64,000 nt of DNA from Treponema sp. UBA1233 (GTDB taxonomy: Bacteria; Spirochaetota; Spirochaetia; Treponematales; Treponemataceae), in NCBI GenBank assembly GCA_002309305.1, contig DBWR01000070.1:87121-151120 (forward strand), written 5' to 3'. Positions 1 to 64,000 of the stretch are shown one piece after another. Within the stretch, counting starts at the first letter, position 1. Each line of letters starts with the position of its first letter. Position numbers and translations under genes: made by a program. The notes beneath the pieces are model-generated. The model was not told where the DNA came from. It did not search any database and was given only the letters and a program-made list of their open reading frames with translations.

Positions 1-1132
1 GGAGTATTGTAAAGAGTGAGGATAATAGTGTTTGTATTCTCTCTTTAAACAAAAAGTAAATGCATAGAGGCCAAATAACGAAAAGGCCTATACTTTGCCA
101 AAAGGGAGAGTGAAGGAAATCTGTAGGACATGCATAGGTTCCTATGTTAGAAAATTCCTGTGTACTTGAAGAAATTAAATTTGATGGCAAAACTAAGCCT
201 GTTAACAAAGCTAGAGCAATACCTGATGTTAGGAAAAGATAAAATCTAATCTTGGAATTGTTTTTTATTGATTTTAATGGAACATCTATTATCCAGTTTA
301 TAGCTTTCAGATAGATTGGTATGCCTGTGATGAGTAAAACTCCAAGAGCTAGTGCAAGGCGAATTTTAAAGTTGGAGTTTTGGTCATAAACAAACAAAAC
401 ATAGCCAGCGACAAAAATACAAGCGGCACATAAACAAATATATAGGACTTTAAGAGGATTTTTCAATTTGTAGAAAACATTCTTAATCAAAGAGAAAACA
501 TTGTTCATAGTCCAGTAGAGTACCAAACCGGAAGGACTGTTGTATAGGATTACTAAGAATAAAAGGGCCATTCCGTATATCTGGAGTTTTTCCTTGACAG
601 GGAAACCTTTTGTATAAATAGCCCCGGCAATGATGTTTATAATGGTCATTGCGATTGGAAGAATGTTTACAGCAAAAGAGCCGATATGGAAAATAGCATC
701 AGGAAGCCCCATATCCTTTATAAAAAGGAATGATTGTCCTTGCAAAGCAGGTAACTTAGAAAGACATGAATAGGCAGCCATAAAAAAGGGAATCTGGATT
801 AATAATCCAAAGCTTGAACGCAAAGCCATTATTGGGTGATAATGATTTTCTTTGTAGAAAGTCGAAAGAATCATGTACTGTTCATCACCAGAAAAAGCAT
901 CCTTTATTCTTTTAATGCCAGGTTTTAATTTTTTCTGTATATCACGCTCAACCTGCTGCCAATGTTCAGCAACAATATAAAGAGGAAGGCATAATATTGT
1001 GACTGTGAGGCTTACACCTATAATTGCAATCCCAGAATTACTAAATAACTTAGAGAATACATAATAAGATATCTCTATTATTTGGATGAGGGGATATAGG
1101 ATTATTGTATATAAAACAGTTGCTATATTCAT
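1..1132 (-). CDS. YidC/Oxa1-like membrane protein with extra transmembrane region, partial (runs off the window start)
   Basis: Not in the ORF track. Translated by hand from ATG at 1132 (MNIATVLYTIILYPLIQIIE...), open to position 2 (377 codons). Contains YidC-like motifs LIQIPFFMAAY and PSGLVLYWTMNNVFSL, followed by further hydrophobic helices. Confidence 0.8.
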   Translation of the reverse strand, partial: MNIATVLYTIILYPLIQIIEISYYVFSKLFSNSGIAIIGVSLTVTILCLPLYIVAEHWQQVERDIQKKLKPGIKRIKDAFSGDEQYMILSTFYKENHYHPIMALRSSFGLLIQIPFFMAAYSCLSKLPALQGQSFLFIKDMGLPDAIFHIGSFAVNILPIAMTIINIIAGAIYTKGFPVKEKLQIYGMALLFLVILYNSPSGLVLYWTMNNVFSLIKNVFYKLKNPLKVLYICLCAACIFVAGYVLFVYDQNSNFKIRLALALGVLLITGIPIYLKAINWIIDVPLKSIKNNSKIRFYLFLTSGIALALLTGLVLPSNLISSSTQEFSNIGTYACPTDFLHSPFWQSIGLFVIWPLCIYFLFKERIQTLLSSLFTIL

Positions 1133-1156
1133 TTAAAGTTCCTTGTTATGTCCTTA

Positions 1157-2902
1157 TTATATCACTTTAATTACTTTTAAATCAGGATTTTTATATGTTA
1201 CAATATATTTATTTCCTTTTTTCTGAATTTTGTGATACTGATTTTCAAAAACAATTGGAAAATCCTCTGTGAATTCCTGTTGGTTTCCAGAAACAAGCCT
1301 AAAAAAATTCATAGATTCTAAAACAAAAGTTGAATATCGATCAGCTTTCAATCCAGTATCTACCATCTTAGACATGACAGGGTAAACATCTATCATGTTT
1401 TGTACAATAGCTGCATGACCTATATCCCCGTTAAAGACAAATTGTGCTGGTTCTTCAGATTTTTCTACAATATTTGCAAGGTCATTTAATAAAAGAGTAG
1501 CTCGGAAATTAATATAATTTTTTTGTTCTGCCTGAGCATTGCCATAGGCAAAACTGAAAGCGATATTGCAATAAACCAAACAAGTGAGACTTATACCAGA
1601 AATTACTTTCAAAAGAGTAGAATTGTTTTGGAATTGGTTATAGACTATAAGGCTTAATAGTGCAATAAAGATACCAATGCCATACATACCTCTTGGGTGA
1701 TCAGAAGGGTTAGCTAGGCATATATATATACCAAATGAAAGGGGAATTGATATCAAAATTAGAAAAAGTATTGATAGAGTAGAAAATATTTTATTCTGTT
1801 TTGAGTTTTTAACTAATAAAACAATTGAAAGAAGAATAATAATGAATGAAAGGAAAAGTATTGGGGTTTTATTAAAATCAGCCACAAAAGTTTTTATATA
1901 ATTTATACAGTTTGGAATAATTGCAGAAATCTTGATTGATTCATCTACATAAATTTCTGTTTCAGATGTAAAGGAAAAGATAAGGTAAAAGCTGAGTAGT
2001 GTAACACAATAACAAAGAATACATATCCCAGTTTTTTTTAATATTTCTTTAAAATTCTCATTTTCTAATAACCATTTATAAATTACACAAAAAATAGACA
2101 TTATAATATAAATGCCAGATGAAGCCTGATAAGTCATGCACATAACCAAAAGGCATGTTACAGAAGAAAAAATGAAAAGAGATTTTTTTTCAAAGAATAG
2201 AAAAGGTATAATACTGGAAAGAATAGATAGAGCCATATATGGAGAATCATATCTATATGAAAAATTTGATAGAAAATATGGGAAAATCCCGATGAGTAAA
2301 GAAATTAAACAAGCTGGAATTGTAAAATTGCCTTTATTAAATATTTTGATAGCAAAAAAAGAGGAAAGGGAAAGGAAAAAAATGGCTATGAATTGAGTTA
2401 GTGGAGCAATATCCATAAGTTTTTTGGATGTATGAATAAAGATGGAACCTATTTCATCAATGTATCGATAAAAATTCATCCATTCTCGAGCACCTTCAAT
2501 TTGACGTCCCATATCATCAATAATGATATTTGCGAAATTTGCCCTTATTATAGTGAAATATGAGAGTGCATATAGTGCCATTAAAATGAATAAATATTTC
2601 TTGTTTTCGTTTATATATTTAAGAATTTCTTTTGCTTGAGAAACAAAATCAGTAATAATTTTTCTTCCCATGTTAGTAATAAAAAAGAAATCAAAAGCTA
2701 AAATAAAAAGAATTCCCATTAGACCAAAAGCTGACATTTGTTTCATCCAGAATGGACCATTAATATCATCATTTTTAAGTTTCTCAACAAGAGTTACGGC
2801 AAAAGTTTGAACAAAAGGAAATTGAGATGGTATTAAACATAAAATAAAAAAAACTGAGAAAAATAATACAGTAAACTTATTCTTTTTTGCCATTTTTACC
2901 AC
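1157..2902 (-). CDS. GtrII-like (GT-C fold) multi-TM glucosyltransferase-domain protein
   Basis: 581 aa, about 12 TM helices; IDDMGR acidic motif after the first TM; FSYRYDSPYM and YQASSGIY motifs typical of the Glucos_trans_II family. Confidence 0.75.
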   Translation of the reverse strand: MVKMAKKNKFTVLFFSVFFILCLIPSQFPFVQTFAVTLVEKLKNDDINGPFWMKQMSAFGLMGILFILAFDFFFITNMGRKIITDFVSQAKEILKYINENKKYLFILMALYALSYFTIIRANFANIIIDDMGRQIEGAREWMNFYRYIDEIGSIFIHTSKKLMDIAPLTQFIAIFFLSLSSFFAIKIFNKGNFTIPACLISLLIGIFPYFLSNFSYRYDSPYMALSILSSIIPFLFFEKKSLFIFSSVTCLLVMCMTYQASSGIYIIMSIFCVIYKWLLENENFKEILKKTGICILCYCVTLLSFYLIFSFTSETEIYVDESIKISAIIPNCINYIKTFVADFNKTPILFLSFIIILLSIVLLVKNSKQNKIFSTLSILFLILISIPLSFGIYICLANPSDHPRGMYGIGIFIALLSLIVYNQFQNNSTLLKVISGISLTCLVYCNIAFSFAYGNAQAEQKNYINFRATLLLNDLANIVEKSEEPAQFVFNGDIGHAAIVQNMIDVYPVMSKMVDTGLKADRYSTFVLESMNFFRLVSGNQQEFTEDFPIVFENQYHKIQKKGNKYIVTYKNPDLKVIKVI

Positions 2903-2908
2903 TCCTAT

Positions 2909-3796
2909 CTATAACTTTTCACAAGTATTATACTCAATTTTGCGATTTTCAGATAAATGAAAATCGTTGAAACCTGTTTTTTTAAACTCTTCTGTAATTT
3001 CTGAACTATCCATAAGCCCAGGGTGAAACAAAACTTCACATACTCTGTTTTTTTGAGAAGATTTCTTTTCAAATACCGGAAGTACGGAAAAAATCCTGTC
3101 ATCCATCTTCCCAGAATAAAAAACTCCAAAAAGGTATGAATTCTTTAGTTTTTTTTGTTTTAACCAGCGGGTAACTTTAATGGAATAAAAATTTAAGATA
3201 AGACATTTTAATACATTCGCTATTGATAATCCTTTAAAACTACCTTTTCTTAGAAGGTAAAATGAAAGAGGGTCATTAGTGTTTCTAATATAAGTGACTT
3301 TGAAATTGTTTTCACTTATTGCCTCTGTAAGGGCATCGAATACTAAAGGGATCATGTGAGGATGCTGATGGCTGTCTATACGTAAAAAATCAGGATCTAC
3401 AATTTTAGCTGCAATACATTTGTTTATTTGTGCAGCAATCTCAGTTTTAAGTTGAAACTTTATCTTTTGCCGTTTCAGAAGATTATAATTCCATAAAAAG
3501 AGTCGAGCCCATGTCACTGTAAAATATCCTTCAGAATCAACAAGATCAGGTACAAGATCAAGAGGTGAAATGGCTTTCCCTTCCATAAAGTTCAAATGGA
3601 TTGAAACATTAATAATGTGGTAAAAATCTTTTCTAGTTTCTAAAAAGCTACTTACACTTTGAGGAAATATGTCAAGATTGGGAATTATGCTTATGCTATC
3701 TAGCTTTCCTTTCTGACAAAGAGTCAAAATATCATTGTCAGATTGTTTTGAGAGTCCATAATCATCTGCGTGTATGTCAATGATGTTCTTATTCAA
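2909..3796 (-). CDS. YdjC/ChbG/HpnK-family carbohydrate deacetylase
   Basis: IHADDYGLS, SIHLNF, IDSHQHPH and EVLFHPG motifs. Confidence 0.85.
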   Translation of the reverse strand: MNKNIIDIHADDYGLSKQSDNDILTLCQKGKLDSISIIPNLDIFPQSVSSFLETRKDFYHIINVSIHLNFMEGKAISPLDLVPDLVDSEGYFTVTWARLFLWNYNLLKRQKIKFQLKTEIAAQINKCIAAKIVDPDFLRIDSHQHPHMIPLVFDALTEAISENNFKVTYIRNTNDPLSFYLLRKGSFKGLSIANVLKCLILNFYSIKVTRWLKQKKLKNSYLFGVFYSGKMDDRIFSVLPVFEKKSSQKNRVCEVLFHPGLMDSSEITEEFKKTGFNDFHLSENRKIEYNTCEKL

Positions 3797-4721
3797 TTTT
3801 CTTACCTATAATGTATTGTGGACGACCTTTTACTTCGTCATAAATTTGAGCGATGTAAACACCAATAATCCCAAGACTTATTAAAACAGCACCAAAGCCT
3901 ACCAATAAAAGGATTACAAGGGTAGGAAATCCTCCTGCAGCATTTCCCTTAAAATATGAAATAATAGCATCTATAACAACTCCGATTGCAATAATAATGA
4001 ATAGTATACCTACAAAAGTAATAATATGAAGAGGAGCGTAGCTAAAACATAAAACATTGTTAATGGCATATTTGATGAGAGATTTTGTAGACCATTTGGA
4101 AACCCCGTTTTGCCGTTCCGCGACCTCATAATAAACTGTTGTTTTTTTGAATCCTACCCAGAAAGAGAGGGCTCTGAAAAAAGTGTTTCTTTCTTTTAAT
4201 TTGGTAAGCTCTGCGATTACTTTTTTGTCAAGAAGTTTGTAATCACTGGAATTTTTCATGTCCATACCGACTGCACGACTGATTAATCCATAAAAAATCT
4301 TCGTAAACAATTTGTGGAACAGACTTTCCTTACCACGGTCGGTTTTAATACCTTCTACAACTTCAAAGCCTTCCTTCCATTTGCCATACATTTCTTTGAT
4401 TACAAAGGGGGGATGCTGCAAATCTGCATCAAGAATAACGGTACAATCTCCTGTGACATTACGAATTCCTGCAAAAAGAGCCGCTTCTTTTCCAAAATTT
4501 CGAGCAAATGAAACACACTTTACACGCTTATCTTTTGTATTTAATTCTTCGATTCTTTCTAGTGTTTTATCTTTTGAACCGTCATTTACAAACATTAGTT
4601 CAAAATCTGCGTCTTTCAACCCATTAAAAGTTTCTATGATGGCAGTGTAAAAAGGAACGATATTCTGTTCTTCATTATAACATGGAACAATCAAAGAAAT
4701 TTTATTCATTTTATCTTTCAT
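3789..4721 (-). CDS. GT2 polyprenyl-phosphate glycosyltransferase (GtrB/ArnC-like)
   Basis: VPCYNEE, VNDGSKD, RNFGKEAAL, ILDADLQHP; two C-terminal TM helices; RPQY end. Confidence 0.9.
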   Translation of the reverse strand: MKDKMNKISLIVPCYNEEQNIVPFYTAIIETFNGLKDADFELMFVNDGSKDKTLERIEELNTKDKRVKCVSFARNFGKEAALFAGIRNVTGDCTVILDADLQHPPFVIKEMYGKWKEGFEVVEGIKTDRGKESLFHKLFTKIFYGLISRAVGMDMKNSSDYKLLDKKVIAELTKLKERNTFFRALSFWVGFKKTTVYYEVAERQNGVSKWSTKSLIKYAINNVLCFSYAPLHIITFVGILFIIIAIGVVIDAIISYFKGNAAGGFPTLVILLLVGFGAVLISLGIIGVYIAQIYDEVKGRPQYIIGKKIE

Positions 4722-5181
4722 TCTTTACTTCCTCATGAGTATTTACTTCTTCAGTGTTTTTGGATTCTTTAAAAACTATGAAACGCTGTCCCAAATAGTT
4801 TAAGCCTGTATAAATAATCATTCCGCATACTAGGGCTATATTTCCTTTAGTTTTCTCTGAATAATTACTAAATATCATATAGATTATTTTTTTAGCACTG
4901 ACATATGCTATAAAGTAACATAAAATAATCAGGATAATAAAATATAGAATTTCCTTGAAGCTTTTCTTATGATTGTTAAATGTATAGTATTTGTTTAGGA
5001 AATAACTACAAATCCCACCTGCAACATAATTGCAGGCTGAAGATGGCCAGTAAGGGACATTAAAACAATTGTAGAGAAGAAACATTAGACCAGAGCCGAC
5101 AATTGTATTTATTATACCTACAATAAGGAATTTTAGTAATTTTTTGTCAAACACTTGTCTTACGAAAACGCCAAATTTCAT
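4711..5181 (-). CDS. GtrA-family flippase-like protein
   Basis: KFLIVGIINT and SYFLNKYYTF motifs; four TM helices; adjacent to a GtrB-like gene. Confidence 0.85.
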   Translation of the reverse strand: MKFGVFVRQVFDKKLLKFLIVGIINTIVGSGLMFLLYNCFNVPYWPSSACNYVAGGICSYFLNKYYTFNNHKKSFKEILYFIILIILCYFIAYVSAKKIIYMIFSNYSEKTKGNIALVCGMIIYTGLNYLGQRFIVFKESKNTEEVNTHEEVKNER

Positions 5182-5187
5182 ACCAAT

Positions 5188-5216
5188 ATTATACTAAAAA
5201 AATAAAAACATTTAAA
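5188..5216 (-). promoter_or_regulatory. Probable leaderless promoter of the gtrA-like gene
   Basis: Minus-strand TATAAT (5188-5193) lies 6 nt before the ATG; no SD; weak -35 TTTAAA at 17 nt. Confidence 0.45.
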
Positions 5217-5250
5217 GTAAGTTATCTATGTTATGCAACAATTTCCACTA

Positions 5251-8224
<2,974 letters not shown>

Positions 8225-8225
<1 letters not shown>

Positions 8226-9526
8226 TATTTTGTCCCCGGAATCAATTCAAGAATTTCTTTAATCGGCATGCAGATGTCGTTGACTTCAAGCGAACGTTCC
8301 GCCTTAAGTATGGTTTCCGCACACTTTTGCATGGCAGGATAACTTGCACGCAGCATGTGGTTTGCATAGATGACGATGTTCGCACCCCATTCGCAAAGTT
8401 CCTTTTCCGTAAACTGATTGTATGTGGTAGGAACAAGTACGATAGGGATGTTCTTGTATTCGGCCCTGAACTTCTGGCAGAATTCCTTGATATCCATTCC
8501 GCTCTTGTCCTTTGAATGAATCATAACGCCGTCTGCTCCAGCCCTGACTGCAGCAAAGGCTTTTGTAATCGCCTCATCAACACTATATCCTGCAATGATT
8601 TCCTCTATGCGGGCTATTATCATAAAGTCCTTTGTTACCTGGGCTTTTTTACCGGCGCTTATTTTTTCGCAGAATTCTTCTTCCGTTGCAAGTACCTGCT
8701 TAGCCTCAGTTCCAAAGAGGGAATTCTTTTTGAGTCCCTTTTTGTCTTCGATGATGACTGCACTGACTCCGTTTCGTTCCAGTGTACGTACTGTAAATAC
8801 AAAATGCTCGGGAATGTCACCAGTGTCACCATCGTAGATAATAGGCTTTGTGGTGCATTCAAGAATGTCTGTAAGTGATTGGAGTCGGGTAGTCAAGTCC
8901 ACGGCCTCAATGTCAGGCTTTCCCTTTGAAGTGGAGTCTGTGAGAGAAGATGACCACATTCCGTCAAAAGAATGAAGTCCGTCATCCTTAACCACTTCCG
9001 TATGCTCAACGATAAGTCCGCTTAGTCCGGAATGAGCTTCCATAATCCTAACGATGGGTTTTGCTGCGATAAGCCTGCGTAAAGTTGCCCGGCGTACGTC
9101 CGGTGTAATTCCTATTGTCTTTGCATTATCTACAAGGGCTGTGGAATTGATTCCCTGCGTGTATGGAATTTCAATTACCTGGCCGCCCCATTCCTTCATT
9201 ACCTCAAAGCATTCTTCACGGATTTTGGAAAGGTAATTCGTCTTCCAGTCGTCGCCATGAATCATGTAGTCCGGCTTAAGCTTTTTGATGTTTGGGACAT
9301 AACTCCAGTCATCCTGAGGAATTACATTTGCAACACCCTTGATGTTTTCTACAACCTTTTTCCTCTGGTCATAGGTCAGATAGGGGAGCCTCTTGTGTGA
9401 AACAATCGCACTGTCCGTCAAAAGGCCTATCGTAAGTTCCCCAAGTTTGGCACCTTCGCTGATGATGTTTATAATTCCAGGATGAATGATGTCTCCTGTA
9501 ATTCCTAGATATACTGTCTTTGGCAT
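8225..9526 (-). CDS. aepX: Phosphoenolpyruvate mutase with N-terminal cytidylyltransferase-like domain
   Basis: Diagnostic EDKKGLKKNS (EDKxxxxxNS) motif; EAHSGLS and DGDTG; N-terminal CTP_transf-like domain (HGDDW). Confidence 0.95.
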
Positions 9527-9651
9527 TTATTGTTCTCCTTCTTTATCAAGATTTTTTATATTTCTTTTTATTACATGTATATATAAGACAATATCTTAGA
9601 ATATATACCATTTAATCCTAATAAACAAGTACAAGAAATGAATTCAGAATA

Positions 9652-9700
9652 TTGTTTAAGAGATTTGCGGTGTTTTGTTTAAGAGATTTGTGATGGTGTT
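9652..9700. repeat. Imperfect 23-bp tandem duplication upstream of aepX
   Basis: TTGTTTAAGAGATTTG at 9652-9667 and 9675-9690, each followed by GGTGTT. Confidence 0.7.
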
Positions 9701-9767
9701 GGTTTCTTGAAAGTCAAGTAGCTTGCAGTATATTTGTCCGTCTTTTTTTCTCATTACTCTGTCACCT

Positions 9768-10373
9768 CTAATTCTGTAACCATTTGCCATCCATGCCGAA
9801 GTAGGGTGCAGATGGATCAAATATTTCTAACTGCTTGTCCTTTTCCGACAGGATTGGATTTGCTTCCTTAAGCTCGAAAGGCCAGTCTATGGCAAGTTTC
9901 GGGTCATTCCAAATGATTCCACCTTCGTCACCGGGATAGTAGAAGTCACTGCTCTTGTATGCGCAGATGGCGGTGTCGCTTAGTACATAAAAGCCGTGTG
10001 CAAATCCGCATGGAATGTACATCTGGTTTTGTATGTCGGAATCCAGTATTGTGGTAAATGCCTTTCCAAATGTTTTGGAATCATTCCTTAAATCCACGGC
10101 AACGTCAAAAATTTTCCCGCTTACAACCCGAACAAGTTTCCCCTGGGGGTGGTGTTTTTGAAAATGAAGGCCCCGGAGGACCCCTTTTACAGAAAGCGAC
10201 TGATTGTCCTGAACGAAGCTCATCGTCAGGCCGGAGTCAAAGAATTCCTTTTCGTTATATGATTCAATCATGTATCCGCGGGAATCTTTGAATGATTCTG
10301 GGGTAAGCTCATAAAGCCCCTCAATTTTGAGACCATCTGCAAAACAGCCCTTTATCTGAAACGGCAAATTCAA
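9768..10373 (-). CDS. rfbC: dTDP-4-dehydrorhamnose 3,5-epimerase
   Basis: DSRG, QDNQSLS, LRGLHFQ, AHGF motifs. Confidence 0.92.
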
Positions 10374-11245
10374 GATCTCCCGGCTATGAATTTCAGGTAT
10401 TCCCCATAGCTAGTCTTGTAGGTTGCCGCCATATCCAGAAGGTTCTGTCTGTCTATCCATTTGTTCCTGTAGGCAATTTCCTCTATGCAGCTTACATAAA
10501 GTCCCTGACGTTTCTGTATGGTCATTATGAAGTTGGAGGCTTCCATAAGTCCGTCATATGTCCCTGTGTCTAGCCATGCCATGCCACGTCCTAGTAACTG
10601 AACTGAAAGCTTCTTCTGCTCAAGATAAGCGTTGTTCACGGCCGTAATCTCAATTTCCCCGCGAGCCGAAGGGTTTACGTTTTTTGCAATATGAATGACA
10701 GAATTGTCATAAAAGTAAAGGCCAGGTACCGCCCAATTGGATTTTGGGTTCTGGGGTTTTTCTTCAATTCCAATGACTTTATTTGTACTGTCAAATTCAA
10801 CCACACCGTATGCAGTCGGATCCTTTACCTGATATCCGAAAATGACTCCGCCACCTTCAGTTTCGATTTTTGATACGGCGTTATGGAGTATGGGGGTGAA
10901 TGCCTGACCGAAGAAAATGTTGTCTCCAAGCACAAGGGCCACATTGTCATCACCGATGAATTTTTCGCCAACGATAAAGGCGTCCGCAAGTCCCCTTGGT
11001 TTGTCCTGAACCGCATATTCAAATTTCATTCCAAGCCATTTGCCGTCGCCCAAAAGCTCCTTAAAAAGGCCGATGTCGCGTGGAGTTGAGATGACAAGCA
11101 CCTCTCGGATTCCTGCAAGCATAAGGACCGAAAGAGGATAATAAATCATGGGTTTGTCATAGAGGGGCAGTATCTGCTTGGAAACAGCCTTTGTTATGGG
11201 GTACAGACGTGTACCCGAACCTCCCGCAAGAATTATTCCTTTCAT
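10370..11245 (-). CDS. rfbA: Glucose-1-phosphate thymidylyltransferase
   Basis: [28 protein letters not shown]. Confidence 0.97.
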
Positions 11246-11763
11246 AAATCCTCCTTTACTCCTTGTATCTCGTCGTATGCAAGGTCAAATTTTAATGTAC
11301 TGTTGCACAAGTCTAGCTTGACCGTAACCCTCTGCCTCTTGCGGTTAACCTTTATGATGTTGCCCGCAAATCCCATAAGGGGGCCGTCGGTAATCACTAT
11401 GCGCATGTTCTCGTTAAAGTAAGCCTTGGAAATGCCCTGTACCTCGCCGAATTTCCTGAGGTTTGCAAGGTATTCAAGATCCTTTCCCTCCAATTGATGG
11501 ATGTCGGTATTGGACGGAAGAAAATGGTAGAAACTTCTGTTCATGTGCGCCGCTTTTACAATGCCAGGTTCCAGATGACGGATGGAAAGAAACACATATC
11601 CCGGGAAAAGAGCCTGCTCATATTCAAGCTTTTTGGAAGTGCGCATTTTCTTCTTGAAGAAAAAAAGTTCGGCTGTGGCGTCAGATTCATGCAGAACCTT
11701 TTCAAAATCCGCCTTGAACGCCTCTTCCGCTCCCGTTTTGACCATTATGCAGTAATATTCCAT
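11242..11763 (-). CDS. NusG-paralogue antiterminator (LoaP/UpxY/RfaH-like)
   Basis: NGN domain ([15 protein letters not shown]) plus KOW domain ([22 protein letters not shown]); located in a glycan locus. Confidence 0.85.
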
Positions 11764-11781
11764 ACATCCTCAACAACAATA

Positions 11782-11810
11782 ATTTTATATGGTTTAAGGT
11801 TTTATTGCAA
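11782..11810 (-). promoter_or_regulatory. Sigma70-type promoter for the nusG-paralogue/rfbA/rfbC unit
   Basis: TTGCAA-17 nt-TAAAAT on the minus strand. Confidence 0.6.
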
Positions 11811-11841
11811 GTGTGAAAAGCGTTTTATGGGGCTTGTAATG

Positions 11842-11870
11842 TTGACAGAAAGGGCTTTTTGGCTTAATAT
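11842..11870 (+). promoter_or_regulatory. Sigma70-type promoter for the gmd operon
   Basis: TTGACA-17 nt-TAATAT, about 180 nt upstream of the gmd ATG. Confidence 0.7.
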
Positions 11871-12053
11871 TTAAGGAAACATTCAGTTGTAACTGGCTGT
11901 GATGCACGTTAGGTGCGCAGTCAAGTGCCTCGACCACAGGTCCCATATTGCACGGGCATAGTGCATTTCTACCGAAGGACGTTTTTTTAGGCGTTTTGTA
12001 GGAAAGGGACGAGGTATATTTAAAAATCATTCAACAATCATTTGGAGTAAAAC

Positions 12054-13133
12054 ATGTCTGACAAAATTGCATTGATTACAGGTATTACAGGACAAGACGG
12101 CTCGTTCCTTGCGGAATTCCTTTTGGACAAAGGCTATGAGGTCCACGGAATCATAAGGCGCTCTTCTTCGTTCAACACGGGAAGGATTGAGCACCTCTAC
12201 ATCGCAGATTTGATTGAGGACATGCACAAGGTAAAGCCCGTTCAGCTACATTACGGGGATTTGACGGATTCAGAAAGTCTGATACGCCTTATACGCGAGA
12301 TAAAACCCACGGAAATATACAACCTTGCGGCCCAGAGCCATGTAAAGGTAAGTTTTGACGTTCCCGAGTATACGGCAGACACTGATGCCACAGGAGTCCT
12401 GCGCATTCTGGAAGCAGTTCACTTTTTGGGAATGGAAAAGACATGCCGCATATATCAGGCTTCAACATCGGAACTGTTCGGTCTTGTACAGGAAGTGCCG
12501 CAGAAGGAGACTACTCCTTTTTATCCGCGTTCCCCCTATGCCGTTGCCAAATTATACGGCTACTGGATCATGAAGAATTACCGCGAAAGCTACGGAATGT
12601 TCTGCTCAAACGGAATCCTCTTTAACCATGAGTCGGAGCGCAGGGGAGAGACTTTCGTTACAAGAAAGATTACCCTTGCCGCAAGCCGAATCGCACAGGG
12701 ATTTCAGAAAAAGCTTTACCTTGGAAACCTGAATGCACTCAGGGACTGGGGATATGCAAAGGATTATGTTGAATGCATGTGGCTCATACTTCAGCAGGAC
12801 AAGCCCGATGACTTTGTTGTTGCCACAGGAGAACAGCACTCCGTAAGGGAATTCTGCCTTCTTGCATTCAAGGAAGCCGGAATCGACATAGAATTCCAGG
12901 GAGAGGGTGTTGAGGAAATGGGCATAGACAAAAAGACCGGAAAAGTCCTTATAGAAGTGGACCCCAAGTATTTCCGTCCCGCAGAAGTTGAAACCCTCCT
13001 TGGCGACCCAACAAAGGCAAAATCCGTACTCGGCTGGAACCCCACAAAAACAAGCTTCCCAGAACTGGTCCACATAATGATGCAGCACGACATGGAATAC
13101 GTAAGGAATGAGAGGGTGGTTAGGAACAGGTAA
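12054..13133 (+). CDS. gmd: GDP-mannose 4,6-dehydratase
   Basis: [29 protein letters not shown]. Confidence 0.97.
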
Positions 13134-13136
13134 AAT

Positions 13137-13171
13137 AATGCGTAATGCTAAATGCGTAATGCATAATCAAA
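13137..13171 (+). repeat. Heptamer tandem array, consensus AATGCGT
   Basis: aatgcgt aatgcta aatgcgt aatgcat aatcaaa. Confidence 0.85.
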
Positions 13172-13181
13172 TAAGGGCATA

Positions 13182-13565
13182 ATGAAAACTAGTGATGAGA
13201 ACATAATAGTTGAAAAATCCAAAGCATTCGCATTGCGCATTATTAAGCTATATAAATTCCTTACGGAAAAAAAGAAGGAATTTGTACTTTCAAAACAAGT
13301 CTTAAAAAGCGGGACAAGCATTGGTGCTAATGTTAGAGAAGGAATCAGAGGTCAAACAAAGGCCGATTTTTATGCTAAATTCAATGTTTCATTAAAAGAA
13401 GCTAGTGAGACGGAATACTGGCTGGAGTTACTTAATGAAAGCGGTTATTTAGAAGGTCATGAAAATGATTTTCAAAGTTTATATTCTGACTGTCAGGAAG
13501 TAATAAGAATCTTGATGGCAATTACCAAAACACAGAAAGAGGGTGGAGCTAATTGTAATGTGTGA
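13182..13565 (+). CDS. Four-helix-bundle protein (23S rRNA IVP / TIGR02436-like)
   Basis: KSKAFALRII, LSKQVLKSGTSIGANVREG, SLKEASETEYWLELL. Confidence 0.9.
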   Translation: MKTSDENIIVEKSKAFALRIIKLYKFLTEKKKEFVLSKQVLKSGTSIGANVREGIRGQTKADFYAKFNVSLKEASETEYWLELLNESGYLEGHENDFQSLYSDCQEVIRILMAITKTQKEGGANCNV

Positions 13566-13572
13566 CAATATG

Positions 13573-13607
13573 ATTACGAATTGCGCATTACGAATTACGA
13601 ATTGAAA
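13573..13607 (+). repeat. Heptamer tandem array, consensus ATTACGA, inverted relative to 13137-13171
   Basis: attacga attgcgc attacga attacga attgaaa. Confidence 0.85.
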
Positions 13608-13609
13608 AT

Positions 13610-14587
13610 ATGAATTACAATAATAAAATCTTTGTTGCCGGTCACCGGGGGCTTGTTGGGGGGGCAATCCTCCGCTGCCTGCAGGAAAAGGGATACACAA
13701 ACATAATCACGAGGACACACAAAGAACTGGATCTTTTGAATCAGGCGGCTGTAAATGAATTCTTTGCATCCGAAAAGCCTGAGTATGTCTTTTTGGCGGC
13801 GGCTCATGTTGGCGGAATAGGGGCCAACTCTACCTATCCGGCTGACTTCATATATCAGAATATGGTTATCGGCTTTAATGTTGTTGAGGCGGCTAGGGTA
13901 AATGGGGTAAAAAAACTGATGAACCTTGGCTCAACCTGCATTTATCCCAAAATGGCCGAGCAGCCGATTAAGGAAGAATCCCTTCTGACAGGACCACTGG
14001 AGCCTACCAACGATGCATATGCACTTGCAAAAATAAGCGTGATAAAGCTTTGTACTGCTTATAATAAACAGTATGGCACCAACTATCTAAGCGTGATGCC
14101 GACAAACCTCTACGGTCTGGGGGATAACTATGAGCTTCAGGGAAGCCATGTTTTTCCTGCGATGATACGCAAATTCTACGAAGCGAAGGCAAGCGGTGAG
14201 GATGTGGTTCACCTCTGGGGTGACGGTTCTCCTCTCCGTGAATTCCTTTATGCAGGGGATCTTGCGGATGCAGTGGTTTATCTTATGGAAAACAAGAACG
14301 CCCAGGACCTTCGCACCCCGACTGGAGACTTTGTGAATGTAGGAACCGGACGGGAATGCACGATAAGGGAACTGGCTGAAACAATAGAAGACGTCGTTTA
14401 TGCCGATGTCCGTAAGGGTGGACGCAAGTGCAGGATGGAATGGGACCCGTCAAAACCAAACGGCACCCCACGAAAGCTTTGTGACGTGACAAGGCTAAAT
14501 GCATTGGGCTGGAAGGCAAAGGTTGATGTGCGCGAGGGAATAAAAATCGCCTATGATGATTTCCTCCATGGGAATGTAAGAAAATAA
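13610..14587 (+). CDS. fcl: GDP-L-fucose synthase
   Basis: AGHRGLVG, AAAHVGGI, LGSTCIYPK, YALAK, PTNLYG, WGDGSPLREFL. Confidence 0.95.
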   Translation: MNYNNKIFVAGHRGLVGGAILRCLQEKGYTNIITRTHKELDLLNQAAVNEFFASEKPEYVFLAAAHVGGIGANSTYPADFIYQNMVIGFNVVEAARVNGVKKLMNLGSTCIYPKMAEQPIKEESLLTGPLEPTNDAYALAKISVIKLCTAYNKQYGTNYLSVMPTNLYGLGDNYELQGSHVFPAMIRKFYEAKASGEDVVHLWGDGSPLREFLYAGDLADAVVYLMENKNAQDLRTPTGDFVNVGTGRECTIRELAETIEDVVYADVRKGGRKCRMEWDPSKPNGTPRKLCDVTRLNALGWKAKVDVREGIKIAYDDFLHGNVRK

Positions 14588-14592
14588 GATAT

Positions 14593-16128
14593 ATGCATTT
14601 TTCAAGAATACAGAAAAATAAATTGCATTTTTATACGAAAGCTGCCAGAAATTTGACGGAAGAAGAGCTTGATGCAATATCAGATTTGTTTTCTGAAAAT
14701 TATGGAAAGTATAGTTTAGCAAATAAAAATGAATCTCTAAGAGGTAAGCAGATATCTCTTAAACCAAGTTATTATAAAAGATACATGGTTTCAAATGATT
14801 ATACCTATGTTGCCCTTGCATATTACGATGATGTTCTTGTTGGTCAGGCTTTTTATGTTGTTGAAAATTTCAAACAGGGTAATGCGACATGGGTAATACA
14901 GCTTGTTGTAAAAAAGGAGTTCCGGAAAAACCAAATTGCCAAGAAGCTTTTGTTTTCCATATGGGGATTCTCCAATGATTATGCATGGGGGCTGGCGACA
15001 ACAAATCCTCTTACAATAAAAACTTTGGAATCGGCAACCTTGAGAAAGGTTTCATTAACAAAAATGAAACAGAATATCAAGGTAATAAAACAATTGTCAA
15101 GCAAAGTGAATTTTATTTCCCAAGAAGAAATATTCATCACGGAGAACAATTCTGTGGTAAATTCCAGCTATTATGTCAGCCATGATGATATTCCTAATTA
15201 TATCTCAAAATATGGAGATGAATGGGTTTTCGGAAATCTGGAGGAAGGCTTTGAATGGCTTGCATTTACTTTTAGGGGACAGGAAATAAAGAAGCTTTCA
15301 AAACAGGATTTTGATAATTTTATTGAGTATTCTGAAAGCAGATTGATAGATGCTTATTCAAGAATGGAGATGATAACTCAGCCATGGACAAAGCATACAG
15401 CAGAAGAGATTGAGTTCATAAAGCAATACATTTCGGATAAATCAGCCCGTATAATGGATATGGGGTGTGGGACTGCAAGACATATAGCGGAATTATACAA
15501 ACAAGGATACAAAAATATAAATGGATATGATTTTTCTGAAAATTTGATTACCCAGGCAAAAAAGAATTATCCTGAAATCCAGGACAATCTTTCAATTAGC
15601 GATTGTAGAAATCTTAAGTGTAAGAGCAAAGCTGATGTCATTTTATGTCTTTATGACGTTATAGGTTCTTTTCCCAAAGAGAAAGACAACATAAATATAA
15701 TAAAGGCTGCTAGACGAAACTTGAAAAAAAATGGCATTTTTATTTGTTCTGTCATGAATATGCATCTTACAGAAAACATATGCAAATACAAATTTGATGT
15801 CTATTCTGATCCTAAAAGGCTTTTCAAATTAAGGGCATCACAAATAATGCAAAAATCAGGGAATATTTTTAATCCTGAAAATTTTGTAATAGATACAAAG
15901 ACGGGACTTGTATTCAGAAAGGAGATATTTAAAGATGATGGCTTTTTGGATTCTGAATACATTATTCGCGATAAACGTTATAGGCTGAATGAGATAAAAT
16001 CTTTGTTAAAGGAAAATGGTTTTATTGTTCTTGATTCTCGTTTTGTTCGAGCTGGAAGGTTTGACAATCCTCTAAAAGCCACGGACTTGGATGCAAAAGA
16101 AATATTAATAGTTGCAAGAAAGAAATAG
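14593..16128 (+). CDS. GNAT-like plus class I SAM methyltransferase fusion protein
   Basis: N-half has GNAT motif A-like QLVVKKEFRKNQIAKKLL; C-half has MDMGCGTARH, YDFS and LCLYDVIG. Confidence 0.7.
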   Translation: MHFSRIQKNKLHFYTKAARNLTEEELDAISDLFSENYGKYSLANKNESLRGKQISLKPSYYKRYMVSNDYTYVALAYYDDVLVGQAFYVVENFKQGNATWVIQLVVKKEFRKNQIAKKLLFSIWGFSNDYAWGLATTNPLTIKTLESATLRKVSLTKMKQNIKVIKQLSSKVNFISQEEIFITENNSVVNSSYYVSHDDIPNYISKYGDEWVFGNLEEGFEWLAFTFRGQEIKKLSKQDFDNFIEYSESRLIDAYSRMEMITQPWTKHTAEEIEFIKQYISDKSARIMDMGCGTARHIAELYKQGYKNINGYDFSENLITQAKKNYPEIQDNLSISDCRNLKCKSKADVILCLYDVIGSFPKEKDNINIIKAARRNLKKNGIFICSVMNMHLTENICKYKFDVYSDPKRLFKLRASQIMQKSGNIFNPENFVIDTKTGLVFRKEIFKDDGFLDSEYIIRDKRYRLNEIKSLLKENGFIVLDSRFVRAGRFDNPLKATDLDAKEILIVARKK

Positions 16129-16166
16129 AGCTTTTTAAGATTAAAGATTAAGGATATTTTGACTGT

Positions 16167-17039
16167 ATGATGGAAAAAGATAGTATTACAAAAAATGATG
16201 ATGCTCAGTGGACAAAGGTAATTACCGCAAAGAGGCGGCTTTTGGACCTGCACCTTAAGGATGTGTGGGATTACCGCTACCTTATAAAAAGGTTCATAAA
16301 GCGTGATTTTGTGGTCCAGTACAAGCAGACTATTCTGGGACCCTTGTGGTATGTCATACAGCCGCTACTGTCATCCATCATGTACATCTTTGTCTTCGGT
16401 AATCTGGCCGGAATAGGTACGGACGGGGTGCCTTCGATTCTGTTTTACTTCGGCGGAACAATGCTTTGGACCTTTTTTACGGGTACAGTTTTGGGGGGAT
16501 CAAATGTATTCCTTAATAACAAGGATGTATTCGGAAAGGTTTATTTCCCCAGGCTTACCGTTCCAATAAGCATAGCGGCAGGACTTGTCATAAAGCTTTT
16601 GATTCAATTTGCCCTCTTGGTCTGCATATACCTTTACCTTATCATTCGGGGTGTCCATGTTTATCCGACATGGTGGGCTTTTTCGTTCCCGCTCATCGTC
16701 CTATGGATTGGAGTTTTGGGAACGAGTCTGGGGCTTATCATTTCCTCCCTTACGACAAAATACCGCGACCTAAAGCTGGTTGTTGATTTTGGAATTCAGC
16801 TTGCCATGTATGCGACTCCTGTGGTTTACCCCCTGAGTGAGGCTCCAAAGAAATTCTTCTGGCTCTTTTACATAAATCCCATGAGTGCTCCGATTGAAAC
16901 ATTCCGAATCTGCTTTTATGGGGCCGGCTCTGTTCCGCTTTCAATGATTCTAATAAGCCTGGGAACCACCTTCCTTCTGGCATTCCTGGGCCTGGTCCTC
17001 TTTACCCGCAACGAACGCAACTTTGTGGATGTGATTTAG
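16167..17039 (+). CDS. wzm: Polysaccharide ABC transporter permease
   Basis: RDFVVQYKQTILGPLW, KVYFPR, YATPVVYP, NPMS. Confidence 0.92.
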   Translation: MMEKDSITKNDDAQWTKVITAKRRLLDLHLKDVWDYRYLIKRFIKRDFVVQYKQTILGPLWYVIQPLLSSIMYIFVFGNLAGIGTDGVPSILFYFGGTMLWTFFTGTVLGGSNVFLNNKDVFGKVYFPRLTVPISIAAGLVIKLLIQFALLVCIYLYLIIRGVHVYPTWWAFSFPLIVLWIGVLGTSLGLIISSLTTKYRDLKLVVDFGIQLAMYATPVVYPLSEAPKKFFWLFYINPMSAPIETFRICFYGAGSVPLSMILISLGTTFLLAFLGLVLFTRNERNFVDVI

Positions 17040-17048
17040 GCTTTTATT

Positions 17049-17202
17049 ATGTCATATAGGAATCTTACTGATATACAGAAAAAAGACCTCCTGACAAAAA
17101 TTACCTGGGACTATATTAAGACAAAATCCTGAAGATATTGAAGGACTTCGATCTTCCCTTCTATTTGATAGGAGGAACCGCACAAGGTTGATAGAAACTT
17201 GA
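17049..17202 (+). pseudogene. Frameshifted remnant of a small protein (WDY...PEDIE motif)
   Basis: MSYRNLTDIQKKDLLTKITWDYIKTKS* continues in another frame as NPEDIEGL. Resembles, from memory, small proteins of nucleotidyltransferase TA pairs. Confidence 0.3.
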
Positions 17203-17227
17203 CAGTTTTTATGGCTATTAATATAAT
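17199..17227 (+). promoter_or_regulatory. Perfect sigma70 consensus promoter
   Basis: TTGACA-17 nt-TATAAT; AGGAGG RBS at 17249-17254. Confidence 0.85.
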
Positions 17228-17260
17228 GTATCTATATAAATGGGTTGAAGGAGGTTTGAT

Positions 17261-17434
17261 ATGTCTACAGCAAGTATCAGAAAACCGATGATTATTACAT
17301 CGGAAAAGTCTGCTAAAGTTATAGCTGATGTATTGGAAATGACTCCAAAGACAACAAATAATAAAATATATCCTCAATCTGTTAAGGAGATTAAAGGCAA
17401 AACTATTCTTGGGCTTCTAAAGAGGGCAAAATGA
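17261..17434 (+). CDS. 57-aa basic protein, putative antitoxin of the downstream GNAT
   Basis: Not in the ORF track. MSTASIRKPMIITSEKSAKVIADVLEM...LLKRAK; strong RBS; ATGA stop/start overlap with the GNAT gene. Confidence 0.75.
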   Translation: MSTASIRKPMIITSEKSAKVIADVLEMTPKTTNNKIYPQSVKEIKGKTILGLLKRAK

Positions 17435-18027
17435 TTTCTATAACTGTAGCTGGAAAGTCATTTTCTATAATTCGTTTGAATGAGCTTTCAGATAATGATG
17501 AGTTTTCAGCAGTTAAGAACATCATTTCAGATTTTGAGTGTCCGTTAAATGATGAGGTCGAGGAATTCTTAAAATACAATGCTTTGGATTTCTCTGTTAG
17601 GAATCAAGCTGTTTCTTATTTGATCTTTTATGATGATAAATTCGTTGCATATTTTACTCTTGCGAATAAGCTTCTCCAGGTCCAAAAAGATAAAATATCT
17701 AAGACAGTGTTAAAAAGATTGCTTAGAAATGCAGAAGACACTGGCGAAGACTTTTTAAATGTCCCGGCAATTCTTGTTGCACAATTAGGAAAGAATTATA
17801 ATAACGGCAATAATAAATGTATTGATGGTGAAGAATTGCTTTGTATAATCAATTATTTTGTAAAAAGTGTACAGTCTTTAATAGGCGGTGCCGTATATTT
17901 TCTTGAATGTGATTCTGATAAGAACAAAGTAATAAAATTCTATGAAGACAATGGCTTTGTTCTTTTTTCAAGCAGGAAAACAAAATCGAAAAAAACAAAA
18001 TTATTACAGTTCATGAAGAAAATATAA
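17431..18027 (+). CDS. GNAT-family N-acetyltransferase, putative TA toxin
   Basis: FECPLNDEVEEFL, AYFTLA, PAILVAQLGKN, IKFYEDNGF. Confidence 0.75.
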   Translation: MISITVAGKSFSIIRLNELSDNDEFSAVKNIISDFECPLNDEVEEFLKYNALDFSVRNQAVSYLIFYDDKFVAYFTLANKLLQVQKDKISKTVLKRLLRNAEDTGEDFLNVPAILVAQLGKNYNNGNNKCIDGEELLCIINYFVKSVQSLIGGAVYFLECDSDKNKVIKFYEDNGFVLFSSRKTKSKKTKLLQFMKKI

Positions 18028-18066
18028 AAGAATTATATATCAAGAACTGTATTGAGGTAAGTTTTA

Positions 18067-19302
18067 ATGACCAACGACATCGCAATAAAAGTAGAAAACC
18101 TCTCAAAATACTATCGTTTGGGTGTGATAAACAACGGGACCCTTTTCCGCGATATACAGAGCTGGTGGGCAAGAAAGAGGGGAAAGGATGACCCTCATGC
18201 TAAGATTGGAAGCAAGTATGATCCCACTGCGGAGGGGTTCTGGGCGCTAAAGGACTTAAATTTTGAGATAAAGAAGGGCGACAGGGTTGGCATCATCGGA
18301 CACAACGGAGCCGGAAAATCAACCCTTCTCAAGCTTTTAAGTCAGATAACAAGTCCGACGGAAGGTAATATAAAAATCAACGGAAAAATTGCGAGCCTTC
18401 TGGAAGTAGGAACCGGATTCCATCCTGAGATGACGGGCCGAGAGAACATCTACATGAACGGTGCCATCCTTGGCATGAAGCACGATGAGATTGACAAGAA
18501 GGTAAACGACATAATTGAGTTCTCTGAAATAGGCGAGCATATCGACACTCCTGTAAAAAGGTACTCCAGCGGTATGTATGTAAGACTTGCCTTTGCGGTT
18601 GCGGCCCATCTTGATAGTGATATTTTGATTGCAGACGAGGTGCTTGCGGTCGGTGATGCTGCTTTTCAGAAGAAGGCTTTGGGGAAGATGAACGAGCTGA
18701 GCTCCGGTGAGGGACGGACGGTTTTGTTTGTGTCGCACAATATGGCGCAGGTAAAGAATCTGTGCAACAAGGGGATTGTGCTGGAGAAGGGAAAGATTGT
18801 TAAAAGCGGGGAGATTGAGGAGTGTATTCATTCATATCTAAATTATACAGATAATTTTAATTACAATTGTTGGAAGAATAACGGTTTATACAATAATGAG
18901 TATTTTTCACCACTTTCTTTAAGGGTTTTGGAGCCAAATGGCAATATGGTTTCAGGTGAATTAATTCCAAATGCAAAATACAAAATTGAACTTGTTTATT
19001 CTGTAAAAAGAATTGAAAGATTTGTAGATTTTTGGATACTATTTCGTATTGGTGATACTGAAATATTTAGAATTTATGAAATGAATCCAGGTCAACATGT
19101 TAATTCGGATGGTTTTGCTGTGTGTAGCTATGATATTCCACAATATTATGTTTTAAATGGTATGGAATATGAGGTCTTATTAGGTGCTTCTATAAAAAAT
19201 ACAAAATGGATCATAAATCCTTTTAATAAAGATGTTGTTTTTAAAATTAAAATCAAGTTTCAAAAAGAGATTCTGCCTGATAGTTTTTTAATTATGAAAT
19301 AA
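18067..19302 (+). CDS. wzt: Polysaccharide ABC transporter ATPase with C-terminal Wzt_C-like domain
   Basis: GHNGAGKST, YSSGMYVRLAF, IADEVLAVGD, VSHN. Confidence 0.93.
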   Translation: MTNDIAIKVENLSKYYRLGVINNGTLFRDIQSWWARKRGKDDPHAKIGSKYDPTAEGFWALKDLNFEIKKGDRVGIIGHNGAGKSTLLKLLSQITSPTEGNIKINGKIASLLEVGTGFHPEMTGRENIYMNGAILGMKHDEIDKKVNDIIEFSEIGEHIDTPVKRYSSGMYVRLAFAVAAHLDSDILIADEVLAVGDAAFQKKALGKMNELSSGEGRTVLFVSHNMAQVKNLCNKGIVLEKGKIVKSGEIEECIHSYLNYTDNFNYNCWKNNGLYNNEYFSPLSLRVLEPNGNMVSGELIPNAKYKIELVYSVKRIERFVDFWILFRIGDTEIFRIYEMNPGQHVNSDGFAVCSYDIPQYYVLNGMEYEVLLGASIKNTKWIINPFNKDVVFKIKIKFQKEILPDSFLIMK

Positions 19303-19335
19303 ATTTGGTGAGAATTTTTTTTTTAGGAAATAAAT

Positions 19336-20871
19336 ATGCCGAATATTTTTGTTTTTTCTAAAAATTTAAAACTTTCTTCTTTTTCTTTGATAGCCAATCA
19401 ATTTAAAAAGGCAGATAGTAATATTTTTATCACAACACATTTTTTATTTCAAAATGAAAGAGAAGAATTGGATTCTATGGTTAATAATACTAGCTATTAC
19501 ACTTTTTCTGATTTTCTAACTGATGAAGCGGCAAAAAATTGTGATATTAATTCATTTGATTCTAATAATTTAAACTTAAATGACTATTATTCCAATATTA
19601 AGAGAAATAAAAATTTATTGGTGCTAGAAAAAGTTAAAAAAAGCTTCTCTGAATACTCAGGTTTTGTATTATCAGATGATTTAGGCATAGAAGAGTATGT
19701 ATGGCTTGATGCTGGTTTTATTCCTATTTCGGGACAATATTATTATAATACTTCAAGAAAAAATGATGATAAGGATGGAATTTGTTTCATAAAAAAAATT
19801 AGAAAAGCTTTAAGTTATTCAAAATTATTGGAAAAACTTTATCATTTCCTTAAAATGAAGTTAAAGTTGTGTAAGAATAGAACTAAAAAAACTATTGTTC
19901 CTGTTGAAGTATTTTTGCAGAATGAGAAAAAATATATATTTATTGGAAAACTACAACGTTTGTTACCTTATTTGAATATTTCATTGACAACATGTGAAAA
20001 AGAAAAGGAAAAAGTTAACAAGAAGAAGTATTATACTTCAAAAGAAAATGTCATTTATATTATGACTATGCATGAAGCTGGTACAATCTCAATTCCAGAC
20101 TCTCCAGAATACGATGTAAGATTTGTTCAAGATGGTTATTTACCTCCTAATTATTCTGCTTTAAACTTAAGGTTTAAGCCCGCCAATGTAAAGTATTATG
20201 CATTAGACAAAATTGGTAAAATGGCTTATGAGGCTCAGAATGTTCCAGTTGAAATCTTACCTTTCAGAAAAAAGAACTATTTACCTAAACCAGATTTTTC
20301 AGTTAAATTGAAAAAAGTTCTTATTACTGCTACTTGTGCAGGACCCTGGTCAGCACTTATAAATCCTAGTGATGATGATATATTAGTAGACGCTATTGTT
20401 AAATCTGCAAAGAAATATCCTGATATTACATTTGTTTATCGTCCACATCCAGCCTGTGTTCATCCTATGCATACAGGTGTTAATACCATTAATAGAATTG
20501 CTGAATATTTTGAGTATACAAAACTTCAAAATTTGAAACTTTCAACTAATATACCACAGCAAAATATGCAGTCATTTTCACTTACATTCTCAAATACAAG
20601 TTTAATAGAAGATATAAAAGAAGCAGATTTAATCATAAGTGAGTATTCACATTCCCTTATTGAAGGGGCTGAAATAGGAAAATTATTTGCAACTGTGAAT
20701 TTAACGAAACGAAGAAATTTTTATGAGGCTATAACCGATTTAGGATTTCCTCATTGTAAAACAATCAATGAACTTTGGGATTTTATAGATAATGTTAATT
20801 CTCAAGATTTTATAAATAAATATACTCAAGCAATAAATAATTACAATGTTATGCTCGATATGGAGGAATAA
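19336..20871 (+). CDS. Putative GT-B glycosyltransferase (capsule-synthesis / sialyl- or Kdo-transferase-like C-terminus)
   Basis: QDGY, VYRPHP and ADLIISEYSHSLIEG motifs in the C-half; N-half not recognised. Confidence 0.45.
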   Translation: MPNIFVFSKNLKLSSFSLIANQFKKADSNIFITTHFLFQNEREELDSMVNNTSYYTFSDFLTDEAAKNCDINSFDSNNLNLNDYYSNIKRNKNLLVLEKVKKSFSEYSGFVLSDDLGIEEYVWLDAGFIPISGQYYYNTSRKNDDKDGICFIKKIRKALSYSKLLEKLYHFLKMKLKLCKNRTKKTIVPVEVFLQNEKKYIFIGKLQRLLPYLNISLTTCEKEKEKVNKKKYYTSKENVIYIMTMHEAGTISIPDSPEYDVRFVQDGYLPPNYSALNLRFKPANVKYYALDKIGKMAYEAQNVPVEILPFRKKNYLPKPDFSVKLKKVLITATCAGPWSALINPSDDDILVDAIVKSAKKYPDITFVYRPHPACVHPMHTGVNTINRIAEYFEYTKLQNLKLSTNIPQQNMQSFSLTFSNTSLIEDIKEADLIISEYSHSLIEGAEIGKLFATVNLTKRRNFYEAITDLGFPHCKTINELWDFIDNVNSQDFINKYTQAINNYNVMLDMEE

Positions 20872-20876
20872 AGAAA

Positions 20877-21806
20877 TTGTCTGATTACTTGATTACTGGA
20901 GCAGCAGGGTTTATAGGTTCTCATTTGGCAAAAAAATTAGCTGATGAAGGAAATAGAATTACAGTTATAGATAATCTCTCTACGGGAAATATGGCAAATA
21001 TTCTGTGGAAGGGGGAATTCATTGAAGGCGATGATTTTAATCCTAAAGTAATCCAAAAACTTAATAATAAAAAATTTGATGCTATTTTTCATATAGCAGG
21101 ACAAAGCAGTGGTGAAATCAGTTTTGAAAATCCTATTTATGATTTGAATTGCAATGCCGCTTCAACACTAATTCTTCTTGATTATGCTAAAAGGACAGGG
21201 TGTAAAAGATTTGTTTATGCATCATCTATGAGTGTCTATGGAGATGAGAACAAAGGTTCTGTAAATGAAGTGAATGGTGTTTTGAAACCAAAAAGTTTCT
21301 ACGCAGTTGGAAAGATTGCTAGTGAACATTATATGCGAATTTATTCGCAATATGGAATTCGTTCAACAGCATTGAGATTTAATAACACTTATGGTTCTGG
21401 ACAAAATATGGAAAATCTAAAACAAGGAATGGTATCTATATTCCTTGCCCAAGCAGTAAAAAAACATCATATCATTGTGAAAGGAGATAAAAACAGATTT
21501 AGAGATTTTGTTCATGTAGATGATACTGTGAGAGCCATTATTATGGCTGCAAATGGAAATGAGCCAGAGTTATATAATTTTTATAATGTCGCTACAAATA
21601 AAAAAACAACTTGTGAAGAATTAATTGGTGTGATGAAAAAATATTTACCATTCGAAATCTCTGTAGAATATACTGGCAATACGCCTGGGGATCAATATGG
21701 TATTTACTGCGATTATTCAAAAATTGAAAATGCATTGGGGTGGAAACCAGAAATAAGCCTTGATATGGGAATAAAAGAAATGTGTGAATGGGCTTTAAAG
21801 CTTTAA
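20877..21806 (+). CDS. NAD-dependent epimerase/dehydratase
   Basis: TGAAGFIGSH, ASSMSVYG, YAVGK (YxxxK), RDFVHVDD; TTG start with GGAGG. Confidence 0.88.
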   Translation: MSDYLITGAAGFIGSHLAKKLADEGNRITVIDNLSTGNMANILWKGEFIEGDDFNPKVIQKLNNKKFDAIFHIAGQSSGEISFENPIYDLNCNAASTLILLDYAKRTGCKRFVYASSMSVYGDENKGSVNEVNGVLKPKSFYAVGKIASEHYMRIYSQYGIRSTALRFNNTYGSGQNMENLKQGMVSIFLAQAVKKHHIIVKGDKNRFRDFVHVDDTVRAIIMAANGNEPELYNFYNVATNKKTTCEELIGVMKKYLPFEISVEYTGNTPGDQYGIYCDYSKIENALGWKPEISLDMGIKEMCEWALKL

Positions 21807-21821
21807 TAAAAGGAGACAATA

Positions 21822-22553
21822 ATGAATGAAAAATTTAAGATCGCAGCATTGCTAACAGGGAGAGGAAATAATACTCTTAAAAATAAGAATATTCTTCCTG
21901 TTCTTGGAAAACCTTTATTGTATTATCCAGGAATGGCAGCGAAAACTTGTAGCTTAATTACAGATTTTTATTGTAGTAGTGATGATGAAGCTATTCTTTC
22001 TGCCGCTGAATCTATTGGTTATAAAAGAATTCTAAGACCTGATGAACTTGCATTACCTACTTCTCAACATGTTGATGCAATAATTCATGCTCTTTCTGTT
22101 ATGAAAGAAGATGATTGTGAACCTGATATATTAGTAGTTATTTTGGCAAATAATGCAATTACGAAAAACGAATGGATAGAAGAATCCATTAAATATATAT
22201 TAAAAGATAATTCGATATCTGCTGTAGTACCTGTTATGGAAGAGATGGATCATCACCCATATCGTTCGAAAACACTTGATAAAAATGGATTCTTAAAAAC
22301 TTGGTTTGATTTCTCGGGTAAAAATGTTTCTACAAACCGACAAGACTTACCCAAAAATTATGTTCTTTGTCATAATTTTTGGACATTAAATTTAAAAGAA
22401 AGTGTATGTTCAAAAACAGAAGGTCAACAGCCTTGGACATTTATGGGAAACAAAATAAAACCAATTATAGTTGAAGAAAGTTTTGATGTTCACACACTTG
22501 AGGATATAAAAAAAAGCGAAGACTGGATTGTGAGGAATAATATAAACTATTAA
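21822..22553 (+). CDS. Acylneuraminate/Kdo cytidylyltransferase-family protein
   Basis: GRGNNTLKNKNILPVLGKPL, SSDDEAIL, RPDEL, FDVHTLED. Confidence 0.75.
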   Translation: MNEKFKIAALLTGRGNNTLKNKNILPVLGKPLLYYPGMAAKTCSLITDFYCSSDDEAILSAAESIGYKRILRPDELALPTSQHVDAIIHALSVMKEDDCEPDILVVILANNAITKNEWIEESIKYILKDNSISAVVPVMEEMDHHPYRSKTLDKNGFLKTWFDFSGKNVSTNRQDLPKNYVLCHNFWTLNLKESVCSKTEGQQPWTFMGNKIKPIIVEESFDVHTLEDIKKSEDWIVRNNINY

Positions 22554-22575
22554 AATAATAGACTTTAGGTGATAT

Positions 22576-23331
22576 ATGAAAATTAACGATTTTGACATAG
22601 TTCTCTTCGATTTAGATGGCACAATATATTATGGTTCAAAAATCATTCCTGGTGCAAATCAAACAATAGAATTTTTTAGAAATGCTGGAAAGAAAATTTA
22701 TTTTACTACAAATAATTCTACAAAAACACGTGCTCAAATTTATGAAAAGCTTTTTGATATGGGGGTTAACTGTAAATTAGAAGAGGTATTAACTTCTGGT
22801 TATCTTGCAGCACTTTATTGTAAAAAAAATAATCTCAAAAATGTTTATATATTTGGTTCTCCAAATTTGATTAATGAGTTTAATGAGAACGGGATTTCTG
22901 TCAACCAAAATGATAATGCAGAAAATTTACTAATTGGCTATAACCCATTAATGACTTATGATGATTTAACGGCCGCATTGCAAGTCGCTTTGCATGCCAA
23001 ACAAATTATAGCATGTAATCGAGAAAGAACTTATCCAGGAGAAAACTCAAAAACAATGCCAGGTTGTGGCGCTATGACTGCACCTATTGAATGGTGTTCT
23101 CAAAGAGAATGTGATATAATTATTGGGAAACCAAATACTCTGATGGTTGAACTCTTGTGTGCTCATGAAAAACTTAGCGCAGATAGGTTTTTAATGATTG
23201 GTGATACATTCGAAAGCGATGTTCGTATGGCCAATCGGGCAGGTTGTTTGTCAATTTTGATTGATAAACAATCTTTACATGATGATTGTATTTCAGTAAA
23301 ACAAATATCTGAAATAATTAAAATATTCTAG
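22576..23331 (+). CDS. HAD-IIA (NagD-like) phosphatase
   Basis: FDLDGTIY, TNNST, GKPN, IGDTFESD. Confidence 0.9.
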   Translation: MKINDFDIVLFDLDGTIYYGSKIIPGANQTIEFFRNAGKKIYFTTNNSTKTRAQIYEKLFDMGVNCKLEEVLTSGYLAALYCKKNNLKNVYIFGSPNLINEFNENGISVNQNDNAENLLIGYNPLMTYDDLTAALQVALHAKQIIACNRERTYPGENSKTMPGCGAMTAPIEWCSQRECDIIIGKPNTLMVELLCAHEKLSADRFLMIGDTFESDVRMANRAGCLSILIDKQSLHDDCISVKQISEIIKIF

Positions 23332-24421
23332 ACTCTTTTAAGTTTTCATTATGTTTAACAGGATTTTTCAGTATATTTTGAGCCTTTAACTTTTTTTCTG
23401 TTTCATATTTTATATTTTTCATGGTTCTTATAGGTAAAAAAGCTTTTAGAAGATATTTAAAACTTTGTTTTATGGTCTTAAGGAGTAAACGCGGTAGTGT
23501 GATTGGATTTGGTGATGTTTCAGTCCAACCAGAAAGATTTTGTTTTGGAAGTTTTGTTGAAAGTTCTTCTAGTTTTTGTGTATATGGTTTATAAAAATTA
23601 TCAATTATAAAATCAGAAAGTTCATAGTCATTAAGTTTCCAAATAAATAGTTTGTCCTCATATAAAAATTCTTTTACTCCATGAAAGTGATAAAAAACTA
23701 ATGTGGCTTTAACTTTTGTAATTTTGTTCGAAATTATAAAGGTATTTTCATCTTTTTCAATATCAAACTGCTGCACATTCCAAGGCGCGATACCGCATCC
23801 CATGTGTTTTTCTTCATGTACTTTCCCAGAAAATCTAGATAGCCAATCATCAAGATACTTTTGATCTCCAAATTTGCCATCTGTATATTTCCCTGGACAA
23901 AATTCCTCACATGCGTTTCTCCACCATTCAAGGACTTCATTTCCAGCTTCATCATTTTTGAAATACATAAATTGCACGCAATAACGGCCACTTGTCGCCG
24001 TCTGATCGTAGCATGGTGTATAGTTGTGTGGCGTGATAATGACGGATTCCCCTTTCAATTCGTCAAAAAGAACTTTTGGGTCATCATAAAAACATAAATC
24101 GGCATCCAAATATGTAATGGATGGAAGGTTATATTTTTTTATAAAGAATTGAATGGAAAAAGATGATAGAGTCCAGTTAAATTCTGTTCTTGTTCGCTCA
24201 TTTTCAAGTTTCCTAAGAACAGGATATGATTCCATTATATTTGCTAAAGAATTGACTGTAATATTCTCTTGTGGATTATCACAAAACCATTTGAAAGCAA
24301 TGTCATCGGTTGTAAGAATGTAAAGCTTGAACTCATCTGAACAATGTGACTTCAAGGATTCATACATTACAAGCCCACGTGAAAGATAGTTATGATCAAA
24401 AAGAGTGCAAAAAAAGGTCAT
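23318..24421 (-). CDS. Glycosyltransferase (GT-A, DxD)
   Basis: CTLFDHNYL, YLDADL, GDQKYLD, FYHFHG. Confidence 0.75.
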   Translation of the reverse strand: MTFFCTLFDHNYLSRGLVMYESLKSHCSDEFKLYILTTDDIAFKWFCDNPQENITVNSLANIMESYPVLRKLENERTRTEFNWTLSSFSIQFFIKKYNLPSITYLDADLCFYDDPKVLFDELKGESVIITPHNYTPCYDQTATSGRYCVQFMYFKNDEAGNEVLEWWRNACEEFCPGKYTDGKFGDQKYLDDWLSRFSGKVHEEKHMGCGIAPWNVQQFDIEKDENTFIISNKITKVKATLVFYHFHGVKEFLYEDKLFIWKLNDYELSDFIIDNFYKPYTQKLEELSTKLPKQNLSGWTETSPNPITLPRLLLKTIKQSFKYLLKAFLPIRTMKNIKYETEKKLKAQNILKNPVKHNENLKESRIF

Positions 24422-25527
24422 TTATTATCCCATCCGTTTATTGCTTTTATAACATATTGAACCTGTTCGTCCGTAAGCGTCGGGCTCATGGGTAGGCTGA
24501 GCTCCTGTGCATGAATTTTTTCTGTAATGGGAAAAGAAAGATTGTTCCATTCAGAATATGCCTTTTGTTTGTGAGGTGGAATGGGATAATGAATTAGCGT
24601 TCCTATCTCACGCTCTTTCAAATATTGTTGAAGTTCGTCACGTTTTTCTGTAAAGATTGGGAAAATATGATATACATTTTGCTCGTTTGGTAAAATTGAT
24701 GGTATTTTGACTTGGGGATTTTTAATTCCATCATAATACATTTTTGCAATCTGTTTACGGCGATTATTATCATCATCAAGATACTTTAGTTTGACAGCAA
24801 GAACTGCTGCATCCATTTCACTTAGGCGGCTGTTTTCGCCAATATAATCAAAAACATATTTTTTAGATGAACCGTAGTTTGCAAGAATTCTGACTAAATT
24901 TGCAATCTCGTCGCTATCTGTAGTAATTGCCCCTGCATCTCCAAATGCGCCAAGATTTTTCCCGGGATAAAAGCTGTGTGCCGCAACAGTACCTAAACTT
25001 CCGGTTTTTTTATTGTTGTATGAGCATCCCTGTGCCTGTGCATTATCTTCAAAGAGTTTAAGATCATGTTTTTTGCAGATTTTTGTTATTTCATCGTTGT
25101 ATAGACATCTTCCATAAAGGTGAACAAGCATAATTGCCCGGGTTTTAGAGGTTATTGCTTTTTCAATCTCTGAACAATCAAGCATCAACGTGTTTTCATC
25201 AGGCTCAATCAAAACAGGCTTCAAAATGTTTTGAGATATAGAAAGAATTGTTGCTATGTAAGTATTGGCTTGAACGATTATTTCATCACCTTCAGCCCAT
25301 TTGTAAAGCATCTTACATGCTCGAATCATTAATTCAAGTGCTTGTAATCCGTTCGCAACACCCACACAATGCTTTGTACCAATGTATTTTGCATAGTTTT
25401 CTTCAAAAGATTTGTTTTCTTTTCCTTGAAGGTACCATCCAGAATCTGTGACGCGAAGTACCGCCTCATGAAGTTCGTCTGCATATTTTGCAGTTATGTC
25501 TTTTAATGATAAAAAAGGTACCTGCAT
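24418..25527 (-). CDS. DegT/DnrJ/EryC1/StrS aminotransferase (FdtB/QdtB-like)
   Basis: EDNAQA, SFYPGKNLGAFGDAG, NSRLSEM. Confidence 0.88.
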   Translation of the reverse strand: MQVPFLSLKDITAKYADELHEAVLRVTDSGWYLQGKENKSFEENYAKYIGTKHCVGVANGLQALELMIRACKMLYKWAEGDEIIVQANTYIATILSISQNILKPVLIEPDENTLMLDCSEIEKAITSKTRAIMLVHLYGRCLYNDEITKICKKHDLKLFEDNAQAQGCSYNNKKTGSLGTVAAHSFYPGKNLGAFGDAGAITTDSDEIANLVRILANYGSSKKYVFDYIGENSRLSEMDAAVLAVKLKYLDDDNNRRKQIAKMYYDGIKNPQVKIPSILPNEQNVYHIFPIFTEKRDELQQYLKEREIGTLIHYPIPPHKQKAYSEWNNLSFPITEKIHAQELSLPMSPTLTDEQVQYVIKAINGWDNK

Positions 25528-25533
25528 TTATTA

Positions 25534-25953
25534 CTATTCCTCAGCATAAGTTTTCATTTCATTTATATATTCATCAAAATCTCTGATGTATTCAGTCCCA
25601 TCGTAATGAGTGTTTGCTAGAACAAGTAGGACAGAATCAGGTGAAAAGTCATACATTTCTTTCCAAATCATTTTTGGAATGTAAACGGCTTCCATAGGCT
25701 TGTTCAACTCAACGATTTCTTTTCTTGAGCCATTTGTTATCATGACCTTTGATTTTCCTGCAACATTCACAAGTACAAATTCGGAATTTCTATTTGCATG
25801 CTTGCCTCGAACTACCGTTGAGTCAGAACCGTAGATATAGAAAGCACGAGCTATTTCAAAAGGAATATCACGGCCACCCTCTACAACTACAAGTTTACCG
25901 CGCTCATCACCGAGATCTTTGAATGTTAAGAGTTTGTACATATCTGTTGTCAT
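25534..25953 (-). CDS. FdtA/QdtA-family sugar 3,4-ketoisomerase (cupin)
   Basis: DERGKL, IPFEIARAFY, RGKHAN, YIRDFDEY. Confidence 0.88.
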   Translation of the reverse strand: MTTDMYKLLTFKDLGDERGKLVVVEGGRDIPFEIARAFYIYGSDSTVVRGKHANRNSEFVLVNVAGKSKVMITNGSRKEIVELNKPMEAVYIPKMIWKEMYDFSPDSVLLVLANTHYDGTEYIRDFDEYINEMKTYAEE

Positions 25954-26192
25954 GTTGGCTTACCTAAATACAAACTATATTATATCATGTAAAAGTATTT
26001 TCTACAATCATTTGATTAAAAAAAGAAAAGTTAGCACCAAATTTGATATTTTAAACTGAAATATAATCAAACGATAACACTTTTTATACTGGACAAAACA
26101 GCTTTTGTAAAGTGGATTTGTCCAGTTTTATTTAGCAAGCTGTTTTTTTTCAATACTCCGCTTCTTGCCTATTAGAAAAGATTTGCCATAAC

Positions 26193-26240
26193 AAAAACCC
26201 GGAAGATGACTGTATAAAGCCATTGCATTCCGGGAAAAAA
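26193..26240 (-). terminator. Intrinsic terminator after the HU-like gene
   Basis: CCCGGAA...TTCCGGG stem followed by a T-run on the minus strand. Confidence 0.6.
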
Positions 26241-26280
26241 TAGAGTATAATTTAACTATCTTTTTTTTAGCTGAAAGGTA

Positions 26281-26661
26281 TCAAGCTCGCTGGCTGAACT
26301 TTGTTGCCTTCAGCTTTTCTTTTAGCTTTGGACTAGGCCGGAACAGAACCCTAAGGGTATCGATGTCCCTGGCTGTTGCATCCTCCGCTTTTTCATGACC
26401 GGTAGAAACAGAAAATGAAAGGCGGAATATTCCAAATCCCTCGCAATTTACAGCTTCTCCACGCATGAGGTGTGCCGGTATGCTTTGCATGAAACAGGCA
26501 ATGCATGCCTTTACATCAGCAGGTGTTAGTGACGTTGCCAGGGATATTTCCTCGGCAAGCTCATCGGTTGAGCACTGGTCGCTCCATATGGGAGAGACGT
26601 AGTACTTGGGATCAGCGGTTTTGTCCAATGGATTAGGACGTAAAATGATGGTATAGTGCAT
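26281..26661 (-). CDS. HU-family DNA-binding protein, Bacteroidetes type (TIGR01201-like)
   Basis: Start refined to ATG 26661 (GGAGGTGA RBS); DELAEEIS-TSLT-ADV, GEAV--EGFGIFRLS, LFRPS. Confidence 0.82.
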   Translation of the reverse strand: MHYTIILRPNPLDKTADPKYYVSPIWSDQCSTDELAEEISLATSLTPADVKACIACFMQSIPAHLMRGEAVNCEGFGIFRLSFSVSTGHEKAEDATARDIDTLRVLFRPSPKLKEKLKATKFSQRA

Positions 26662-26748
26662 TGTATCACCTCCGTTAAAATTTGTTACAAAAACAGCTGT
26701 AGTCACATCACAATTGACAAAAGGAAAGTGACTTTTGTAACTAATGGT

Positions 26749-26777
26749 ATTATACGATGTGTTTGAGTGAATGTCAA
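26749..26777 (-). promoter_or_regulatory. Perfect sigma70 promoter of the HU-like gene
   Basis: TTGACA-17 nt-TATAAT on the minus strand. Confidence 0.85.
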
Positions 26778-26917
26778 TACCAAAAGAACAAAAAGTGATA
26801 GAAGTGTAAGAAAAAGTTGTTAAAAAGATAGAATAAAGCTATAAAAAAGTAACAAAAAAGGAGAAAATAGCTTTATTACCTCTTGTTTTTTTTTTATTTG
26901 ACGATATAATAGTCAGT

Positions 26918-28339
26918 ATGATTGAAGACGTTGAAAACAAAGGTGGAATAGTACGATTTGTATCTCTGGAAATAGAAAATTTCGGATGTGTCAATAAAGG
27001 AAAGATCTCCATGGACGATGATTTCCCTGACAAATCAAATGTCTTGGGATTATACGGGCAGAACGGTTCCGGTAAGTCAACCTTTATAAGGGCTATGGCC
27101 TTGCTGCGCTTGTTGTTGTGTGGTGCTTACATTACAGATGTCCAGGACTACATAACTGCTGGTGAGAACTGGATGTCCTTGAAGGCTGATTTCAACGTTT
27201 TTGCCGGGGTCCATAAAAAATTAATGACTTATTTTATAAAGATCCATGCAATAAGCCCGATGCAAAACAACGGTCAAAAGTGGCGCGTGTCAGAGGAAGA
27301 AATAAATCTCTATGATATTGATAATCTGAAGGGCAAGACAAGCCTCGTCTTTGTAAGGGATAATCCGGTTTCCCTTGTACAACCTGCCACTGTAAAGAAA
27401 ATGCTTTCAAATTATATTGAAAAAAAATCTGGTATAACAAAGGACATAGCGGCCCAACTGTTTTTTTTAAGGCAGCAGGATAAATCGGACTTTTATGGAG
27501 CCTCATTTATTTTTGGTGAAGACATGATTTCTCTGTATAAGTCATTTGCTGCAGAAAGCAAAAATGATTCAATAATTGATTATCTTCCTGTAATTCAAGA
27601 ATATGCTAAAAACTTCCTTTTTGTAATAACAGATTCATTCTGGAAAGAGAGTTCAAGAAATGAGGTGCTTCCAATAATCTTTCCAAATCAGAAAATCTGG
27701 GAAAATGAGGCAATCAATTATTTCCCAGTAAACCTTAATAAACCAACTTTTTCAAAGGAAGAAGTACAGGGAGATTTTCTGGGCTTGATTGACCGGCTGA
27801 ATTCCTTCATAGCTACAGTTGCGCCTGGCACAAGATTGCTTGCGGAGGTCAACCGAAATGTATTGGAAAAACCGGACGGAACCTTCTACGATGTATATAC
27901 CGTCAAGGATGATAAAATAATCCCCATCAGATTTGAAAGTGCTGGTATAAAAAGGTTACTTTCCATCATTGGGATACTTGTCATGGCTTACGGTAACGGT
28001 TCTGTAATGCTCTGCATAGATGAAATGGACAGCAGCATCCATGATCATGTTCTTGAGGTGTTTTTCAAGCTTTTTTTGGAAAGCGGAAAGGGGCAAATTT
28101 TCTTTGCGTCTAACAATCAGCATTTGATGGAAATTTTGGACAAGAGCCAGTGCTGGTTAACGACGACAAAACCTTCGGATCGTTATACAAGGCTGAAATA
28201 CGTCAAACCGAATAACAATCTGCACAGCCTTTACATGACCCTTGTCGAAAAAGGCGGTGACGAGAAAAACCCAGATCTGTTCAATCCTTTGGATGTTGAG
28301 GGAATGAAAAAAGTATTTGACGAGGCGTTTGGAAAGTGA
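26918..28339 (+). CDS. AAA_21/AAA_15-type ATPase (AbiEii/RloA-like)
   Basis: LEIENF, GQNGSGKST, ESAGIKRL signature, IDEMDSSIH Walker B. Confidence 0.8.
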   Translation: MIEDVENKGGIVRFVSLEIENFGCVNKGKISMDDDFPDKSNVLGLYGQNGSGKSTFIRAMALLRLLLCGAYITDVQDYITAGENWMSLKADFNVFAGVHKKLMTYFIKIHAISPMQNNGQKWRVSEEEINLYDIDNLKGKTSLVFVRDNPVSLVQPATVKKMLSNYIEKKSGITKDIAAQLFFLRQQDKSDFYGASFIFGEDMISLYKSFAAESKNDSIIDYLPVIQEYAKNFLFVITDSFWKESSRNEVLPIIFPNQKIWENEAINYFPVNLNKPTFSKEEVQGDFLGLIDRLNSFIATVAPGTRLLAEVNRNVLEKPDGTFYDVYTVKDDKIIPIRFESAGIKRLLSIIGILVMAYGNGSVMLCIDEMDSSIHDHVLEVFFKLFLESGKGQIFFASNNQHLMEILDKSQCWLTTTKPSDRYTRLKYVKPNNNLHSLYMTLVEKGGDEKNPDLFNPLDVEGMKKVFDEAFGK

Positions 28340-28371
28340 CAAGTTAGTGGAATTGGTTAATCACTGAATGA

Positions 28372-28459
28372 AAACATATATATCATAATTTATTAAGGTA
28401 TATACTTTAGTCAGCTATGATATATACTTTACAGAATTAAGGTATATATGAAAATCCAA
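28372..28459. repeat. Four degenerate 22-bp-phased units with a TATATA core
   Basis: TATATA at 28377, 28399, 28421 and 28443; TAAGGTATATA in units 2 and 4; TATATACTTTA in units 2 and 3. Confidence 0.55.
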
Positions 28460-28575
28460 TTCATTCCTAGTAAAAATCTTCAAGATATGATATAATAATA
28501 CTGTACTGCCTAAGCGCAACTTGGACAAAACAAAAAAGCTAATAAGGTGTATAATACAGGTAAAGGGGGCACCTT

Positions 28576-28896
28576 ATGGCAGAACGGAAACACTACACAG
28601 CAGAGGAAAAGGCTGCTATCGTACTTGAAGTGATTCAGGATGGGAAGAAAATCTCCGAAGTTGCTGAGGAGCATCAGATACACCCGAATCAAATCATGAA
28701 CTGGAGGAAGCAGACTCTTGAAAGCATGGCAGAACTCTTCAAGACTGAGCGGAAGGACATCACCGCAAAAAAGGAAAAGCGTGAAATCTCCGAGATGAAG
28801 GAACAGATTGCGAAAAAGGATTCCATAATCGCTGAACTTGCGGGCGAGAACATGGCCCTTAAAAAAAATTTCTCTGGCCGGATATCGGGAAAATAA
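28576..28896 (+). CDS. IS OrfA (HTH transposase subunit)
   Basis: YTAEEKAAIV, IHPNQIMNWRK; A8 slippery run at 28861-28868. Confidence 0.8.
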   Translation: MAERKHYTAEEKAAIVLEVIQDGKKISEVAEEHQIHPNQIMNWRKQTLESMAELFKTERKDITAKKEKREISEMKEQIAKKDSIIAELAGENMALKKNFSGRISGK

Positions 28897-28916
28897 AGGC
28901 GAGCCTTGAGCTTCGG

Positions 28917-29537
28917 ATGCTGATAAGCGGAGAGGCACATGAGAAAGGTTTCCATCAGCCCGAAAAACCTAACGAGCAGTGGCACACCGACTTCTCGTAC
29001 ATTCGGATTGGCGGGAAGTTCTATTACTTCTCTGCGGTTCTTGACGGCTACTCCCGGAAAATCCTCGTATGGGATTTATTCGAGGACATGAAGGAGTTCA
29101 ACGTGGAGCTTCTGGTAACGAAGGCGAAGGAAGTTTATCCCGATGCGAAGCCTAGGATCATACACGACAACGGAAAAAAGTATGTCAGCGATGATTTCCA
29201 CAAGCTTCTCGTCCAGCTTGAGATTGTGGACTCAAGGACACGTCCTTTCCATCCGCAGTCAAACGGCAAGGTCGAACGCTTCCACAGGACCTTAAAGAAT
29301 TAGCATGTGAGGCGTACACCGTACGTATCGGCATCTTATGCGGAACTCAAAATCGCAGGATGGATCTGCTGGTACAACTCGGAGAGGCTGAATGGGGCAA
29401 TATTCTACCTGACACCAGATGAAGTTTTCGAAGGAAAGATGGAAGAAAGGCTTGAAGAAAGAAAAATGAAGCTTTATAATGCAAGTATCAGGCGGCAGAA
29501 ATTCTGGAAAAATAAACAAAACTTCCAGAGTGCTTGA
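28917..29537 (+). pseudogene. IS OrfB DDE transposase, N-terminally deleted and interrupted by TAG at 29301-29303
   Basis: WHTDFSYI, DGYSR, HDNG, PQSNGKVERFH; same frame continues after the stop with YNSERL and YLTPDE. Confidence 0.82.
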
Positions 29538-29615
29538 CCACCTTATTAGCTTTTGCAAATCTGTCCAAGTTCACCTTAGGCGGAACACTTAAAACACTAA
29601 AGATATGGAGGATTT

Positions 29616-30869
29616 ATGAAAAAATCAATAATTTTTCTTTTTATTCTATTTTCCTTTTTTTTCTCATCATGTACTTTTAACACTAAAAACCCTGACGAAG
29701 ATACAAGCTTTGCAATGTATGAGAAATTTATTGTTTCAGATGATGTTTTGCAATCGACCGGAATCCCGACTGTTTCTATTCAAACAGAAGGTAATTCAAA
29801 AATTTTAAGTAAAGAAGACTGGACCTCGGCAACGGTAGGAATTTCAAATGCATCAGAAGAAGAATGGAATTTTGAAACGACAGAAGTTTCAATACGTGGT
29901 CGTGGGAATTTTTCCTGGTCACAGCCAAAAAGATCATACGCCTTAAAGTTTTCAAAGAAACAATCTGTTTGTGGAATGCCAAAACACAAACGTTGGGTGT
30001 TGCTCGCAAATTACAATGATAATTCTTTTATGAAAAATGTTGTTGCGTTCTACTTAAGTAAGCACCTTGGAATGGACTATACTGTAAAAGGTGAATATGT
30101 AAATCTAGTTTTAAATGGAAATTATGTTGGCTTGTACTGGCTCTGTGAAGCTATCAAAATAGATAAATCTCGTGTAAATATTGATGAAGAAAATGATTAT
30201 TTAATCGAAATGGATGTTTATTATGATGAAACTTGGAAATTTCATTCAAATTACAAGAAACTTCCATACATGATTAAAAATGATGATAATATGACTGATG
30301 AAAAACTGTCAAACATAAAAAATCATGTTAGAGAAATGGAAGCTGTTTTATACAATTCAAATTTTCCATTTACAGACGAGACCAAAACAACTTATGATGA
30401 GACATACAAGAATTTCATTGATCTAAAATCATTTGCACAATTTTATCTCGTTAATGAAATTATGTATAATGAAGAGCTTAACCATCCAAAAAGTTGTTAT
30501 TTCACATTAAAATCAGAAACAGGAATATTAAAAGCTGGTCCTGTATGGGACTTTGATTGGGCAGGTTACAATCCATCAAATACTTTAGGATTAAAGAAAA
30601 CTATTTATTTTGATGCATTGTTCAAAATACCACAATTCAATGAAGAGCTTAATACAATAATAAGCAAATTATCAACCTCTGAAATATCATCGGAAATTAG
30701 TTCAACACAATCGAAAATAAGAGCCTCAGTAGAATTAGATGGTAAAAGATGGGGAACAAAACACAGAAATCCTGTAGGTGAAAAACGAAATAATTTCGAT
30801 GAATATGTATCTTATCTTGAAGATTGTGTAATAACAAGAGTAGAATATATGAAAAATAATCCGTTTTAA
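29616..30869 (+). CDS. CotH-kinase-family lipoprotein
   Basis: Lipobox FFSSC; IRGRGN, WVLLANY, GPVWDFD. Confidence 0.85.
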   Translation: MKKSIIFLFILFSFFFSSCTFNTKNPDEDTSFAMYEKFIVSDDVLQSTGIPTVSIQTEGNSKILSKEDWTSATVGISNASEEEWNFETTEVSIRGRGNFSWSQPKRSYALKFSKKQSVCGMPKHKRWVLLANYNDNSFMKNVVAFYLSKHLGMDYTVKGEYVNLVLNGNYVGLYWLCEAIKIDKSRVNIDEENDYLIEMDVYYDETWKFHSNYKKLPYMIKNDDNMTDEKLSNIKNHVREMEAVLYNSNFPFTDETKTTYDETYKNFIDLKSFAQFYLVNEIMYNEELNHPKSCYFTLKSETGILKAGPVWDFDWAGYNPSNTLGLKKTIYFDALFKIPQFNEELNTIISKLSTSEISSEISSTQSKIRASVELDGKRWGTKHRNPVGEKRNNFDEYVSYLEDCVITRVEYMKNNPF

Positions 30870-30912
30870 GAGATTATTAATCAACCAGAGTTGTTGTATA
30901 AAAAGGTATTTA

Positions 30913-31695
30913 TCAGAAAGATTTTATCTTTCTGATAAATTTTATAATTCCATAGGGAATGAAATTTTTTAAGAATTCTTTAAGCGGATTTCTATGATAA
31001 TTCCCATATTTTTTCAATATTTTATCCTTTTCTTTCCAACGAGCTTTGTTAACAATACTGCTAAGTCCCCCGCCTTCAAAATTACAAATAATGTGGTTTA
31101 TCCAAAAGAACTTCGCGCCGTTTTTTTTGAATCTGTTCCAAAGCTCAAAGTCGGCATAAATTTTATATTGCTCATCATAATTTCCGAATTTTTTATGTAA
31201 GTCCAATGGAATAAACGCAGCCTGATGGGAAAGAGGTGTTGTATCGATATTTACAGAGGAAGGCCCCTCTGCACCAATAAATATTCCATTATCATATTTA
31301 CTAATTGCACCATACAGGACGCTGCCTGGATTATCTTTTTCCCAAAATGGCAGTTTTTCAAGGGAATCGGGTATGAAGCAATCTCCAGAATTCATCATGT
31401 TCACAAGAATGCCATTAGCATGTTCAAGGCCTTTATTCATGGCATTGTAAATACCTTTGTCGGGTTCACTGCACCAATAGGTTATTTTATTGGCATATTT
31501 AGGATTTTTAAGAAATTCTTTAATTACATCAACACTGTCATCTGTACTTGCACCATCTATGATAATATACTCATAGTCATTAAAGGTGAGGTTAAAGACG
31601 GATTCCATAGTTTTCCTCAATCCTGTTGCATTATTGCGATTTACAGTTATAATGGATAGAAGAGGATTACCGCTAGATTTATTGTAAGATTCCAT
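30913..31695 (-). CDS. GT2 glycosyltransferase (WcaE-like)
   Basis: IIDGASTD, SEPDKGIYNAMNKG, MNSGD, HQA. Confidence 0.88.
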   Translation of the reverse strand: MESYNKSSGNPLLSIITVNRNNATGLRKTMESVFNLTFNDYEYIIIDGASTDDSVDVIKEFLKNPKYANKITYWCSEPDKGIYNAMNKGLEHANGILVNMMNSGDCFIPDSLEKLPFWEKDNPGSVLYGAISKYDNGIFIGAEGPSSVNIDTTPLSHQAAFIPLDLHKKFGNYDEQYKIYADFELWNRFKKNGAKFFWINHIICNFEGGGLSSIVNKARWKEKDKILKKYGNYHRNPLKEFLKNFIPYGIIKFIRKIKSF

Positions 31696-31705
31696 AATGA
31701 TTCCT

Positions 31706-32644
31706 TTATCTACTTGATTTTATTTTCTTATACATCCTAGGAAAATGTAAAGCCAATTGTAATTTAAGTTTTAAAAACAACGGGGCGGAAGATTCCCTAA
31801 AGAATTCTTTTACGTAATGCTTCCATTTTCTACAATAGATTGGATAATCAATAAAAGTGTTAATCATGTCTCCACCTATGTAATTCCAAGCATATTCTGC
31901 AAGTTCTTTTTCATTAACAGAATTAAAAAAACGGGCCCTCTCCATACCGGCCCAAATTGAGTCATCAAGATTCTTAAAAGATTTGGTATGGCAGATGCTG
32001 TTCTCGTTTACAGAGTTTACGTAATATAGAGGCATTTTTGACGATGCGATTTTTTTCGAGGTATATAAAAATTTACAAATGGTAGCAGAATCTTCATAAT
32101 TGCGGCCATCCGGAAACTGCTTTACTTCTTGACGTTTGTATAGTTTTGCCCAGGCCATCGTAGAAACCTTTTGTGTTGTAAACAGTTCTTTGCAAGCTTC
32201 TTTTCCATCCATAACAAAAACAGGATATTCGAAATCGTCAGGTTTAGGAATGAAATTTTCCGTCTGTATTGGATCATAAGAAACGCATGAGATGTCGGCG
32301 TTATTTTGAATAAGCATTTCATATAGTTTTTCGATATATACTGATGATATAAAATCATCCGAATCTACATAAGAAATTAACTCTCCCTTTGAGTGGGAAA
32401 AAGCAAAATTACGGGCAGAGGAAAGGCCTCCATTTTGTTTATGAAGAACAATAATTCTGGAATCCTTTTTTGCCCATTCATCACACAGTGCCGGACAATT
32501 GTCTGGGCTACCATCATCCACAAGAATGATTTCGAGGTTTTTGTATGTTTGGTTAACAACGCTGTTTATACAACGGTGCAGATATTTTTCAACATTATAG
32601 ACAGGAATAATAATGCTTATAAGTGGTCCAGAAGAATCTATCAT
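31706..32644 (-). CDS. GT2 glycosyltransferase (EpsH/EpsJ-like)
   Basis: IPVYNVEKYL, VDDGSPD, NGGLSSARN, VDSDD. Confidence 0.9.
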   Translation of the reverse strand: MIDSSGPLISIIIPVYNVEKYLHRCINSVVNQTYKNLEIILVDDGSPDNCPALCDEWAKKDSRIIVLHKQNGGLSSARNFAFSHSKGELISYVDSDDFISSVYIEKLYEMLIQNNADISCVSYDPIQTENFIPKPDDFEYPVFVMDGKEACKELFTTQKVSTMAWAKLYKRQEVKQFPDGRNYEDSATICKFLYTSKKIASSKMPLYYVNSVNENSICHTKSFKNLDDSIWAGMERARFFNSVNEKELAEYAWNYIGGDMINTFIDYPIYCRKWKHYVKEFFRESSAPLFLKLKLQLALHFPRMYKKIKSSR

Positions 32645-32768
32645 ACTGTTTATTATAGCACAACTAAATATAAAAGAAAAGCATATGTATTGATTTTTAT
32701 ATACTTTGACTATATACTAAATTAGATAAATATGTAAATACTATAGATGGTATGGAGATTTTTCCTTT

Positions 32769-33923
32769 ATGAAAATAGGATTGTATATAAAGGATATTTT
32801 ATACGCAACAGGCGGAACAGAAAGCTATACCGTTCGCATGGCACAGATATTGACATCAATATATCAGGATGCGGAGATATATTTTGTATCAGAGTGTTAT
32901 GACAAAAAGAATGTCCCGGCTAATAATGAATTTGTTAAAATTTTGAACTCAAAATATGGCACGAAACTTGATGATAAGAGTATTTCCCTCCTACCTATTC
33001 ATGGTTTCTATAAAAATAAAATTAGATCGATGTTGCTTAGGAAAAAAATAGAAAATGCTTCAAAATCATTTGATTTGTTTTTCTATTGTAGCAGGGGTCA
33101 TTATACGTTTAAGGCCAAGAAAAATATTGCTATAATTCATTTTCCAATGGAAAAACTTGAAAATATCCATAATAAATCAAATTTCATCATAAAAAGAATT
33201 ATGGCTCATAAAGATACCGTATATGCAAATAGTTACGATATGTTTCTTCCTAATTCAATTTTCACCCAAGGTTTCATGAAAAAAAAATGGCCAGAGATAC
33301 CTGAAAGTAAAATAAAGTTGTTATACCCTCCTGTAATACAGATTCCTCAAATCAATTGTGAAAGAAAAAATCAGATATTTGTATGCTCAAGAATAGAACG
33401 CGACAAGAATTTAGAATCACTTATCGATGCTTTTAGAAAATCAGACTTTCTGACTTCAAATTATTCCCTTGTTATTGCAGGAGGTTCTGATGAGGGTAGC
33501 TTATATCTGCCGGAACTTCAAGACTATGCAAAAGGATGCAATATCAAAATTTTTGAAAATGCGACTTTTAATCAAATTTCACAATTCTATAATGAGTCAA
33601 CATTCTTCTGGCATTGCAAGGGGTATGGGGTTGATGAAAACAAAGATCCTTATAAATGCGAACATTTTGGTATAACAACAGTTGAGGCAATGTCAGTCGG
33701 TTGCATTCCGGTTGTAATTAATAAGGGTGGTCAAAAAGAAATTGTCACAGATAACTGTGGAGAAAAATGGTTGACTTTAGAAGAATTGATAGAAAAAACG
33801 GAAAAGCTGGCAAAAAATTCGCTTCTTCAAAAGGAGTATTCAGAAAACTGCAGAAAAAGAGCTAAAGATTTTCTCATAGATGCTTTTTCTGAAAATCTTA
33901 ATAAGTTGCTGGGAACCGAATAA
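32769..33923 (+). CDS. GT4 glycosyltransferase
   Basis: SRIERDKN, EHFGITTVEAM, GGQKEIV. Confidence 0.88.
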   Translation: MKIGLYIKDILYATGGTESYTVRMAQILTSIYQDAEIYFVSECYDKKNVPANNEFVKILNSKYGTKLDDKSISLLPIHGFYKNKIRSMLLRKKIENASKSFDLFFYCSRGHYTFKAKKNIAIIHFPMEKLENIHNKSNFIIKRIMAHKDTVYANSYDMFLPNSIFTQGFMKKKWPEIPESKIKLLYPPVIQIPQINCERKNQIFVCSRIERDKNLESLIDAFRKSDFLTSNYSLVIAGGSDEGSLYLPELQDYAKGCNIKIFENATFNQISQFYNESTFFWHCKGYGVDENKDPYKCEHFGITTVEAMSVGCIPVVINKGGQKEIVTDNCGEKWLTLEELIEKTEKLAKNSLLQKEYSENCRKRAKDFLIDAFSENLNKLLGTE

Positions 33924-33924
33924 T

Positions 33925-34854
33925 ATGAAAATGAAGATTTCACTTTATAAAGAAAACGCAAGTATTGAAGATGACAATCTTGTATCCCCGGATGTGGTTC
34001 AAAATAGATTTGGAACTGTATACGGGGCTTATACAATGTTGCTTTTGGAACGTGATAGTGGAGAAAAGTTTTATATACCATTTCATCAAGATGTAAATAA
34101 AGGCTACATAGGAATAATTCTAACTCCACTAGAAAAAGATGAGATAAAATCCCTTGCTAAATATATTTTTTCAAATTACAAGTCAATAAAACAATTGTCC
34201 TGTGAATACAGCCTTCAAAAAATTTCTGGATTTACCCGTAACTATCCGACAAATCAATTTCACCTTGTTCTTCCAGCAACAAAAGAAGCGTTGTGGGAAA
34301 GAATGTCATCAAAATCCAAACAGACATTAAGGCGTAAACACAATCATTTGTTAAATCAATTTGAATCAGAACCAGAATTCTTGCATTACACAATGGCTCA
34401 GGGGATTCCGGATGAAATTGTTGAGGCTTTTTTCTCCTTCAAGAAGTCATTAATGGATAGGGAATATGGTCTGACGGCACAAGAATATTTAAGACAGTAT
34501 TTTGTAACAGATGCCTATGTTTGGAAGATTGCAACATCCTCTAATGACAGTAAAGAAAAGTATTTATCCATGGTATTTACATGTGAGCAAGGCCAGAATG
34601 TATATCTCGAAAACTTAAGTTATAATCCGACCTATCAGAAAGAATCTCCGGGATTTCTATTATACAGTAAAGTAGTAGAGGAACTCATTCAGAAGGGCAA
34701 GAAAGAGTTTTTTTTAGGAAAAGAAAAGAGAGATTATAAACAAAAATTTGATTCATTAAATACAATATGCTACGACTCAATTATTTTCAAATCAATCCCT
34801 GGTTATCTGGAATTCATTTTTAAGAAAGTCATAAAAAAGATATTTAGGAGTTAG
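33925..34854 (+). CDS. GNAT Acetyltransf_6 (CelD/Fem-like) protein
   Basis: Start refined to ATG 33925; SSKSKQTLRRK, SYNPTYQKESPGFLLY, FFLG, YKQKF. Confidence 0.7.
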   Translation: MKMKISLYKENASIEDDNLVSPDVVQNRFGTVYGAYTMLLLERDSGEKFYIPFHQDVNKGYIGIILTPLEKDEIKSLAKYIFSNYKSIKQLSCEYSLQKISGFTRNYPTNQFHLVLPATKEALWERMSSKSKQTLRRKHNHLLNQFESEPEFLHYTMAQGIPDEIVEAFFSFKKSLMDREYGLTAQEYLRQYFVTDAYVWKIATSSNDSKEKYLSMVFTCEQGQNVYLENLSYNPTYQKESPGFLLYSKVVEELIQKGKKEFFLGKEKRDYKQKFDSLNTICYDSIIFKSIPGYLEFIFKKVIKKIFRS

Positions 34855-34856
34855 TT

Positions 34857-35792
34857 GTGTTCGGGATAAAAACTAAAATCAAAAGATGTATAGCGCATTG
34901 TATTGGGGCAAGTTTTAAATCGACCGGGAAAAAGACTCTGGAAGAACTCCCGCTCAATAAAAAGATTAAGCTTTATATTCCAACGTATGACAACAGCAAT
35001 CAAATAGTTCATCCGGATATTCTTTTGCGCGACGAATCTCCCAAATATGTTCTCGCTTTTACCCCTTATCCAAATACAAATGACAAATATGAAAATCCTT
35101 CCATTGCGGTTTCTGATGACGGCATTCATTTTATGGAGGAAAAGAAGGGAATTAATCCGCTGGTTCCCGCTCCTGAAAAAGACCACAATGATGATCCCGA
35201 CATATATTTTCATAACGGAATGTACCAGATTCTTTATTTGGAGACAGTGCGTCCAGATTATCAGAATTTGATGTTGCTCACAAGCTCGGACAGACTGAAT
35301 TGGGAAAAGGAGATCCTTAGGCATGAACAATTAAATGGTAGAAATGATGGCTTTATGCTTTCCCCTGCTGTTGTATACAATGACCGTGAGTGTTTTTTAT
35401 TTGCCGTGCATAAAGATTTAACAAACGGTAATACGCTTTACGCTGTCAAGGGGAATGATATTCATTCAATAAACTTCGAAAATAAAATTGAGCTGAGTAC
35501 AATTCCAAACGATTTGCAGCCTTGGCATGTTGATGTTTTTAAAGATGGCAAGGACGGTTATGTAATGCTTTTGTGTATGGTTTCACCATATTCTTGTGAA
35601 CAAAAAGAATATAGCCTTTTTATAGGAACGAGCAATAATCTAATTGACTGGAAATTCCAAGAAACTCCGGTTATTAAAAATTGTTATCGCTCAAGTGGAT
35701 TCGTAAGAAATAGTATTCTGTACATATATTTTTCAAGTAATATCTATGCTGATGTCTGGAAAACAGGATTGTATAAGATCAATTGGAATTGA
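34857..35792 (+). CDS. Five-bladed beta-propeller, glycoside-hydrolase-like protein
   Basis: HPDI, FTPYP, ENPSI-VSDDG, HNDDPDI, LSPAV and PWHVDV blade motifs; no signal peptide. Confidence 0.5.
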   Translation: MFGIKTKIKRCIAHCIGASFKSTGKKTLEELPLNKKIKLYIPTYDNSNQIVHPDILLRDESPKYVLAFTPYPNTNDKYENPSIAVSDDGIHFMEEKKGINPLVPAPEKDHNDDPDIYFHNGMYQILYLETVRPDYQNLMLLTSSDRLNWEKEILRHEQLNGRNDGFMLSPAVVYNDRECFLFAVHKDLTNGNTLYAVKGNDIHSINFENKIELSTIPNDLQPWHVDVFKDGKDGYVMLLCMVSPYSCEQKEYSLFIGTSNNLIDWKFQETPVIKNCYRSSGFVRNSILYIYFSSNIYADVWKTGLYKINWN

Positions 35793-35797
35793 CACGA

Positions 35798-36970
35798 TTA
35801 TCTTGCAGAATCCACTAAAACATCTTTATAGATATTGTATATCCTTTCACAAATTGCATCGGCGGAAAAGACCCTCGCCGCATATTCTTGCATTTCTGAA
35901 GAATTATACGATGTGTAATTCTCCTTCATGCTTACTAGGGCATTGAAAAGCTCGTCCTCATTTCCTGGCTCGACCAGGATACCGTTGCTTTCATTGACAA
36001 AGGAATCTGGTCCTCCGGTTCTGGATGCAATAACGGGGCGCCCTACGTACATGGATTCCGCCAGAACTATGCCGAAAGTCTCGAATCGGCTCGGAAGAAC
36101 GAAACAAGAGCTCCGGGCCATGTATTTGTATACCTCATCATGGGGAATCCTGCCTAAAAGCTCCAGACTATTGTTTATTCCTAACATCTTTGCCTGCTCT
36201 TTCAGCGCATTTTGTCCATCTTCCGTAAGGCCTCCGATTACTAAGACTCCACGGTGTTTTTCCAAAAATCTTGCAAACGCATTTAAAAGGACGTCAAATC
36301 CCTTTACCTTTATGTCATATCCTAACGAAAAGAAAGTGAATACCTCATTTTGCTTGATTCCCTCAAATGTGGAACGCGGAACTTCCTTTACGATGTTGAA
36401 AACGACTTTGACATCTTTTTTTGAATATACCTGTATTTTCTTAGCCAAACCATTTCCAACCGCAATTACAGATTTCGCATTATCAAAAACAGTCGGCAAA
36501 TACTTTTTTTCTGTCGCCCCAATTCTGTTTCTAAAATAGGCGGATGAATGCTCCGTAATTACATAGGGAATTTTCATTTTGCTAATGGCATACCAGATGC
36601 CTGAAAATTGTGTGGAATGTATATGTATAAGGTCGAATTTGATTCCAAGGAGCTTTTGAGCCTGCAGAATCAGTTTCTTCAAAAAAGCTGATCCTCGCCT
36701 GAAATTGATTTCTTCCAGCTTTGGAAAATGAAACATCCTGGCTCTTACTGTCGTTATTCCGTCATCTTCTGAGACGGTTATTTTTTTTATGCCGGAATAT
36801 ACACCAATTTCTTTTATGTTATATTGTTGAAGGGCTATGATAGTGACAGTGGCTTCAATTCCATTCTTTGTAAAATAATCAAGAAGTGCATGAGCTTGCT
36901 CTTTAAAAAAAAGTCCCCTGACAGGATTATCCGGTGTATCGTACCAAGATGGGATTACAAGTAGATTCAT
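35798..36970 (-). CDS. GT4 glycosyltransferase
   Basis: Start refined to ATG 36970 (MNLLVIPSWY); PSRFETFGIVLAES, GGPDSFV. Confidence 0.88.
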   Translation of the reverse strand: MNLLVIPSWYDTPDNPVRGLFFKEQAHALLDYFTKNGIEATVTIIALQQYNIKEIGVYSGIKKITVSEDDGITTVRARMFHFPKLEEINFRRGSAFLKKLILQAQKLLGIKFDLIHIHSTQFSGIWYAISKMKIPYVITEHSSAYFRNRIGATEKKYLPTVFDNAKSVIAVGNGLAKKIQVYSKKDVKVVFNIVKEVPRSTFEGIKQNEVFTFFSLGYDIKVKGFDVLLNAFARFLEKHRGVLVIGGLTEDGQNALKEQAKMLGINNSLELLGRIPHDEVYKYMARSSCFVLPSRFETFGIVLAESMYVGRPVIASRTGGPDSFVNESNGILVEPGNEDELFNALVSMKENYTSYNSSEMQEYAARVFSADAICERIYNIYKDVLVDSAR

Positions 36971-37077
36971 AGCTTGCATATTATAGCAGATATATATTTT
37001 TTTGAAAATATCGGAAAGAGTTTTTTTGTATGGATCTCTGATTATTTGACAGGTTAATTGGACTCCAGTGAAATTTC

Positions 37078-37106
37078 TTGATTGATTTCTCTAATAGTTG
37101 TATACT
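37078..37106 (+). promoter_or_regulatory. Probable leaderless promoter of ugd
   Basis: TTGATT-17 nt-TATACT ending 6 nt before ATG 37113; no SD. Confidence 0.55.
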
Positions 37107-37112
37107 ATTCTT

Positions 37113-38297
37113 ATGAACATCACGGTAGCAGGAACAGGCTATGTCGGCCTTTCAATTTCAATTCTTTTAGCGCAGAACAATGATGTGACTGCATGTGACA
37201 TCATTCAGTCGAAGGTTGATTTGATCAACAACAAGAAATCTCCGATTGTTGACAAGGAAATTTCGGAATATTTGGCTTCTAAAAGTCTTAATATCACCGC
37301 CACTTGTGACTCAGATATTGCCTATAACAATCCTGATTATGTGGTAATTGCAACTCCAACGAACTATGACTCTGAAAAAAACTTTTTTGACACTTCATCC
37401 ATAGAGGCCGTGCTTTCCATCGTGGAAAAGAAATGCCCGGAAACGACGGTTGTAATAAAATCAACAATACCAGTTGGTTATACGGAAAGCTTGCTAAAGA
37501 GATATAAAATTCGGAACATTCTGTTTTCTCCTGAATTCTTGAGGGAAGGACATGCCTTATATGACAACCTTTATCCCAGCCGCATTGTCGTAAGCTATCC
37601 CAAGGAACGTCCAGAATTAAACGAAAAAGCCAGGGAATTTGCAAGTCTTTTACGTGATGGAGCAATAAAAAAGGAGGTTGAGGTTCTTACTCCTAATTGT
37701 ACTGAAGCCGAGGCAATAAAGCTTTTTGCAAATACATACCTTGCCCTTAGAGTTGCATATTTTAACGAACTGGACACCTATGCGGAGGTAAGGGGACTTG
37801 ACACAAAGCAGATAATCCAGGGAATAAGCCTGGATCCAAGAATAGGGGATTTTTACAACAACCCTTCATTTGGATATGGAGGATACTGTCTTCCAAAGGA
37901 TACAAAGCAGCTTCTTGCAAACTTCAATTCAGTCCCTCAGAACCTCATTCAGGCAATAGTTGATTCAAACAGAACAAGAAAAGAATTTATCGCCGCACAA
38001 ATCCTTGCTAAAAGGCCAAATACGGTCGGTATTTACCGCCTTACGATGAAGGCAAACAGCGACAATTTCCGCCAGAGTTCCATACAGGACATCATGAAGA
38101 TTCTCCGTGGGGAGGGAATCAGGGTTGTGATTTATGAGCCGACCTTAAAGTCGGATGATTTTGAGAAGTATCCTGTAAACAATGATATTAAGTCATTTAC
38201 GTCTGAGTGCGACATGATTCTTGCGAACCGGATGGCCGATGAGTTGAAGGAAGTACAGGACAAGGTTTATACAAGGGATTTGTATTCGCGGGATTAG
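37113..38297 (+). CDS. ugd: UDP-glucose 6-dehydrogenase
   Basis: GTGYVG, PEFLREG, GYGGYCLPKD, NFRQSSI. Confidence 0.95.
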   Translation: MNITVAGTGYVGLSISILLAQNNDVTACDIIQSKVDLINNKKSPIVDKEISEYLASKSLNITATCDSDIAYNNPDYVVIATPTNYDSEKNFFDTSSIEAVLSIVEKKCPETTVVIKSTIPVGYTESLLKRYKIRNILFSPEFLREGHALYDNLYPSRIVVSYPKERPELNEKAREFASLLRDGAIKKEVEVLTPNCTEAEAIKLFANTYLALRVAYFNELDTYAEVRGLDTKQIIQGISLDPRIGDFYNNPSFGYGGYCLPKDTKQLLANFNSVPQNLIQAIVDSNRTRKEFIAAQILAKRPNTVGIYRLTMKANSDNFRQSSIQDIMKILRGEGIRVVIYEPTLKSDDFEKYPVNNDIKSFTSECDMILANRMADELKEVQDKVYTRDLYSRD

Positions 38298-38298
38298 T

Positions 38299-39468
38299 AT
38301 GCTTAAGATTGTTTTTATTACGGCACATAACTGGGATACTAAAAGACAAGGGGGCTTTCATAAATTCGCGGAAGCTGCTTGTCTTGCGGGCATGGAGACG
38401 GTCTTCTTTAGTTTTCCCCGACCTTACTATGGATTGTTTATGCACCGTGAGCAGATAAATAAGTCCGTAATAAAAACATTGTCGAAGGGGGGAAAATATC
38501 CTGTCTCCAGAGAAGGGAATTCTCCAGAGCTGTTGAATGTCACTTTTCCGACATTCAGGGTTCCAGACAGCATGGGACATTTTTTGCCTGAGAAACTCAT
38601 GAATTGGCTTCTGACACATTCTTTTAGAAGCTTTAAGAGCTTTTGCAAAAAATATCTTTCCGGTGCTGATTGTTTTGTCTTTGAATCCTGTGAGGGAGTT
38701 GCTTTTATTGACTCGCTTAAAAAGCTTTTTCCCGATGCAAGGATGGTTTACCGTCCGAGTGATCCAATGGTCTATGCCGCTGTTCCTGAGCGCGTAAAGA
38801 GAATGGAGAGAAACATTCTTTATAAGGCAGATTTGAGTCTCATTGTGAATCAGGAAGGAATTGAGGCTTATAGAAAATCGATTCCGGATTTTGATTCCAA
38901 AGTGAAATATCAGGTTTTGGCAAATGGAATAGACATTGATTCCTACACAAAAAAATATGACTGTCCCGAACTTTTAAAGGACAAAAAATCAGTCCTATAT
39001 GTGGGAGCATGGGAAGTTGAATGGCCGCTTTTGTTCAAAGCCTGTGAATCTGATCCTGACTTCAATTACATTGTGGTGTGTCCGAATTATCCTTCACAGG
39101 ATATTCAAAAGAGGATAAGGGATTATAATAACCTGTATTATGTTCCCGGAATTAAACCGTTTGAGGTTCCTGCCTGGATTACAAACTGCAATGTCGTGAT
39201 GGTGCCTTATGTCACAGATTTCTATAAAGACCGGCCCCTCGGCATTACAGCAAAATACTATCAGGCTATGGCGGCGCATAAACCTGTCGTTGCTTATTGC
39301 GATACGCCTAAGCTTGAGGACGCTGGGGTTGTTGTGACGTATGAATATGAGGATTTTATATTGGAAGTTCGGAAAGCAATGAAAAAATCTATCTGTGATT
39401 ATAACTATGACTTGAATGGCCGCGAATGGAAAGAAATATGCAGAAAATTCATTTATTTATGCAGTTAA
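38299..39468 (+). CDS. GumK-like GT-B glycosyltransferase, possible glucuronosyltransferase
   Basis: FITAH...RQGGFH, YRPSDP, NGID; adjacent to ugd. Confidence 0.65.
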   Translation: MLKIVFITAHNWDTKRQGGFHKFAEAACLAGMETVFFSFPRPYYGLFMHREQINKSVIKTLSKGGKYPVSREGNSPELLNVTFPTFRVPDSMGHFLPEKLMNWLLTHSFRSFKSFCKKYLSGADCFVFESCEGVAFIDSLKKLFPDARMVYRPSDPMVYAAVPERVKRMERNILYKADLSLIVNQEGIEAYRKSIPDFDSKVKYQVLANGIDIDSYTKKYDCPELLKDKKSVLYVGAWEVEWPLLFKACESDPDFNYIVVCPNYPSQDIQKRIRDYNNLYYVPGIKPFEVPAWITNCNVVMVPYVTDFYKDRPLGITAKYYQAMAAHKPVVAYCDTPKLEDAGVVVTYEYEDFILEVRKAMKKSICDYNYDLNGREWKEICRKFIYLCS

Positions 39469-39496
39469 TTAATTTCATCAAATAGGAGTTTGGAAT

Positions 39497-41242
39497 ATGT
39501 TTTTTATCAAGCCGACAAGAAAAACACTTTTTTTGTTTGTATTTTTTTTGTTGTGTTTCGTGGCGAGCCTGATTATGTCTACGAGCGTTTTCAATTCTTT
39601 TGCCATCGAAACCGTCCAAAAACTGACTGGCAAGGTTCTCCGTGACCCCTATAAATGGTCCTGTGCCGTCTATAACTGTGTTCATATGCCGTTGTTTGTT
39701 TCCATAGTTCTTTTATTCTTAAAATTTACTTTCATTGGAAATTCAATTTGCGAGTCTAAAGGACAGATATATAAAAAATTTGGGGAGACATTTGCTCAAA
39801 AAAAGAATATCATTTTCTCTTTACTTCTAGTCGTCTTTTTCTTTATTGCCTATTATAAAATTATCAACGCGGATTTTTATTATATGGATGATATGGCCAG
39901 AAACATGGGAGCTGATGACTCTGGCTGGATGGCTTATGGACGGTACATTTCAGAATTTGGATCTGTGCTTGTTCACGGCTCGTTTCCTTTAACAGACATT
40001 GGCCCGCTTTCCCAAATCATTTCAGTTATCATTTTTGCATTTACAGTTTTTACACTATCTTATATTATATGTGGAAATGATATAAGAATACTTCCGACCC
40101 TTGGATTATCCTTGCTTTTCATTTCTCCTTTCTTCAGCCAGTGTTTTTCTTATCGCTATGATAATCCATACATGACGCTTTCCATTCTGTTTGCGATTCT
40201 ACCATTTCTTTTTTGTGAAGATAAGAAATCGTTCATATATACATCGATAATATTCCTTATTCTTTCTTGCATGTCATATCAGGCTGGAACTAGTGTTTAC
40301 GTAGTTGTCTGTATGTATCTCGTGCTTAAAAAAATCATTAATGGGAAAAAGGAAAATATTGTCAGCTTTATAATCATTTCAGTTATTTCTTTTGCTCTGG
40401 CTCTTGTGATTTATCAGCTCTTATTTAATTGTTCTGGAAATCCGAAGTTTTCCAAGCCAGAAGATGTAGGGCTGGCTTCTACAGGATTTTCTGTTTCAAG
40501 AATAATTCCAAATTTAAAAATATACTCATCTTTTGTTCTGAAAAATTTCGGAGGACATATATTCAAACTTTGTTTCATAATAACTCTTCTAATGTTTGTT
40601 ATTTTGAACATTGTAAAATCAAAGGTTAGCAAATTAGTCTCATTTTTTGTTCTTGCCATTTTCATCGTTGCGGGTTTTATTCTTTCACTTGGGGCATATC
40701 TTGTTTTTGAAGCTTCAATGATTGCACCTCGCGTCCTTATGGGCTTCAATTGTTTCGTGTCCCTAATAGTCTTTGATTCATTGTTTATGATTTCTGAGAA
40801 AACTCAAAAATTCAGGAAAATTTTGTTCGTACCGGCCATCCTATGTGTCTATTTATCCGTCGCATTTTTGTATACATATGGGAACTGTCTTACGCAGCAG
40901 AAAGATTATTCTGATTTCCGAATGCATGCCTTAATTTATGATTTGAGTGAATATATAAGCACTGAATCCAAAGAAGTAAAAGTTTCGCTCAATGGTTCTG
41001 CAGGTTACTGTAAGTCTTATGACAATGCCCGAAGACAATATCCTATTCTTAACTCTCTTGTTATGAGGTTTCCAGGATCGAATATGTGGGACAAGGATTA
41101 TGCATATAAGTTTAATTTCATTTTTGAAGATGCCTATGTTTCTGAGGTTCCATCTGATTTTATGCAATTGAAAGATTCAAAATTGCATACCATTTTTGCT
41201 TCTCCTGACAGAAAAATTTTTTATGTGGAATTAAGGGAATAG
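39497..41242 (+). CDS. Second GtrII-like (GT-C) glucosyltransferase-domain protein
   Basis: YMDDMAR, FSYRYDNPYM, SYQAGTS; paralogous to 1157-2902. Confidence 0.75.
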   Translation: MFFIKPTRKTLFLFVFFLLCFVASLIMSTSVFNSFAIETVQKLTGKVLRDPYKWSCAVYNCVHMPLFVSIVLLFLKFTFIGNSICESKGQIYKKFGETFAQKKNIIFSLLLVVFFFIAYYKIINADFYYMDDMARNMGADDSGWMAYGRYISEFGSVLVHGSFPLTDIGPLSQIISVIIFAFTVFTLSYIICGNDIRILPTLGLSLLFISPFFSQCFSYRYDNPYMTLSILFAILPFLFCEDKKSFIYTSIIFLILSCMSYQAGTSVYVVVCMYLVLKKIINGKKENIVSFIIISVISFALALVIYQLLFNCSGNPKFSKPEDVGLASTGFSVSRIIPNLKIYSSFVLKNFGGHIFKLCFIITLLMFVILNIVKSKVSKLVSFFVLAIFIVAGFILSLGAYLVFEASMIAPRVLMGFNCFVSLIVFDSLFMISEKTQKFRKILFVPAILCVYLSVAFLYTYGNCLTQQKDYSDFRMHALIYDLSEYISTESKEVKVSLNGSAGYCKSYDNARRQYPILNSLVMRFPGSNMWDKDYAYKFNFIFEDAYVSEVPSDFMQLKDSKLHTIFASPDRKIFYVELRE

Positions 41243-41247
41243 ATTTT

Positions 41248-42303
41248 ATGATTATTATAAACGCTTCGTTTTTATGCAGGAATTTAACGGGAATAGAGAG
41301 GTTCGCTTTTGAGATTTGCAAGAGGCTGGATTATCTTATTCAGAAAGATGAAATCTGGATATATGTTCCTCACAATGCAAAAAAAATTCCGGATTATAAA
41401 AACATAAAGATCATTGTTTCTGAGAAAGAGCTTACAAGTTTTCCCGTCTGGGATCATTTTATCTTTTCTAAATTCGTGAAAAAAAATCAAGGAATTTCTT
41501 TGGATTTTGCTAACGTCACGTCTCTTTTTACACCAGGATATGTCTTTATACATGATATATATGCGAAGCTTTATCCAAGTGATTTTGTGGGCTTTAAAGA
41601 CAAACTCAGGCGATTTTACATGTGCTGGATGTATAGGCACGCTGCAAGGAGGGCGAAAAAAATTTTTACGGTTTCAGAATTCAGCAAAAGACAGATAACA
41701 GAGACCTATAGGATTTCATCCGATAGAATTTCAGTCATTCCAAATGGATGGGAGCACTTCGAATCAGTTAATTCTGATCCTTCTATATTTGAAAGTTTTC
41801 CACAGCTGAAGAAAGGAGAGTATTATTTTACCCTAGGAAGCCTTCAAAAGCGTAAGAACCTGAAATGGATCTTAGAATATGCAATAAAAAATCCGTCTGA
41901 GAAGTTTGCAATTTCCGGCAAAGTCATTAACGGAATGCAGAGTGATGAACTATCGGCTTTGAGGAAGCTTCCAAACGTAATCCTTTTGGGTTACGTGTCA
42001 GATGAAAATGTTAAGTCCCTTATGCAAAACTGCAAGGCATTCGTTTTCCCAAGCTATTACGAGGGATTCGGAATTCCCCCTCTGGAAGCCCTTTCTGTAG
42101 GAGCAAAAATTGTTGTGGGAAATGCGGCAAGCCTGCCGGAGATATACAAAGGAACTGCTCTTTACATAGACCCCTATAGCACGGACTGTACTATAAAAGA
42201 ATTGCTTAAAAAGAAAACGGATGCGCCAGATATGGTTCTAAGTGAATATACCTATGACAAAGCCGCGAAAAAGTTGTATAAGGCAATGAAAGGAAATTCT
42301 TAG
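41248..42303 (+). CDS. GT4 glycosyltransferase
   Basis: LTGIERFA, TVSEFSK, LGSLQKRKN, PSYYEGFGIPPLEA. Confidence 0.9.
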   Translation: MIIINASFLCRNLTGIERFAFEICKRLDYLIQKDEIWIYVPHNAKKIPDYKNIKIIVSEKELTSFPVWDHFIFSKFVKKNQGISLDFANVTSLFTPGYVFIHDIYAKLYPSDFVGFKDKLRRFYMCWMYRHAARRAKKIFTVSEFSKRQITETYRISSDRISVIPNGWEHFESVNSDPSIFESFPQLKKGEYYFTLGSLQKRKNLKWILEYAIKNPSEKFAISGKVINGMQSDELSALRKLPNVILLGYVSDENVKSLMQNCKAFVFPSYYEGFGIPPLEALSVGAKIVVGNAASLPEIYKGTALYIDPYSTDCTIKELLKKKTDAPDMVLSEYTYDKAAKKLYKAMKGNS

Positions 42304-42392
42304 CTGGAGATGTTTTATACAATCACAAATATCTGATCTTTGCGTTTTTTTAGTTAACTTAGAAAGATTTTTTGAAAGTAAGTAAACAAGAC

Positions 42393-42421
42393 TTGCAGAA
42401 AAGCATGAAAAATTTTATAAT
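42393..42421 (+). promoter_or_regulatory. Sigma70-type promoter of the second CotH gene
   Basis: TTGCAG-17 nt-TATAAT. Confidence 0.6.
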
Positions 42422-42532
42422 ACATTTTGTTTATGGATATGTTTTATATTTCTGACTAGGTCACCTTATAAGCTATCGATAAAAAGGTCAAGTTTGCTTT
42501 GACTGAAAAAAGATAAAAAGGAGTAAATCCTA

Positions 42533-43831
42533 ATGAGACAAAAAAAATATATACTAGGTATTATTGTAACATCAATCATCTTTGCTGCGTGTTCTTCTTA
42601 TCCTCCAGCTGAATACGATTATGAGGATATATCATATAATCCTTCTGTAGTTGAGCTAGAGAAAACAGGTATACCGATCATACAGATTGTTACAAAGGAT
42701 GGTCATACAATTGATTCTAAATCTGAATGGAAAACTGCTCTCTTTGAAGTGATAGGAAATCAGTGTGGTTTTGAAGATTTAACAATAGATGTTATGAAAA
42801 TTAAGGGAAGAGGAAATACTTCATGGGGACTGCCAAAAAAGCCTTATTCTATAAAGTTAGATTCCGGAACGAAAATTCTTGGGATGAAAAAAAGTAAAAG
42901 ATGGGTGTTGATTGCAAATTACAGTGATAAATCACTTTTAAGAAATTATTTTGCATCTTATCTGGGAAATAATTTGTATAACACATGTTGGAATCCTTCG
43001 TTTAAATCGGTTCATCTTATTCTAAATGGAAGTTACAGAGGTGTATATCTTTTTGGCGAACAGATAAAGATTGATAAAAATCGAGTAAACATAAACGACA
43101 TAAGTAAAACTGGGGTTGACGAGGGAGGTTTTATTTTTGAAATCAATGAGAGACTTGATGAAAAATTTAATTTCACTACAAAAAAGGGTGTTTGCATAAG
43201 CTTAAAGGATCCGGATGATGTTGATGTTGAGATTCAACAAAGAGTTCAGACTTCGATACAGACGGCTGAAGATGTTCTTTTTGGAAAGAATTTTGATGAT
43301 CCTGTAAATGGGTGGAGAAAGTATTTTGATGAAGAATCTATAATAGATTGGTATCTTACGAATGAAATTACAAAAAATATAGATGCGGCACACTATGGAT
43401 CGATATATTTTTACTATGAACCAAGTGACGGTCTTTTTCACATGGGACCAAGTTGGGATTTTGATATTTCTTGCGGTAATGTCTACTATGATGGTGGAGA
43501 TAAATATACCGGCCTTTTTGTGAAAGAAAATTCTGTTTGGGTAAAAAGAATGTTTTCAGATTCAGAATTTGTCGACAACGTTAAACAGAGGTGGAATTTA
43601 ACAAAGCAAGATCTTTATGGCTTTATAAATACTTGGATTCCTGAACAGGCAGCGTTACTAGAGAATGCTGCTGACCATAACTTCAAAAAATGGCAGATTC
43701 TCGGGAACTATGTTTGGCCAAATGAGTTTGGATATTCCGAAAGAAAAACCTATCAAAGTGAGGTTGATTATCTTAAAAACTGGCTGAACTTACGTTATGC
43801 TTATTTTGATAAGGCTATAAATAATCTTTAG
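42533..43831 (+). CDS. CotH-kinase-family lipoprotein
   Basis: Lipobox IFAAC; IKGRGN, WVLIANYSDKS, GPSWDFD. Confidence 0.87.
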   Translation: MRQKKYILGIIVTSIIFAACSSYPPAEYDYEDISYNPSVVELEKTGIPIIQIVTKDGHTIDSKSEWKTALFEVIGNQCGFEDLTIDVMKIKGRGNTSWGLPKKPYSIKLDSGTKILGMKKSKRWVLIANYSDKSLLRNYFASYLGNNLYNTCWNPSFKSVHLILNGSYRGVYLFGEQIKIDKNRVNINDISKTGVDEGGFIFEINERLDEKFNFTTKKGVCISLKDPDDVDVEIQQRVQTSIQTAEDVLFGKNFDDPVNGWRKYFDEESIIDWYLTNEITKNIDAAHYGSIYFYYEPSDGLFHMGPSWDFDISCGNVYYDGGDKYTGLFVKENSVWVKRMFSDSEFVDNVKQRWNLTKQDLYGFINTWIPEQAALLENAADHNFKKWQILGNYVWPNEFGYSERKTYQSEVDYLKNWLNLRYAYFDKAINNL

Positions 43832-43921
43832 TAGGGATGATTTATCGTCTGTCTGATTCGAAGATATATTCAATAACTTTTTTATGAAAAAAAATGGTGG
43901 GGTTTTTCCTTTAAAAAATCT

Positions 43922-44998
43922 TCACCCCCTGACTCCCTTCACCCATTCATCGCTGGTGAGGTACCAGTTCACCGTCATCTCCAGGCCCTGCTCAAACGGG
44001 AGCTTGCGCTGCCAGCCGAGCTCTGTCTTGATTTTGGTGCAGTCGATGGCATAGCGGAGGTCATGTCCGGGACGGTCCTTCACATAATCTATTGTTGAGC
44101 GGACTTCTTCCTCGCTTTTGCCCAGATGCTTTGATGCAAGCTCAATCAGCTTGTTTACCAGACGGATGTTCTGCCATTCGTTTTCGCCGCCGATGTTGTA
44201 TTTTTCTCCGGTGCGGCCGCTGTTGACGATCTGCCATACCGCGCGGTTGTGGTCCTCTACGTAAATCCAGTCGCGGATGTTTTCTCCCTTGCCGTAGACG
44301 GGGAGCCTCTTTCCGTCCCTGATGTTCAGTATCATGAGCGGAATCATTTTTTCCGGATACTGGTAGGGGCCGTAGTTGTTGGTGCAGTTGGAAAGGGTTA
44401 TGGGAAGTCCAAAGGTGTGGTAGTAGGACATCACTATGTGGTCGCTGGATGCCTTACTGGCCGAGTATGGGGATCGCGGGTCATAAGGTGTGGTTTCCTT
44501 GAAGTATCCGTCCTTTCCGAGTGAGCCGTAAACTTCGTCCGTTGAAATGTGGTGGAAGAGGACATCTTCCCTGGTGTTGTCAAGCGAAACGTTCCAGTAC
44601 CTGCGGGCCACGTCAAGAAGGGTGTAGGTTCCCATCACGTTTGTCCTGATGAATGCCTCAGGTCCCATTATGGAGCGGTCAACATGGCTTTCCGCCGCAA
44701 AATGAATTACGGTGTCCACGTCGTATTTCTTAAAGATCGCCTCAATCTTTTCCCTGTCGCAGATGTCAACTTTTTCAAAAAAGTATCTCTTTCCGCCGAA
44801 TTCCTCTTCAACCTGGGCAAGGTTTGCCGGATTTCCCGCATAGGTAAGGCAGTCCACGTTTATGATGTTGCCTTCAAATCCTGAATCCATGAATTCCCTG
44901 CTGCCTGTAGCGCTTTTTCCAAACAGATAGTTGATGAAGTTGCTTCCGATAAAGCCGCAGCCACCGGTTACCAGAATGTTGTGAAGACGTCTTTTCAT
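43922..44998 (-). CDS. rfbB: dTDP-glucose 4,6-dehydratase
   Basis: TGGCGFIG, AAESHVDRS, STDEVYG, YSASK, RPGHDLRY. Confidence 0.96.
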   Translation of the reverse strand: MKRRLHNILVTGGCGFIGSNFINYLFGKSATGSREFMDSGFEGNIINVDCLTYAGNPANLAQVEEEFGGKRYFFEKVDICDREKIEAIFKKYDVDTVIHFAAESHVDRSIMGPEAFIRTNVMGTYTLLDVARRYWNVSLDNTREDVLFHHISTDEVYGSLGKDGYFKETTPYDPRSPYSASKASSDHIVMSYYHTFGLPITLSNCTNNYGPYQYPEKMIPLMILNIRDGKRLPVYGKGENIRDWIYVEDHNRAVWQIVNSGRTGEKYNIGGENEWQNIRLVNKLIELASKHLGKSEEEVRSTIDYVKDRPGHDLRYAIDCTKIKTELGWQRKLPFEQGLEMTVNWYLTSDEWVKGVRG

Positions 44999-45012
44999 TC
45001 GATTAACTCCTA

Positions 45013-45993
45013 TTACCGCGGACAGAATCTTGTCGACTTGATGAATTTCTCAAGGCTGTCTTCCCATGAAGGGATTTTTATCTTCATGGACGAAAGCAGC
45101 TTGTCCTTGCTCAAAACTGAATAATAAGGCCTTAGGGCGCGGGTGGGGTAATCTGTGGTTGCGCATGGTTCTACGGTGCATTCGTTTGTAATCCTCTTGT
45201 ATTTTTTTCCGAACTCACAGATGCGGCGTGCAAAATCGTACCAGGTTGTCTCGCCAAGGTTAGTGTAGTTGTAAAGTCCATAGGGAATCGCGGAATTCTT
45301 TCCGAAAAGGCGTGTCGCGTTTGCGGAGGTTTCGATAATCTTTATTATCAGGGAAGCAAGATCCACGGCGTTTGTGGGGCATCCCTTCTGGTCATTGACG
45401 ACCTTTATCGACTGGTTCTGGTTCATCTGCTTTGTCATGGAATATACGAAGTTGTCTCCGTCAAAGCCATAGAGCCATGAGGTCCTGAGAATGTAGTACT
45501 GGGTCATTTCCTTTTGAATAAGGTCCTCACCCTCGCTTTTTGAGCGGCCGTAAGCGCTAAGGGGGGCTTTTGCATCGTCCTCCTTGTACGGCCTGTTGGT
45601 CCTTCCGTCAAATACGTAGTCGGTTGAAATGTGTATGAGTTTTGCACCGATTTTTCGTGTGGCGCGTGCGATGTTCAGCGCTCCCTGTGCGTTCAGTTTC
45701 TGGGCAAGTTCCTGGTTTTCCTCCGCATCATCCACAGCGGTATAGCCGGCACAGTTTATGACCCATGTTATTTTCTGCGGAACAAAGCCTTTTGCGGCCG
45801 TGCTTCCTGTTCTGTTTGCGGAACGGTCATGTGACTCTGCAAAGTCATCAAGCGCCTCAGGATTTGTTATGTCAACCTCGGAATCACTTCCAACCCAGAC
45901 AATAGATTTTTCCTCAAGCTGCTTTGTAATCTCCTGTCCAAGCATCCCCTTGCTACCAATAACCCATATCATGTCAGTACCTCGTTCCATCAC
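45013..45993 (-). CDS. rfbD: dTDP-4-dehydrorhamnose reductase
   Basis: GSKGMLG, NCAGYTAVD, STDYVFDG, YGRSK, RPYYSVL. Confidence 0.93.
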   Translation of the reverse strand: MMERGTDMIWVIGSKGMLGQEITKQLEEKSIVWVGSDSEVDITNPEALDDFAESHDRSANRTGSTAAKGFVPQKITWVINCAGYTAVDDAEENQELAQKLNAQGALNIARATRKIGAKLIHISTDYVFDGRTNRPYKEDDAKAPLSAYGRSKSEGEDLIQKEMTQYYILRTSWLYGFDGDNFVYSMTKQMNQNQSIKVVNDQKGCPTNAVDLASLIIKIIETSANATRLFGKNSAIPYGLYNYTNLGETTWYDFARRICEFGKKYKRITNECTVEPCATTDYPTRALRPYYSVLSKDKLLSSMKIKIPSWEDSLEKFIKSTRFCPR

Positions 45994-46080
45994 ACTCTCC
46001 CTTTAAAAACACAATCAGTTTACCCCAATTCGGCCATTTTTTCAAGTACGGGCATGTTTTCAGCCAATGTGCCGTGAATA

Positions 46081-46109
46081 TTGCCCAAGATTCCTTTTTA
46101 TGCTAAAGT
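46081..46109 (+). promoter_or_regulatory. Probable leaderless extended -10 promoter of coaD
   Basis: TTGCCC-17 nt-TAAAGT with TGn, ending 6 nt before the ATG; no SD. Confidence 0.55.
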
Positions 46110-46115
46110 GGCATT

Positions 46116-46592
46116 ATGCTTGCAGTTTTTCCAGGATCCTTTGATCCGCCCACTTTGGGACATTTGAACATTATAGAGCGCACCAGCCGCCTGTTTGACA
46201 CCATAGACGTGGCAATCGCTGTCAATCCGGAAAAGAAATACCTTTTTTCCGCGGAAGAGAGGATGGCCCTGCTAAAGGAAATGACTCATGGCTTGGGAAA
46301 CGTCACCGTACACATCTGCAATACCCTTATAAGCGAATACTGCCGTTCTGTGGGGGCCAAGGTCCTTTTGAGGGGAATCCGCAACACAAACGACTTTTCC
46401 TATGAATTTGACCTCTCCCTCATCAACCGCTCAATCAATCAGGATGTGGAAACGCTCTTTGTTCCGACGGAGCAGAGGTACTTTCTGATCCGTTCAAGCA
46501 GTATAAAGGAACTTGCTCGTTTTGGAGGAGACATTTCCGCAATGGTTCCCCCGTGTGTGGAAAAGGCGATAAAGGAAAAATATCGTCATTGA
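46116..46592 (+). CDS. coaD: Pantetheine-phosphate adenylyltransferase
   Basis: FPGSFDPPTLGH, RGIRNTNDFSYE, SSSIKE. Confidence 0.96.
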   Translation: MLAVFPGSFDPPTLGHLNIIERTSRLFDTIDVAIAVNPEKKYLFSAEERMALLKEMTHGLGNVTVHICNTLISEYCRSVGAKVLLRGIRNTNDFSYEFDLSLINRSINQDVETLFVPTEQRYFLIRSSSIKELARFGGDISAMVPPCVEKAIKEKYRH

Positions 46593-46671
46593 GCCTGTAG
46601 TCGTCCGATGGCTGGAGAATGGGCATTCAATTTTTTTTTCGACAAAATTTAAAAAAATGTCAGAAATTCTA

Positions 46672-46733
46672 TTGACAGTTATGCGTATTTTTCTATATAA
46701 TTATTGACATGAAATGGGAATCTGTAGTAATAT
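46672..46733 (+). promoter_or_regulatory. Tandem sigma70 promoters upstream of rpmF
   Basis: TTGACA-18-TATAAT (46672-46701) and TTGACA-18-TAATAT (46704-46733). Confidence 0.65.
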
Positions 46734-46782
46734 ATACGACGTTATACAGACGACTAAAAATTTATAGCGAGGTTATATAATT

Positions 46783-46971
46783 ATGGCAGTACCTAGATCA
46801 AAAACATCAAAGGCCGTTACAAAAAGAAGAAGAGGTGTTAACATGCATCTTGCTACACCGAATCTTGTTGCCTGTGCCAACTGTGGAAACCTGGTTCTTC
46901 CGCACCACGTGTGCCCGAAATGTGGTTTCTATCGTGGACGTCAGGTGATTACTCCAGAAGTCAACGGCTAA
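46783..46971 (+). CDS. rpmF: 50S ribosomal protein L32
   Basis: MAVPRSKTSK; CxxC...CxxC zinc ribbon. Confidence 0.97.
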   Translation: MAVPRSKTSKAVTKRRRGVNMHLATPNLVACANCGNLVLPHHVCPKCGFYRGRQVITPEVNG

Positions 46972-46989
46972 CATTAAAGGAGATTAAAA

Positions 46990-47226
46990 ATGGACGAATT
47001 GTTTGAGAAAATCCAGAAGTTGATTGCAGACAAGCTCGGTATTAGCGAAGACAAGGTTACTCTTGAGGCAACTTTCCGCGGTGATTTGGGAGCAGATAGC
47101 CTGGATCTTTATGATTTGGTATTTGCCATCGAAGCAGAAATCGGCGTACACATCCCGGATGAAAAGGCAAATGAATTTGAGACTGTAAAGGATGCATACG
47201 AATACATCAAGTCTCAGAAGCAGTAA
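46990..47226 (+). CDS. acpP: Acyl carrier protein
   Basis: DLGADSLD phosphopantetheine site. Confidence 0.95.
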   Translation: MDELFEKIQKLIADKLGISEDKVTLEATFRGDLGADSLDLYDLVFAIEAEIGVHIPDEKANEFETVKDAYEYIKSQKQ

Positions 47227-47248
47227 TCTGTTTTAGACTTAATCAAAG

Positions 47249-47277
47249 AGCACGGTACTTGTTACTGTGCTTTTTTT
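47249..47277 (+). terminator. Intrinsic terminator after acpP
   Basis: AGCACGGTA/TACTGTGCT stem followed by a T-run. Confidence 0.8.
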
Positions 47278-47289
47278 GTTTGTGACTGT

Positions 47290-48036
47290 ATGAACGCACG
47301 CGATTTGTTTTACGAAAAAAAGAAGCTGGACCCGGAACGAAAGAAAGAGCTCAAGGCATTCTGCAGGAATTTGGGACTGTCATTCAACAACCTGAACATT
47401 CTGGATCTGGCTTTCCACCACCGATCATTTTCAAATGAAAACACCGAACATCACCGTTACAACAACGAGAGGCTGGAATTCCTCGGTGATTCTGTCCTGG
47501 GGCTTGTTACCGCCGCCTTTTTGTATGAGGACATGATGGACAACCCCGAGGGTGATTTGGCCAAAATAAAGGCGAACGTCGTAAGCGAAAAATCCCTGGC
47601 TCCAATTGCAAGGGACGTGATGCACATAGACCAGTACCTGATTCTGGGCAAAGGGGAGGAGCTTTCGGGAGGAAGGCAGAAACCCGCGATTCTTGCCGAT
47701 GCAGTGGAAGCCGTCATAGGAGCCCTGTATCTGGATTCAGGATATGATGCCGCAGAAAAACTCGTCCTTAAACTGATTGTACCTGAAATCCGCAAGGTTC
47801 AGCAGGACAAGGGCAACAAAGACTACAAATCCCTCCTGCAGGAATATTATCAGAAAAAGTACCGCACATGCCCCGTATATGAGCTTGTAAAGACCACAGG
47901 ACCCGACCACGACAGGACATTCTGGGTCACCGTCCACCTTGGAACCATCTCGTATGGTCCAGAAAGCGGAAAAAGCAAAAAATCAGCGGAACAGGAAGTA
48001 GCCCGTAGCGCCTGTAAAATCCTGAAAATTGAATAG
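47290..48036 (+). CDS. rnc: Ribonuclease III
   Basis: NERLEFLGDSVLG; dsRBD DYKSLLQE...AEQ. Confidence 0.97.
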   Translation: MNARDLFYEKKKLDPERKKELKAFCRNLGLSFNNLNILDLAFHHRSFSNENTEHHRYNNERLEFLGDSVLGLVTAAFLYEDMMDNPEGDLAKIKANVVSEKSLAPIARDVMHIDQYLILGKGEELSGGRQKPAILADAVEAVIGALYLDSGYDAAEKLVLKLIVPEIRKVQQDKGNKDYKSLLQEYYQKKYRTCPVYELVKTTGPDHDRTFWVTVHLGTISYGPESGKSKKSAEQEVARSACKILKIE

Positions 48037-48093
48037 AAAATCATAGAACGATACGAAAAAACACCCCAAAAGAAACAATTTTGAACAAAAGGC

Positions 48094-48123
48094 AAAAAAA
48101 AATCCTTCCGTTTGTGGAAGGAT
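48094..48123 (-). terminator. Intrinsic terminator after tRNA-Gly
   Basis: Perfect 8-bp stem ATCCTTCC/GGAAGGAT followed by a T-run on the minus strand. Confidence 0.8.
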
Positions 48124-48127
48124 CTAG

Positions 48128-48200
48128 AGCGGTAGAAGGGAGTCGAACCCTCGTCTCCAGCTTGGAAGGCTGGGGTAATGAGCCGTTATACGACTACCGC
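48128..48200 (-). tRNA. tRNA-Gly(TCC)
   Basis: GCGGTAG/CTACCGC acceptor stem, anticodon loop CTTCCAA, GGTTCGA T-loop, U73; CCA not encoded. Confidence 0.96.
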
Positions 48201-48215
48201 AAAACTTATGACACT

Positions 48216-48244
48216 ACTATATCAAATTGAAATAATAATGTCAA
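48216..48244 (-). promoter_or_regulatory. tRNA-Gly promoter
   Basis: TTGACA-17 nt-TATAGT. Confidence 0.75.
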
Positions 48245-48255
48245 GTAGCTTGTTG

Positions 48256-49386
48256 TTAAATCTTAAAGTGGATGCCCAATGCACCGCTCCAGATGAAGTC
48301 GGTGTAGTTACCCTTGTCAAAGAGGCTCCTGATGTCGGCACAAAGGCTCATCGTAAGCTGCATCTTCCAGAGGTTAAGGCCGCATCCCGCATAAACCTGG
48401 GGCTGTATGCCAGAGAAATCCCACTTGCCGTCCTTATGCGTGTCAGACAGTCCGGTTGCAGTAACAGAGCCGCTGTCACTGTCAGAAACTGTTGCTGATG
48501 GGGTAGAACTATTCCTTGTATCAATATTCCAGTTCCAGTCGCACGCCGTATTGCTTAGTATTCCCCTTGTTCCAGCAAACAAAGTGGCAATTGCCAGATC
48601 TTTGGAAACCTGGGCTTGAAGATATAATACCTGTGTCTGGAATCCAAATCCCAAATCAATAGATGTAGTCTGTTGTGTTCCGTATATATCTTGTTTCTGG
48701 TCAGTATGAACTTTTACAAGTCCTTTCGTATATGCATAACCTGCACCGATGGAAACTGCAGGAATGGCTCCATTTTCTTCCAGAAGCCTTATCCTGAAGT
48801 CGCCTCCAATGCTGAAATAGTCAATTGAACCGTCAAAACCGAGTAAATCAAATGTAATGGCCTGGCTCATATTTAGAATTGTACTTGGATCATCAAGTTT
48901 TACTGCAAAGATGTTGGGGTTTGTCATTATTGCAAAAATTCCTATGTCAAAGGGAATTCCAAAACCTCCAAGACGAAAGTCTAGGGAAACTGACGGAAAA
49001 ACGAATTTGTCAGGAATGTCCCCAAAGTCAACGTCATCAAGATGGTCGGCACCAAAATAGGTCCATAGAGATGTCACATTATTAAAATCATCAGCAATTT
49101 CATTTGCCGCTGCCTTGAATCCCGTCATGTTTATTGCGGTTCCTCCAAGTGAAAGACCACCGCCAAGGTGCGGATGGATGGAAGGAAAGAGGTTTCCGAT
49201 ATGTGCGTCTGCCCATACGTTCATTTGTGTGGCGGCTTCCGGAGCTGCAACCATTATTTCTTTTGCAAAATCATTTAATCCGTTAGAAATTGTTTCCTTC
49301 TGATCGGATGTAAGCATCTGTGCGAATACTGAAAGTGTTGCCGTAAAAAGAACGGCGGTCAAAATGTATTTCCTAATGTTTTTCAT
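48256..49386 (-). CDS. Exported protein, candidate outer-membrane beta-barrel
   Basis: Signal peptide ending VFA; alternating amphipathic strands; C-terminal WSGALGIHFKI. Confidence 0.55.
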   Translation of the reverse strand: MKNIRKYILTAVLFTATLSVFAQMLTSDQKETISNGLNDFAKEIMVAAPEAATQMNVWADAHIGNLFPSIHPHLGGGLSLGGTAINMTGFKAAANEIADDFNNVTSLWTYFGADHLDDVDFGDIPDKFVFPSVSLDFRLGGFGIPFDIGIFAIMTNPNIFAVKLDDPSTILNMSQAITFDLLGFDGSIDYFSIGGDFRIRLLEENGAIPAVSIGAGYAYTKGLVKVHTDQKQDIYGTQQTTSIDLGFGFQTQVLYLQAQVSKDLAIATLFAGTRGILSNTACDWNWNIDTRNSSTPSATVSDSDSGSVTATGLSDTHKDGKWDFSGIQPQVYAGCGLNLWKMQLTMSLCADIRSLFDKGNYTDFIWSGALGIHFKI

Positions 49387-49460
49387 AAAATACCTCCATC
49401 ACTCAATTCTCCTATGTAAATTCTAATACAAATTAAGATAAAAAACAAGGCATCCGGGGT

Positions 49461-50132
49461 TTATTTTTGCTGGAGTATGGCAAAGACGAACAAGACCGCA
49501 TTGTACATGAAATGGGCGATTGTGCAGGTCCAGATTGAAAGGGACTTTTTCCTGCAGATTCGTAGTATCATTCCACCCAAAAAGGCGTTAAGGACGGGCA
49601 GGAGTCCAAGATAGCGGTGTGACATGGCAAAAACCACCACGCACAAGCCTTCGCTTAGATTAGAGCGGAATTTCCTTCCCCTGGAAAACATCAGCATGGT
49701 TTCCGGCAGATATTCGCGGTAAAGCACCTCCTCATAAAAAGCCCCCGTCAGAAGGTTGAGAAAGGCCACTATGCAGCTTTTTGAGTCAAGGTTGAAGTCA
49801 AATACGGTTTCATTGTATTTAAGCGGCAGAACCAGGGAAATTGCCTGAAAAAGGGCCTGGGTTATCATGAGAAGGCCAAAGCAGATGGCAGACCACGACA
49901 GGAATAAGACAGTCTTTCTGAATTTGCCGTTCTGTTCTTGAGGTGTTTTTTTTATGACATATATCTGTTGATAATATAAAAAAATGGCGATAATCAAACG
50001 TAGGAGAAGATATGGACTGATTTTCCCGTTGTTTGCAATTGCGGCAGACGTACCCGGATTTACCAGAAGCGGGGGAATAACGAGAAAAATCAAAATAACG
50101 ATCCATTCTAATATCAGAAATTTATTCTTCAT
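49461..50132 (-). CDS. CPBP (CAAX/Abi) intramembrane metalloprotease
   Basis: EEVLYR, FAMSH, AHFMYN. Confidence 0.85.
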   Translation of the reverse strand: MKNKFLILEWIVILIFLVIPPLLVNPGTSAAIANNGKISPYLLLRLIIAIFLYYQQIYVIKKTPQEQNGKFRKTVLFLSWSAICFGLLMITQALFQAISLVLPLKYNETVFDFNLDSKSCIVAFLNLLTGAFYEEVLYREYLPETMLMFSRGRKFRSNLSEGLCVVVFAMSHRYLGLLPVLNAFLGGMILRICRKKSLSIWTCTIAHFMYNAVLFVFAILQQK

Positions 50133-50186
50133 TTTAGTGTCACCATAACGTGCATTATTATAAATGAATAATTAAGAGAGGTCAAT

Positions 50187-51524
50187 TTGAGCAGTCTGAT
50201 AGCTTTTTTAATCATCGTTGCCGTAGTCGCAATTATAGCCCGAATTTACGTGGTAAACGATACAAAGATAAAATTCTACACAAAGGGCATGGACTCCGAT
50301 TTTAAGCTGGGAGAAATCAACACCCTCTGGAAACTCGCAAAGAAAACAAAGCTGGAGGAACCAATCTCTCTGTTCCTTTCTACAAGCGTACTGAATGACT
50401 GCATTTCCCAGATAATAACCGAGGCAAAGAGCAACAATACGGAAAACAGCTACCAGACACAGCAGTTCCTCTCCAAACTGTATAAATACCGCACCAGGAT
50501 AACCCTTGACCATGAAGGCAAAAAGGGACTTGAAGATACACGTTCGCTGGATGCAGGACAGAGGCTCAGGATCATCCTTCCCGGAAAGGGAGTGTTTGCT
50601 TCCGTGGTCCTGAACAATGGCCGGGAACTTGTTGTTTCACTTCCACGTCAGGAAGACAAGAAAAACAAGCGCTTTACGGTTCTGGAAGGAGAGATGTGGG
50701 AAGACCATCATATTTCAGTATATTTCTGGCGCAAGGGTGATGCAGGTTATGCATTTGACACCCAGGTGTTCGGGGCAGGTGTGTTCCAGGGGCAGGACTG
50801 TCTTTTCCTGAGGCACAGCAACAAGCTTGACCGTGCGCAAAAGAGGCAGTCAGTTCGCTGCGTATGCAACATCTACGCCCAGATGTACATGATAAAGTCA
50901 GAGGTAGTTGACTACAATGCCGTGGATACCGAAGAAGGATACCGCTGTCTGCTTGAGGACATCAGCGAAGACGGAGCAATGATCCGCATTGGTGGAATAG
51001 GAAAGCAGAATGCAAGAATCAAGCTGCAGTTTGAGCTTCAGGACACCTTCATCATGATGTACGGAATCATACGTGCAGTTGAATACAACAAGGTAATCGA
51101 CCAGTCACGCCTGCATTTTGAATGCACACACATAGATCCGACGATGAAGAACGCCATCCTTTCTTACGTATACAATGTCATTCCTGAAAATGAAAAGGAC
51201 ATCAACGAGGCCCTTATTGCTTCAGAAGAAGACAGCTACAAGGAAGAACTTCCATCCGGTGTTGTGATCGACATAAATCCGGATTATTCAACAGCTGTAC
51301 CTGAGACAAAGCCGGAAGAAGCCCCAGAGGCAAATGTGGAGGCAAATCCTGCTCCTGCCGAAGAACCGGTGGAAAAGCTTTCAAAAAGCGCTCCAAAACC
51401 AAAGCTGAATCCTGCAAACGACCCCAGCGTGGAAATCGTAAAGGGAGACGATTCGTTCGGCATGGGAGGAGTTCCCAACACCGATGCGCAGGACATTCTG
51501 GAAAGAATAAACCTTGACAAGTGA
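50187..51524 (+). CDS. PilZ-domain c-di-GMP receptor (YcgR/flagellar-brake-like) with N-terminal TM
   Basis: RAQKRQSVR (RxxxR) and DISEDG (DxSxxG); acidic, Pro-rich tail. Confidence 0.8.
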   Translation: MSSLIAFLIIVAVVAIIARIYVVNDTKIKFYTKGMDSDFKLGEINTLWKLAKKTKLEEPISLFLSTSVLNDCISQIITEAKSNNTENSYQTQQFLSKLYKYRTRITLDHEGKKGLEDTRSLDAGQRLRIILPGKGVFASVVLNNGRELVVSLPRQEDKKNKRFTVLEGEMWEDHHISVYFWRKGDAGYAFDTQVFGAGVFQGQDCLFLRHSNKLDRAQKRQSVRCVCNIYAQMYMIKSEVVDYNAVDTEEGYRCLLEDISEDGAMIRIGGIGKQNARIKLQFELQDTFIMMYGIIRAVEYNKVIDQSRLHFECTHIDPTMKNAILSYVYNVIPENEKDINEALIASEEDSYKEELPSGVVIDINPDYSTAVPETKPEEAPEANVEANPAPAEEPVEKLSKSAPKPKLNPANDPSVEIVKGDDSFGMGGVPNTDAQDILERINLDK

Positions 51525-51635
51525 AATTTATAAAAAAAATCAAATTTTTTCATGCATTTTTGTTAAAAAACACTAGGGCCGGTACTATATAATATATATA
51601 GACCGGTTTTTATTTTTCCGGCTGCAAGAGGACAA

Positions 51636-52907
51636 ATGTTCAGGGATGCAGTTGACTATCTTAAAAATCCTTTTATTCTCGCCGCCATTGCAGTTTCAAT
51701 ACTGCTCTATGGGGGAATTGTTCCGCTGAGGCCTCAAAACCACTATGTCTCCGTAATTCCGATTGAACAGGCTTGCGAAGTCGAAGGGTGGGTGGATTCA
51801 AATCCATCAAGGTTTTCTTCCGGGAAATATTATTCTGTCGTGCTTAAGGTAACAGAATCAGGTACGCATCAGAATCATGCTCAAGCCAGGTCAAAGGCAT
51901 CGGGTAAAGTAAGCCTCTGGATTCCATGCGAAATAGTTGAGGCCGTCTATCCTGGAAAACTTTACTCGCTGTCAGGTAAAACCGTTTTGATCGAAAAAGG
52001 TGAAAAAATACTGTGCCGCGGTTCGTGGAATGAAAAATACGGTTGCTTTGTGGTTTCTTCTCTGGATTACCTTGGATATGGGGCTGGTCTCTGGGCAAAA
52101 ATCGAGCATTTCAGGGCAATATGCCGTCTGGTATTCAAAAGGCTCATGTATTCGTGGTCTAAGGCTGGCGGACTGATCCTGTCACTTTTATCCGGCTCTC
52201 GTGAGTATCTGGAAGAGGGTGTGGCCGATTCATTCAGGAATGCGGGGCTTTCTCATATTCTGGCATTAAGCGGAATGCATCTGTCGTTCTTCTCTGGGCT
52301 TTCGTCACGGGCAGGCACATCACTTTTTGGCAGACGCTGGGCAAAACTTTTTCAAGCTGCGGGAATACTGTTTTTCATCTGGTTTGCAGGACTTTCTCCG
52401 TCTTTGTTCAGGGCATTTTTGTGTGCGGCACTGGCAATCATTGCAAAGGGTGTTTTCTGCTGTACCGCCGATACCCTGGAAATACTTGCTCTTTCATTTC
52501 TGATTCATGTCTGCGTAATTCCTTCTGACCTGACAAGTGCGGCATTCATGCTTTCGTATGGGGCTCTTGCGGGAATCCTTTTGTTTTCCAAATTGTTTTT
52601 CCGCTGGCTTTCCAGGATTTTCCCTCCAAAGCTGGCTTCATCACTTTCTGCATCAACAGGTGCACAAATGCTGGGTGCTCCAATCTCCATGTCTTTATTC
52701 GGTTCGTTTGCGCCAGTCGGTGTGGTTGCAACAGTTTTTGCAGCTCCACTTGTCTCAATATTTTTTGCTCTGGCTGTTGTAGCTGTGATTTTATGCCTGT
52801 GCATGCCTTTTCTTTCCGGGTTGTTTGGTGATATACTGAACTTATTCTATGACATCATCGCGGGGATGGTAAGATTTTTTTCCATGTGTCCGCCGGTGTA
52901 TGTCTGA
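51636..52907 (+). CDS. comEC: ComEC/Rec2 competence channel protein (channel domain only)
   Basis: GLSHILALSGMH, PSLFRA, FMLSY. Confidence 0.85.
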   Translation: MFRDAVDYLKNPFILAAIAVSILLYGGIVPLRPQNHYVSVIPIEQACEVEGWVDSNPSRFSSGKYYSVVLKVTESGTHQNHAQARSKASGKVSLWIPCEIVEAVYPGKLYSLSGKTVLIEKGEKILCRGSWNEKYGCFVVSSLDYLGYGAGLWAKIEHFRAICRLVFKRLMYSWSKAGGLILSLLSGSREYLEEGVADSFRNAGLSHILALSGMHLSFFSGLSSRAGTSLFGRRWAKLFQAAGILFFIWFAGLSPSLFRAFLCAALAIIAKGVFCCTADTLEILALSFLIHVCVIPSDLTSAAFMLSYGALAGILLFSKLFFRWLSRIFPPKLASSLSASTGAQMLGAPISMSLFGSFAPVGVVATVFAAPLVSIFFALAVVAVILCLCMPFLSGLFGDILNLFYDIIAGMVRFFSMCPPVYV

Positions 52908-52931
52908 AATACTTTTTGACGGGGATTTCGT

Positions 52932-53792
52932 ATGGTTCAGATAGATTATAATTCACCTCTTGCCTTAAAGAACTTTTTGGAAGAGAGGGGTATGGCAATG
53001 CAAAAGAAATTCGGGCAGAATTTTCTTGTAAACCCACAGGCCCGTAAGCGTATCGTTACAATGCTGGATATTGCTCCGGGTGAGGCGATATGGGAGATAG
53101 GCCCAGGCTTGGGATGCATGACAAGGGAAATACTGGACCAAAAGGCAAATCTAAAGGCCTTTGAGATAGACAGGGGATTCATTTCAATATTGAACGAAAT
53201 CTTTTCAGGCGAGATTAATGGCGGAAATTTTAAGATAATATCCGGTGACGTTCTTAAAACATGGCAGCAGGAAGCTCAGAACGAAAAGCCCGTAAAACTG
53301 TTCGGAAACCTTCCCTATAACATAGCTTCAACGTTTATAGCGGATACGATTGAACATGGCTTTGCCTTTGACCGCTGTGTGTTTACAGTACAAAAGGAAG
53401 TTGCCCAGAGGATTTGTGCATCACATTCTTCAAAAAACTATTCTTCTTTTTCGGTTTTATGCCAGTGGCAGTATGACGTGAGCCTTGGTGCTGAAATATC
53501 GGCGGGAAACTTCTGGCCGCGTCCCAATGTTGCTTCACAAACAGTACTTCTTGTAAAAAAGGACAGTCCTCTTGAATGCTCGAACCCAAAATTTCTTGTA
53601 AAGCTGATTCATGCACTTTTTTCGAGCCGCAGGAAAACCGTGCTGAACAACATAAAGCAAATGCTGCCGCCAGGTCTTGAAGCCGTGGAAGTTCTGGAGA
53701 AGGCCTCAATAGACAAAAACATGAGGGCAGAAAATCTGACGGTCGCCGACTATGTGCGGTTGTCCGAAACCTGTACTTCTGCTATAATGTAA
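52932..53792 (+). CDS. rsmA: 16S rRNA m6,2A dimethyltransferase
   Basis: KKFGQNFL, EIGPGLG, GNLPYNI. Confidence 0.96.
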   Translation: MVQIDYNSPLALKNFLEERGMAMQKKFGQNFLVNPQARKRIVTMLDIAPGEAIWEIGPGLGCMTREILDQKANLKAFEIDRGFISILNEIFSGEINGGNFKIISGDVLKTWQQEAQNEKPVKLFGNLPYNIASTFIADTIEHGFAFDRCVFTVQKEVAQRICASHSSKNYSSFSVLCQWQYDVSLGAEISAGNFWPRPNVASQTVLLVKKDSPLECSNPKFLVKLIHALFSSRRKTVLNNIKQMLPPGLEAVEVLEKASIDKNMRAENLTVADYVRLSETCTSAIM

Positions 53793-53805
53793 TGAAACAA
53801 GGAGA

Positions 53806-54543
53806 TTGCATATGGGTTCTTCAATGATAGCGGAAAACCTGAATGACATAAAAAATCAGATTCATCTGGCGGAGGAAAAGGCCGGTGCAAAAAAAGATTC
53901 TGTGCGCCTGTGTGCGGTAAGCAAATTCCACCCAGCCCAGGATGTAATCGATGCCTTTGAAGCAGGTCAGATTCTTTTTGGAGAAAACCGCGTTCAAGAG
54001 GCAAACGAAAAATTTACAGAAATAAACACGACTCTTTCTGGTCGCGGAGAAAAATCACTTCCGGAACTTCACATCATAGGAACCCTGCAGAGCAACAAGG
54101 TAAAAAAGGCCGTGGCAATATCCTCATGCATTCAGTCTGTGGACCGCATTGAACTGTTGGAGGAGATAGAAAAACACTGTTCGAGCCTTGGCAAGCAAAT
54201 CTCCGTTTTTTTTGAAATACACACTGCGGAAGATTCCAAATCAGGATATCAGGACGAAACAGAATTATTCAAAAGCCTTGAGCGTTGTGCAAAGGGGGAT
54301 TTCCCGCACATAATTCCACAGGGACTTATGACCATGGCTCCATTTGTAGAAGAAGAGGCTCCCATACGAAAGTCGTTCATCACATTACGAAAACTACGTG
54401 AAACAGTAAATGAAAAATACCCATCATTACCCATAAAGGAATTGAGCATGGGCATGAGCGGAGACTTTAAGATTGCAATAGAAGAGGGCAGTACGATGGT
54501 AAGGATTGGAACTGCGATTTTTGGAAAGAGGGATTATCAATGA
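53806..54543 (+). CDS. yggS: PLP homeostasis protein (YggS family)
   Basis: AVSKF, FGENRVQE, HIIGTLQSNK, LSMGMSGDF, VRIGTAIFG. Confidence 0.95.
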   Translation: MHMGSSMIAENLNDIKNQIHLAEEKAGAKKDSVRLCAVSKFHPAQDVIDAFEAGQILFGENRVQEANEKFTEINTTLSGRGEKSLPELHIIGTLQSNKVKKAVAISSCIQSVDRIELLEEIEKHCSSLGKQISVFFEIHTAEDSKSGYQDETELFKSLERCAKGDFPHIIPQGLMTMAPFVEEEAPIRKSFITLRKLRETVNEKYPSLPIKELSMGMSGDFKIAIEEGSTMVRIGTAIFGKRDYQ

Positions 54544-55031
54544 AAAAATTCCTTTTGATTTTTGCAGTCCTGACAATGATTTTTTCTTCACAAACCTTTG
54601 CCGAAGAGACAAAGAATGAAGAACCCGAACCGTATGAAAAAAGCGAGTTCCCCACATGGATGCTCAACCTCAGAAGGTCGGAAATAGTTACTCTGGGATC
54701 AGTTCCATTTACAACTCTGACTGTTTCCCTTGCATACAGCACCTTCCAGTACGCTACAGGACGAACTTCAAGTTTTCCAAGCCCATTCAACAAGAATGCA
54801 TCCTACACCCAGGATGACATAAAGCTGATTGTAGGTTTTTCCCTTGGAATAAGCCTTGTAATAGGGGTTGTTGATTTCATAATTACTACAGTCAAGCAAA
54901 AGAACCAAAAGAAAATACAGCAGCGGAAGATACAGGAATCCAACAACATTACGATAATCCCAACGGTAGAATATGTTCCTCAAAACACTTCTCCTCCGCA
55001 AGAAAAAAAAGATGGAACGGAAGAAGAATAG
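54540..55031 (+). CDS. Hypothetical membrane or exported protein
   Basis: Signal peptide ending TFA; two hydrophobic segments; overlaps the neighbouring stop and start codons. Confidence 0.7.
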   Translation: MKKFLLIFAVLTMIFSSQTFAEETKNEEPEPYEKSEFPTWMLNLRRSEIVTLGSVPFTTLTVSLAYSTFQYATGRTSSFPSPFNKNASYTQDDIKLIVGFSLGISLVIGVVDFIITTVKQKNQKKIQQRKIQESNNITIIPTVEYVPQNTSPPQEKKDGTEEE

Positions 55032-56014
55032 TGCATTACTTTAGCATAAAGGTTCCGTCAAATTATACTGAAACCCAACGTTTGGATACATATATAGCAT
55101 CTCTTCCCAATGGAATGAACCGCAGCAAGTTAAAAAGCGGAGTCAGCGAAATTCTAGTAAACGGGAAAAGCAGAAAGCTTTCCTTTAAGGTAAAGGCAGG
55201 AGACCAGATAGACATACGATGGGAAGATTCCATTCCAGATGACATAGAAGCCCAGGACATACCGCTCGACATAATCTACGAAGACAATAATGTGTGTGTG
55301 GTAAACAAAGCTCAGGGCATGGTAACTCATCCTGCATGCGGCAATTGGACCGGCACACTTGTAAACGCCCTCTTATATCACTGGGGAAGGGAAAGCATTC
55401 CTCAGCTAAAGGACGGTAGCGAAAAAGAAATGATTTCCAGAAGAAGGCCTGGTATTGTTCACCGGCTTGACAAGGAAACCTCAGGAATAATCATAACGGC
55501 AAAAAATCGTGATGCTGAAGAATTCCTTCAGACACAATTCCGCAAAAGAAAGAACATGACAAAGGAATACATCGCGATTTGTTATGGTCGGCCTACTTTT
55601 AGAAAGGGAATAATCAAAACACAGATAATACGCGATCCCAAACACCGCAGGAGGTTCATGGCTGTATTGGACGAAACTCAGGGAAAATATGCCGAGACCG
55701 CCTATACCTGCATCGCCTGTTACGGCCAATACTCCCTAATGGTACTGAGGCTCCACACAGGACGGACACATCAGATTCGTGTACACATGAAATACCTTAA
55801 CTGTCCGATTCTGGGAGATGACATATATTTCAAAAAAGATCCCAATTTCCCAAAGGCAACACTCATGCTTCATGCTAGAAAACTAAAAATCCTTCTTCCA
55901 GGAAAAACAGAACCAACAATTTTTACTTCAAAAACTCCGGAACGCTTCATTCAAGTTGAAACAAGATTAAAGAAAATGTATAAAAAGACAATCATGGTCA
56001 GGCGGGAAAAATAA
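55031..56014 (+). CDS. rluD: RluD-like pseudouridine synthase
   Basis: S4 domain (RLDTY), NKAQGM, HRLDKETSG, GRTHQIRVH, LHA. Confidence 0.85.
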   Translation: MHYFSIKVPSNYTETQRLDTYIASLPNGMNRSKLKSGVSEILVNGKSRKLSFKVKAGDQIDIRWEDSIPDDIEAQDIPLDIIYEDNNVCVVNKAQGMVTHPACGNWTGTLVNALLYHWGRESIPQLKDGSEKEMISRRRPGIVHRLDKETSGIIITAKNRDAEEFLQTQFRKRKNMTKEYIAICYGRPTFRKGIIKTQIIRDPKHRRRFMAVLDETQGKYAETAYTCIACYGQYSLMVLRLHTGRTHQIRVHMKYLNCPILGDDIYFKKDPNFPKATLMLHARKLKILLPGKTEPTIFTSKTPERFIQVETRLKKMYKKTIMVRREK

Positions 56015-56015
56015 C

Positions 56016-56735
56016 ATGAATCAAATCATTGTTGTACATGAACCGTCAGAAAAAGAGCCGTTTTTAATTCTGAATAAACCAAGGGGACTTGCAAGTGCTC
56101 CAATTAAAAAAGGTGATGAATCAGCTTTAACCCTTGCCTCAGAAAAATATCCGGCTTGCATTGATGTAATCGGGAAAAAGGAAGTAGAGGGAGGACTCGT
56201 GCACCGCCTTGACACTGATACTTCTGGATTGCTGCTGATTGCCATGACACAGGAATTTTATGATTTCATACAGGATGCTCAGGAAAAGGGGCTTTTTATA
56301 AAGACATACAGCGCTACATGTACAAGACTTTTGAACCATAATGATGACTCATATCCTCCATGCCCAATAATCAGCAGGGAAAAAGGAAAAGAATACAAGA
56401 TAAGCTCATTTTTCAGACATTACGGTCCCTCAAGAAAAAGCGTACGGCCCGTCACAGATGAAAGTCCCTTGATGGCAATGAAAAAGGCGGGCAGTGTTTT
56501 ATATGAGACAAGCATAAAGATAATGTGTATGGATAAGGATGCAGTTCAAGTTGAATGTAAAATAGCAAAAGGATTCCGTCATCAGGTAAGGTGTCATCTG
56601 GCCTGGCTTGGGCTTCCCGTAATCGGAGACAAATTGTATAATCCAATAAAATCAGACGGAGAGATGAAGTTTTTCGCAACTGGGATGGAGTTTCCTCTGC
56701 CTGATGGAAGAGAGTTCAGCATAAGTTTAAAATAA
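56016..56735 (+). CDS. RluA-family pseudouridine synthase
   Basis: NKPRGL, HRLDTDTSG, GFRHQVRCH, GDKLY. Confidence 0.88.
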   Translation: MNQIIVVHEPSEKEPFLILNKPRGLASAPIKKGDESALTLASEKYPACIDVIGKKEVEGGLVHRLDTDTSGLLLIAMTQEFYDFIQDAQEKGLFIKTYSATCTRLLNHNDDSYPPCPIISREKGKEYKISSFFRHYGPSRKSVRPVTDESPLMAMKKAGSVLYETSIKIMCMDKDAVQVECKIAKGFRHQVRCHLAWLGLPVIGDKLYNPIKSDGEMKFFATGMEFPLPDGREFSISLK

Positions 56736-56762
56736 AAAAACCGCCCCAAGTAAATGAAGCGG
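56734..56762 (-). terminator. Intrinsic terminator after tRNA-Leu
   Basis: CCGCTTCA/TGGGGCGG stem (two G-U pairs) followed by T7. Confidence 0.7.
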
Positions 56763-56767
56763 CCTTG

Positions 56768-56851
56768 TGCCCGGAACAAGACTTGAACTTGCACACCATT
56801 ACTGGCTCTAGTACCTGAAACTAGCGTGTCTACCAATTCCACCATCCGGGC
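56768..56851 (-). tRNA. tRNA-Leu(CAG)
   Basis: GCCCGGA/TCCGGGC acceptor stem, anticodon loop TTCAGGT, long variable arm, A73. Confidence 0.96.
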
Positions 56852-56864
56852 TGATAATGGAACT

Positions 56865-56894
56865 ATTATAACGGATTCAGGCACTCATTGTCAA
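56865..56894 (-). promoter_or_regulatory. tRNA-Leu promoter
   Basis: TTGACA-18 nt-TATAAT. Confidence 0.7.
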
Positions 56895-56920
56895 GGCATG
56901 ACGGCTATATAATCATCAGA

Positions 56921-58888
56921 TTAGAATTCAATCAGTTCTCCGCTGCCTGACAGATAGCATTGTGAAACCGGTGTTTCTGAAGAAGTCTTGTACCATGTAA
57001 GGCCTCCGTCTGCGTTAAGGCTGACAAGTTTGTCCTTTATCGTTGCGGTTTTAACAGGAGCCGAAGCTGTCCTACCATAAATCTTTACACGGTTTGTTTC
57101 CATGTCATAAGCGTATATCTGGTTGTTTCCAATGTTTGAGTAAACAATCGGATATTCAACTTGAATGGATGAGTCAAAATCCTCCTGGTTGAACTGGAAC
57201 AAAATCGAACTCTTCCTGTCCGCAGGGTTGAATGAAAATACATGTGTTACTGTAGAAGAACCAATTGATTCAAGTGTGATTCCAAAGAGCCTGTTTGATT
57301 TTCCAGAGTCAAGGTAAAGGTCATGTGCTATGAATCCCGGGGTTTTGAGGGCAAGGGTTTCCTTTGACTGAATTCCAACTGAAAGTACGGAAGAATCCTT
57401 GACACCCGTGTTTGCCTTTGCGACATAAATAGTATTTGAATTGACGATGATTGCGTCTTCAATGGAAACTCCTGAATAAACAAGGGTTTCTCGCTTGGTA
57501 TCAATGTCAACGGTGTATACCTTGGTACCCCCTGAAACGTATGCGGCCTTTCTGCCGAACACACGCAGGTTGTTCACGTTGTTTTTGGGTGTAAATAGAT
57601 ATTTCCCTGAACTTGGGCTTTCTTCCGAGAAAGTGACCAGGTATACGTCTTTCTTTGTTTTTTTAGTCCATAGGATTGCGGAATTTTCGTCAACTACTGT
57701 TACGTGGGTTGCTCCATTGTTCTTTGCGACCTTTTTGATTTCCTTTGAGTCACCGTCAGTAGAATAGAGTGCGTCCTTTGTAAGAAGCAAAACTGAACTG
57801 TCAGTATGTGCCATATCAATTATGGTTTCGTAGGCTGGACGTGTAAGTGAATTTAGGTCCAGGCTGGAACCGTTTTTATTTGAGGCATACAGCCTGCCTT
57901 TGTCCGTACCAAAAATAAAGGAATTGTCATTCTGGCATGCGATGGATGTTATGTTTGATTCAATGTCAGAGAAAGTCGCAATCTGCTTGGGACTTGCAGA
58001 AGTTGCCGACCCGGAAACTTTTGCTGTAATGACGTTTTCTGGAAAGAACATCAGGTTTGTCTTTGAGCCGTTTAATACCGTAAAATATAATCCCTTAATC
58101 TTGTTTTTGTTTGATACCACAAGCCTTGGAGAAGTACCCTTGTAGGTGCAGACAGTTTTTCCAGTCTGTGAGTCGATTATATAGACCGTGTCGTTCTTTA
58201 CGCCGGCAAGGAACCTGTTCTTCATGTTGCCGCTGCCGAAAGTTTGTGTCTGCTTGAGCGATGATTCCGTCTTCCAGTGGGGTGTTTCAAACAGTTCCAT
58301 TTTCTGAAGGTTGTAATAATATATGTCGCCGGAGTCACAGTAGAACATTGCATTTTTTTCTGAATCGGCGGTCTGTACAAGGACGATTTTACCTGCAACG
58401 GAATCAATCCTTTTTATGAGGTTCCCGTTGTTTGCATTCAGGATGTAGGAACCGTTTACGGAAGATGTCGTCACAAAAAGAACGGAGCCCTTTGCCGAAT
58501 ATGATACCGTTTCGATTGAATCCTTGAATTGCTTTGAGAATTTTTTTGAATAGTTTGTGCCGTCGTTTACGGTCATTTTCTGAAGGCCCGACCCCTCTGA
58601 CTCAATGGTGACGAAATCATTGTTTTTGGGGCTCATGATGATCTTTAAAAGCGGGGAGGTGCTTATCTGATGATGTTCTTCTATCCCATTCTGTGACCAC
58701 TTTATGATGTTGCCGTCACTTCCTGCTGAAAGGTAGGAATTTGAATTTTCACATGGAACTAAATAGCTTACGCTGCCGTCGTGTACTTGGGTTGAAACCT
58801 GTGGCTGCGCATGTACCAAACCTGCTGAAAAGAGAAAAACCAGGCAAATTCCTCTGAAATATCCGTACAGTTGTTTTGTCATCGTCAT
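56921..58888 (-). CDS. Exported WD40/beta-propeller protein
   Basis: Signal peptide ending VHA; WD40-like HDGSV...SAGSDGNIIKW; repeated blade motifs. Confidence 0.7.
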   Translation of the reverse strand: MTMTKQLYGYFRGICLVFLFSAGLVHAQPQVSTQVHDGSVSYLVPCENSNSYLSAGSDGNIIKWSQNGIEEHHQISTSPLLKIIMSPKNNDFVTIESEGSGLQKMTVNDGTNYSKKFSKQFKDSIETVSYSAKGSVLFVTTSSVNGSYILNANNGNLIKRIDSVAGKIVLVQTADSEKNAMFYCDSGDIYYYNLQKMELFETPHWKTESSLKQTQTFGSGNMKNRFLAGVKNDTVYIIDSQTGKTVCTYKGTSPRLVVSNKNKIKGLYFTVLNGSKTNLMFFPENVITAKVSGSATSASPKQIATFSDIESNITSIACQNDNSFIFGTDKGRLYASNKNGSSLDLNSLTRPAYETIIDMAHTDSSVLLLTKDALYSTDGDSKEIKKVAKNNGATHVTVVDENSAILWTKKTKKDVYLVTFSEESPSSGKYLFTPKNNVNNLRVFGRKAAYVSGGTKVYTVDIDTKRETLVYSGVSIEDAIIVNSNTIYVAKANTGVKDSSVLSVGIQSKETLALKTPGFIAHDLYLDSGKSNRLFGITLESIGSSTVTHVFSFNPADRKSSILFQFNQEDFDSSIQVEYPIVYSNIGNNQIYAYDMETNRVKIYGRTASAPVKTATIKDKLVSLNADGGLTWYKTSSETPVSQCYLSGSGELIEF

Positions 58889-58923
58889 GTCTCCTCAAAA
58901 GGATTTTCTATGTGAAATACTCA

Positions 58924-60042
58924 CTATTTAATAAAATAAACTATATCCCCAACTATTGCAAGAGCAAGCAGGCCAAAAATCATTACCATGCCGACCATCT
59001 GTATGTAATACAAAAGCTTGGGATTCATCTTTCTTCGTGTAATGCATTCAATGAGTGCAAAAAGGATTAGTCCGCCGTCCAATACCGGAATCGGAAGCAG
59101 GTTTGTAAGAAAGAGGGAAATGCTGATGAATGCAAGGAACTCAAGGGCGTTTATTATCCCTATCCTTGCGCCTTCCTCAAATCCGGTGGAAATCATGTCT
59201 CCAATCATGACCGTAGTTCTGACAGGCCCGGAAACTGCTGACGTTACATCCACTCCCTTGAATAGAATGCCGACACTCTTTACGGCGATACCCATTGTCT
59301 TTATAGATTCCTTAGCCCCTTGAGCCAGAGCGGGGAAAAATGAATATGGACCGTAATTCTTTTCAATTAATGAATCCTTGTCCCATACTATTCCCATAAA
59401 GCCAGAGCCTGTTGATTTGTCAAAGCCCAGGGGAACGTCAATCTCAAGAAATTCATTTTCACGCTGAACCTTTACCCGTACGGTTTTTCCTCCATTCAGG
59501 GTTATGAACTGCCGTATTTCGGTAAAATCGCTTACTTCAGTGCCGTCCATGGAAAGGATTATGTCTCCGCTTTTCATTCCAGCTTCTGCCGCCGGGGATT
59601 CTGAATCCTTGAATTCCTCCACATCAGAAGACATAAGCACCCTGTTTCCTGCGGTAGTGTAGGTGTAGCCCATCATTGCTATGATTGAAAATGCCACAAA
59701 TGCAAATATCACGTTGAAGAAAGGACCTGCAAACGCAATCAAAAGCCGTTTAAAAGGATGAACCCCATAAAAGGAGTCTTTGTCTCCACGTATTTCCTTC
59801 TGCTTGTTCTCCAGCGCATCACGATAGTCCTTTTCGCCCTTCATGCTGCAGTATCCGCCCAGTGGAATAAGCGAAATCCTGTAGTCGGTGGCACCCCATC
59901 TGTGGTGGAGCAAAACCGGTCCCATTCCGATTGAAAAAGCTTCCACAGTAACGCCCATGGCCCTTGCAATAAGAAAATGTCCGAGTTCATGAAAAAACAC
60001 AAGGAAGCTGAGTCCCAGAAGTCCCAAAAGAATTTTCATCAA
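58924..60042 (-). CDS. rseP: Site-2 protease RseP
   Basis: HELGH, AGPFFN, PDZ domain, NLLPIPVLDGG. Confidence 0.95.
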   Translation of the reverse strand: MMKILLGLLGLSFLVFFHELGHFLIARAMGVTVEAFSIGMGPVLLHHRWGATDYRISLIPLGGYCSMKGEKDYRDALENKQKEIRGDKDSFYGVHPFKRLLIAFAGPFFNVIFAFVAFSIIAMMGYTYTTAGNRVLMSSDVEEFKDSESPAAEAGMKSGDIILSMDGTEVSDFTEIRQFITLNGGKTVRVKVQRENEFLEIDVPLGFDKSTGSGFMGIVWDKDSLIEKNYGPYSFFPALAQGAKESIKTMGIAVKSVGILFKGVDVTSAVSGPVRTTVMIGDMISTGFEEGARIGIINALEFLAFISISLFLTNLLPIPVLDGGLILFALIECITRRKMNPKLLYYIQMVGMVMIFGLLALAIVGDIVYFIK

Positions 60043-61142
60043 AAAGTCCTTCCGTCAAGCAGTTTCCTTGCCTTTTCGTGGGAGTCCTTGTCCGCTTCCA
60101 GAACTTCCTCAACAGTCCAGGGTTCCTTCTTCCAGTCATAGCTCAAGGTTGCTTCTACGATTTTGGGAATGTCGGTAAATCCGATTTTTTTGTTTATGAA
60201 TGCGTCAACCGCTATTTCGTTTGCGGCATTGAATGCGATTGTGTAAGATCCTTCCTTTTCGGCACATTGATAGGCCAGCTTCAACATGGGGAAATCATCC
60301 ATGCGTGGAGCAAAAAAAGAAAGCTCATGTCCCGCCAGATCGAATGGTTCAAGATAGTTGGTCTTGTTTTCCGGCCACACAAGGGAGGAATAAATCGGAT
60401 GCCTCATATCTGGATCACTCATCTGTGCATAAAGCATTCCGTCATTTGTCCTGACAATGCTATGAACTACACTCTGCGGATGGACAAGAACTTTTACCTG
60501 TTTTGTCCCAACGTCAAAAAGCCTGCATGCCTCAATTACCTCAAGACCCTTGTTTGCAAGACTCGCACTGTCTATCGTGATTTTTTTGCCCATGTTCCAG
60601 GTGGGATGTTTAAGAGCGTCTTCTACTGTAACAGATTCAAGCTGGGCTTTGGTATAGTTCCTGAATGGTCCTCCGCTTGCCGTGATTATGATTTCGGAAA
60701 TCCTTCTGCTGCCGTAGTGGTTTACCAGGCTGAATATGGCACTGTGCTCGCTGTCTACTGGAACAATCGAACACCTTTTCTTATCCGCGAGTTTCTTTAT
60801 CAGGGGCCATGCCATGACTACACTTTCTTTGTTTGCAAGGGCAAGATTCATTCCGCGCTCAAGTACCGCAACAGACGACAAGAGTCCTTGGGAACCCGCA
60901 ACGCCGTTAACAGCAATGTCCGCCTTACATTCATCCAAAAGCTTTTCCAAACCGGGAAAACCTTCCGTGCTCCAGTTTGTACCCTTGCAGTTGAATTCCG
61001 CACACAGAGATTCCAGGGCTTTTTGATTGTGCCCTACAGAGAGTCCCGCTACTTCGAACAAGTCTTTTTCATTCCTGATGATGTCAAGGGTTTGGCTCCC
61101 GATTGAGCCAGTACAGCCCAAAACCAAAACTTTCTTTTTCAT
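60039..61142 (-). CDS. dxr: 1-deoxy-D-xylulose-5-phosphate reductoisomerase
   Basis: LGCTGSIG, LANKES, PVDSEHSA, HPTWNMG, NAANE. Confidence 0.97.
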   Translation of the reverse strand: MKKKVLVLGCTGSIGSQTLDIIRNEKDLFEVAGLSVGHNQKALESLCAEFNCKGTNWSTEGFPGLEKLLDECKADIAVNGVAGSQGLLSSVAVLERGMNLALANKESVVMAWPLIKKLADKKRCSIVPVDSEHSAIFSLVNHYGSRRISEIIITASGGPFRNYTKAQLESVTVEDALKHPTWNMGKKITIDSASLANKGLEVIEACRLFDVGTKQVKVLVHPQSVVHSIVRTNDGMLYAQMSDPDMRHPIYSSLVWPENKTNYLEPFDLAGHELSFFAPRMDDFPMLKLAYQCAEKEGSYTIAFNAANEIAVDAFINKKIGFTDIPKIVEATLSYDWKKEPWTVEEVLEADKDSHEKARKLLDGRTF

Positions 61143-62032
61143 AGTGAATAAAAATGCGTTATCAATACATAGTATACAGGGGCAGACATAAGGATTGAAT
61201 CTATGGAATCCAAGAGGCCGCCTCTTCCGGGAATTAAACGTCCGCTGTCTTTAGCCCCCGCAGAACGCTTGATTACCGATTCCGCAAGGTCACCGACAAT
61301 TGAACTGAATGCAGTGGCAAGTCCAAGAAGGATTATTTTTGCAATTGAACCAGCATCTGTGCCAGGGAAAAAATTTGGAAAAAGGTAATATACGATTATG
61401 CCTATTCCTATCGAACCTGCAAATCCCCCGATGAAGCCCGCTATGCTTTTGTTGGGGCTTGCCTTGATGAGTCCGCGGTTGTTTTTTCCAAGAAGGACTC
61501 CGAACAGCCATGCAAGACTGTCGCACATAAAGACCATTAGAAGGAAAACCGCTATGTATATGCTGGAAAGGTATTCCTGTCCGGCTTCAGAGATTGTAGT
61601 CATTTTGGAGATGAATGAAATGAGGTAGCCTACGTAAAGTACGATGAATGATGAGGCAGAAATCCTCTGGATTGATTTTTCAAATTCCCTTGCGAATATC
61701 ACTTCAACCAATAGGAGCAGCAGGATGACAAAGACAAATGAAGTCGTGATGATGTCTCCGCTTCTTGTAAGGATGCTTGGAACATGGTCAGGGAAAATGG
61801 CCGTAACAGCCGCAATTGTAGGCAAAATAGCCGTGCAGCATATTACAAGGGGTTTGGACAAAAGCGATACCTTGGTTTTAAATAGATTGTATAATTCGTT
61901 TGCACCAAAAATTGAAGAAAGTATGAGTACGACATGAAGGGCAAGATGATTGCAGAAAGGCCAGAGTGCTATGGCAATTATAATGGGAACTCCGATAAAA
62001 AAGATTAAAAGTCTGGAAATTACTTTACTCAT
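61139..62032 (-). CDS. cdsA: Phosphatidate cytidylyltransferase
   Basis: SPNKS, GDLAES-IKR-AGAKDSG-LIPGRGGLLDSID. Confidence 0.95.
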   Translation of the reverse strand: MSKVISRLLIFFIGVPIIIAIALWPFCNHLALHVVLILSSIFGANELYNLFKTKVSLLSKPLVICCTAILPTIAAVTAIFPDHVPSILTRSGDIITTSFVFVILLLLLVEVIFAREFEKSIQRISASSFIVLYVGYLISFISKMTTISEAGQEYLSSIYIAVFLLMVFMCDSLAWLFGVLLGKNNRGLIKASPNKSIAGFIGGFAGSIGIGIIVYYLFPNFFPGTDAGSIAKIILLGLATAFSSIVGDLAESVIKRSAGAKDSGRLIPGRGGLLDSIDSILMSAPVYYVLITHFYSL

Positions 62033-62748
62033 AGCGGTACGGCTCCATATCTGCGGTTTCTGTGCTGGAATCGAACAATGTCGTCATAAAACGCCTGCTT
62101 GTCATAATCCGGCCATAGTATATCAGAAAAAATCAGTTCTGCATAGGCTGACTGCCACATCAGGAAATTACTCAGCCTCTGCTCTCCGCCCGTACGGATG
62201 ATGAGGTCCGCATCGGGAAGGTCCGGCTGGTCGAACAATCTGGAAAAATCCTTTTCGGTGACGGATTCTGGATTTATATCATTGAAACTTAGTTTTTTTA
62301 CGGCACGTATGATTTCATCCCTTCCACCGTAGTTAATCGCAAGACAAATTGACATTCCGTCAAAAGATTTCGTGTCTTTTTCTGCCTCAAGTATGTCGTC
62401 CTGAACCTGTTTGGGCAGGCCGCTCCTGTCGCCGATAAGACGGACACGCAGGTGGTTCTTGCGGTAAAAGTCCAGTTCCTGCCGTATGTGAGAGTGGATC
62501 AGCCCCATGAGGAAACCGGTCTCTTCCTGTGTACGCTTCCAGTTTTCAGTTGAAAAAACATATAGAGTCAGATAGCGGATTCCCAGATCAGATGCAGCCT
62601 TGGTTATTTCCTTGGCACGCTTCAATCCCTCTGTGTGGCCGAATGTACGAACTTGATTTTGTTTCTTGGCCCATCTGCCGTTTCCGTCCATTATTATGCC
62701 GACATGAACGGGCAGGGCAGACGGGTCTATCAAAGAATTGGAATCCAC
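62029..62748 (-). CDS. uppS: Undecaprenyl diphosphate synthase
   Basis: IMDGNGRW, FSTENWKR, NYGGR, RTGGEQRLSNF. Confidence 0.96.
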   Translation of the reverse strand: MDSNSLIDPSALPVHVGIIMDGNGRWAKKQNQVRTFGHTEGLKRAKEITKAASDLGIRYLTLYVFSTENWKRTQEETGFLMGLIHSHIRQELDFYRKNHLRVRLIGDRSGLPKQVQDDILEAEKDTKSFDGMSICLAINYGGRDEIIRAVKKLSFNDINPESVTEKDFSRLFDQPDLPDADLIIRTGGEQRLSNFLMWQSAYAELIFSDILWPDYDKQAFYDDIVRFQHRNRRYGAVPL

Positions 62749-62753
62749 GGGGT

Positions 62754-63293
62754 TTAGTCCATTATTTCCTTTTCTTTGGCTTCATAAACCTTGTTGATTT
62801 CGTCAATGTACTTGTCAGTAAGTTTCTGAAGCTTGTCAGTTTCTGTTTTCAGCTGGTCTTCGGTGATTTCACCTGCCTTCTGCTGCTTTTTAAGGTCATC
62901 GTTTCCGTCACGCCTGATGTTGCGGATGGTTGTCCTGTAGTTTTCTGCTGTTGCCTTTGCCTGTTTTACAAGTTCCTTGCGGCGGTCGGCTGTTAGCGGG
63001 GGAATTGCAATGCGGATTACCTTACCGTCGTTGCTTGGGTTGAGTCCCAGTTCTGCCTTCTGGATGGCCTTTTCGATGTCGGAGATAAGGGACTTGTCGA
63101 ACGGTGATATGACTACCATGCGGGCTTCCGGAATGGAAATGGTTCCGACTTGAGCCAGTGGTGTTGGAGTGCCGTAATAGTCTACGCGAACTTTGTCAAA
63201 AATAGAAGCACTTGCACGTCCTGTGCGGATTGTGTTGTATTCTTCCTTAAGTGCATTAACAGTTTTTTCCATGCGGCTTTCATTATCTGCCAT
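62754..63293 (-). CDS. frr: Ribosome recycling factor
   Basis: IRTGRAS, YYGTPTPL, NDGKVIR, IRNIRRD. Confidence 0.97.
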   Translation of the reverse strand: MADNESRMEKTVNALKEEYNTIRTGRASASIFDKVRVDYYGTPTPLAQVGTISIPEARMVVISPFDKSLISDIEKAIQKAELGLNPSNDGKVIRIAIPPLTADRRKELVKQAKATAENYRTTIRNIRRDGNDDLKKQQKAGEITEDQLKTETDKLQKLTDKYIDEINKVYEAKEKEIMD

Positions 63294-63323
63294 AATTTCC
63301 CCCTAAAATACTTGTAAAAATTT

Positions 63324-63391
63324 AAAAAACAAGGCTGTCCTCACCATTGCCGTCAAGATTGAAGCATGATGCGGGCAGCCCCTTTGTTTTT
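63324..63391. terminator. Long imperfect hairpin between tsf and frr with A/T-rich tails on both sides
   Basis: AAAAAACAAGGCTGTCC ... GGGCAGCCCCTTTGTTTTT. Confidence 0.5.
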
Positions 63392-64000
63392 AGTTACCGA
63401 GAATCAAAAGATTGACGTCACCGAATGAAAGCTGTGAACCAACTTCCTTTCCAATTTCGTCAAGTTTCTGAGTAACGGTCTTTTTGTCATCCTTTACAAA
63501 AGCCTGGTCTACAAAACAGATTTCTGCAAGGTGCTTTTTGATTTTTCCGTTAAGGATGTTTTCCTTTACATTTTCCGGCTTTGATGAATCCTTTGGATCA
63601 TTTGCCATCTGTGTGCGGAAGATTTCCTTCTGTTCGTCGATGTAGCTCTGTGGAACGTCAGACTGCTTAAGGTATGCGGGAGTAAATGCAACGAGGTGCA
63701 TGCAGCAGTCACGTGCAAATTCCTTTACCTTGTCGTCTGTTGAACCCTTTACTACAGTAATGGCGGCAGTCTTGAAGTCTGTGTGGACATAAGTGCCTGA
63801 TACTGCATCAGCTGGAACTTCAACAACTGTGATCTTGCTTACAGACATGTTTTCACCAGTCTTTGCTGCAAATCCCATCAGAATGTCTGAAAGTTCCGGA
63901 ACAACTTCCGTATATCCCTTTTCGAATACCAAGTCAAGAATCTTTTCACCGCATCCGATGAATTCTTCGTTCTTGGCAACAAAGTCTGTCTCACAAACAA
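63390..64000 (-). CDS. tsf: Elongation factor Ts, partial (5' end outside the window)
   Basis: Frame stays open beyond the listed ORF and contains CETDFVAKN; also KPENVKENILNGK and QAFVKDD. Confidence 0.95.
   Translation of the reverse strand, partial: VCETDFVAKNEEFIGCGEKILDLVFEKGYTEVVPELSDILMGFAAKTGENMSVSKITVVEVPADAVSGTYVHTDFKTAAITVVKGSTDDKVKEFARDCCMHLVAFTPAYLKQSDVPQSYIDEQKEIFRTQMANDPKDSSKPENVKENILNGKIKKHLAEICFVDQAFVKDDKKTVTQKLDEIGKEVGSQLSFGDVNLLILGN

Follow-up and report, generated by a model that had tools for sequence, protein, structure and literature searches.

A four-helix-bundle gene enclosed by inverted heptamer arrays, a probable IVS-type cassette in the mRNA of a Treponema polysaccharide operon

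PF05635 proteins in rRNA intervening sequences (IVSs), the heptamers of the Coxiella IVS, excision by RNase III, the hairpins of STRR repeats and the protein Avd are all known. RAYT systems consist of a Y1 (HUH) nuclease gene flanked by inverted REPs, which are single palindromic units, and the eukaryotic foldback (FB) transposons possess long inverted arms of short tandem repeats, with a loop that may carry coding sequence. In the 23S IVS of Coxiella, three tandem GACAGAT heptamers precede the S23p ORF (PMC4990558), and the 5' cut by RNase III falls at the first of these heptamers (PMC4990558). A homopentamer has been reported for the relative XCC0516 (PMC4990558, citing Lin 2006). Avd, a homologous four-helix bundle, assembles into a pentameric barrel and binds an RNA element that lies next to the avd gene (PMC10053308). 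Cyanobacterial STRR are 7-bp tandem repeats that form hairpins between operon genes, and their function is unknown (PMC2670836). In the open-access papers and preprints searched, only the Coxiella IVS paper (PMC4990558) was found to tie the family to heptamer repeats; a systematic bracketing of PF05635 genes by inverted heptamers was not found described in them, nor was the same element in mRNAs or a link between STRR and PF05635.

The window analysed here is a stretch of 64 kb from Treponema sp. UBA1233. It contains a gmd-fcl spacer of 476 nt (13134-13609), which is filled by a heptamer array, an ORF and an inverted array. The features of the locus are as follows.

11842..11871, + strand: promoter-like site upstream of gmd, TTGACA-17-TAATAT (consensus match only)
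12054..13133, + strand: gmd (GDP-mannose 4,6-dehydratase), the upstream host gene (PF16363, E 5e-151)
13134..13168, + strand: 5' heptamer array of the (TAATGCG) type, ~4.6 units (Tandem Repeats Finder core 13136-13167)
13173..13177, + strand: AAGGG, a likely ribosome-binding site 4 nt upstream of the ATG of the cassette ORF (inferred from reading the sequence)
13182..13565, + strand: 127-aa four-helix-bundle gene of the S23p / Avd-like family (PF05635, TIGR02436)
13227..13244, + strand: ORF-internal segment complementary to the 5' array, 16/18 (complementarity search)
13573..13603, + strand: 3' heptamer array of the (ATTACGA) type, ~4.4 units, inverted relative to the 5' array (Tandem Repeats Finder)
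13610..14587, + strand: fcl (GDP-L-fucose synthase), the downstream host gene (PF01370, E 3.5e-63)

The TAA stop codon of gmd (13131-13133) immediately adjoins the start of the cassette, whose ORF has the same orientation as gmd and fcl. The initial annotation described two arrays and a 127-aa ORF across this spacer, and all three were found where it had placed them. It also rightly put the 3' array upstream of the fcl ATG, but not at the 2-nt distance that it gave, as the last clean ATT ends at 13603, 6 nt before the start codon. The 5' array is of the (KCGNAAT)n type, as upstream of the ORFs of relatives, and the two cassette arrays are the only period-7 arrays with at least four copies that Tandem Repeats Finder detected in the 64 kb. 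They are inverted relative to each other, with a complementarity of 78% over 36 nt and 84% over 25 nt. Aligning the reverse complement of 13572-13600 with 13140-13168 reproduced exactly the 22 of 29 Watson-Crick pairs and one G-U pair reported earlier; 22 arm-arm pairs were reached by none of 200 spacer shuffles, the maximum of which was 19. The neighbourhood of the cassette comprises gmd, fcl, a methyltransferase/GNAT fusion and an ABC-2 permease, and no reverse transcriptase ORF lies within 3 kb on either side. A search for terminator-like sites inside the cassette found none, which, given the promoter-like site upstream of gmd, makes co-transcription with gmd-fcl the simplest reading. Rfam gave no match in 12900-13800 at E up to 1, so a known RNA family was rejected as an identity for the cassette.

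Profile searches showed that the 127-aa protein matches PF05635 (E 3.5e-27, 95.1 bits against a cut-off of 33.8) and TIGR02436 (E 1e-30, 106.1 bits against a cut-off of 24). These two models were the only ones matched, and no nuclease or recombinase motif was seen in the PF05635 protein. Residues 5-120 match PDB 2RLD (E 3.7e-34), a Bacteroides thetaiotaomicron protein whose entry contains five chains. The predicted pI of 7.7 is not strongly basic. Compared to the alleles at the same gmd-fcl site, the ORF has a dN/dS of 0.026-0.089, which indicates purifying selection and thus a functional gene. A defence or phage protein was rejected, since neither PADLOC nor PHROG gave a match. The family is scarce in phage collections (one IMG/VR locus in a pattern search and two INPHARED records), and no heptamer arrays flank the two sampled INPHARED homologues.

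In a scan that included a single genome of each species, at least 486 relatives were detected; the best 80 were examined together with the window copy (81 loci). These best 80 share 62-78% protein identity and come from Spirochaetota, Bacteroidota, Bacillota, Victivallales, Planctomycetota and Myxococcota. As fcl of Treponema and Firmicutes is only 58-60% identical, such identity across six phyla argues that the cassette gene moved horizontally, and it fits a mobile unit lacking a recombinase; the initial annotation had envisaged one with no transposase. With (KCGNAAT)n required at most 150 nt upstream and (ATTNCGM)n at most 150 nt downstream of the ORF, 57 of the 81 loci have a 5' array, the ORF and an inverted 3' array, and none has the opposite polarity (57:0). 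Most of the other 24 loci carry one array, or two in direct orientation. Among the 57, the arrays have a median length of 35-36 nt (interquartile range 34-38), with five units as the mode in both the upstream (34/57) and the downstream (39/57) arrays. At 49 of the 57 loci, the two arms agree in the variable triplet of their heptamer (CGT, CGG, CGC, CAT, AGG and others).

The setting of the unit in its host operon is similar throughout the relatives. Flanking genes are mostly co-oriented with the ORF (68/75 upstream, 65/79 downstream). The upstream host gene ends within or directly before the first 5' unit, its stop codon lying at a median of -4 nt. The downstream host ATG follows the 3' array at a median of 14 nt, which leaves room for a ribosome-binding site only. 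In 505 kb of array-poor Treponema DNA, six of nine arrays adjoin one of six four-helix-bundle genes, indicating that the arrays travel with the ORF. Array pairs spaced 410-491 nt apart enclose this family only; other gene types as cargo were rejected, as wider pairs merely bracket ordinary genes in array-rich genomes. The array-ORF-array unit thus recurs across phyla, co-oriented with and abutting the neighbouring genes.

Two further ideas on the arrays were examined and rejected. Apparent CRISPR-like arrays of arrays (L009, L070, L011) turned out to be higher-order tandem repeats (83 and 93 nt) or genes duplicated in tandem together with their array, and not arrays of repeats and spacers. A role as inward three-frame stop-codon insulators was favoured by seven of 13 unrelated heptamer types, with two against and four tied, which is not significant. 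Inward stops in all three frames do hold for the TAATKCG type, where the host stop usually lies within the first unit.

The same anatomy is present in more distant members of the family. Twelve members with 34-53% identity were sampled from plasmid, phage and viral collections, and ten of them have inverted heptamer arrays on both sides, with unrelated unit sequences. The check on homologues proposed in the initial annotation supports the pattern, since such flanks are present at 57 of the 81 loci examined above and in 10 of the 12 distant members. The units read as follows.

Nostoc: GTCGGAR upstream, YTCCGAC downstream
Bernardetia: TTAGTGA upstream, TCACTAA downstream
Euhalothece: ACCAGTG upstream, CACTGGT downstream
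Chlorohelix: ATGAAGG upstream, TTCATAA downstream
Planktothrix: AATCCCC and AATCGTA upstream, ACGATTT and GGGATTT downstream
Gloeocapsa: ATTTTAG upstream, ATCTAAA downstream

These distant members are located at operon junctions as well, namely hsdS-ORF-hsdR, helicase-ORF-methylase (twice), csx2-ORF-cas1, DUF1156-ORF-HEPN and RND adaptor-ORF-RND pump. Moreover, a scan for GACAGAT arrays revealed two complete 23S rRNA genes, in genomes of Rhodospirillales and Burkholderiales (Rfam LSU, 2636 and 2457 bits). Each has an IVS (L294 and L341) in which a PF05635 ORF lies between (GACAGAT)n and (ATCTGTC)n, with 5-6 units in each array, and the predicted fold closes the stem in both. The classical ORF-containing IVS therefore has the same build as the window cassette. 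The term IVS-like, as used in the initial annotation, is well chosen in this respect, because two bona fide 23S IVSs share the anatomy and the Coxiella IVS also contains heptamers (PMC4990558).

Comparison of 80 fcl loci revealed how the cassette relates to its insertion site. The window fcl is 94% identical to that of T. bryantii, which assigns the window to a Treponema of the rumen type. Many Treponema have a gap of only 2-4 nt between gmd and fcl (AGATAA-TT-ATG), and empty gmd-TAATTATG-fcl alleles with the 2-nt gap occur in at least six of them, so that the empty sites which the initial annotation had wished to see compared do exist in sister Treponema. Relative to these sister genomes, the cassette is an insertion. 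Three further species (L096, L102, L104) have a four-helix-bundle cassette at the same junction, and other spacers hold a short heptamer array but no ORF (L108, L137-L139, L093). Elsewhere, the junction is occupied by a HicB/HicA pair, in four species, or by other ORFs or plain hairpins; it is an insertion hotspot. The cassette-bearing L096, the array-only L108 and the empty L140 are mutual nearest relatives with flanks of 85-87% nucleotide identity, which points to gain or loss among related species. No target-site duplication was found between the filled AGGTAA-AATAATGCG...GAAAAT-ATG and the empty AGATAA-TT-ATG junctions, and no recombinase was seen to accompany the cassette. The identical 127-aa protein is encoded on 15 contigs. 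Ten contigs with the identical protein, the window's own not counted, have the order gmd-ORF-fcl and equal unit numbers, their arrays differing by point changes only, while the genes beyond fcl differ. Such constancy shows that the cassette is stable within the species, and a hypervariable unit number, as among Coxiella strains, was rejected.

The arms of most relatives are predicted to pair strongly. Their arm-arm duplex has a mean energy of -34.1 kcal/mol, compared to -8.0 kcal/mol for shuffled arms, and the minimum free energy (MFE) fold of the whole cassette has at least 15 arm-arm pairs at 51 of the 57 loci. The earlier proposal that the arrays form a stem looping out the ORF is thus borne out by prediction for these 51 relatives, but not for the copy that gave rise to it: the MFE fold of the window copy has no arm-arm pairs, and forcing the stem costs 6.9 kcal/mol. 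Only 0.04 arm-arm pairs are expected in its ensemble. Most of its units contain a G.A mismatch, its arm-arm duplex is weak (-18.7 to -21.4 kcal/mol), and its 5' array pairs instead with 13227-13244 inside the ORF (-24.7 kcal/mol). Judged by these predicted folds, the window copy has a decayed stem, which makes processing at gmd-fcl the least certain step. A riboswitch-like toggle, with the ORF as pairing partner of the 5' array, was rejected as a general feature, as array-ORF pairing in the 57 relatives averages -17.1 kcal/mol versus -17.4 kcal/mol after shuffling. The arms covary in heptamer type only; no register-specific covariation was found, with an identity at variable positions of 0.758 compared to 0.769 for shuffles of unit order (885 of 1000 reach the observed value). 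Since the arms lack register-specific complementarity, pairing may not be the only property under selection, and both the 7-nt periodicity and the 57:0 polarity are left unaccounted for by a stem alone.

On this evidence, we consider it probable that 13134-13609 is an inserted IVS-type cassette in the mRNA of a polysaccharide operon, with arms that may close a stem and, by analogy, be cut by RNase III. The cassette probably has no promoter or terminator of its own and would be transcribed together with gmd and fcl. In the RNA, its two arrays could then pair as a long imperfect stem; with the cassette looped out, the host stop codon would again lie close to the ribosome site of the next gene, as in the empty allele. 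RNase III could cut the arm-arm stem, as it does in rRNA IVSs, for which the Coxiella IVS is the only precedent at hand. The encoded protein probably acts on the arrays; its solved relatives form a homopentameric ring, and the DGR relative Avd binds RNA. The element appears to spread horizontally as a unit, and it may persist because it is nearly harmless at operon junctions. Overall, the reading as an IVS-like mobile cassette holds; stem, cleavage and excision are plausible for the family and weakest for the window copy.

Nearly every gene of the family has arrays but most arrays have no gene, a pattern that the initial annotation did not anticipate and which raises a REP/RAYT-like alternative acting on DNA, where the arrays are dispersed repeats, the pentamer is their cognate binding or propagation factor and RNA pairing is incidental. 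Pattern searches found 130 (ATTMCGM)/AATTMCG arrays in more than 15 phyla, many of them in Nostocales, where identical AATTACG arrays are common. Only 6 of these 130, and 5 of 122 GACAGAT arrays, adjoin a four-helix-bundle ORF, so that the arrays far outnumber the gene. Solo arrays occur in co-oriented, convergent and divergent spacers and show no strand bias relative to the neighbouring genes (15 versus 19). One subunit per heptamer would suit both the modal five-unit arrays and the pentameric solved relatives, and the strict polarity and the arms matched in unit type, not in register, are in keeping with this alternative. However, PF05635 is a family without known catalytic activity or visible nuclease or recombinase motif, no target-site duplications were seen, and a protein of pI 7.7 is not strongly basic. 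The heptamers are also wholly different between lineages whose proteins are 37-50% identical, and sequence-specific recognition would accordingly need repeated co-evolution. We give this alternative a real but minor chance.

A hairpin that serves the host is improbable in our view. It would be an STRR-like intercistronic structure for transcript stabilisation or translation coupling, with the ORF as a chance passenger in the loop; yet the gene within 410-491-nt array pairs is always of this family, its ORF shows strong conservation, the window copy has only a weak stem, and most sister Treponema dispense with the spacer, their gmd-fcl gap being 2 nt. What speaks for such a role are the 19 array hairpins without an ORF (loops of 15-172 nt), the array-only gmd-fcl spacers (L108, L137-L139) and the position of the arrays right next to the stop codon and the ribosome-binding site of the host genes, in addition to the STRR hairpins between hupS and hupL, which are credited with roles of this kind (PMC2670836). 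Inverted ends, patchy distribution and empty sites could also be the traces of a classical DNA transposon or MITE with repetitive terminal inverted repeats, mobilised in trans by an unlinked transposase. This is very hard to sustain, as the filled and empty junctions differ by no target-site duplication, the lengths and unit numbers of the ends vary, none of 93 sampled loci has a linked transposase, and ends made of lineage-specific tandem heptamers are required by no known transposase family.

Beyond the IVS-type cassette in the gmd-fcl mRNA, which remains our preferred reading of the locus, a broader proposal may be put forward as a speculation that we ourselves would not bet on. PF05635 pentamers might be the cognate partners of heptamer arrays across the bacteria, each subunit matching one 7-nt unit, which would give the ~5 units of an arm. 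The gene with its arrays would then be the autonomous form of a very widespread selfish repeat, solo arrays and hairpins lacking an ORF (the cyanobacterial STRR) its non-autonomous progeny, and insertions in rRNA the classical IVSs. If true, this partnership between pentamer and array would offer one mechanism for the function of the S23p/IVS protein, the origin of rRNA IVSs and the STRR repeats. It also provides a testable ligand hypothesis for a family that lacks a function despite its thousands of members and its solved structures, and it ties this family to Avd, the only characterised relative, which binds RNA adjacent to the avd gene.

The rRNA IVSs, their S23p ORF and the cyanobacterial heptamers have stood unexplained for ~30 years, and the comparisons made here point to one widespread type of element. 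It occurs in rRNA helices and, far more often, at operon junctions, many of them in restriction-modification and CRISPR operons. The cassette explains why annotations repeatedly show operons interrupted by a 'hypothetical' gene, and it may account for the scoring of the family as CRISPR-associated.

Among known systems, the FB transposons resemble the cassette in their arms of tandem repeats but are eukaryotic, of kilobase scale and accompanied by transposase-bearing partners. REP/RAYT and the cassette both have a small gene between inverted repeats that are otherwise scattered in intergenic DNA, far more numerous than the gene and often arranged as hairpin pairs. They differ in that RAYT is a nuclease and PF05635 a family with no catalytic activity known, and in that REPs are palindromes whereas the arrays are tandem heptamers, which limits the resemblance to layout. 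Avd and the window protein share a homologous fold; however, Avd is positively charged, compared to a pI of 7.7 for the window protein. A DGR with Avd also has a reverse transcriptase and a pair of template and variable repeats, and the window cassette has none of these nearby. Plasmids of Nostoc, Planktothrix and Euhalothece carry four-helix-bundle genes whose flanking arrays look STRR-like. Similar to the window arrays, STRR are tandem 7-bp repeats, intergenic and capable of forming hairpins (PMC2670836), although the described class is cyanobacterial and the window belongs to Treponema. Furthermore, STRR were described as repeats only, whereas the window arrays bracket a PF05635 gene.

The rRNA IVSs of the Leptospira, Coxiella, Brucella and Xanthomonas type share with the window cassette a PF05635 'S23p' gene in sense orientation within the host transcript, inverted tandem heptamer arrays of ~5-6 units, and a patchy, horizontally acquired distribution. 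They differ in several respects. The heptamer is GACAGAT in rRNA IVSs and TAATKCG in the window cassette, the ORF is under purifying selection in the window cassette and decaying in the Coxiella IVS, and the stem of the window copy is weak, unlike the closed predicted stems of the IVSs L294 and L341. Moreover, rRNA IVSs reside in helix 45 or 25 of 23S rRNA, compared to an mRNA spacer between gmd and fcl for the window cassette. As a location in rRNA is one defining feature of an rRNA IVS, the window cassette is best filed as a variant of the rRNA IVS rather than as a member of that class.

The gmd-fcl junction of Treponema and its relatives is an insertion hotspot (loci L081-L143; window 13131-13612), and the four-helix-bundle cassette is one of several elements that occupy it. 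A HicB/HicA toxin-antitoxin pair is inserted at the junction in four loci (L087, L106, L109 and L110), two others carry two-ORF inserts (L082 and L088), and single loci hold a 307-aa ORF (L091) or an acetyltransferase-like pseudogene (L107). In addition, plain hairpins occupy the junction in L083, L098 and L131.

Two further spacers possess inverted heptamer arms without a recognisable ORF. The 248-nt spacer of L143 has arms of (ACAGATT)x3 and (AATCTGT)x2, which belong to the heptamer family of the rRNA IVS arrays, and the spacer of L093 spans 78 nt; both may represent decayed or non-autonomous cassettes. The gmd-fcl spacer of L118, about 258 nt upstream of fcl, is filled by a different repeat with units of ~40 nt, GGGACATTGCTTCGCTCGTCC. 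In the same locus, a long (AATGAAT/GGTGAAT) heptamer array (502-614) adjoins a four-helix-bundle gene (54% identical) located upstream of gmd.

Other features of the window are as follows:

10370-11763 (minus strand) and 14593-17039, an apparent surface-polysaccharide gene cluster around the junction, whose rfbA resembles, by sequence, a glucose-1-phosphate thymidylyltransferase gene
Divergent from gmd, a NusG/KOW-family gene (PF02357, PF00467)
After fcl, a GNAT-methyltransferase fusion
After the fusion, a putative ABC-2-type permease gene
19284-19356, a T-rich 31-nt tandem repeat (2.3 copies) with an ATG and an AGGAAA motif; it is the top-scoring TRF match in the window and bears no relation to the cassette

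Among contigs encoding the identical cassette protein, the genes 3' of fcl differ.

At two other loci the heptamer arrays are nested in higher-order tandem repeats, of 93 nt in seven copies (L070, 2920-3484) and of 83 nt in about six copies (L009, 1954-2403), and the heptamer number is unequal among these copies, which demonstrates slippage within the arrays. Within the species, most array changes between L421 and the window affect K/M positions (AATGCGT to AATTCGT, ACGAATT to ACGCATT), which are also variable between units, suggesting a recurrent G/T toggle.

Restriction-modification or other defence operons host four of the twelve distant cassettes sampled from plasmid, phage and viral collections, on plasmids of Chlorohelix (L164), Planktothrix (L165), Monoglobus (L170, with an in-frame stop) and Gloeocapsa (L173). 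Their operon contexts are helicase-ORF-N6 methylase (x2), hsdS-ORF-hsdR and DUF1156-ORF-Swt1 HEPN. On a Pseudanabaena plasmid (L172) a cassette separates csx2 from cas1, giving the order csx2, four-helix-bundle gene, cas1. In a large screen for CRISPR-associated genes, a figure legend names '23S rRNA IVP' among those tied to adaptation modules (PMC10910872). Instead of a CRISPR function, the association may stem from cassettes inserted into cas operons or from array repeats taken for CRISPR-like ones.
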